Shown: positions 1 to 34,267 of the stretch, piece after piece | How the letters are laid out: every line of letters starts with the position of its first letter | Numbering within the stretch: position 1 is the stretch's first letter | Origin: an uncultured Actinomycetes bacterium | Lineage (GTDB): Bacteria > Actinomycetota > Thermoleophilia > Miltoncostaeales > Miltoncostaeaceae | NCBI GenBank assembly: GCA_903866425.1 | Contig: CAIPNN010000006.1 | Location: 1 to 34,267, forward strand | Length of the DNA: 34,267 bases | Direction of reading: 5' to 3' | The notes under the pieces: model-generated | What the model saw: only the letters and a program-made list of their open reading frames with translations | The model's database searches: none | Told to the model about the DNA's origin: nothing | Translations under genes and position numbers: made by a program

Positions 1-566
1 ATCTCGTCGCGATCGGTGCCGAGCATGGTGATGGTGCCCTCGGGCAGGCCCTGGCCGGCGAGCGCTGCGGCCACCACGTCGCCGAGGATGGCGTTTGAGC
101 GCTCAGCAATGCGGCTTCCGCGCAGCACGATGGCGTTGCCGCTCTTCAGCGCGAGCGCCGCGGCATCGGTGGTCACGTTGGGGCGACCCTCGTAGATGAC
201 ACCGATCACGCCAAGAGGGGCCCGGGTGGCAAGGATCTCCAGGCCGTTCTCAACGCGCCAGCCGGAATCGACGATTCCCACCGGGTCGGGCAGGTCGGCC
301 ACCTTGCGAATGGCGTCGGCCATGCCCTGCAGGCGGTCGTCGTCGAGCAGCAGGCGGTCGACCGTTGCGGCCGGGGCATTGTCGGCGCGTGCCTGGCGCA
401 CGTCCTCGGCGTTCTCGGCGATGATCTCAGCCGAACGCGAGACCAGCGCCTTGGCGATGGCCTCCAGAGCCTCCACCTTCGCGCCCGGGCTCATGCGCGC
501 CAGCACGCGGCTCGCCGCACGGGCGGTGGCCAGACGCTGGTTCAGGGGTGTCGCTGCACTGCTCAT
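1..566 (-). CDS. proA: gamma-glutamyl phosphate reductase, N-terminal ~188 codons (gene continues past the window start)
   Basis: Absent from the ORF track because it runs off the window edge. My minus-strand translation from ATG 566-564 reads MSSAATPLNQRLATARAASRVLARMSPGAKVEALEAIAKAL...PLGVIGVIYEGRPNVTTDAAALALKSGNAIVLRGS, the conserved ProA core. It lies 33 nt downstream of proB, as in proBA operons. Confidence 0.85.
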   Translation of the reverse strand, partial: MSSAATPLNQRLATARAASRVLARMSPGAKVEALEAIAKALVSRSAEIIAENAEDVRQARADNAPAATVDRLLLDDDRLQGMADAIRKVADLPDPVGIVDSGWRVENGLEILATRAPLGVIGVIYEGRPNVTTDAAALALKSGNAIVLRGSRIAERSNAILGDVVAAALAGQGLPEGTITMLGTDRDE

Positions 567-599
567 CTTGTGGTCACGCTATCGCACCAACGGGTGCGG

Positions 600-1691
600 T
601 CAGGACACCACAAGACGGTCGCGGTGGATGATCTCGGCCGATGCACCCGGAAGCACCTCGCGCGCGGCGTCCGATCGCATGCCCAGCACCTTGGCAACCT
701 CGTCGTGCGACATCTCCACGATGCCCTTGCCCACCTCGGTGCCATCGGGCCCCATGACGGTGACGGCGTCGCCTGCGCTGAACCTGCCATCGCAGGCCGT
801 CACGCCCACCGGCAGCAGTGACGTGCCCTTCTCGAGCAGCGCGCGCACGGCGCCGTCGTCAACGGTGATGGTGCCCATGCTCGGCTTGGCGTGACGGAGC
901 CACGACTTGAACGAGTTGGCCTCACCCTCACGGCCCGGAAAGCGCGTGCCGATGGCCTCACCGGCGGCGGCAGCCGGGATGACCCCGGCATCGCGTCCGC
1001 TCGCGATGATGCAGGTCACCCCGCAACCGGTGGCGATGCTTGCCGATGCGAGCTTGCTGGCGATGCCGCCGCTGCCGATACCCGAGCCCGGCAGGTCGGC
1101 CAGTTCAACATCTTCCGGGCGCGTACCGGCGGCAACCTCCCCAATGCGCACCGGGCCATCGGCGCCCGGGGCGTACAGGCCGTCGCGGTCGGTGAGCAGC
1201 AGCAGCGTGCGGGCCCGCAGCAGGATTGCCACCTGCGCAGCCAGCACGTCGTTGTCGCCGAAGGTGAGCTCGTCGGTGGCGGTGGTGTCGTTCTCGTTGA
1301 TCACCGGCACTGCCCCAAGTTCGAGCAGGCGCTCGAGCGTGTTGCGCGCGTTGAGGTACGACGTGCGCTGCTCCAGATCGGCAGAGGTGAGCAGCACCTG
1401 CGCCGGTGTGGTGCCGTGGGCACTGAATGCCGCGATGTAGCGGGCGAACAGCGCACCCTGACCCACGGCAGATGCCGCCTGCAGGTCGGGCAGGGCGTCG
1501 GGCCGCGCGGCGATACCGAGCACACCCAGACCGCATGCGATTGCGCCGCTCGATACCAGCACCGGGCGCATACCGGCATCACGCAGCGCCGCGATCTCGG
1601 CCACGCGCGCATCCAGCACGTCGTCGCGCAGATGCCCCTGCTCATCCACCAGCGTGGATGACCCGACCTTGATGACGATGACGTGGCTCAC
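600..1691 (-). CDS. proB: glutamate 5-kinase with C-terminal PUA-like domain
   Basis: ORF 600..1793 trimmed. The first 34 residues are Arg-rich text overlapping obg. GTG at 1691-1689 overlaps the obg TGA (GTGA). The product begins VSHVIVIKVGSSTLV, and has VLVSSGAIA and a C-terminal GTITVDDGAVRALLEKGTSLLPVGV segment typical of ProB. Confidence 0.9.
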   Translation of the reverse strand: MSHVIVIKVGSSTLVDEQGHLRDDVLDARVAEIAALRDAGMRPVLVSSGAIACGLGVLGIAARPDALPDLQAASAVGQGALFARYIAAFSAHGTTPAQVLLTSADLEQRTSYLNARNTLERLLELGAVPVINENDTTATDELTFGDNDVLAAQVAILLRARTLLLLTDRDGLYAPGADGPVRIGEVAAGTRPEDVELADLPGSGIGSGGIASKLASASIATGCGVTCIIASGRDAGVIPAAAAGEAIGTRFPGREGEANSFKSWLRHAKPSMGTITVDDGAVRALLEKGTSLLPVGVTACDGRFSAGDAVTVMGPDGTEVGKGIVEMSHDEVAKVLGMRSDAAREVLPGASAEIIHRDRLVVS

Positions 1692-2617
1692 GCAATCCAG
1701 CCCATGAGGGCGTCGCGCAGTGCCTCGATGCCCTCGCCGGTTTCCGCTGACGTGGCGAACTCGGCGCCCTCCGGCGCCTCGTCGAGGTCGCACTTGGTGG
1801 CAACCACGACCTGCCGCGCACTCTCGGGCGCGTATTCCTCAATGCCCGCACGCACCAGCGCAAGGCGCTCTGCCACCGGGGTGGGGTCAGATGCGTCGAG
1901 GCAGTGCAGGATGACCTTGGCCCGCTCAAGCTGGCCCAGGGCCGCGCCACGGCGCTCGGTGCCGTCGGCGGCAAGCCCCGGCAGGTCGGCCACCAGGTGC
2001 GGCTCGCCGAACTCGTCATCCAGCGGGCCGAACGCCGGCTCCTTGGTGGTGAACGGGTACGGGGCCACTGTGGCGCTCGCACCGGTGAGTGCATTGAGCA
2101 GGGCGGTCTTGCCGCTGTTCGGCAGGCCCACGATTGCCACGTCAACAGGCAGGCGCATCTCAAGCACCAGCCAGGCACCCTCGCCGTCCTCACCCGGAAC
2201 GGTCACGCGCGGGGCCCGGTGCGTCGATGAGCGGAATGCGCGGTTGCCCACGCCGCCGCCGCCGCCGCGCGCCACCTGCAGGCGGTCGCCGGGCTCGGCA
2301 ACCTCGCCGATCACCTCGTCGTCGCGCAGCACGCGTGTGCCCGGCGGCACGTGAATCTCGAGTGCGTCACCGTTCTTGCCGTGGCGGTTACGCCCCTCGC
2401 CCTCGCCGCCCGGCCGCGCCTTGTGGTGCACGGCATGGCGGAACCAGCTCAGGTCGACGATCTGGTCGTCAGCGACGACGACGACGTCGCCACCGCGCCC
2501 GCCGTTACCCCCATCGGGGCCACCCTTGGGCGAGTGTGCCTCACGGCGAAACGAGAGGCATCCGTGCCCCCCGCGTCCCGCCTGGACGTGGATTTGGGCC
2601 CGGTCGGTGAATGACAT
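1688..2617 (-). CDS. obg: Obg-family GTPase, short form (309 aa, no C-terminal extension domain)
   Basis: ORF 1688..2752 trimmed to ATG 2617. The product starts MSFTDRAQIHVQAGRGGHGCLSFRREAH followed by a Gly-rich Obg fold. G1 is GLPNSGKT, G3 is DLPGL, G4 reads TKCD. It has the classical position after rplU-rpmA. Confidence 0.9.
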   Translation of the reverse strand: MSFTDRAQIHVQAGRGGHGCLSFRREAHSPKGGPDGGNGGRGGDVVVVADDQIVDLSWFRHAVHHKARPGGEGEGRNRHGKNGDALEIHVPPGTRVLRDDEVIGEVAEPGDRLQVARGGGGGVGNRAFRSSTHRAPRVTVPGEDGEGAWLVLEMRLPVDVAIVGLPNSGKTALLNALTGASATVAPYPFTTKEPAFGPLDDEFGEPHLVADLPGLAADGTERRGAALGQLERAKVILHCLDASDPTPVAERLALVRAGIEEYAPESARQVVVATKCDLDEAPEGAEFATSAETGEGIEALRDALMGWIA

Positions 2618-2648
2618 GGCGCGGGGTCGCAGGCGACCCCACCCCGGC

Positions 2649-2915
2649 TCAGCTCGCCGGGGCCTCCACCGGGTGCACGAACACGCGACGGCCCTTGTTG
2701 CCGTTGGTGAACTCCACACGACCGGACACGGTGGCGAAGATGGTGTGATCACGGCCGATGCCGGTGCCGTCGGCGGGCTTGAACACCGTGCCGCGCTGGC
2801 GGACGATGATCGACCCGGCCGGGATGACCTGGCCAGCGAACACCTTCACGCCGAGGCGCTTGGAGTTCGAATCGCGACCATTGCGGCTGGAGCCGCCACC
2901 CTTCTTATGAGCCAT
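2649..2915 (-). CDS. rpmA: 50S ribosomal protein L27
   Basis: The 88-aa product begins [32 protein letters not shown] at 2915 lies 2 nt after the rplU stop. Confidence 0.97.
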
Positions 2916-2917
2916 TG

Positions 2918-3220
2918 CTAGACCCCGATCCCGGTAATGCGCACGCGCGAAAGGCGCGAACGGTGACCCATCTTGCGCTTGCTGTCCTTCTTCGCCCGGT
3001 AGGTGAAGACGGTGATCTTCGGACCGAGCACGTGCTCCTCGATCTCGGCAGTCACGTTGCCGCCATCGGTGATGCCGTCGGCGGTACCGGTTGCGATGAC
3101 CTTGGGTGAGATGGACTCACCAGGCTCCGCAGCGATGCGGTCGACGACGATGCGCTCACCTTCACGCACCCTGTACTGCTTGCCCCCGAGGGCGATCACG
3201 GCATACTGAGCCACGGGCAT
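2918..3220 (-). CDS. rplU: 50S ribosomal protein L21 (start ambiguous: GTG 3226, ATG 3220 or GTG 3214)
   Basis: The product contains [26 protein letters not shown], typical of L21. GGAG at 3224-3221 sits 6 nt before GTG 3214, so the shortest form is also plausible. Confidence 0.93.
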
Positions 3221-3264
3221 CTCCACGTAACGAACGGAACGCCCGACTCCGGGCGCGATCGCGC

Positions 3265-4908
3265 ATGGTAGTCACTCCACACGCGAAGTGCCACATCAAA
3301 GGGGAAATCACGAGCAACCGGGCCGTCATCGTCGCAGGAATCGCTGCTCTGGCCACGCTTTCGGTGGCCGCGAGTGCCCTTGGGGCATCCGGCGAACTGC
3401 GCGTGGAGGCCCGGGCAAACCCCGATTTCCTTGATCCGGCGCTTGCCTACGACCAGCTTTCGTGGCAGGTGATGGCGGCCACGCAGGGTGGCCTTCTGGC
3501 ATTCCGGCGTGATTCCGGCACCTCGGGCGCCACGCTGGTGCCTGATCTGGCCGAGGCGCTGCCTGCGCTCTCCCGCGACGGCCGCACCCTCACCTTCACC
3601 CTGCGGGACGATGTGCGATTTGCCCCACCTGTGTCGCGCCCTGCCACCGCGAGTGATGTGAAGGCAAGCCTGGAGCGCATGCTGTGGCTCGATTCGCGGG
3701 GCGCCGACCTGTACCGATCAATCCAGGGCGCCGGTGATGTCATCGCGCACCGGTCACGGGTGCTCAGTGGGGTCAAGGCCGACGACACCGCACGCACGGT
3801 CGTCATCTCGCTCAGCCGTCGCGACACCACGCTCACCGAGGCCCTGGCCCTGCCGTTCGCCTCCATCCTCCCCAGAGGCACCAAGCCCGTTGACCAGACG
3901 GTCGACCTGCCGCCCGGCATCGGTGCGTACGTGGTGTCGGGCTTCGACCCCGACACCAGCATCACGCTCACCCCCAATTCCGGGTTCTCCGCGCGCGACG
4001 GCCTGCCGGCCGCCAAGACCTCACGCATCACCATCGCGCTCGGAAGATCGACGCGCGCAGCGGCCGCACGCGTTGCGGCCGCAGATGCCGACTACTCGGT
4101 GAGCCCCGTGCCGCTCGCGGCCACGCAGGCCGGGGGCTATGCACGAGGCGCCACAGCCCATGCCGTCACGCAGTCGGCAACGGCGTATGTGGCCCTCGAT
4201 GCCACGCAGGCACCGTTCACCAACGCCGGTGTGCGACGTGCCGTGGGCCTCGCCCTCGACCGCACTGCTGCCGCACGCGCGGTCACCACCGGGGCACGCG
4301 CCACCGCGCGCATGATTCCCCCGGGTACGCCCGGCAATCGCAGCGCCTCCGTGGCACCCAACGTCAGCGCGGCACGGGCGCTCGTGGCTGCCGCAGGTGC
4401 CACCGGCCGACGCGTAACGCTGTGGACCGGGTCATCCGCAATTGAGCGTGCCATCACGCCGGCGGTGCGCGATGCGCTGTCGAAGGCCGGGCTCTCCCCC
4501 GTGGTGAAGGCCCTGCCGCGCAACTCCGGTCTTGGCAGGTCTGCACCGCGCGCGGCCATTGCCACCGCGCTCTGGACGCAGACCACCCCCGATGGATCGG
4601 ACGCCTACGCACAGCTGCTCGCTGCCAGCGCGCCGGGCACGCCCGCCAATCCGCCCTTCCCTGCCATCTCGGGCGATGCATCACTCAGGTCGTCGGCACG
4701 TGCGGCCAATGGCGCAGCGCTCGGGAAGGCCCGTGATTCCGCATGGGCGCAGGTGGATGCCCGGGCGGTTGCCGATGGGCGTGTGGTGCCCGTGGCGACC
4801 CCGGTGCCGACAGAGGTCACCGCCCCCGGTGTGACCGGCGTGACGGTGAACCCGGTGTTCGGGGTGCTGCTCGGCGCCATGCAGCCGAGCAGCACCCGGT
4901 CGAACTAG
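3265..4908 (+). CDS. ABC-transporter solute-binding protein, family-5 (peptide/nickel type)-like, orphan, with signal peptide
   Basis: ORF 3106..4908 trimmed to ATG 3265, because the upstream part is antisense to rplU. The N-terminus MVVTPHAKCHIKGEITSNRAVIVAGIAALATLSVAASALGASG looks like a signal peptide. It is followed by NPDFLDPALAYDQLSWQVMAATQGGLLAFRR...LVPDLAEALPALSRDGRTLTFTLRDDVRFAPP...ASDVKASLERML, which matches the family-5 SBP N-terminal pattern. The C-terminal half is Ala-rich and less recognisable. Confidence 0.65.
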   Translation: MVVTPHAKCHIKGEITSNRAVIVAGIAALATLSVAASALGASGELRVEARANPDFLDPALAYDQLSWQVMAATQGGLLAFRRDSGTSGATLVPDLAEALPALSRDGRTLTFTLRDDVRFAPPVSRPATASDVKASLERMLWLDSRGADLYRSIQGAGDVIAHRSRVLSGVKADDTARTVVISLSRRDTTLTEALALPFASILPRGTKPVDQTVDLPPGIGAYVVSGFDPDTSITLTPNSGFSARDGLPAAKTSRITIALGRSTRAAAARVAAADADYSVSPVPLAATQAGGYARGATAHAVTQSATAYVALDATQAPFTNAGVRRAVGLALDRTAAARAVTTGARATARMIPPGTPGNRSASVAPNVSAARALVAAAGATGRRVTLWTGSSAIERAITPAVRDALSKAGLSPVVKALPRNSGLGRSAPRAAIATALWTQTTPDGSDAYAQLLAASAPGTPANPPFPAISGDASLRSSARAANGAALGKARDSAWAQVDARAVADGRVVPVATPVPTEVTAPGVTGVTVNPVFGVLLGAMQPSSTRSN

Positions 4909-6422
4909 GCGCTCGCCGACTTCGCGCGTGAGCGCGACGAGCGGCTGCGCGAGCGGCCGGCGCCGGTGCCAGCGGCACCGCCACCGATACGGGCGCTGCC
5001 CGGGGCGAGCGAGCCGTCTGACTCGAGCGTGATGGTCACGCCCAGATCGGTCTCGATGTCGGACAGCACGGCGTTGTCGTCGGCCGTGAGGAACCCCAGC
5101 ACCTCGGGGTGCACGGCCACTGCCACCGGCGACTCGGTGGTACCGGCAAGAGCCAGACGGATCTGACGCTCGGCGTCAATCGCGTGGGTCTCCGGACTCA
5201 CCACAAAGCCCTGGCCGCCACAGGTGGGACATGCCTGGGTCATGATCTCGCGGGCGCCGTCGCTGATGTTCTGGCGCGTCATCTGCACCAGACCAAGCGG
5301 TGAGATCTCCACCACGAACGTGCGGGTGCGGTCCTTGGCAAGGGCTTCGTTCAGCGCCTTGGTCACCGCCCGGCGGTTCTTCGCGTCATCCATGTCGATG
5401 AAGTCGATGACGATGATGCCGCCGATGTCGCGAAGCCTCAGCTGACGCACGACCTCGGCCGCCGCCTCGAGGTTGGTGCGGGTGATGGTGTCTTCCAGCT
5501 GCGTGTTGCCGCGGCCCACGTTCTTGCCCGAGTTGACGTCGATGACCGTCATGGCCTCGGTGTCGTCAATCACCAGCGAGCCACCCGATGGCAGGGGGGC
5601 GCGACGGCTGAGCGTTGAGCGGATGGCATCCTCAACACCGAAGTGCTTGAGCAGCTGTCCGTCGCCCTCCCACACCTTCACGCGCTCGGCGAGTTCGGGT
5701 GAGGTGCGACGCAGGAAGCCCACGATGCGCTCGTGCTGGCGTGGGTCGTCCACCAGCACCTCGTCAACCGAGTCGTTGAGGATGTCGCGGATGACCTTGA
5801 GCGACGAGTCGGCCTCGCTGTAGAGCAGCGAGGGTGTGTCGACCTTGTCGGAGCGCTCGCGGATGGCCTTCCACAGCAGGTTGAGCGACGCCAGGTCGCG
5901 TGCGAGCTCGGTGGCCGACGCGCCGGCGGCTGCCGTGCGCACGATGATGCCGCCGCCATCCTTGGGCAGGCGCTTGCAGATGTCGCGCAGGCGGTGACGC
6001 TCGTCGTCGTCGAGCCGCTTGGAGATACCGATGCCGTCACCAAATGGCACGTACACCAGAAAGCGACCGGCGAGCGACAGCTGCATGGTGAGACGGGCGC
6101 CCTTGGTGCCCATCGGGTCCTTCACGGCCTGCACGATCACCTCATCGCCCTTCTTGAGGAGATCGGCGATGAGCCGCTTCTTCTTGGGAACGCCCTGGGC
6201 AACGACATCGTCAACGTGCAGGAAGCCGTTCTTGCCGATGCCGACCTCGATGAACGAGGCCTCCATGCCGGCGAGCACGCTCTCAACACGTCCCTTCCAG
6301 ATGTGGCCCACAACGGAGCCCTTGCCACGGCGTTCGATCTGCACCTCTGCAACGAGACCATCTTCAAGAATGGCCACGCGCGTCTCGGCGCGGTCGATTG
6401 ACACCAGGATCTGCTTGATCAG
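4905..6422 (-). CDS. rng: ribonuclease E/G family endoribonuclease, RNase G-sized (~505 aa) with short Arg/Ser-rich tail; start probably CTG 6422 or ATC 6419 (the ORF track starts at GTG 6404)
   Basis: Contains ETRVAILEDGLVAEVQIERRGKGSVVGHIWKGRVESVLAGMEASFIEVGIGKNGFLHVDDV (S1 domain), DVNSGK, IVIDFIDM and the Zn-link CPTCGGQG. The frame stays open upstream of 6404 and encodes LIKQILV, matching the usual N-terminal strand of this family. Confidence 0.88.
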   Translation of the reverse strand: MIKQILVSIDRAETRVAILEDGLVAEVQIERRGKGSVVGHIWKGRVESVLAGMEASFIEVGIGKNGFLHVDDVVAQGVPKKKRLIADLLKKGDEVIVQAVKDPMGTKGARLTMQLSLAGRFLVYVPFGDGIGISKRLDDDERHRLRDICKRLPKDGGGIIVRTAAAGASATELARDLASLNLLWKAIRERSDKVDTPSLLYSEADSSLKVIRDILNDSVDEVLVDDPRQHERIVGFLRRTSPELAERVKVWEGDGQLLKHFGVEDAIRSTLSRRAPLPSGGSLVIDDTEAMTVIDVNSGKNVGRGNTQLEDTITRTNLEAAAEVVRQLRLRDIGGIIVIDFIDMDDAKNRRAVTKALNEALAKDRTRTFVVEISPLGLVQMTRQNISDGAREIMTQACPTCGGQGFVVSPETHAIDAERQIRLALAGTTESPVAVAVHPEVLGFLTADDNAVLSDIETDLGVTITLESDGSLAPGSARIGGGAAGTGAGRSRSRSSRSRAKSASA

Positions 6423-7279
6423 CTCTTCCCCTTGCGCCGTAACTTGGCGCGGATGAACGTCTTTGCGGCGTCCTTCACGTCGATGTTCTCCACGTCGCCC
6501 ATCTGACGCGAGATGCGATCAGCGGCGGTGGCGAGTGCGACGGTTGACGCCCATGCGACTGCTCCCCGCACCATCCAACGCGGTGCGGGCACGATACGGG
6601 ACGCGCCGCGGGCCACGTAGGCCACGGCGAGTCCGGTTGCGGTGGCGATTGCCACCTCGGGAATGCGCTTCGCGTTGAGCCCCTGGCCCTCCGCGGAGCC
6701 CATGCGCACCACCATGGCGTGCTGGGCGGCAGCGCTTCCCGTAAACCAGTTGAGCGCGCCGGCGATTGCCGACTCGCGTGCTGCAGCGTCCACCAGATGA
6801 CGGCGGACGGGGTCCCGAAGTGCGGGGTAGCGACGAGCCGCGGGCACGATGCCGGTGCCGAGCGCGCGGATGACCCCTGCGTGAATGAGTTTGGTGGCCA
6901 CGTCCGATTCCAGATCGGGCGTGAACACCAGATCGCCGATCGTGACATCGGGCTCGGCGAGCAACGCACGCTCACGTCGGCCGCGGTCATGATCCGGGCA
7001 CACCACCACCACGAGCGACCGCTGCCCCTGACGCGACCTGGCGGCCACCTCGAGCGCAACGGACCGGGCGTCGTCCTCAACACCCAGCGGGATGAGGAGG
7101 AGGTCGACAGACGCACGGTCCGCCACCGGAACCCCGAGGCTCCCCGACAGGCGATCTGCCAGCCGCTGGTTGGACGGCATGATCGACATCACCCCACCAT
7201 CGAGCGAGTGCTCGTACTCGTCTTTGGTGTCTCTGGCCAGGCGGTTGACCCGCTTGGCGAGTGTGGTGAAGGCCCCCAC
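6419..7279 (-). CDS. hypothetical protein, 286 aa; two C-terminal hydrophobic segments, possibly a DUF697-like membrane-associated domain (by eye only)
   Basis: Strong G/C third-position bias in this frame. GTG 7279 lies 2 nt after the rodA stop. Its TGA (6421-6419) is embedded in CTGATC at the RNase start. Hydrophobic stretches are IPEVAIATATGLAVAYVARGA and WMVRGAVAWASTVALATAA. I recognised no catalytic motif. Confidence 0.6.
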   Translation of the reverse strand: MGAFTTLAKRVNRLARDTKDEYEHSLDGGVMSIMPSNQRLADRLSGSLGVPVADRASVDLLLIPLGVEDDARSVALEVAARSRQGQRSLVVVVCPDHDRGRRERALLAEPDVTIGDLVFTPDLESDVATKLIHAGVIRALGTGIVPAARRYPALRDPVRRHLVDAAARESAIAGALNWFTGSAAAQHAMVVRMGSAEGQGLNAKRIPEVAIATATGLAVAYVARGASRIVPAPRWMVRGAVAWASTVALATAADRISRQMGDVENIDVKDAAKTFIRAKLRRKGKS

Positions 7280-7281
7280 GG

Positions 7282-8454
7282 TCAGACGGCCCCGGCCTGC
7301 GCAGCGCGTCCGCGCATGCCGATGCGAAGGAGTACGCCCACGGCGACGAGGTTGGTCAGTGTGTGGCTCCCGCCGTACGACATGAATGGCAGCGGGATTC
7401 CGGTGATCGGCATGATGCCCACGTTCATCCCGATGTTAACGAACACCTCGAACGCCAGCATCGCCGTGATACCGGCGGCCACCAGTCGCTCGAGCTCGGT
7501 GGCTGCCAATCGCATGATCACGATGGCCCGCCATATGAGGATGAAGTAGGCAGCGATGAGCAGTCCGCCGCCCATGAAGCCGAACATCTCGGCCACCACG
7601 GCGAAGATGAAGTCGGTGTGGTGCTCGGGCAGGAAGTCGTTGATGGTCTGCGTGGCGCCCGACGGCCCCTTGCCCAGCGCGCCGCCCGACCCGATGGCCA
7701 CCTTGCTCTGCTCAAGCTGATACCCGGCCTGGCTGCGGTCGCTCCCCGAGTCGACGAACGAGGTGAGACGGTCCACCTGATACGGCTGCAAGACATTCAG
7801 GCCCACGGCCGGTAACAGGTAGAGCACGAGTGCGACACCCACCAACAGCACGGCGCCAATGGCCGCGAAGTGCGTGATGGGCTGGCCGGCAACCCACAGA
7901 ATTGCGAGGGCGATTGCCGCGTAGACCAGCGAGGTGCCAAGGTCGGGCTGAAGGAACACGATGATGGCCGGCAGCAACGCCAGCGCGAGCACCATGAGCG
8001 TGAGGCGAGCGGGGTCCATGGACTTCAGTCGCTCCATCACCACAACGGCAATGACGAATGCGATCACCACCTTGCCGAGCTCCGATGGCTGCACACGCAC
8101 CGGACCCAGGTCGATCCAGCGGGTTGATCCGCGCGCCGACGCACCCAGCACGAGCACCGCACCCACCGACGCCACCAGGATGGCGTAGATGGTCCACACG
8201 TAGCGCGACAGCCACTCGAGATCGAGCCGGAGTATGAAGAACATGCACACCAGGCCCACCAGGGTGTAGGCCAGCTGGCGCGTGAAGAAGAACCCGGGAT
8301 CTCCCGACACATCCGATTCGGTGGCGGCACGCACCATGTAGATGCCGAAGAACGACACCGCCAGGGTCAGGCCGAGCAGCGTCCAGTCCATACCCGCCGT
8401 GCGGGCCCTCGCGCGGGCCTCGAAGGACTCGCCTGTGCGGCCGAGCGTCGACAT
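7282..8454 (-). CDS. rodA: SEDS-family peptidoglycan polymerase RodA (FtsW/RodA/SpoVE family)
   Basis: ORF 7282..8523 trimmed to ATG 8454, which overlaps the mrdA TGA (ATGA). Polytopic membrane protein with SEDS-type segments: LQPSELGKVV, PDLGTSLVY, LPEHHTDFIFAVVAEMFGFMGG and GIPLPFMSYGGSH. Confidence 0.92.
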   Translation of the reverse strand: MSTLGRTGESFEARARARTAGMDWTLLGLTLAVSFFGIYMVRAATESDVSGDPGFFFTRQLAYTLVGLVCMFFILRLDLEWLSRYVWTIYAILVASVGAVLVLGASARGSTRWIDLGPVRVQPSELGKVVIAFVIAVVVMERLKSMDPARLTLMVLALALLPAIIVFLQPDLGTSLVYAAIALAILWVAGQPITHFAAIGAVLLVGVALVLYLLPAVGLNVLQPYQVDRLTSFVDSGSDRSQAGYQLEQSKVAIGSGGALGKGPSGATQTINDFLPEHHTDFIFAVVAEMFGFMGGGLLIAAYFILIWRAIVIMRLAATELERLVAAGITAMLAFEVFVNIGMNVGIMPITGIPLPFMSYGGSHTLTNLVAVGVLLRIGMRGRAAQAGAV

Positions 8455-10388
8455 CAGTTGGTCTTGGCCGCGGTACCGCAGCGGGAGGAGTCGAACTTGA
8501 GGTCTGCTGCCATCGCCTCGCACACCGCGGGTGCGGCGGAGTTGGCGCCCTGCCCACCGCGCTCCACAACCACGGCCACCACAATCTTCGGGTCGTCCGC
8601 CGGGGCATACCCGACGTACCAGGCGTGGTCGATCTTCGACGGGTTCTCGGCCGTGCCGGTCTTCCCCGCCACCTTGAACGCGGGGGGCAGGTTGCCGAAC
8701 ACCGGCGTCGCTGTGCCCTCGTTGCCATTGGCGGCCAGCAACAGCCCCTGCTTGATCACATCGAGGTTGCTCGCGGACAGGCCAAGGGCGCGCGATGCGC
8801 GTGCGCTGATGAGGTCACGCAGCACGCGGCCGTCCGTGTCAACCACCGCGTTTCCGAGCGTGGGAGTGATGACCTTGCCGCCGTTGGCAATTGCGGCATA
8901 GGCCGTGGCCATCTGGAGGGGGGTCACCAGCACGTTTCCCTGACCGATGGACATGTTGATGGAGTCACCCGGGCGCCACGAGCAGTTGATCGGGTCGACC
9001 TTGCGGTTGCACGACTGACGCTTGTAGGCCAGGTCCGGCACCAGCCCAGCGCTCTCGCCCTCGGCGAGATCGAGACCGGTGGGCGAGCCAAAGCCGTACT
9101 TCTGCGACCACTCCTGCAGGGGCCATCCACGCATGCGGTACGAGCGATCGCCCAGTGCGTAGAAGAAGGTGTCGCTTGAGACCTCAAGTGCCTTGGGCAG
9201 TGCGATGGGCCCAAACGCCTCATTGTTGAAGCCGCGGAAACGGGTCTTGTAGAGCACCACCGACCCGGGGGCCTCGATCAACTCGCCCGGGCGATACAAA
9301 CCGGCCGCAAGGGCGGCAGACGCCGTGATGGCCTTGAACGTGGAGGCCGCCGGGTACTCGCCGCCGATCGATCGGTTGAGCAGCGGGCGGCCGGGGCTCG
9401 TGAGCACGCGGCGCACCTCGCGCGGGGTGCCCGACTCGAACACGTCGGGCTGATACGTGGGATACGACGCCATGGCGAGCACTGCGCCCGTCTTCGGGTC
9501 GAGGGCAACACCCGCGGCGCCGGTTGAGGTGCCAGAGCTCACCACCTGGGCCTTCAGCGCCTTTTCAAGTGCCCCCTGCACGTCAAGATCAATTGACAGG
9601 CGCAGGGTCTCACCCGGGCGCGGTGCCGACTGGGAGATGACCCCACGCCCCACGATGTCGCCCTGGGCGTTCACCTCAACCTGCTCACGGCCGGCGATAC
9701 CGCGCAGGTAGCGCTCGTACTCACCCTCCACCCCGGCACGGCCGACGGTCTCGTCACCCAGATAGCCCTGCTCGCGATAGGTGGTGATCGACTCCACCGG
9801 AATGGGCCCCGTGTATCCCAGAATGTGCGCCGCGAGGGTGCCGTTGGGGTATTCGCGCTGGTACGCGGCCTGCAACTCAATGCCGGGCAACTGGGCCTGG
9901 CGCTCCTGAACGTATGCCTGCAGTGCGGGCGGCGCATCCTGCTGCAGCACCACAGGCTCAAACGGGCTCACCTTCTGCGCCTTGGCCACCTTTGCCTGGA
10001 AGTACCCCGCAGGGTGTCCCAGCGCGCGCGAGAGGTGACGCAGTGTGCGGGTGCCCGCATCGCTCGTCAGTTCCTGTGGCAGGGCGACCAGGTTGAGCAC
10101 TTCCTTGCTGGTCACGAGCGCCTTGCCATTGCGGTCGGTGATGGCCCCGCGGGGTGCCTCGGTGATGATGGTGCGGAGGCGGTTGGCCTCGGCGCGCTGC
10201 TGGTAGCCCTGGTTGCTCACCACCTGCAGAAACCAGAGGCGAATCACGAGCACGGCAAGAAGCACGAGCGCCACACCCGCGAACGACGCCATGCGCAGCA
10301 CCGACCGGGGCGGGCGGGGGCGCCGACGACGGCGCGGCGGCGGATCGTCAACTGGTGGACGGGGGGTGTGCGGCTCGGTGGTGCTCAC
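8454..10388 (-). CDS. mrdA: penicillin-binding protein 2 (elongation-specific class B transpeptidase)
   Basis: 644 aa. Basic Pro/Arg N-terminus, one TM, PBP dimerisation region, then transpeptidase motifs STFK (AASTFKAITA), SIN-type SxN and KTGTA. GTG 10388 overlaps the mreD TGA (GTGA). Confidence 0.9.
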   Translation of the reverse strand: MSTTEPHTPRPPVDDPPPRRRRRPRPPRSVLRMASFAGVALVLLAVLVIRLWFLQVVSNQGYQQRAEANRLRTIITEAPRGAITDRNGKALVTSKEVLNLVALPQELTSDAGTRTLRHLSRALGHPAGYFQAKVAKAQKVSPFEPVVLQQDAPPALQAYVQERQAQLPGIELQAAYQREYPNGTLAAHILGYTGPIPVESITTYREQGYLGDETVGRAGVEGEYERYLRGIAGREQVEVNAQGDIVGRGVISQSAPRPGETLRLSIDLDVQGALEKALKAQVVSSGTSTGAAGVALDPKTGAVLAMASYPTYQPDVFESGTPREVRRVLTSPGRPLLNRSIGGEYPAASTFKAITASAALAAGLYRPGELIEAPGSVVLYKTRFRGFNNEAFGPIALPKALEVSSDTFFYALGDRSYRMRGWPLQEWSQKYGFGSPTGLDLAEGESAGLVPDLAYKRQSCNRKVDPINCSWRPGDSINMSIGQGNVLVTPLQMATAYAAIANGGKVITPTLGNAVVDTDGRVLRDLISARASRALGLSASNLDVIKQGLLLAANGNEGTATPVFGNLPPAFKVAGKTGTAENPSKIDHAWYVGYAPADDPKIVVAVVVERGGQGANSAAPAVCEAMAADLKFDSSRCGTAAKTN

Positions 10389-10975
10389 GCGTCAAGCATT
10401 CCCGGCTCAACCACTATCGGGGCGCCAAGCAGTCGTCGTGCGACAAGCAGCACGGGCGGGGCGAGGAGAGCCGACAGCGCAACGGTTGGCACCACGATGC
10501 GCAGCGCGATGACCGACGCCGTCATCTCGGTGCCGAGCAGCAGCTGAAACAGCGCATAACCCACCTGCACAAACGCCGCACCGGCCACGATGAGAACAAG
10601 CGGCAGCCCGATCGTCGACGCCTCGGGGCGATCGGCGAAACGCCCGCACCAGAAACCCACCGCCAGGTACAGCAGCGCGAGCACGCCGAGCGTGCCGATG
10701 GGTGTGGTCAACTCGACGATGAACCCGCATGCAAAGCCCGTGACGGCGCCCACCAGCGGGCCGCGAAGTACCGCCACCGACACCACAAGTGCCACCACCA
10801 GATCGGGAATGCCGTCGGCCACCGTGATGTACGGCATCACGGTGATCTGGAGGATGACCACCACGATGGCCATCAGGGCCACCCGCTTAAGGCCCACCCC
10901 GCGCTGCGGAAGCGCTCGCGGCTCCCGGCGCCGCGGTGCAGCAGCGGCACGCCTGAGCGCCGAGCGCGTGCTCAT
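10385..10975 (-). CDS. mreD: rod shape-determining protein MreD
   Basis: 196-aa polytopic membrane protein directly after mreC. ATG 10975 overlaps the mreC TGA (ATGA). The call rests on position and hydrophobicity profile, so it is mostly contextual. Confidence 0.75.
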   Translation of the reverse strand: MSTRSALRRAAAAPRRREPRALPQRGVGLKRVALMAIVVVILQITVMPYITVADGIPDLVVALVVSVAVLRGPLVGAVTGFACGFIVELTTPIGTLGVLALLYLAVGFWCGRFADRPEASTIGLPLVLIVAGAAFVQVGYALFQLLLGTEMTASVIALRIVVPTVALSALLAPPVLLVARRLLGAPIVVEPGMLDA

Positions 10976-11844
10976 CCAGCAGCCCTGCGGCGCGCCGCGG
11001 CGGATTGCGGCGTGAGCACCGCGACCGCCGACAGTGCCCGCACATCAACGTAGGGGGTCACCTGAATGGTCTGGAAGGTGTCCACGTCACGCGACCCCGA
11101 GCCGGCCACCTGGCCAATGGCGATTCCGCGCGGAAACACCGACGGCAGCGACGCCTGGGCAGAGAAGCCGGCGGTGCGGACGATGGACCCCTCCTGCACG
11201 CGGTAATCGCGAGGTACGCCATCCATCATCAGTTGCCCGCCCACCGTCGGGCGCAACACGCCGAGCGCCCCACCCGAGCCGTCCACGGTCGCGCCGATGC
11301 GAATAGACGGGTCGGTGAGGAAGGTGACGGTGGACGACAGCGCCGATGCCTGCGTGATGAGACCAACGAGCGCGGCACCGGGGGCCGCACCGGCAACCAC
11401 GGGGCTGTTGACCACGACGCCATCGCTGGTACCTGCATCGAGGGTGGCGCGTGCGTACCAATTGGACGGCGAACGGCCGATGATGGATGCGTTCACCGGC
11501 GTGTAGCCACCGGGCACGCCGTCGTTGATACGCAACAGGGCCTTGAGGCGCGCGATCTCCGCCGACTGGTCTGACAGGGCGAGAACGCGTGCCTGCAGCG
11601 CGGCATTCTGCGCCTTCAGGTCCTCATTCTCGCCCCGGGCATCAAACAGGCCCGTCACCCAACCCCAACCGTCGCGGAAGGGCTGTACAGCCCGGCTGGA
11701 GATCGACTGCAGGGGCATCACGGCTGTGCCCGCCATCTGCTGAGCGCCATGCAGGGGGCCGCCGCCCGATTCGCGGAAATACGCCGTGAACACGATCAGG
11801 CACACCGCAATGAGGCCACCGATGATCCCCCGCCGGATCATCAC
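10972..11844 (-). CDS. mreC: rod shape-determining protein MreC
   Basis: 290 aa. N-terminal TM (IIGGLIAVCLIVFTAYF), a coiled-coil segment (ENEDLKAQNAALQARVLALSDQSAEIARLKALL), then beta-rich domains with GIAIGQV near the C-terminus. Start is GTG 11844 or ATG 11841. Confidence 0.85.
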   Translation of the reverse strand: MMIRRGIIGGLIAVCLIVFTAYFRESGGGPLHGAQQMAGTAVMPLQSISSRAVQPFRDGWGWVTGLFDARGENEDLKAQNAALQARVLALSDQSAEIARLKALLRINDGVPGGYTPVNASIIGRSPSNWYARATLDAGTSDGVVVNSPVVAGAAPGAALVGLITQASALSSTVTFLTDPSIRIGATVDGSGGALGVLRPTVGGQLMMDGVPRDYRVQEGSIVRTAGFSAQASLPSVFPRGIAIGQVAGSGSRDVDTFQTIQVTPYVDVRALSAVAVLTPQSAAARRRAAG

Positions 11845-11973
11845 GCTGCGGCGCTCGTCATCGTTCTTCCTGGGCGATTCGGGAATTTCCGTGGCCTCCT
11901 CAGCCGGTCCGCAGCATCCGGGTCACGATATGGCACCGCCTTCCGCGTATGCCATGTCGCGGGTCCCGGCCGC

Positions 11974-13047
<1,074 letters not shown>

Positions 13048-13134
13048 TCAAGAAATCGCCCGGGGGCGTCCCCAAAGGGTATCCCAACCCTCAAATACCG
13101 CGATGTGCAGGCAACAAACCCTGCACGACACGTT

Positions 13135-13830
13135 TCAGCGACACGTCAGAGCACGGTGCCAGACACCACCCGGTGTCTGGCACCGCCACGGGATGCAGAC
13201 GCCCACATGCCCCTTCGGAAGGGCTGAGGGGCGGTGCCTGGCACCGGGTGGTGTCTGGCACCAGGGGGGGAGGCCGGCGTCTTTCAGCAGTGCTGCCAGT
13301 GGTCCGATTGGCAAGCCGATGATCGTGCTCGGGTCGCCCGTGATCTCCTCCACCAGGGCACCGCCTGCGCCCTGAATTGCGTAGGCGCCTGCGCGGCCCT
13401 GCCATTCGCCCTGCGCGAGGTACCACTGCACCATGGCTTCGTCCATCGGGCGCATGTGCACGTCGGCACTCGACAGCGCGGTGCGCTCGCCCTCGCTCGT
13501 GATGAGCACCAGACCCGTCATCACAACGTGGGTACGGCCGGCAAGGGCACGAAGCATCTCCCCTGCCTCGGCCGGGTCGGCAGCCTTTCCGAGCGCCATG
13601 CCGTCGAGCACCACCTCGGTGTCAGCACCCAGCACGGCGCCACCATCGGGAATCCCCACGCGTTCCGCCACGTCGCGGGCCTTGCCGCGTGCGTGGGCCA
13701 TCACCCGCTCGTCGGCGGGCAGGCCCTGGTCGCTGTCCTCGGCCTCACCCGAGGCCACGACGCGGAACGGAACGCCAAGCGCCCCCAGCAGCCCACGCCG
13801 CTGGGGGGATCGCGAGGCGAGGATGATCAG
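13135..13830 (-). CDS. maf: Maf-family nucleoside-triphosphate pyrophosphatase (septum formation protein Maf) with a ~42-codon repeat-encoded C-terminal tail; start CTG 13830 or ATC 13827
   Basis: Contains [25 protein letters not shown]...[10 protein letters not shown]...[29 protein letters not shown]...[28 protein letters not shown], the Maf pattern. The ORF-track N-terminus (from 14025) is Arg-rich text overlapping ndk out of frame. The conserved LILASxSPRR block starts exactly at the ndk stop. Confidence 0.85.
13155..13184. repeat. perfect 30-nt palindrome (13-bp arms GGTGCCAGACACC / GGTGTCTGGCACC, 4-nt loop ACCC), REP-like element copy 1
   Basis: Read directly: ggtgccagacacc-accc-ggtgtctggcacc. 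It lies inside the 3' tail of the maf ORF and ~130 nt upstream of the mreB start. Confidence 0.85.
13233..13262. repeat. imperfect second copy of the same palindrome (GGTGCCTGGCACC-GGGT-GGTGTCTGGCACC)
   Basis: The right arm is identical to copy 1 (GGTGTCTGGCACC). The left arm differs in its 3 central bases. Copy centres are ~78 nt apart. Confidence 0.75.
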
Positions 13831-14246
13831 CCGATCAGCTCCGAGGCGGCGAAGTGGATGCCCAGCTCGCGCGCGGCGCTGTCGGGGCTGTCGGAGCCAT
13901 GAATGACGTTCTGGCCCAGGTCGAGTGCGTAGTCGCCGCGGATGGTGCCTGGTGCGGCGTCCTGCGGGTTGGTGGCGCCCATCATGGTGCGGCTGGCACC
14001 GATGGCACCCTCGCCCTCGACGCACAGCATGACCACGGGCCCCGAGGTGATGAACTCCACCAGCTCGGCGAAGAACGGCTTGTCACGGTGCTCGGCGTAG
14101 TGCTCCTCGGCGGCGGCCCGCGTCATTACGGTCTTCTTCAGACCCACGATGTTGAAGCCGCGGCGCTCGAAGCGGGCGAGGATCTCGCCGGACAGGCCAC
14201 GGGCGGTTGCGTCGGGCTTCACCATCACGAAGGTGCGTTCAGTCAT
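13827..14246 (-). CDS. ndk: nucleoside-diphosphate kinase
   Basis: The 139-aa product reads [38 protein letters not shown]...[15 protein letters not shown], with the catalytic His in NVIHGSD. Confidence 0.97.
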
Positions 14247-14251
14247 CGGGT

Positions 14252-14791
14252 TCAGTACTCCGGGTTCTCGGTGACGTCGCTGCGGCGACCGCGCTCGACG
14301 CGCGTCTCCTCAACGGCTCGGTTCTGGGTGGGCGATGCAGGCGCAGCGCAGTACGGACACACCTGCCAGTGCGGGTCAAGCGGCTCTGAGCAACGGCGAC
14401 AGGGCTGGCGCAGCGACGTGGTGCAGTTGGGGCACACGAGGAATCGTGGGCCAACCACGCCCTCGCACGACGGGCAGCGAAGGCCCTCGACCTGGCTCTC
14501 AAGCGCGAGCGTCTCGAGCTCACGGTCGTGAGCGTCGGTGAGGTACTCCGGCGGGCGGATGAACAGGTACACCAGCGCGCCGAGGAACGGGATGATCAGC
14601 GCGATTGCCACGCAGGCGGAAATGGCCCCGGAATTCTCGAATCGGCGACGGGCGTCCTGGTACACCCAGTAGGCCAGCGCCAGCCACAGGGCCACGGCGA
14701 AGACCTGAATCAGCAACAGCGCGATGCTCCACGCGGTGGAGCCGAAGAAGTCGGAGGCCGACTGGAAGGGATCACTGCTCAAAAAGGTCAT
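14252..14791 (-). CDS. membrane protein: N-terminal 2-TM PLD-nuclease-N-like hairpin plus C-terminal double zinc ribbon
   Basis: ORF 14252..14800 trimmed to ATG 14791, which overlaps the folC TGA (ATGA). Two TM segments flank [29 protein letters not shown] resembles the PLDc_N motif. Four CxxC pairs are present: CPSC, CPNC, CRRC, CPYC. Confidence 0.7.
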
Positions 14792-16089
14792 CGACCCCAC
14801 ATCTCCTCGGCGTGGTTCTGGCCTGAAGCGGCGGCAAGCGTAGCGAGATCCGACAACAGGTGGAGAGATCCGGCCACCAGCACGGCCCCGTCAGGGCCGG
14901 CGTCAGCACACGCACGCTCGAGGGCGCGGGCCGGACCGGGCACGATCTCCACCGGCACACCGCGCATCTCGAGCATGCGGGCGATGAATTCGGGGCGAAT
15001 TGCCCGCCCAGAGGACGCCCGCGTCACCCGTGCCGCCGAGATGGCCGGCGCAAGCGCGTCGCAGATACCCGCGCAATCCTTGTCGGCCATCATGCCGATG
15101 ACCGCCACGGGCTTCGCATCGCCCAGGATCTCGGGCAGCGACTGCGCCAGGGCGCGGGCACCGGCCGGGTTGTGGGCGCCATCCATCACGATGACGGGCG
15201 CGCCGGCAATCACCTGCAGGCGTCCGGGATTCTGCATCTCGCTGATGGCACGCTCAACGAGGGCGCGGTCAACCGGGCCACCGAGCACCCGTTCCGCAGC
15301 GCCCACCGCCAGCGCGAGGTTGCCGCGCTGCCAGTCAGCGTGCACGGGCACATCAAGCGGCCCCGTCGATCCGTTGGGCGTGGAGATACTCACGGGGAGT
15401 CGGTTTCCGGATTCGACCACGATTTCCTGCCCCACGCGCCATCCGGTAAGGCTGCGTTCAGACACAATCGGCGCGACTGCAGCCCATGCCTCAGGCGACA
15501 GCGCCCCGATCATCACGCCCTCCAGCCCCTCGCGCGCGACGGCCAGCTTCTCGCCGGCGATCTCCGCGAGGGTCTCTCCCAGCAGCTCCGTGTGGTCAAG
15601 ATCAACACCCGTGAGCACCACCACATCGGCGTCGAGCACGTTCGTGGCATCCAGGCGGCCGCCCAGCCCCGCCTCCACCACGATCGCCTGAGCGCCCGCG
15701 GTGCCGAAGGCATCGAGCGCAACCGCGGTGAGTGCCTCGAACTGGGTGATCTGCCCCTCGGGCACGTCCGGCACCGCCGCCTGCACGCGATCGGCCGCCT
15801 GCGCGAATGCGCCGGGGCTGATGGGCACGCCATCGAGGGCGATGCGCTCATGCCACCCCATCACGTGGGGCGATACGTAGGCCCCCGTCCGCAGTCCGTG
15901 GGCGGTGAGGATGGCCGCGGTCATGCGCGTGACCGACGACTTGCCGTTGGTGCCCACCACGTGCACCGCGGGAATACCGCGCACGGGGTGCCCCAGGGCC
16001 TCCATGAGCGTCTGCATGCGTTCCAGCCCGAACTTCATGCCGAAGAGGTCGAGCCCCTCGATCCAGTTCTCCGCCGGAGTGCCTGCCAT
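14788..16089 (-). CDS. folC: bifunctional folylpolyglutamate synthase / dihydrofolate synthase
   Basis: ORF 14788..16266 trimmed to ATG 16089, 7 nt after the valS stop. Contains VHVVGTNGKSSV (Mur-ligase P-loop) and EAGLGGRLDATNV. It has the classical position after valS. Confidence 0.9.
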   Translation of the reverse strand: MAGTPAENWIEGLDLFGMKFGLERMQTLMEALGHPVRGIPAVHVVGTNGKSSVTRMTAAILTAHGLRTGAYVSPHVMGWHERIALDGVPISPGAFAQAADRVQAAVPDVPEGQITQFEALTAVALDAFGTAGAQAIVVEAGLGGRLDATNVLDADVVVLTGVDLDHTELLGETLAEIAGEKLAVAREGLEGVMIGALSPEAWAAVAPIVSERSLTGWRVGQEIVVESGNRLPVSISTPNGSTGPLDVPVHADWQRGNLALAVGAAERVLGGPVDRALVERAISEMQNPGRLQVIAGAPVIVMDGAHNPAGARALAQSLPEILGDAKPVAVIGMMADKDCAGICDALAPAISAARVTRASSGRAIRPEFIARMLEMRGVPVEIVPGPARALERACADAGPDGAVLVAGSLHLLSDLATLAAASGQNHAEEMWGR

Positions 16090-16096
16090 GCCGGAC

Positions 16097-18649
16097 CTAC
16101 CCCAGCGCGTTGAGGCGGGCGGAGAGCTCCTCCACCTCGGCGGTGAAGCGTCGCGCCTTCTCGCGCTCGGCCTCCACCAGATGCTCGGGTGCACGGCTGG
16201 TGAACCGATCGTTGCCGAGCTGCTTCTCGGCGCGCGCGAGCTCCACCGAGGCCGCCTTGATCGCACCCTCCAGACGCGCGCGCTCGACGACGGGATCCAC
16301 CTCAGGCGCCTTCACCAGCAGCCGGCCCCCGGCGATGGGCAGCACCAGCGCGTCCTCGCCCGGGTCGCCGATCTCCACGCCGGCGATGGCCGCAAGCGCA
16401 TCGGCGGGGATCGCCGACGGGTCGTCGGTGGCAATGGCGACCGTCAGCGACACACGGGGGCTGATGCCCTGCTCGGCGCGCAGGCCGCGGATGGCCTGCA
16501 CGGCCTCGCGCAGTGCGGCAATCGCGGCTTCTGCCTGCTCGTCGCGCGGCCCCGGTGCCTCGGCCGGACCATGCGTGAGCATGAGCCCCTCCGAACCGGG
16601 CAGGCGGCTCCAGCACTCTTCGGTCGTGAACGGGATGACCGGGTGCGACAACGCCAGCACCTGCTCGAGCGCCGTGCCGGCGAACTCCGGCGTGGCCAGC
16701 CCCACCTTCAGCAACTCGAGGTACCAGTCGCACAGGTCGTCGAAAATCAGGTGGTACAGGCCGTCGGCGAACTGGCTGAACTCGAACCCGCTCACCAGAC
16801 GGTCGCTCTCGGCAATGGCCTCGCCGATGACCGACGCGATCCAGCGGTCGCCGAGCGTGGTGGGCTGTGCCGCAGCGCCAGCCTTTCCACCGCGGTCGAT
16901 CACCAGGCGCGTGGCGTTCCACAACTTGGTCACCAACTGGCGGCCCTGCTTGATGCGGTCCTCGCTGAAGCGCACATCCTGCGTGGAGGTGATCATGAGC
17001 AGGCCGAAGCGCAGCGAGTCGGCGCCCTCGCGGTCGACCACCTCAAGGGGGTCGATGCCGGTGCCGAGGCTCTTGCTCATGCGGCGGCCATCGGGTGCCT
17101 GCACCACCGAGTGGATGTACACGTCGCGGAACGGCACCTCGCCCATGTACTCGAGGCCCATCATCACCATGCGGGCCACCCACAGGAAGATGATCTCGCG
17201 GGCGGTGGAGAGGACGCTGGTGGGGTAAAAGCGCGAGAGTTCAGGCGTGCGGTCCGGCCAGCCGAGCGTGGCAAACGGCCAGAGCGCCGACGAGAACCAG
17301 GTGTCGAGCACGTCGGCGTCGCGGGTCCAGCCGTCGCCCTCAGGCGCCTCCATGCCCACGTACACCTCGTCGCCGCGGTAGTACACGGGCAGCTGGTGCC
17401 CCCACCACAGCTGGCGCGACAGACACCACGGGCGAATCTCAGAAAGCCAGTCCTGGTACACGCGGCCCCAGGTGGGCGGTGAGAAGTTGACGCGGCCGTC
17501 GCGCACGGCGTCGATGGCCGGCGCGGCCAACTTCTCCATGTCGCAGAACCACTGCAGCGACAGCAGCGGCTCCACGCGGGCACCGGAACGGTGCGAGAAG
17601 GGCACGGTGTGCAGGTAGTCCTCGGTGCCGCGGATGAGGCCAGCCGACTCCAGGTCGGCAACCACAGCGGCCTGTGCCTCGGCCACGGTGAGTCCGCGGT
17701 AGGCCTCGGGGGCGGCATTGGTGATGCAGCCGTCCTCGCCGATCACCTGAATGGCCTCAAGCCCGTGGCGGCGCATGATCTCGAAGTCGTTGGGGTCGTG
17801 CGCCGGGGTCACCTTGAGCGCGCCGGTGCCGAACGATGGGTCAACGTGTTCGTCGCCGATGATCGGCACCTCACGGCCGCTCAGCGGCAGCGTGACGGTC
17901 TTGCCCACCATGTCGCGGTAGCGCTCGTCGTCGGGGTTCACCGCAACGGCGGTATCACCCAGCATGGTCTCGGCGCGCACCGTGGCCACCACGATCTCAC
18001 CCGACCCATCGGTGAGCGGGTACGCGATGCGCACGAGGGTGTCGGTGACCTCGCGGTTCTCCACCTCGAGGTCCGAGATGGCCGAACCGAGGCCCGGGTC
18101 CCAGTTGACCAGGTACGTGTCGCGGTAGACGTAGCCCTTCTCGTACAGGTCGACGAACACGCGCAGCACGGCCTTGGCGTAGCCGTCGTCCATGGTGAAC
18201 CGCTCGCGCGAGTAGTCCATGGTGCAGCCAAGGCGGGTGAACTGCTCGATGATGCGCCCGCCGTACTCCTGCTTCCACTCCCACACGCGATCGAGGAATG
18301 CCTCGCGGCCCAGGTCGGCGCGCTTGATGCCCTCCTTCGCGAGCTCCTTCTCAACCACCGCCTGCGTGGCGATGCCCGCGTGGTCGGTACCGCAGATCCA
18401 TTCCGCCTCGTACCCCGCCATGCGGTGACGGCGGATGAGCACGTCCTGCACCGTGCCGTTGAGGGCGTGGCCCATGTGCAGCGCACCGGTCACATTGGGC
18501 GGCGGCACGGCGATCACATACGGCGGCTTCGGGCTGGATGGGTCGCCGCGCGACACGCCCGACTCGCGCCAGGCATCCACCCAGCGCGCCTCCACCTCGT
18601 GGGGCTCAAGTCGTGCCGGCCAGGCTCCCGCGTCGCCCTCGGTGGCTAT
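16097..18649 (-). CDS. valS: valine--tRNA ligase; start proposed at ATA 18649 (the ORF track starts at GTG 18595)
   Basis: Contains [21 protein letters not shown] (HIGH-type motif), KMSKS ([10 protein letters not shown]) and a C-terminal coiled coil. The open frame upstream of 18595 encodes ...WPARLEPHE, continuing the conserved N-terminal block. GAGGAG sits 5 nt before the ATA. Confidence 0.95.
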
Positions 18650-19926
18650 GCCGACTCCTCAGCCTCTGCAAGGGGTGCGCGACCCGTGGCCTCGGTGACC
18701 AGGGTGGGCGGAAGGCCCTTCTCGATGGTCTCGCGCGTGACCACGCACTTGCGCACGTCCTCGCGCGAGGGCAGCTCGAACATCACGTCGCGCAGTGCCT
18801 CTTCGATGATCGAACGCAGGCCGCGGGCACCGGTCTCACGCTCAAGCGCGCGGTCGGCGATGGCGTAGAGCGAGTCCTCGCTGAATACCAGCTCGGCATC
18901 GTCGAACGAGAAGAAGCGGCGGTACTGACGCGTGAGGGCGTTCTTCGGCTCGGTGAGGATGGTCACCAGATCGTCGCGGGTGAGCTGATGCACCGACGAC
19001 ACGATGGGCAGACGGCCGATGAACTCGGGGATGAGGCCGAACTGCACCAGGTCCTCCGGCAGCGTCTCGCCAAACAGATCGTGTGAGTGGGCGCTCTTCT
19101 GGTTGCGCAGGTCGGCCGCGAAGCCGACGCCCTTCTTGCCGATGCGGCGCTCGATGACCTTGTCGATGCCGGCGAATGCCCCACCACAGATGAACAGGAT
19201 GTTCGTGGTGTCGATGGTGAGGAACTCCTGGTGCGGGTGCTTGCGCCCGCCCTGCGGCGGCACCGATGCGGTGGTGCCCTCGAGAATCTTCAGCAGCGCC
19301 TGCTGCACGCCCTCACCCGACACGTCGCGCGTGATGGAGGGGTTCTCCGACTTGCGCGCGATCTTGTCGACCTCATCGATGTAGATGATTCCGGTCTCGG
19401 CGCGCTTGATGTCGAAGTCGGCGGCCTGAATGAGCTTGAGGAGGATGTTCTCCACGTCCTCACCCACGTAGCCGGCCTCGGTGAGCGCCGTGGCGTCGGC
19501 AATGGCGAACGGCACGTTGATGATGCGGGCCAGGGTCTGCGCCAGCAGGGTCTTGCCACAGCCGGTGGGGCCCAGCAGCAGGATGTTGCTCTTGTGCAGT
19601 TCGATGTCCGAGTCGCCGGACTGCATCACCTGCACGCGCTTGTAGTGGTTGTACACCGCCACCGCGAGGCTGCGCTTGGCCTCTTCCTGCCCCACGACGT
19701 AGTCGTTCAGCACCTCGTAGATCTCGCGGGGCCGCGGAAGCGACTCCGACTCAATCGCCGTGGGGGCCGCAACGGCCTCCTCGTCGATGATCTCGTTACA
19801 GAGGTCGATGCACTCGTCGCAGATGTACACGCCGGGGCCTGCGATGAGCTTCTTCACCTGGCGCTGCGACTTGCCGCAGAAACTGCAGAGGAGCTGCTCG
19901 CCAGTGTCGTTCGTGGTCTCGGACAT
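18646..19926 (-). CDS. clpX: ATP-dependent Clp protease ATP-binding subunit ClpX
   Basis: 426 aa. N-terminal zinc finger [26 protein letters not shown], Walker [19 protein letters not shown], and an IGF-like loop region. Confidence 0.97.
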
Positions 19927-19932
19927 CTTCCG

Positions 19933-19972
19933 CCTGGTCGCCGGGGACGGTCAGCGACGACCGGGGATCAGG
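19933..19972 (-). promoter_or_regulatory. imperfect GC-rich hairpin between tig and clpX (possible attenuator or processing site)
   Basis: cctggtcgccgg (19933-19944) pairs with ccggggatcagg (19961-19972): 12 positions with one G-U pair and one mismatch, and a 16-nt loop. No U-tract follows. Confidence 0.3.
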
Positions 19973-19982
19973 CGCTCCGAGA

Positions 19983-21602
19983 TCACTCGGAGCCCTTCTC
20001 CTTGGTCGTCTTCTTGGCGGCCGGCTTGGCCGCGGCGGTCTTCTTCGCCGCAGGCTTGGCAGCACCCTTCGCAGCGGGCGTTGCGGACTTTGTTGCCGTG
20101 CTCTTCGATGCTGCAGGCTTCTTTGCAGCCGGCTTCTTCTCGGCGGCAGGCTTGGCGGCCGCCGTCTTCGCTGCAGCCGGCTTCTTGGCGGCGGGCTTCT
20201 TGGCTGCGGCCGGCTTCTTGGCTGCGGCCGGCTTCTTCTCGGCGGCGGGCTTCTTCTCGGCAGCCGGCTTTGCGGCCTTGGCCTCGGCGGCCTTCTCGCG
20301 CTTCTCACCCTCTTCGGGCGTGATGGCCGATGCCGACTCAACCACCAGGTCAACGGCCCTCTCAATGCGAAGGTCCTGACGCAGGCTCTCCCAGCCGTTG
20401 GCGGCGCGCAATGCCTTCAGCAGCTCGTCGGGGTCGCGGCCGGCATCGGCTGCGTCGGTGCGCACACGTGCCTCAACCTCGTCGTCGGTGAGGGTGATGC
20501 CCTCGGCGTCGGCGATGGTCTCGATCACCAACTCGCGGCGGATGGACATCTCGGCGTCGGCGCGCAGCGAGTCGCGGGCTTCCTGCATGGTCTGGCCCTG
20601 CATGGCGAGGAACTGCTCGAGGGTGATGCCCTGCGGCAGCTGGTGCGAGGTGTCGTGCAGGATCGAATCGATACGGCGCTCCACCATGACTTCGGGCACG
20701 TCGAACGTGGCCCCTGCAACGGCGGCGTCAATGACGCGGCGGCGGTAGCGCTCCTCAACGGTGCGCTCGGTGGCGGCGGCGAGGCGCTCCTCGATCTCGG
20801 TGGTCAGCTCGGCGGCGGTCGCAAAGCCCACCGACTCGGCAAGGGCGTCGTCCAGATCGGGCAGCACCTTCTCCTGCACCTTCTGCACGGTGACCACGTA
20901 CTCGATGGTCTTGCCCTTGATCTCGTCACGGGTGTCGTCGTCGGGGTACTCGACGGGGAACGACTTGGTGTCGCCCGCCTTGGCACCCACGAGTGCCTCC
21001 GTGAACGCCGGGAGGATGCGCTCGCCGCCAAGCTCGATGAGCTGGCCACGGGTGCTTGCACCCTCAATGGGCTCGCCGTCGGCGTTGGCCTCGTAATCGA
21101 TGAGCATGAAGTCGCCCTCGGCGGCCGCACGGTCAGTGTCTTCCAGGCGTGCGCCCTGCTCGCGAACGCGGTCGATCTCCTCCTGCACCGCACCCTCGGG
21201 AACCTCGTTGGGCTCGCGAACGGCCTCGAGACCCTTGTAGGTACCGAGCACCGGGGTGGGCGGTACCTGCAGGATGACGGCGAAGGCAACGCGCGTCTCG
21301 TCGGCGTCACCCATGTCCACTTCCGGGTCACCGATGGGCTCGATCTGGCTTGCGATCAGTGCCTCGCGGTACCAGTCGTTGAGCGCACGGTCGAGCGTCT
21401 GGGCGAAGATGCCCTCGCGACCCACGCGCTGGATGACGACGTTGGCGGGCACCTTGCCTGGGCGGAAGCCCGGGATGCGCATGCGGCTCGAGACTTCCTT
21501 GACGGTGCGGTCGAACTGCTTGCGCACCTCGTCTTCGGGGACCGAGACGTCCAGCTTGACGCGGTCATCTTCGAGCTTCGTGACTTCAACGGCTACGGGC
21601 AT
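19983..21602 (-). CDS. tig: trigger factor (ribosome-associated PPIase chaperone) with ~106-aa Lys/Ala/Pro-repeat C-terminal tail
   Basis: 539 aa. Contains MPVAVEVTKLEDDRVKLDVSVPEDEV...RIPGFRPGKVP (ribosome-binding signature GFRxGxxP), a central FKBP-like segment and a C-terminal arm. The tail reads KREKAAEAKAAKPAAEKKPAAEKKPAAAKKPAAAKKPAAKKPAAAK... Confidence 0.95.
   Translation of the reverse strand: MPVAVEVTKLEDDRVKLDVSVPEDEVRKQFDRTVKEVSSRMRIPGFRPGKVPANVVIQRVGREGIFAQTLDRALNDWYREALIASQIEPIGDPEVDMGDADETRVAFAVILQVPPTPVLGTYKGLEAVREPNEVPEGAVQEEIDRVREQGARLEDTDRAAAEGDFMLIDYEANADGEPIEGASTRGQLIELGGERILPAFTEALVGAKAGDTKSFPVEYPDDDTRDEIKGKTIEYVVTVQKVQEKVLPDLDDALAESVGFATAAELTTEIEERLAAATERTVEERYRRRVIDAAVAGATFDVPEVMVERRIDSILHDTSHQLPQGITLEQFLAMQGQTMQEARDSLRADAEMSIRRELVIETIADAEGITLTDDEVEARVRTDAADAGRDPDELLKALRAANGWESLRQDLRIERAVDLVVESASAITPEEGEKREKAAEAKAAKPAAEKKPAAEKKPAAAKKPAAAKKPAAKKPAAAKTAAAKPAAEKKPAAKKPAASKSTATKSATPAAKGAAKPAAKKTAAAKPAAKKTTKEKGSE
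19986..20303 (-). repeat. coding low-complexity tandem repeats (AKKPAA-type units) forming the trigger-factor tail
   Basis: On the plus strand, repeated ggcttcttggc(t/g)gcggcc and ggcttcttctcggc(g/a)gc units are visible between about 20100 and 20270. Confidence 0.85.
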
Positions 21603-21639
21603 GCGTACTCGCCAACGGTTCTATGGGATGGAAGGAAAG

Positions 21640-21721
21640 TGCGGGTGAGAGGACTCGAACCTCCACGGGTTTCCCCACCAGGACCTAAACCTGGCGCGTC
21701 TACCGGTTCCGCCACACCCGC
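21640..21721 (-). tRNA. tRNA-Leu, anticodon TAG (type II, long variable arm), CCA not encoded
   Basis: Folded by hand. Acceptor GCGGGTG/CACCCGC; 3-bp D stem GCG/CGC; anticodon arm CCAGG-TTTAGGT-CCTGG; variable arm TGGGGAAACCCGT; T arm GGAGG-TTCGAGT-CCTCT; discriminator A. Length 82 nt. Confidence 0.93.
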
Positions 21722-21744
21722 ACGGTTCGAAACAAAGCAGACAG

Positions 21745-21818
21745 GGTGAGCGATGGGACTTGAACCCACGACCGCCTGGACCACAACCAGGAGCTCTACC
21801 AGCTGAGCTACGCCCACC
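21745..21818 (-). tRNA. tRNA-His, anticodon GTG, with genomically encoded G-1; CCA not encoded
   Basis: Folded by hand. G(-1) then GTGGGCG/CGCTCAC (one G-U pair), C73 opposite G-1. D arm GCTC-AGCTGGTA-GAGC; anticodon arm CCTGG-TTGTGGT-CCAGG; T arm GTGGG-TTCAAGT-CCCAT. Confidence 0.93.
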
Positions 21819-21943
21819 AAGTGCGAGGGCCGAAGCCCAGCGCCGGAGGAGAATAGCGCACGAACGCCGCCGGGAAGCCCCGTCGGACGCCCGACGCGAT
21901 GAGCCACCCGCCGGGTGCTTGGTAAGCCGACTACCGAAGCGCT

Positions 21944-21968
21944 GGGACCGGGTCCGTGACCCGGTCCC
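21944..21968 (-). terminator. GC-rich hairpin ~75 nt downstream of the malate synthase stop (terminator-like, no U-tract)
   Basis: gggaccgggtc-cgt-gacccggtccc: 11-bp perfect stem with a 3-nt loop. Confidence 0.4.
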
Positions 21969-22040
21969 TCGCAAGTTGTCGGCGTCCAAGCACGCGGCGG
22001 GTGGCGTCAGCAGCGACGCGCTACCGCTCGAGGGGTTTGC

Positions 22041-23636
<1,596 letters not shown>

Positions 23637-23724
23637 TGGTCCTCCGTGACCGTGTTCTCGGGGATGAGCGCGCCGAATTGCGCGGCCCGGAACCATACCC
23701 GCCCACGCGGGCCGGATGCCACGG

Positions 23725-24732
23725 TCAATCGAACTCGATGACCACCTTCAGGGCCTCACCCGTGCGCGCGAGCCGGAATGCCTCCTCCACCTCGCCGAAT
23801 GGGACGTGGTGCGTCACGATGCCCTCGCAGCGCACCTGACCGCTCGCCAGCAGGTCGAGCGCGTCACGGGTATCGGCCGGCCCGGCCGAATAGGTGGACT
23901 GCAGCGTCACCTCACGCCAGAACACGGCACCCAGATCAATGGGCACCATCTCGCCGGGCGGAGTCGGTGCGAAGTACTGCACCACCCCCGCAGGCCCCGC
24001 CAGGTAGAGGGCGTCATTCATCGCACCGTGATGGTGGGTGCACACGATCACCTGATGCGCGAGGCCCCCACCAAGAGCATCGCGCACGGCATCAACATCG
24101 CATGCCGGCAGCACAGTGGCCCCGAGCGCTGCGGCAGCCGGGCGGCGGGCCTCATTGGGCTCGATCACCACCACCTTGCGTGCCCCGAGCACCCTCGCCA
24201 GTTCCGCCTCCATCAGGCCCATCGACCCCGCGCCGACGATGACCACATCCGAACCGGGGCCAACCCCGGCCAGTCGCTGCCCACGCAGGATGCACGCGAG
24301 GGGCTCGATGAGCGTGCCCACGGTGTCGCTCATGCCCTTGGGCAGCACGTGCACGTCGAGGTCGACGTTCTCGGCAGGGACGCGGATGAACTCGGCAAGC
24401 CCGCCCGGGTCGATGCGCGTGGCACGGAACAGGTCACACAGCGTGTCGCGCCCGCTCAGGCACAGCTCGCACTCGAGACAGGGCACGTGGTGGTGCACGA
24501 ACACGCGGTCGCCCACCTCAAAGGGGGCACCCTCCCCCACCGCCACCACGTCGCCGACGGGCTCGTGGCCCAGCACCACCGGTGCCTTGGTGTCCTGGTA
24601 CCACTGCATCAGGTCGGTGCCGCAGATGCCGCAGGCACGCGTACGGATGACGATCTCCCCGTCACCCGCGGTGGGGTCGGGGGCATCCTCGATGCTGAGC
24701 CGCCCCGCCCCGTGGTAGATCGCTGCCTTCAC
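23725..24732 (-). CDS. zinc-dependent medium-chain alcohol/polyol dehydrogenase (sorbitol/threonine dehydrogenase-like)
   Basis: 335 aa. Catalytic-zinc ligands lie in ACGICGTD and GHEPVG. The structural-zinc Cys cluster is [15 protein letters not shown]. The Rossmann motif is [10 protein letters not shown]. Start is GTG. Confidence 0.88.
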
Positions 24733-24765
24733 GGCGGCGATGCTACCCGGGGCAGGGGGCGCAGA

Positions 24766-27258
24766 TCAGCCGGTGACTGCCGAGGCGCCGCCACGACGCG
24801 CGGTGGCAATGCACATGCGCTTGGCCACCGAGACGCGTCGGCCACCCGCAGACACCGTGATTGACAGGCGGGCAGCACACCCACCACCGGCCGAGCGGAA
24901 CTTCGCGGTGTTGATGATGCGCCCGTGTGCCGGAATCCGGCGAGCCGGCCACACCAGGCGACCAGCCTTCACCGATCCCCCGCCATCTGCCACGACCACG
25001 ACGCCGTCAGGAATGTCAACGCTCGTGCGCACACCGTCTGCTGCGGTATCCGTGGGATTGGCGATGACCACGGTCACGCTCGTCGCACCGTCGGGAGCGG
25101 AAGGAGCAATCACCCCGACCGAAGGCCTCAGCGCACTGGCGGTGACGACCCGGCGCGGCGGAGTCGTCGTGGTGGCTGCGGAGGCGCCGCCGCCCGAACC
25201 ACCGGCCGAGCCTGACGGCGTGCCGCCAGGATCAGGCGCCGGAGTTGGGTCAGGGGTCGGCGTCGGGGTCGGGGTCGGCGTCGGGGTCGGGGAAGGCGAC
25301 GGCGACGGGGTCGGGGAAGGCGACGGCGAGGATGGCGTCGCCGGGACGACACCAGCGGCAATGGTCAGGTTGGCGAACGCCGCATCGGTCAGGCCGGTGA
25401 CCGCCGTTGTGTCGCCGCTGGCGTCAGGGGCGATAACGAAGGCCGGGGTAACACCCACCAGCGGATCCGAGCTCGCCACCGGGTTGGAATCGGTTGCCGC
25501 CGAGCCTGCCCCTGGCGTGGTGAACGTGTAGCCCGACGGCAGGGTGAACCGCGCCGTGTACGTGCCGGGCAGCAGGTTGCCGATGAAGTAGGCCCCCAGC
25601 GAATCGGTGGTCACCGATGCCACGGGGTTGCCCGCAGCATCGGTCGCGGGCTGCCCACTGGCCGTGAGCAGCTCCACCACGACACCGGCCAGCGGCACCT
25701 CGCCAACATCCTGAATGCCGTTGGCGTTGGAATCGATCCACGTGTAATTGCCCATTCCCACAGGGCGCACCACTCCCGCATCGATCGTGAGATTGGCCAA
25801 GCTGGCCCCGGACTGCGACACCGAGGTGGTGTCGCCAGTCGCGCTTGCCTCCACGGTGAACGTGGGGGTCACGCCCACCTGAGCGCTGGTGGTTGGCGAT
25901 GGGTTCGAGTCGGTCCCCGACGTCCCGGCTGCTGCAGTCGGAGTGGTGAATGCATATCCGGACGGCAGCGTGAACTGCACCTTGTAATTCCCCGGAGCAA
26001 GACCGCTAATGAAGTACGCACCCTGCGAATCGGTGGTCACGGGCGCGACCGGGTTGCCGTTCTCGTCGTCGGCAATGGTGCCGTCAGGGTTCAGCAGCTG
26101 CACCTGCACGCCGGCAAGCGGGGCCTCCGATCCATCCTGAATGCCGTTGGCGTTCGCGTCGATCCACACCTTGTCGCCCACGCCAACAGACGGGGCGGCA
26201 GGAGCCGATGGCGCAGCCGCCGCACAGTGGTTGACCACGACGTCATCGAGAACCAACTCGGTGGAGCTGGTACTGCCGCTGCCCAGGTGCCCCCAACTGG
26301 TGAACGCGATACGTGTCGCGGCGGCCTTGGCGACAAACTGAAGCGTGTACCAGCGCTCACCGAGGGAGCCGACGAGCGTTGGCACCTTGAAGAACACGCT
26401 GCTGTATCCGTTCCCGGACGCGCCTGTCGTGGTGCCGATGCGCACGCGCGCGATGCCTGCCCGGGCGTCGCTACCCGGATTGCTCGCGCTGTAGCTGAAG
26501 GTCTCATGCCCGACCCAGTACGACAGGCAGTAGGTGTCGCCGACCGTGGTCGGCACCTCCTGGAATGCGGTGGGCGCGGAACTGGAGACGTAGTTCTTCG
26601 ACACCGATGAGCCGCCGCCCGGCGTAAACGTGAGCGCCGTCTGCGTGACATCCTGGGTGAAGGCACTCGTCGACCGCAGCGTCGTCATGGTCGGCGAGAT
26701 GCTCCAGCCCTCGTCATTTCCGAAGTAGATCTGCGGGTTGCTCGCGCCGTTCTTTGACCCATACGGCCCCCACTGGCTCAGACCGTTGCTCCATGGCCCC
26801 ACGGCGGCCGACGTCCCGGGCAGCCAGAGCGCATAGGTGTTGGAACCGCCGCCGGTGAAGGTCCACCCGGGCATCGACCGGAAGGGAAGGCCGTTGGTGC
26901 CTGTGCCGGTGACGCCCGCAATTCCCGGGAAGACGCTCGAAATCCAGAGCCCCGACATGAACGAATTGTTGGTCGACGCCGGGCCCCACTTCTTGGCCGC
27001 CGTGTTGCCGAACCCGTTGTCCGTGAAGTCACCGTTGGTAACGAGGTTGTTCGGGGTGGTGCGATCGAGGGGGTTCGCGTTGTTCGGGATGGCTACGACA
27101 TCGAGGCCGGGCTCCAGTTGGTACGCGGTGCCGGTGCCGGGACCGGTCCACGCAGCGGCGGATGCGTCAGACGCGACACAGAGTGAGACCAGGGCAATGG
27201 ACGCCGCGGCGGCGCCGAGCAGCGCTAGCCCACCACGAGAGGCGGAGTGGTTGAACAC
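24766..27258 (-). CDS. secreted multidomain surface/adhesin-like protein: signal peptide, ~330-aa jelly-roll/CBM-like domain, two SdrD-B/Cna-B-like repeats, Pro/Thr/Ser linker, C-terminal DUF11-like domain
   Basis: Signal peptide GGLALLGAAAASIALVSLCVASDASAAAW. The N-domain starts NLVTNGDFTDNGFG and ends ELVLDDVVVNHC. Two ~130-aa repeats are present (VWIDANANGIQDGSEAPLAGVQVQLLNPDG...TDSQGAYFISGLAPGNYKVQFTLPSGYAFTTP, and the TWIDSNANGIQD... paralogue). The linker is PSPSPTPSPSPSPTPTPTPTPTPTPDPTP. I saw no LPXTG motif and no C-terminal TM. Confidence 0.85.
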   Translation of the reverse strand: MFNHSASRGGLALLGAAAASIALVSLCVASDASAAAWTGPGTGTAYQLEPGLDVVAIPNNANPLDRTTPNNLVTNGDFTDNGFGNTAAKKWGPASTNNSFMSGLWISSVFPGIAGVTGTGTNGLPFRSMPGWTFTGGGSNTYALWLPGTSAAVGPWSNGLSQWGPYGSKNGASNPQIYFGNDEGWSISPTMTTLRSTSAFTQDVTQTALTFTPGGGSSVSKNYVSSSAPTAFQEVPTTVGDTYCLSYWVGHETFSYSASNPGSDARAGIARVRIGTTTGASGNGYSSVFFKVPTLVGSLGERWYTLQFVAKAAATRIAFTSWGHLGSGSTSSTELVLDDVVVNHCAAAAPSAPAAPSVGVGDKVWIDANANGIQDGSEAPLAGVQVQLLNPDGTIADDENGNPVAPVTTDSQGAYFISGLAPGNYKVQFTLPSGYAFTTPTAAAGTSGTDSNPSPTTSAQVGVTPTFTVEASATGDTTSVSQSGASLANLTIDAGVVRPVGMGNYTWIDSNANGIQDVGEVPLAGVVVELLTASGQPATDAAGNPVASVTTDSLGAYFIGNLLPGTYTARFTLPSGYTFTTPGAGSAATDSNPVASSDPLVGVTPAFVIAPDASGDTTAVTGLTDAAFANLTIAAGVVPATPSSPSPSPTPSPSPSPTPTPTPTPTPTPDPTPAPDPGGTPSGSAGGSGGGASAATTTTPPRRVVTASALRPSVGVIAPSAPDGATSVTVVIANPTDTAADGVRTSVDIPDGVVVVADGGGSVKAGRLVWPARRIPAHGRIINTAKFRSAGGGCAARLSITVSAGGRRVSVAKRMCIATARRGGASAVTG
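25232..25340 (-). repeat. coding short tandem repeats (Pro-Thr/Pro-Ser linker)
   Basis: Plus-strand ggggtcgg(c/g)gtc and ggaaggcgacggcga units are repeated. They translate to (PS/PT)n in the adhesin frame. Confidence 0.85.
25341..26190 (-). repeat. diverged tandem duplication (~420 nt each) encoding the two SdrD-B-like domains (approximate bounds)
   Basis: The parallel peptide pattern W-I-D-x-N-A-N-G-I-Q-D ... T-D-S-x-G-A-Y-F-I ... F-T-L-P-S-G-Y-x-F-T-T-P ... A-N-L-T-I-x-A-G-V-V occurs twice in the translation. Confidence 0.75.
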
Positions 27259-27559
27259 GTGCGCGTATTTCCATCTGGGGAGGCGAGGGAGTCGTTAACA
27301 CCCACGTACATGTTGTGGGCTTTTCCAACCTACCCACGGTCCCGCCGACAGGCACCCCCCACCCCATAATTCGGGGGAAATCCGCAGTGCTGCCCAACGC
27401 ACGCGTCGGAATGCCTCGCCGCGCATGCCGCCTGAGAGCGGGCCCCGTTGATTGTCGGTCGGGACGCAGGGCGTGCCCCGAGGCTCAGGGCCTTCACGGC
27501 GGCGCGCTGCTTCGCATCGAAGGCGCCGGCCTTCGTGTCGTCGGCCGTCAGCAAGGCTT

Positions 27560-27597
27560 CGGGCCCGCGGATGGGCGCATCGCCCCATCCGCGGGCC
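27560..27597 (-). terminator. strong hairpin 10 nt downstream of the lipoprotein stop (terminator-like, no clear U-tract)
   Basis: gggcccgcggatggg-cgcatcgc-cccatccgcgggccc: 15-bp perfect stem with an 8-nt loop. Confidence 0.5.
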
Positions 27598-27606
27598 CGC
27601 CGGCCA

Positions 27607-28131
27607 TCACTCGTCAGCGCACTCCGGCAGACTGGCGGCCACGGCGGCCTCGTCGGCGGTGGCGGACAGCTTCTCGGCATCCGCCGCGACAGCCGACACC
27701 TTGGCGGCGGCATCCTCGACGGTGGTCGCGGACGCCACATCCGCACCGAGGGTGCTCGCGAAATCAACGACGGCGGCCTGCGCGGACACATATGCCGCAT
27801 AGGCGTCGGCCATCGCCGCTGGCGGAGTAATTGACTCCAGCTCGGCAACAGCGGCCTTCGATGCGTCCACGTTCGCGGCGACGAATGCCTGCAGGCTCTC
27901 CAGGTTCGTAGCGTCCAACGCGGCCTCGGCATCCTTCTCTGCGGCCTTGACGTCCGTACACACCTTGGTGGCAGCGGCGACGAACTCGGCCTCGGTGAGT
28001 TCGGGGGCCGCAGCGGTGGTGTCGGCGGCGGTAGTGGCAGACGACGAGTCGGAACCGCCGCAGCCGGCGAGACCGGCCACCGACACTGTGGCGGCGATGA
28101 GACCCACGGCCGCGATTCGAGTGATCCTCAT
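27607..28131 (-). CDS. putative lipoprotein, Ala-rich helical, unknown function
   Basis: The N-terminus MRITRIAAVGLIAATVSVAGLAGCGGSDSS carries a lipobox (LAGC). The mature part is Ala/Glu/Asp-rich, with one Cys near each end (KVCTDV, LPECADE). Confidence 0.7.
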   Translation of the reverse strand: MRITRIAAVGLIAATVSVAGLAGCGGSDSSSATTAADTTAAAPELTEAEFVAAATKVCTDVKAAEKDAEAALDATNLESLQAFVAANVDASKAAVAELESITPPAAMADAYAAYVSAQAAVVDFASTLGADVASATTVEDAAAKVSAVAADAEKLSATADEAAVAASLPECADE

Positions 28132-28216
28132 TGAGGTGAAACCTTTCGAGTTGGGAGAGCGGCAGCCTGACGGCGCCGAAGGCCATCTAACACCACTGTC
28201 CCGGCGGCAAGACCCG

Positions 28217-29215
28217 TCAGGCCGCCTTGCGGTTCACCCCGGTTACCTCTCCGGATGCCACGGCCCGCACCTCGCCGTCGGCCTCCACCCGCAAACGCCC
28301 GAGCTCGTCAATGCCCCGGCACACCCCGGTCATCTCCCCTGCCGCCGTGCCCACCGTCACATGCGCGCCGGCCAGGTGGTCGCGCTTGGCGAATGCGGCG
28401 ACCACAGCTGCCGGGCCGTGCTCCACCCAGGCGGCGTAGCGATGGCCAATCGCGCCGAGCGCCGCCACGAGCAGATCTTCGCGGCGCGGCCGCGGACCGA
28501 TGGACGCGAGCGACCCGGCGGTCCAGCGCGTGCTCGCCACCTCGGGCACCGGCCCCACGTTGATACCCATGCCCGCAATCGCCCAGGTCACGCGCTCCTG
28601 ATCGGCCGAGAGCTCGCACAGAATTCCGGCCACCTTCACGCCTGAGGCGATGATGTCGTTGGGCCAGGCGATCTGGACGTCGGGCACACCGACCTCGTCG
28701 AGCGCGTCAGCCAGCCCCACCGCGATGACCAGCGGCAGCATGCCCGCATCAATCGGGCTCACCCTCGGCCGGAGGATGACCGTGTACATCAGCGCCTCAC
28801 CCGGCGCGTCCACCCAGGCCCGGCCACGCCGCCCCCGGCCGGCGGTCTGGTGGTCGCTCCCGATGACCATGCCCTCGGGTGCGCCGTCACGGGCCAACTG
28901 CGCGGCGTCATCGTTGGTGGATCCGATTTCGGGCGTCCACGTCACAGGGCCGGCGAGTGGCGACGTGAGCCGTGGCATCACTGCCGCGGGGATGACCGGG
29001 TCGGCGGCCGGGTCGAGCACATAGCCCGCGCGGGTGGCCTCAATCGGCATGCCCTCGGCGCGGAGGGCCTCCACGTGCCGGTGCACCGCCGCCCGTGAGC
29101 ACCCGAGGTCGCGTGCAATTGCCCCACCCGACACCCGCTCCCCCGCCTTCGCGGCAAGGGCTGCCAGCACGGCGTCGCGCCGTGCCGTCACGTCGTCAGG
29201 GAGATCACTGCCCAT
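28217..29215 (-). CDS. birA: bifunctional biotin--[acetyl-CoA-carboxylase] ligase / biotin operon repressor (N-terminal HTH present)
   Basis: HTH region is GGAIARDLGCSRAAVHRHVEALRAEGMPIEATRAGYVL. The ligase core is GSTNDDA...QTAGRGRRGRAW...VKVAGILCE. GTG 29191 is an alternative start. Confidence 0.9.
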   Translation of the reverse strand: MGSDLPDDVTARRDAVLAALAAKAGERVSGGAIARDLGCSRAAVHRHVEALRAEGMPIEATRAGYVLDPAADPVIPAAVMPRLTSPLAGPVTWTPEIGSTNDDAAQLARDGAPEGMVIGSDHQTAGRGRRGRAWVDAPGEALMYTVILRPRVSPIDAGMLPLVIAVGLADALDEVGVPDVQIAWPNDIIASGVKVAGILCELSADQERVTWAIAGMGINVGPVPEVASTRWTAGSLASIGPRPRREDLLVAALGAIGHRYAAWVEHGPAAVVAAFAKRDHLAGAHVTVGTAAGEMTGVCRGIDELGRLRVEADGEVRAVASGEVTGVNRKAA

Positions 29216-29232
29216 GTGCGAAGCGTAATGAG

Positions 29233-29306
29233 CGCGCCCGGCTGGATTCGAACCAGCGACCGTCGGATTAGAAGTCCGGTGCTCTATCCAGCTGAGCTAC
29301 GGGCGC
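29233..29306 (-). tRNA. tRNA-Arg, anticodon TCT; CCA not encoded
   Basis: Folded by hand. Acceptor GCGCCCG/CGGGCGC; D arm GCTC-AGCTGGATA-GAGC; anticodon loop CTTCTAA; T arm GCTGG-TTCGAAT-CCAGC; discriminator G. One C-A mismatch at the top of the anticodon stem. Confidence 0.9.
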
Positions 29307-29325
29307 AGGGTGAAAACCCCGTGCG

Positions 29326-29613
29326 TCATCTCTCGTCGAACGCAGGGGTACCGGGGCCGTAGCCGGCGCTCTCGAGCGCCGTGCGCACGTCAACCAGCAT
29401 CTGGGTGTCAACGTCCTTGTGCTTGGGACGGTGCAGGAACAGCAGGCTCTCGCCGAGCATCACCTTGAACTTGCCGTTGTGCTCCTCCTCCACCGTGCCC
29501 ACGGCCTCGAGCAGCGAGATGACCTCGCGCCACTCGACGTTGTGCGCGCCACCCGCGTGGTCGAAGACCTTGTGGAGGGTGCTGCGGTGATGACTGCCGA
29601 GGTGCTCTGACAC
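29326..29613 (-). CDS. small hypothetical protein, 95 aa, His-rich N-terminus
   Basis: GTG 29613 is preceded by AGGAG with a 9-nt spacer. Third-position G/C bias is good. The product begins MSEHLGSHHRSTLHKVFDHAGGAHNVEWREVISLLEAVG... I recognised no family. Confidence 0.6.
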   Translation of the reverse strand: MSEHLGSHHRSTLHKVFDHAGGAHNVEWREVISLLEAVGTVEEEHNGKFKVMLGESLLFLHRPKHKDVDTQMLVDVRTALESAGYGPGTPAFDER

Positions 29614-29686
29614 GCGGGTGTGCTCCTGTGAAATGGATGAGGCGAATCTGCGGGGCCGAGACTAGTCGGCGCGGGGTGCAAAACGA

Positions 29687-29722
29687 CGAGAGCCCCGTCG
29701 CCGTGAGGCGACGGGGCTCTCG
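29687..29722 (-). terminator. rho-independent terminator of the nitroreductase-like gene
   Basis: cgagagccccgtcgcc-gtga-ggcgacggggctctcg: 16-bp perfect stem with a 4-nt loop. On the minus strand it is followed by TCGTTTTG (29686-29679). It starts 25 nt after the stop at 29747. Confidence 0.8.
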
Positions 29723-29746
29723 CAAACCAGCGAACTGGTTCGGTGA

Positions 29747-30760
29747 CTAGCTGTCGGGCAGCAGCTTCGACGTGTCGATGCCGTGCTCGGTCATGATCTT
29801 GCGGAAGGTCTCGAGGACCTCCTCGGGGTACTCGGGAAGGTCCTCGTTCTCGAGCAGGTACTGGGCGCGGGCCTTGATGTTGGGGCCGAAGTCCCAGTCA
29901 TCGTCAGCCATGAGGCGCTTGATGTCCTTCTCGGGCCACGAGATGACGCCCGGGTCACGGCCGAACTGCTCGGAGAGCTTGTCGATCTCCTCGAAGCGGC
30001 CCGGAATCGGTGCCTGCTCCTGGATGAGGCCCTTCTCGCGAAGCGCGTCCTCGAGGCCGTCAGCCATGTGGCGCGGGTTGCCCATGCGCTCGTTGTTGAA
30101 GAGCGACTCGAACTTCAGGCGCACACGCTGACCACCAGCGGCGGCGTCCTCGAGCGGGTAACCGACAGCGTGGCCCCACGTGAAGCTGTAGTGCTTCGGA
30201 AGGCCAAAGGCCTCCTGAATACCGCCCGGCTTGCGGCCGAAGGCGATGAGGATGGAACCGACACCCAGAGCCTGGCCGGCGAGCAGCGACTGTGCGACGT
30301 GCTGACCGGTCTCAAACCGGAGCAGCTGGTCGGTGCGCTCAACCGGGAAGCTCATCAGACGCGGAATGGTCTGCGTCATCGAGAACTCGTAGTTCCAGCC
30401 GTGGTACTTGGTGAGGGCGCCCGACATCGCGAGGGTCGAAAGACCGTCGATGGCACGGCCGTACCAAGCGTTGAGGTTGGTGAACCAGAAGATCAGGTGC
30501 GACGACTGGTTGATGATCTGCACGTTGAAGCCGGAGACGCACTCTTCGATGTCGTCCCAGAGCTCGGAGTCCTTGGTGACGACCACGGCCTCGGTGCAGT
30601 TGATGTTGCCCTGACACGACGCGAAGCGCGCGGCGTTGAGCATGGTGTCGATCTTCCAGTCCTCGACCGTCTTGGTGGGGTCGTAGTACCGGTAACTACG
30701 GCGATTGCCGATCGCCTGAAGCGTCGGCATATCGGGGATGTCAGAGGCTTTCACGGCCAT
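29747..30760 (-). CDS. nitroreductase-superfamily protein with ~110-aa acidic C-terminal extension
   Basis: ATG 30760 is preceded by GGGAGA with an 8-nt spacer. The N-terminal IGNRRSYRYYDP matches the RRSxRxF/Y signature of the nitroreductase fold. The core runs to about residue 225. The acidic helical tail reads ...EEIDKLSEQFGRDPGVISWPEKDIKRLMADDDWDFGP...EDLPEYPEEVLETFRKIMTEHGID. Confidence 0.7.
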   Translation of the reverse strand: MAVKASDIPDMPTLQAIGNRRSYRYYDPTKTVEDWKIDTMLNAARFASCQGNINCTEAVVVTKDSELWDDIEECVSGFNVQIINQSSHLIFWFTNLNAWYGRAIDGLSTLAMSGALTKYHGWNYEFSMTQTIPRLMSFPVERTDQLLRFETGQHVAQSLLAGQALGVGSILIAFGRKPGGIQEAFGLPKHYSFTWGHAVGYPLEDAAAGGQRVRLKFESLFNNERMGNPRHMADGLEDALREKGLIQEQAPIPGRFEEIDKLSEQFGRDPGVISWPEKDIKRLMADDDWDFGPNIKARAQYLLENEDLPEYPEEVLETFRKIMTEHGIDTSKLLPDS

Positions 30761-30924
30761 CAGGTGGATCTCCCTGAGTCAGCGGGCGGAGTGTGATTGG
30801 TTCGGCGTCCTTGACGCGTTGGAGGTAAATCTACACGCGGGCGGAGTTCGTTGCATGGGGAACGCACTCGAACCATTCAACCCGTTGCATCAGGGCCGTA
30901 TGACCGGGCGGGCAATGGGCCCCA

Positions 30925-31302
30925 ATGTCTAGCCTGCCCGCCATGCCTAATCTTCTTCTTGTCACCGTTCCCACCGACGAGGTCCTCAACAAGGAGGGCA
31001 AGGTTCGCTTCCCCGGCACTGACGCCGCGGTTGCAGCCCTCACCGAGGCCGGCTGGACCGTGGAGGTCATTGACCCCCTCTGGCCCGGTCCGCTCCGTCG
31101 CGTGGAAGAGGGCGGCGTTGACGCCGTCCTGGTCTCCTGCTTCAAGGCCGTCCCGCGCTCGCGCGATGCGGCATCAATGCTGTCCCGCATGGCGGAGGTC
31201 CCGGTGTTCACCGTGGGCGTCCTCCAGAAGGACGACGCATTCCGCACCATGGCCCCCGAGGTCGGCGTGCTGAGGAACATCGGAGAGCTGCCGCAGGGCT
31301 GA
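30925..31302 (+). CDS. hypothetical protein, 125 aa (possibly 119 aa from ATG 30943), alpha/beta-looking, unknown function
   Basis: The plus-strand frame has coding-like third-position bias and ordinary amino-acid composition. The competing minus-strand ORF 30831..31571 is Arg/Ser/Ala-rich antisense-type text. No clear SD. Confidence 0.5.
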   Translation: MSSLPAMPNLLLVTVPTDEVLNKEGKVRFPGTDAAVAALTEAGWTVEVIDPLWPGPLRRVEEGGVDAVLVSCFKAVPRSRDAASMLSRMAEVPVFTVGVLQKDDAFRTMAPEVGVLRNIGELPQG

Positions 31303-31325
31303 TGCCCGCGGGGCCGAATATGGCC

Positions 31326-31355
31326 CGGTCGGCGGTCCACACGGGCCGCCGACCG
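31326..31355 (+). promoter_or_regulatory. stable hairpin between the 125-aa ORF and the Rpf-like gene (terminator or 5'-leader structure)
   Basis: cggtcggcggtcc-acac-gggccgccgaccg: 13 pairs including one G-U, loop ACAC. It ends 17 nt before ATG 31372. Confidence 0.4.
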
Positions 31356-31371
31356 AAGTTCCTCAATCCCG

Positions 31372-32319
31372 ATGCGCGCACCACTCGCCATCGCAACCGC
31401 GACCCTCATGGGCATCGCGCTCACGTCCATCACCCTCGGGGTGCCGGGCGACGATTCCGCACGCTCGCGCATCCGTGTGCTGGAGCAGCGGGTCATCGCC
31501 GCCAACACCGCCATCCCCGCTGCACGGGCGGCTGAAGCCGATGCGGCGCGGCGCCTTGCGGAGGCCCGCACGCGCCTTGCGGCCGTCCAGCCCGCGCTCG
31601 ACCGCCGTGCGGCCGCGCACCGGGCCGGTCAGGCGCTGCTCGCGCGCCGGCTGCGCGACCTCTACCGCGACGGCGACACCGACCCGCTCGTCACCCTGCT
31701 GTTGTCGGGCGGCAACCTCAGCGCGGTGGCATCGGACGCCGCAGACCAGGAGCGCATCGCACAGGAAGATGCGGCGCTTGTCGGGCGCCTGAAGTCCGAC
31801 CGCGTCGAGGTGGCTCGTCTTGTGGCGGCCCGCACCCGCGATCGCGACGACGCTGCTGCTGCCGCGAAGGAGGCCCGGGCCAAGCGCGACGAGCTCGTGT
31901 CACTTCGCAACGAGCGGGCTGCGGCCCTGCGCGCGGCGAAGGCGTCGCTTGCCCGTATCGAAGCCAAGGCGGCACGCGTCGCGGCCAAATCGAAGGCCCG
32001 AGCATCTACACCTGTCACTGCGGCCGATACCACCGCGGGCACGCCGGCGGGTGGCGCGTGGCCCGCCGTGCCCGGTGGCCCCTCCCCCGCCGTGCTCGCC
32101 CGCATCGCGTCGTGCGAGAGCGGCGGCAACCCCAAGTCGATTGGCGGCGGCGGTCAGTTCCGCGGCAAGTACCAGTTCATGACCTCCACCTGGGAGGCCA
32201 TGGGCGGCAAGGGCGACCCGGCCAAGGCCAGCGAGGCCGAGCAGGACTACCGCGCTGCCCTGTTGTTCGTGAAGTGGGGACCGGGCCAATGGCCCGTCTG
32301 CGCCGCGTTCGCCCGGTGA
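31372..32319 (+). CDS. secreted coiled-coil protein with C-terminal Rpf-type transglycosylase-like domain
   Basis: N-terminal hydrophobic segment PLAIATATLMGIALTSITLG. A long Ala/Arg/Glu coiled-coil region follows. The C-terminus LARIASCESGGNPKSIGGGGQFRGKYQFMTSTWEAMGGKGDPAKASEAEQDYRAALLFVKWGPGQWPVCA resembles resuscitation-promoting-factor domains (CESGGN, catalytic Glu, flanking Cys pair). Confidence 0.8.
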   Translation: MRAPLAIATATLMGIALTSITLGVPGDDSARSRIRVLEQRVIAANTAIPAARAAEADAARRLAEARTRLAAVQPALDRRAAAHRAGQALLARRLRDLYRDGDTDPLVTLLLSGGNLSAVASDAADQERIAQEDAALVGRLKSDRVEVARLVAARTRDRDDAAAAAKEARAKRDELVSLRNERAAALRAAKASLARIEAKAARVAAKSKARASTPVTAADTTAGTPAGGAWPAVPGGPSPAVLARIASCESGGNPKSIGGGGQFRGKYQFMTSTWEAMGGKGDPAKASEAEQDYRAALLFVKWGPGQWPVCAAFAR

Positions 32320-32320
32320 T

Positions 32321-34267
32321 CTAAAGCGACGCGACGGTGGCGCCGTCGCCACCCTCGGCCGCCGGGGCAAGCTCGCGCGACTTCACCAGCGGGTGGGCGG
32401 CCAGCTCCTCATCAATGGCCGCTCGCAAGGCACCGGTTCCGCGGCCATGCACCACACGCACCGACTCGAGCCCCGCCTGTGCCGCCATGTCGATGTGATC
32501 GCGCACCGCGCGGCGCGCGGCCTCGGCCCGCTGGCCGCGCACATCCACATCGCGGGAGATGGCCTCCATCACCGGGCGCACCTCGGCCTTGGGCGCGGGC
32601 GCAGCGGTCGCCGCCGGTGTGAGATCGGGCGCCAGGCGCGACAGCGGCACGCGCACGCGTGCTGACGGCCCCTGCAGCTCAGCCATGTCGCCCTCGATCG
32701 ACAGCACCACACCGCGCACGCCCAGGGCCACATCAACGGCGTGCTCGCCCACCTCAGGCGCGCGCTCGGGCGCGACCGGTTCGGTGAGCCCGGCAAGACG
32801 ATCAGCGGCACGGCGTGCCACGTCGTCGGCCGCGCCAAGGCGCCTGTCGCGGTCGCGCTGGCGGTCAACCGAGCGCCGGTCGCGATCTTCGAGCCGCTTG
32901 CCGGCGGCGATCTCCTTGCGCAGCACTGCCAGGTCCTGGCGCAGGGCGATGAGCTCGGATTCGGCCTCGGCCCGCATGCGCGCACGTTCGTCGTCGGCCT
33001 TTGCGCGCAGCTTCTCGCGCTGACGCTCGGCCTCCTTGCGCTCGCGCTCGGCAACCGCACGGGCCTCAGCAGCAGCAGCACGGTCACGCTCAGCCTCGGC
33101 CCGGGCACGCTCGGCGTCTTCGGTGAGGCCCAGCAGCGCGCTGCGCTCGGGGCCCATGGCGGCACGGGCGCGGTCGAGCACCGACGCCGGCATGCCAAGG
33201 CGCTCGGCGATGCCAATGGCGTGCGACCCGCCCGGCTCGCCCACCACCAGTGAGTACGTGGGCGCAAGGGTGTCGGGGTCGAGCCCCACGGCGGCGTTGG
33301 CCGCCCCCGGCGTGCTGACGGCCCACGACTTCACCTCGGGCGAGTGAGTGGTGGCGAGCACCAACGTGCCCCGGTCGCGCAGGTCACCCAGCACCGCCTG
33401 CGCGATGGCGGCACCTTCAGCCGGGTCGGTGCCCGCCCCCACTTCGTCGAGCAACACCAGCGACCTGGCGCCGGCGTCATCCAGCACCCCGATGAGTGTG
33501 CGCACGTGCGCGGAGAACGTGGACAGACTCTCGGTGATGCTCTGGTCGTCGCCGATGTCGGCGATGACGGCATCGAACACGGGCAGGCGCACGCGGTCGG
33601 CCGGGGGCTGAAGGCCGCACTGGTGCAGCAGCGCGAACAGCCCAAGTGTCTTGAGCGACACCGTCTTGCCGCCCGTGTTGGGGCCGCTCACCACCAGCGA
33701 GCGGATACCCTCGAGGTCGAGATTGATGGGAACGGCCGTGCCAGGGTCGAGCAGCGGATGACGCGCCGCCACCAGCAGCGGCTCCCCCTCTTCGACCGGC
33801 GCGCCACGCCATGCCCGCGACAGCGACCCGCGTGCCAGGCACAGGTCGATCTGGGCCAGCGCCTCGGTGGCCTCGTCGAGCGCGTACCCGTGCTCGTCCA
33901 CCAACGCGGTGAGCTGGCCAAGGATGACCCCGAGTTCCTCGCGCTCGCGGGCCACGGCCTCGCGCACCCGGTTACTGGCCTCAACCACGGCGAGCGGCTC
34001 AACGAACAGCGTGCCGCCCGAGTCTGACGAGTCGTGCACGATTCCCGGCACCGCCGACCGCGATGACGCCTTGACGGCCAGCACGGGCCTGCCGCCGCGC
34101 TCGGTAATGAACCCCTCCTGCAGATGCGGCTTGGCCTCGGCGGCCACCTCGCGGAGCACCTCCTGTGCCTGACGGCGAAGTTCCGCGATATCGCGGCGGG
34201 CACGCGCGAGCGCAGATGATGCGTCGTCGCGAATGCCACCGCGGCCATCGAGGCAGGCGTCAAGCCG
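32321..34267 (-). CDS. mutS2: endonuclease MutS2 (MutS domain V ATPase plus C-terminal Smr domain), 5' end outside the window
   Basis: The frame is open from 34159 to the window edge (RLDACLDGRGGIRDDASSALARARRDIAELRRQAQE...), so the ORF-track GTG is internal. Walker A is VVSGPNTGGKTVSLKT, followed by LVLLDEVGAGTDP. A long Arg/Glu/Ala coiled coil follows. The Smr domain is VDVRGQRAEAARRAVRDHIDMA...VRVVHGRGTGALR. Confidence 0.9.
   Translation of the reverse strand, partial: RLDACLDGRGGIRDDASSALARARRDIAELRRQAQEVLREVAAEAKPHLQEGFITERGGRPVLAVKASSRSAVPGIVHDSSDSGGTLFVEPLAVVEASNRVREAVAREREELGVILGQLTALVDEHGYALDEATEALAQIDLCLARGSLSRAWRGAPVEEGEPLLVAARHPLLDPGTAVPINLDLEGIRSLVVSGPNTGGKTVSLKTLGLFALLHQCGLQPPADRVRLPVFDAVIADIGDDQSITESLSTFSAHVRTLIGVLDDAGARSLVLLDEVGAGTDPAEGAAIAQAVLGDLRDRGTLVLATTHSPEVKSWAVSTPGAANAAVGLDPDTLAPTYSLVVGEPGGSHAIGIAERLGMPASVLDRARAAMGPERSALLGLTEDAERARAEAERDRAAAAEARAVAERERKEAERQREKLRAKADDERARMRAEAESELIALRQDLAVLRKEIAAGKRLEDRDRRSVDRQRDRDRRLGAADDVARRAADRLAGLTEPVAPERAPEVGEHAVDVALGVRGVVLSIEGDMAELQGPSARVRVPLSRLAPDLTPAATAAPAPKAEVRPVMEAISRDVDVRGQRAEAARRAVRDHIDMAAQAGLESVRVVHGRGTGALRAAIDEELAAHPLVKSRELAPAAEGGDGATVASL

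Follow-up and report, generated by a model that had tools for sequence, protein, structure and literature searches.

Among the closest described counterparts of the start analysed here is that of Streptomyces sigR (Feeney et al. 2017, PMC5472188), an actinobacterial gene with a conserved GUN start codon other than GUG, a strong upstream Shine-Dalgarno (SD) sequence, an operon context in which stop and start codons overlap, and systematic mis-annotation by gene finders. The GTC start of sigR is repressed by IF3, and both IF3 dependence and a regulatory role have been shown for this gene. Lineage-wide near-cognate starts of housekeeping genes include infC, with AUU in E. coli and a proposed ATA in Deinococcus-Thermus, and the Deinococcus genes dnaA (ATC) and rpsL (CTG); the Deinococcus cases were recognised by a conserved N-terminus lacking a canonical codon, and N-terminal peptides are available for dnaA and rpsL (Baudet et al. 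2010, PMC2830850). In E. coli, AUA gives about 1-2% of AUG initiation, and a Met N-terminus has been found by mass spectrometry for other non-AUG codons, AUC among them (10.1101/063800). Termination-reinitiation couples genes whose stop and start codons overlap (PMC6728339, PMC10666635). In the NTGA type of coupling (Huber et al. 2019, PMC6728339; Huber et al. 2023, PMC10666635; review PMC12548453), co-directional genes overlap by 4 nt with two shared bases, the SD lies inside the upstream gene and the overlap is conserved across species.

We examined the junction between clpX and valS, the gene for valyl-tRNA synthetase (ValRS), in a window of 34,267 nt (the whole stretch of DNA analysed) from an uncultured actinobacterium. 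The proposed valS start, ATA in the window and RTA in its relatives (RUA in the mRNA), is a variation on these known non-canonical starts. It shares with sigR the actinobacterial setting, a conserved GUN codon other than GUG, the strong SD, the operon overlap and the mis-annotation; however, sigR starts at GUC, is the upstream gene of its ATGA pair and encodes a regulator, whereas the RUA of valS is itself the overlapped start and belongs to a housekeeping synthetase. As in Deinococcus, several such genes occur in one lineage, here valS, mreB (ATC), maf (CTG) and RNase E/G (CTG). The Deinococcus and infC cases include no GUA and none is described as embedded in an upstream stop codon, and the valS start, unlike those of dnaA and rpsL, is proposed from sequence comparison. 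The geometry is that of NTGA coupling, and the junction had an ordinary GTGA ancestrally, but the NTGA motif requires TGA as the stop and NTG as the start, whereas clpX/valS has a TAG stop in ATAG or GTAG. A TAG stop forces the overlapped start to end in A, so canonical starts cannot form these overlaps, and neither is listed in the NTGA coupling surveys (PMC6728339, PMC10666635, PMC12548453).

The clpX/valS junction in the window

The features of the junction are collected in Table 1. According to the first-pass annotation, the first ATG, GTG or TTG of the valS frame is GTG 18595, 21 codons after the TGA at 18661-18659, and these coordinates were confirmed. On the minus strand the 3' end of clpX reads GAG GAG TCG GCA TAG. 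After the TGA, the valS frame is open from 18658 and reads GGA GTC GGC ATA GCC ACC GAG GGC GAC, followed by GCG GGA GCC TGG CCG GCA CGA CTT GAG CCC CAC GAG GTG; the codons before TGG (Trp) are the only open ones on its 5' side. The previously noted ATAG overlap with the clpX stop was found at 18649-18647, with GAGGAG (18660-18655) and the 5-nt spacer TCGGC before it. At GTG 18595-18593 a GAGG directly abuts the codon at spacing 0 and leaves it without a usable SD, which bears out the remark that this GTG lacks a comparable SD. The same annotation had likened the overlap to five other ATGA/GTGA junctions in the window. Our count of canonical NTGA overlaps is four: folC/DZR and mreC/mreD have ATGA, and mreD/pbp2 and obg/proB have GTGA. 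The window has one further TGATG (pbp2/rodA) and two CTGA overlaps.

Table 1. Features of the clpX/valS junction, with positions in the window.
Feature	Position	Strand	Remarks
valS (valyl-tRNA synthetase) as proposed	16097..18649	-	850 codons, ATA 18649 to TAG 16099-16097
clpX CDS, upstream overlap partner	18646..19926	-	ORF from ATG 19926
clpX stop TAG	18646..18648	-	TAG in all 22 ingroup genomes
ATA, proposed near-cognate valS start	18647..18649	-	TA common to clpX TAG (ATAG)
SD-like GAGGAG	18655..18660	-	GGGGAG in GTA clade; GGAG core invariant
Block GGAGTCGGC-A-TAGCC	18644..18658	-	nucleotide-level constraint on SD core, spacer, start/stop overlap and second codon GCC
Variable N-terminal linker, codons 2-9 (A T E G D A G A)	18623..18646	-	whole-codon length changes
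Conserved block W P A R L E P H E	18596..18622	-	upstream of any canonical start
GTG, first canonical in-frame start, probably internal Val19	18593..18595	-	translation and orthologue alignment
In-frame TGA closing the valS frame	18659..18661	-	3 codons upstream of ATA
GTC, rival near-cognate start	18653..18655	-	two codons upstream of ATA; invariant in 22 genomes

The translation of valS carries the motifs HMGH (LHMGHA) and RMSKS and matches the Thermus thermophilus ValRS structure 1GAX with E = 8e-50; homologues of the product at 99% identity have PF00133, PF08264 and PF10458. Judged by sequence, the product is a class Ia valyl-tRNA synthetase, whose tRNA-synt_1 catalytic core bears the HIGH and KMSKS motifs and is accompanied by an anticodon-binding domain and, at the C-terminus, a coiled coil. 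We rejected a pseudogene, given a dN/dS of about 0.1 along the gene and a GC3 of 0.90. Public ValRS calls in the clade are all truncated, at 792-832 aa with one at 841 aa, and some begin at MGHALN, inside the catalytic HIGH motif.

Conservation of the junction in related genomes

The window was compared with 21 related species (Thermoleophilia, Miltoncostaeaceae-like metagenome-assembled genomes), making 22 ingroup genomes. The block GGAGTCGGC-RTA-GCC was kept in all of them, with GGC-RTA-GCC sitting on the clpX TAG, and the two co-directional genes overlapped by 4 nt in 22/22. The RTA codon is ATA in eight genomes, including the window, and GTA in the other 14. An assembly or sequencing error was rejected as the source of the pattern, the junction being common to 21 independent metagenome-assembled genomes from different studies. 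All positions of the 15-nt block GGAGTCGGC-R-TAGCC except R are invariant, whereas third positions vary at 21/24 in the conserved body of clpX. Since ATA and GTA are also rare codons in the window (2/385 Ile codons and 10/608 Val codons, respectively), the junction pattern is more than chance. The alignment thus indicates that the SD, spacer and RTAG-CC are under extra nucleotide constraint. The ClpX C-terminus (...PPTLVTEA...AEAEESA*) is itself conserved, and ClpX Pfam domains were found on the orthologues; the junction block owes some of its conservation to the final E-S-A*.

In the closest outgroups, L021 and L022, the junction reads GAG TCG GCG TGA GC, with a GTG valS start and a TGA clpX stop at the same codon and a weaker SD (GGCGAG/GGCGAA). 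By this comparison RTA occupies the ancestral start position. The ATA and GTA clades are sisters in the tree, which together with the outgroup GTG implies the path GTG to GTA to ATA. Among more distant relatives with truncated ValRS calls (P0100, P0072, P0101), the gene caller missed a canonical GTG start in both L082 and L084, and L081 has an assembly frameshift; it is thus only in the ingroup that the canonical start has been lost.

No canonical valS start is conserved across the 22 genomes, and an ATG, GTG or TTG 5' of the conserved folded N-terminal residues is not a general option in them. The first downstream canonical start lies at +18/19, +22 or +43/44 codons, so its position is not conserved. 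About 9-10 GTA-clade genomes have an upstream GTG inside clpX, in its -1 frame, 37-40 codons upstream (393 in L026). As a general start it was rejected, because the frame is closed between this GTG and RTA in 12/22 genomes. In these 12 the closure lies 3-28 codons upstream, and no canonical start precedes Trp.

The same closures bear on programmed -1 frameshifting late in clpX, which would yield a ClpX-ValRS fusion and dispense with a valS start. The valS gene does lie in the -1 frame of clpX, in 10 GTA-clade genomes its frame stays open upstream over dozens to hundreds of codons, and a 1274-aa ClpX-ValRS gene call (P0049) is public. However, the frame is closed 3-5 codons upstream of ATA throughout the ATA clade and 12-28 codons upstream in four GTA genomes, and the 9-15 nt that remain (GGA GTC GGC ATA) hold no X XXY YYZ slippery site. 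Nor was a convincingly covarying downstream structure found at the junction: the covariation term of the consensus fold was -0.73 kcal/mol, and only 3/23 pairs had compensatory changes. We regard frameshifting as exceedingly improbable. The fusion call P0049 is an artefact of a contig frameshift inside clpX, and valS has a normal GTG start there.

Invariance extends to GTC 18655-18653, and a non-canonical start at this GUC, giving the N-terminus M-G-I-A-T-E-G..., would resemble the sigR start, for which GTC with a strong SD is experimentally established (PMC5472188). The codon is in frame after the TGA and has a GAGG about 7 nt upstream. Its invariance is uninformative, however, because GTC is forced by the conserved Glu-Ser codons of ClpX (GAG TCG), and L021, which starts at GTG, carries it as well; at this position L022 has ATC. 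Moreover, the best SD core, GGAG, abuts GTC at spacing zero, and the codon is neither at the ancestral start position nor as near to the clpX stop as ATA. Initiation at GUC is therefore unlikely, and RUA remains the better candidate.

Protein-level constraint upstream of GTG 18595

If valS initiates at or near ATA, the codons between ATA and GTG 18595 should evolve as protein, as the first-pass annotation had proposed to check. The nine codons immediately upstream of the GTG (WPARLEPHE) gave a dN/dS of 0.13 in frame, and the two remaining frames gave 1.9 and 3.4. For the ATA subclade by itself the in-frame value was 0.07 (pS 0.35); downstream of the GTG the values for valS were 0.09-0.17. Within the block, third positions vary at 7/9 codons and second positions at 1/9. 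Indels between RTA and Trp are all multiples of three, with linkers of 7, 8 or 9 codons, and none breaks the frame. Across 45 ValRS sequences R13 does not vary, and conservation of P16 is 90% or more. By these substitution and indel patterns, the region upstream of 18595 evolves as coding sequence.

The block aligns with residues 4-11 of the Thermus ValRS (1GAX), and Val19, the residue encoded by GTG 18595, with Val12. A structure model of the valS product had a mean pLDDT of 87, and of 88 for residues 11-20; residues 1-6 fell below 50, the linker being modelled as disordered. Val19 lies within a predicted helix at residues 16-30, which a start at GTG 18595 would cut. Its codon is GTC in 13/14 GTA-clade genomes (GTG in L018), and the earlier suggestion that this GTG is an internal Val is thus borne out.

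The codon is nevertheless GTG or, in L002-like genomes, ATG in all eight ATA-clade genomes, and gene finders select GTG 18595 or a nearby GTG (Val24, 18580-18578). In the window's subclade, GTG 18595 could accordingly be the main start, with the upstream 18 codons an untranslated remnant or part of a minor isoform. The dN/dS of 0.07 within the ATA clade alone indicates that the upstream block is still translated and constrained there. A start at 18595 would also have no SD at functional spacing and would drop the invariant R13 together with the beginning of the helix. We consider a main start at this codon quite improbable, although the GTG/ATG 18 codons downstream of ATA might provide a second, shorter isoform.

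Proposed initiation at RUA and its implications

Collectively, the comparison establishes the start region of valS, and from it we infer the exact codon and the coupling. The most probable explanation is that valS initiates at a near-cognate RUA, with help from the SD and from termination-reinitiation following clpX. A single base separates the codon from AUG or GUG, and it stands at the canonical-start position of L021 and L022 and has an SD at functional spacing; at this junction an NTGA with a canonical NTG start occurs only in those sister lineages, and the motif in the ingroup is ATAG/GTAG. The AUA initiation proposed in the first-pass annotation is thus supported for the window; most relatives carry GTA, and the start is better described as RUA than as AUA alone.

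In the mechanism we propose, the canonical valS start was lost and AUA 18649-18647 (GUA in the sister clade) would have replaced the ancestral GUG. A ribosome fresh from the clpX UAG, or recruited by the GGAG SD 5 nt upstream, would reach RUA and place initiator fMet-tRNA on it, with positions 1-2 pairing as in AUG/GUG and an A·C mismatch at the third. RUA itself would be the codon used and Met the residue inserted, and the ribosome would then read on into valS. The predicted product has a short disordered linker, M-A-T-E-G-D-A-G-A, before the conserved W-P-A-R-L-E-P-x-E-V-E-x-R-W. GUA differs from AUG at two positions, and we found no report of a natural bacterial GUA start in the literature. 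E. coli codons outside the near-cognate set reach 0.1-1% of AUG in an over-expression system (10.1101/063800). For an essential synthetase this level looks low if neither coupling nor lineage-specific factors contribute; re-initiation after clpX termination may be what makes so weak a codon sufficient. No promoter or terminator was found on the coding strand between clpX and valS, and there were no Rfam hits besides three tRNAs.

The strictly conserved overlap could also serve an un-recycled 70S ribosome that shifts by -1/+2 nt after UAG and elongates valS without initiator tRNA, giving an N-terminal Ile/Val or Ala. Such ribosomes can restart at non-canonical codons near a stop, according to the passages of PMC2268962 that cite Janosi 1998 and Inokuchi 2000, and with weak pairing in the P site, drop-off re-initiation takes place from the second aminoacyl-tRNA (PMC10158994). 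These restarts are seen mainly with RRF inactivated or in vitro, however, and the conserved SD at 5 nt and the purine-only first base (AUA/GUA) fit pairing with initiator tRNA better. Elongation of this kind is very unlikely, and initiation at RUA is preferred.

Comparative data also support the wider claim of the first-pass annotation, in which mreB, maf and the RNase gene likewise depend on non-canonical starts. The CTG starts of maf and RNase E/G each lie in a CTGA overlap, and the ATC (AUC) start of mreB is order-wide; all three codons are conserved in relatives, with GTG, TTG or ATG at the same codon in other lineages. More speculatively, start selection may have been re-tuned in the Miltoncostaeaceae-like freshwater lineage and, less strongly, across the order Miltoncostaeales, such that CUG, AUC, AUA and even GUA are routine for about 10% of genes. 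We hold this only tentatively and think it rather unlikely. The re-tuning could lie in IF3, in the initiator tRNA or in post-termination re-initiation. A search for the initiator tRNA in the window and 27 related loci found only tRNA-Leu, tRNA-His and tRNA-Arg there. Mitochondrial AUA starts, also decoded as Met (PMC5048346), bear only on this speculative reading; they depend on an f5C34-modified tRNA-Met anticodon and a changed code, whereas here ATA persists, rarely, as an internal codon.

We found nothing specific in the literature on GUA starts, NUAG overlaps or start-codon usage in Thermoleophilia, and as far as we found, GUA starts and NUAG overlaps are undescribed. Gene finders limited to ATG, GTG and TTG mis-annotate valS, an essential single-copy marker, and also mreB, maf and RNase E/G. 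The overlap of the start with a UAG stop has been retained while more than 20 species diversified. Such persistence suggests that coupled re-initiation sites may tolerate non-NUG codons, and GTGA, GTAG and ATAG offer concrete sequences with which to approach the start-codon strictness of re-initiating ribosomes and IF3. They also trace a plausible evolutionary path in which the upstream stop codon was kept at the cost of the downstream start codon. How much ValRS is made may depend on ClpX translation and on the activity of IF3, in the manner shown for Streptomyces sigR. If start selection has indeed been re-tuned in this lineage, overlapped starts need not be NUG, near-cognate starts would be evolutionarily stable even in essential genes, NUAG would form a class of coupled junction not described before, and GUA would be added to the natural start codons.

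The clpX-valS junction in the window and in close relatives

The first-pass annotation had proposed that valS starts at an ATA codon overlapping the clpX stop, behind a Shine-Dalgarno (SD)-like sequence, with a GTG further downstream as the first canonical codon of the frame. This description of the junction was accurate, coordinates included. After the closing TGA, the valS frame reads GGA GTC GGC ATA GCC ACC GAG GGC GAC GCG GGA GCC TGG CCG GCA CGA CTT and continues GAG CCC CAC GAG GTG GAG GCG CGC TGG. GAGG directly abuts GTG 18595, which consequently lacks usable SD spacing. Both ATA (2/385 Ile codons) and GTA (10/608 Val codons) are very rare in the window. Within the open stretch, the only codons one base from AUG or GUG are GTC and RTA, the latter being the proposed start (ATA in the window, GTA in a sister clade).

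Coordinates of the clpX-valS junction and of the other candidate near-cognate start codons in the window
Feature	Position	Strand	Detail
clpX	starts ATG 19926, stop TAG 18648-18646	minus	3' end GCT GAG GAG TCG GCA TAG
In-frame TGA closing the valS frame	18661-18659	minus	
SD-like GAGGAG	18660-18655	minus	5 nt before ATA
ATA, candidate valS start	18649-18647	minus	two bases shared with clpX TAG
GTG, first ATG/GTG/TTG of the valS frame	18595	minus	21 codons past TGA
maf, candidate start CTG	13830-13828	minus	overlaps ndk stop TGA 13829-13827 (CTGA, 13827-13830)
mreB, candidate start ATC	13023-13021	minus	6 nt past GGAGG 13034-13030; heads conserved N-terminal segment
RNase E/G, candidate start CTG	6422-6420	minus	overlaps TGA of upstream 338-codon ORF (CTGA, 6419-6422)

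Further upstream, clpX directly follows tig across a 56-nt gap (19926-19983) without clpP; in the remoter relatives L081, L084 and L165 the order is tig-clpP-clpX. The trigger factor of the window has 539 aa, compared to about 473-477 aa in relatives, and a repetitive C-terminal tail. A perfect 8-bp inverted repeat, GCTCCGAG-ATCA-CTCGGAGC (19974-19993), flanks the tig stop TGA (19985-19983) just upstream of clpX and may form a hairpin influencing transcriptional or translational read-through into clpX. The ATA-clade contigs L002, L003, L004, L007, L008 and L032 all end only 0.1-1.6 kb upstream of valS, within clpX or immediately ahead of it, which points to assemblies breaking repeatedly near tig/clpX, possibly because of a repeat or strain variation.

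The top protein matches were valine-tRNA ligases from Thermoleophilia, family Miltoncostaeaceae, and identity to the ValRS of cultured Miltoncostaea species was ~68-70%. The public calls of all matches with at least 80% identity (P0001-P0032), and of P0033 (73%), have truncated and mutually inconsistent N-termini, including MDAW, MEARW and MGHALN, the last of which lies inside the HIGH motif. Most matches below ~71% identity begin at least 8-12 residues ahead of the conserved R-F/Y-x-P-x-x-V-E-x-R-W block. Single-base frameshifts in clpX or valS were present in the long-contig MAG assemblies L165 (P0049), L081 (P0100) and L059; such assembly frameshifts account for the spurious public 1274-aa ClpX-ValRS 'fusion' (L165, P0049) and for truncated public ValRS calls.

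Scanning species-representative genomes yielded graded outgroups as well as 21 close relatives with DNA (L001-L018, L026, L028, L032) at 82-97% identity across the first 400 ValRS residues. With the window, these form an ingroup of 22 genomes. GGA GTC GGC RTA GCC, with the clpX TAG overlapping RTA, was found in 22/22; 21 independent assemblies exclude a sequencing error at the junction. Eight genomes carry A at R (L001-L004, L007, L008, L032 and the window) and 14 carry G, and the two groups are sister clades in a neighbour-joining tree of ValRS. The codon matching GTG 18595 is GTG or ATG in the ATA clade and L018 only, and GTC in the remaining 13 GTA-clade genomes; the Val codon after that position is GTG, GTT or GTC in relatives. 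In 12 genomes a stop 3-28 codons upstream of RTA closes the valS frame and no canonical start precedes the Trp codon. Their first canonical start comes at +18/19, +22 or +43/44 codons, the last being four codons ahead of PPPNVTG. A GTG in the clpX -1 frame lies 37-40 codons upstream of RTA in nine GTA genomes, and 393 codons upstream in L026. It was ruled out as a general valS start because the frame is interrupted in all other genomes.

Protein-level constraint upstream of GTG 18595

Protein-level conservation upstream of GTG 18595 (Val19 if ATA starts valS), which had been named as a check on the ATA start, was found. Across the 22 genomes, the nine codons for W-P-A-R-L-E-P-H-E had pS 0.50, pN 0.10 and dN/dS 0.13 (0.07 in the ATA clade alone). 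Downstream valS blocks gave dN/dS of 0.09-0.17, and the identical 27 nt read in two other frames gave 1.9 and 3.4. Third positions are variable in 7/9 of these codons and second positions in 1/9, and where relatives differ in the distance from RTA to the Trp codon, they do so by whole codons only. Purifying selection along the gene excluded a valS pseudogene.

Among 45 aligned family members, R13 never varies and P16 reaches at least 90% conservation; both residues precede Val19. In comparison with solved structures, the alignment begins where Pro11 of the N-terminal segment pairs with Pro4 in Thermus thermophilus ValRS (1GAX), and GTG 18595 thus matches Val12 in the Thermus enzyme. An AlphaFold model of ValRS (mean pLDDT 87) has disordered residues 1-6, a mean pLDDT of 88 for residues 11-20 and a predicted helix 16-30 that would be cut short if translation began at residue 19. 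In the ATA clade, GTG 18595 may be used for a minor isoform, but initiation there fails to explain the coding constraint upstream. Collectively, the coding constraint, the conserved residues, the 1GAX alignment and the model place the beginning of ValRS upstream of 18622, where only non-canonical codons exist.

Ancestry and proposed mechanism of the putative RTA start

The GGAGTCGGC-R-TAGCC block is invariant in 21 genomes, whereas 21/24 third codon positions are variable in the conserved ClpX body. This contrast indicates nucleotide-level selection on the block beyond ClpX coding, and the constraint fits GGAG acting as SD, followed by 5 nt of spacing, the start codon and GCC as a favoured second codon. 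valS could also start at the GTC two codons upstream of RTA, which is likewise invariant. However, this invariance is accounted for by the ClpX Glu-Ser codons, the SD spacing to GTC is poorer, and GTC is not the ancestral start position. The nearest outgroups, L021 and L022 (~71-72% identity), carry the same unusual [PA]-[AE]-R-L N-terminal motif, and their junction, GAG TCG GCG TGA GC, has a GTG valS start that overlaps the clpX TGA at exactly the position of the ingroup RTA codon. In remoter relatives, valS starts with GTG or ATG 3-27 nt past the clpX stop. The sister lineages, which do start at GTG, have a weaker SD, GGCGAG or GGCGAA. Given the GTG at the homologous codon in L021/L022 and the ValRS tree, the simplest history would run from GTGA through GTAG to ATAG.

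We infer a near-cognate start at RUA with re-initiation after clpX. The ribosome would end clpX at UAG, be kept in place by contact between GGAG and the anti-SD, and then re-initiate on the overlapping RUA codon into valS, the local ribosome supply offsetting weak codon-anticodon pairing at RUA. This is proposed because near-cognate starts, coupling and post-termination restart all have precedents. In E. coli, AUA initiation with fMet-tRNA reaches ~1-2% of AUG, and an N-terminal Met was found for other non-AUG starts examined, AUC included (10.1101/063800). Streptomyces sigR initiates at GUC behind a strong SD and is repressed by IF3 (PMC5472188). The starts proposed in Deinococcus-Thermus are ATA for infC, ATC for dnaA and CTG for rpsL (PMC2830850). 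Overlapping stop/start pairs are coupled via termination-reinitiation (PMC6728339, PMC10666635, PMC12548453), and post-termination ribosomes left un-recycled can restart at non-canonical codons close to the stop (PMC2268962). Published surveys of -4 overlaps describe NTGA only, whereas the ingroup junction is NTAG (ATAG/GTAG); no NTG start can form such a pair with a TAG stop, which places the junction outside the described motif.

A post-termination 70S restart independent of initiator tRNA is possible, but the SD and the purine-only first base match it less well. A -1 frameshift fusion of ClpX and ValRS is very unlikely: the 9-15 nt available contain no slippery site, the valS frame is closed upstream in 12 genomes, no convincingly covarying RNA structure was found at the junction, and the single public 'fusion' call stems from an assembly frameshift.

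Other candidate near-cognate starts in the window

The earlier proposal that maf, the RNase gene and mreB also need non-canonical starts gained comparative support, their codons being conserved in relatives. The Maf domain starts exactly at the ndk stop. CTGA is kept in all ingroup loci reaching the site (L002-L018, L028, L032) and is GTGA in the outgroups L020, L021 and L059; remoter Thermoleophilia (e.g. L029, L054) have CTG after the ndk stop and no canonical start ahead of L-A-S-x-S-P-Q-R. For RNase E/G, CTG occupies the candidate start position in the ingroup and many other Miltoncostaeales-like metagenome contigs (loci compared: L085-L114, L161). Several of these contigs show an upstream GGAGGA and lack any GTG ahead of the conserved E-T-R-V-A; L097, L103, L104 and L163 carry GTG, TTG or ATG at the position.

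mreB appears, from comparison of loci L002-L024, L028, L032, L053, L055 and L059, to start at ATC. This codon is present in all gene-reaching loci with ValRS identity of at least ~70%, most of them labelled Thermoleophilia or Miltoncostaeales-like. It is kept in the ingroup, in the closer outgroups L020-L024 and L059, and in two further lineages, L053 and L055. The homologous codon is ATG in Thermoleophilaceae and Solirubrobacterales, and the first ATG of the window mreB would remove the conserved I/M-G-F-F N-terminal segment. Nearby, a small double-zinc-ribbon (DZR) gene (14252-14800, minus strand) lies between folC and ndk, with an ATGA overlap with folC; the order folC-DZR-ndk-maf-mreB is kept in relatives L082 and L084.

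The remaining window starts examined appear canonical. Candidate near-cognate starts number 4 of roughly 28 window genes, far above the usual fraction of well under 1%. For Deinococcus, 'at least four genes' with such starts were described in a whole genome (PMC2830850).

Non-canonical starts and coupled overlaps are each already known. What is new is an essential aminoacyl-tRNA synthetase gene apparently lacking a canonical start throughout a clade, together with GUA as the prevailing putative start codon, for which literature searches turned up no natural case in bacteria, and a NUAG stop/start overlap with a putative start. Start-codon fidelity may have been re-tuned lineage-wide, which, if true, would be of greater importance.
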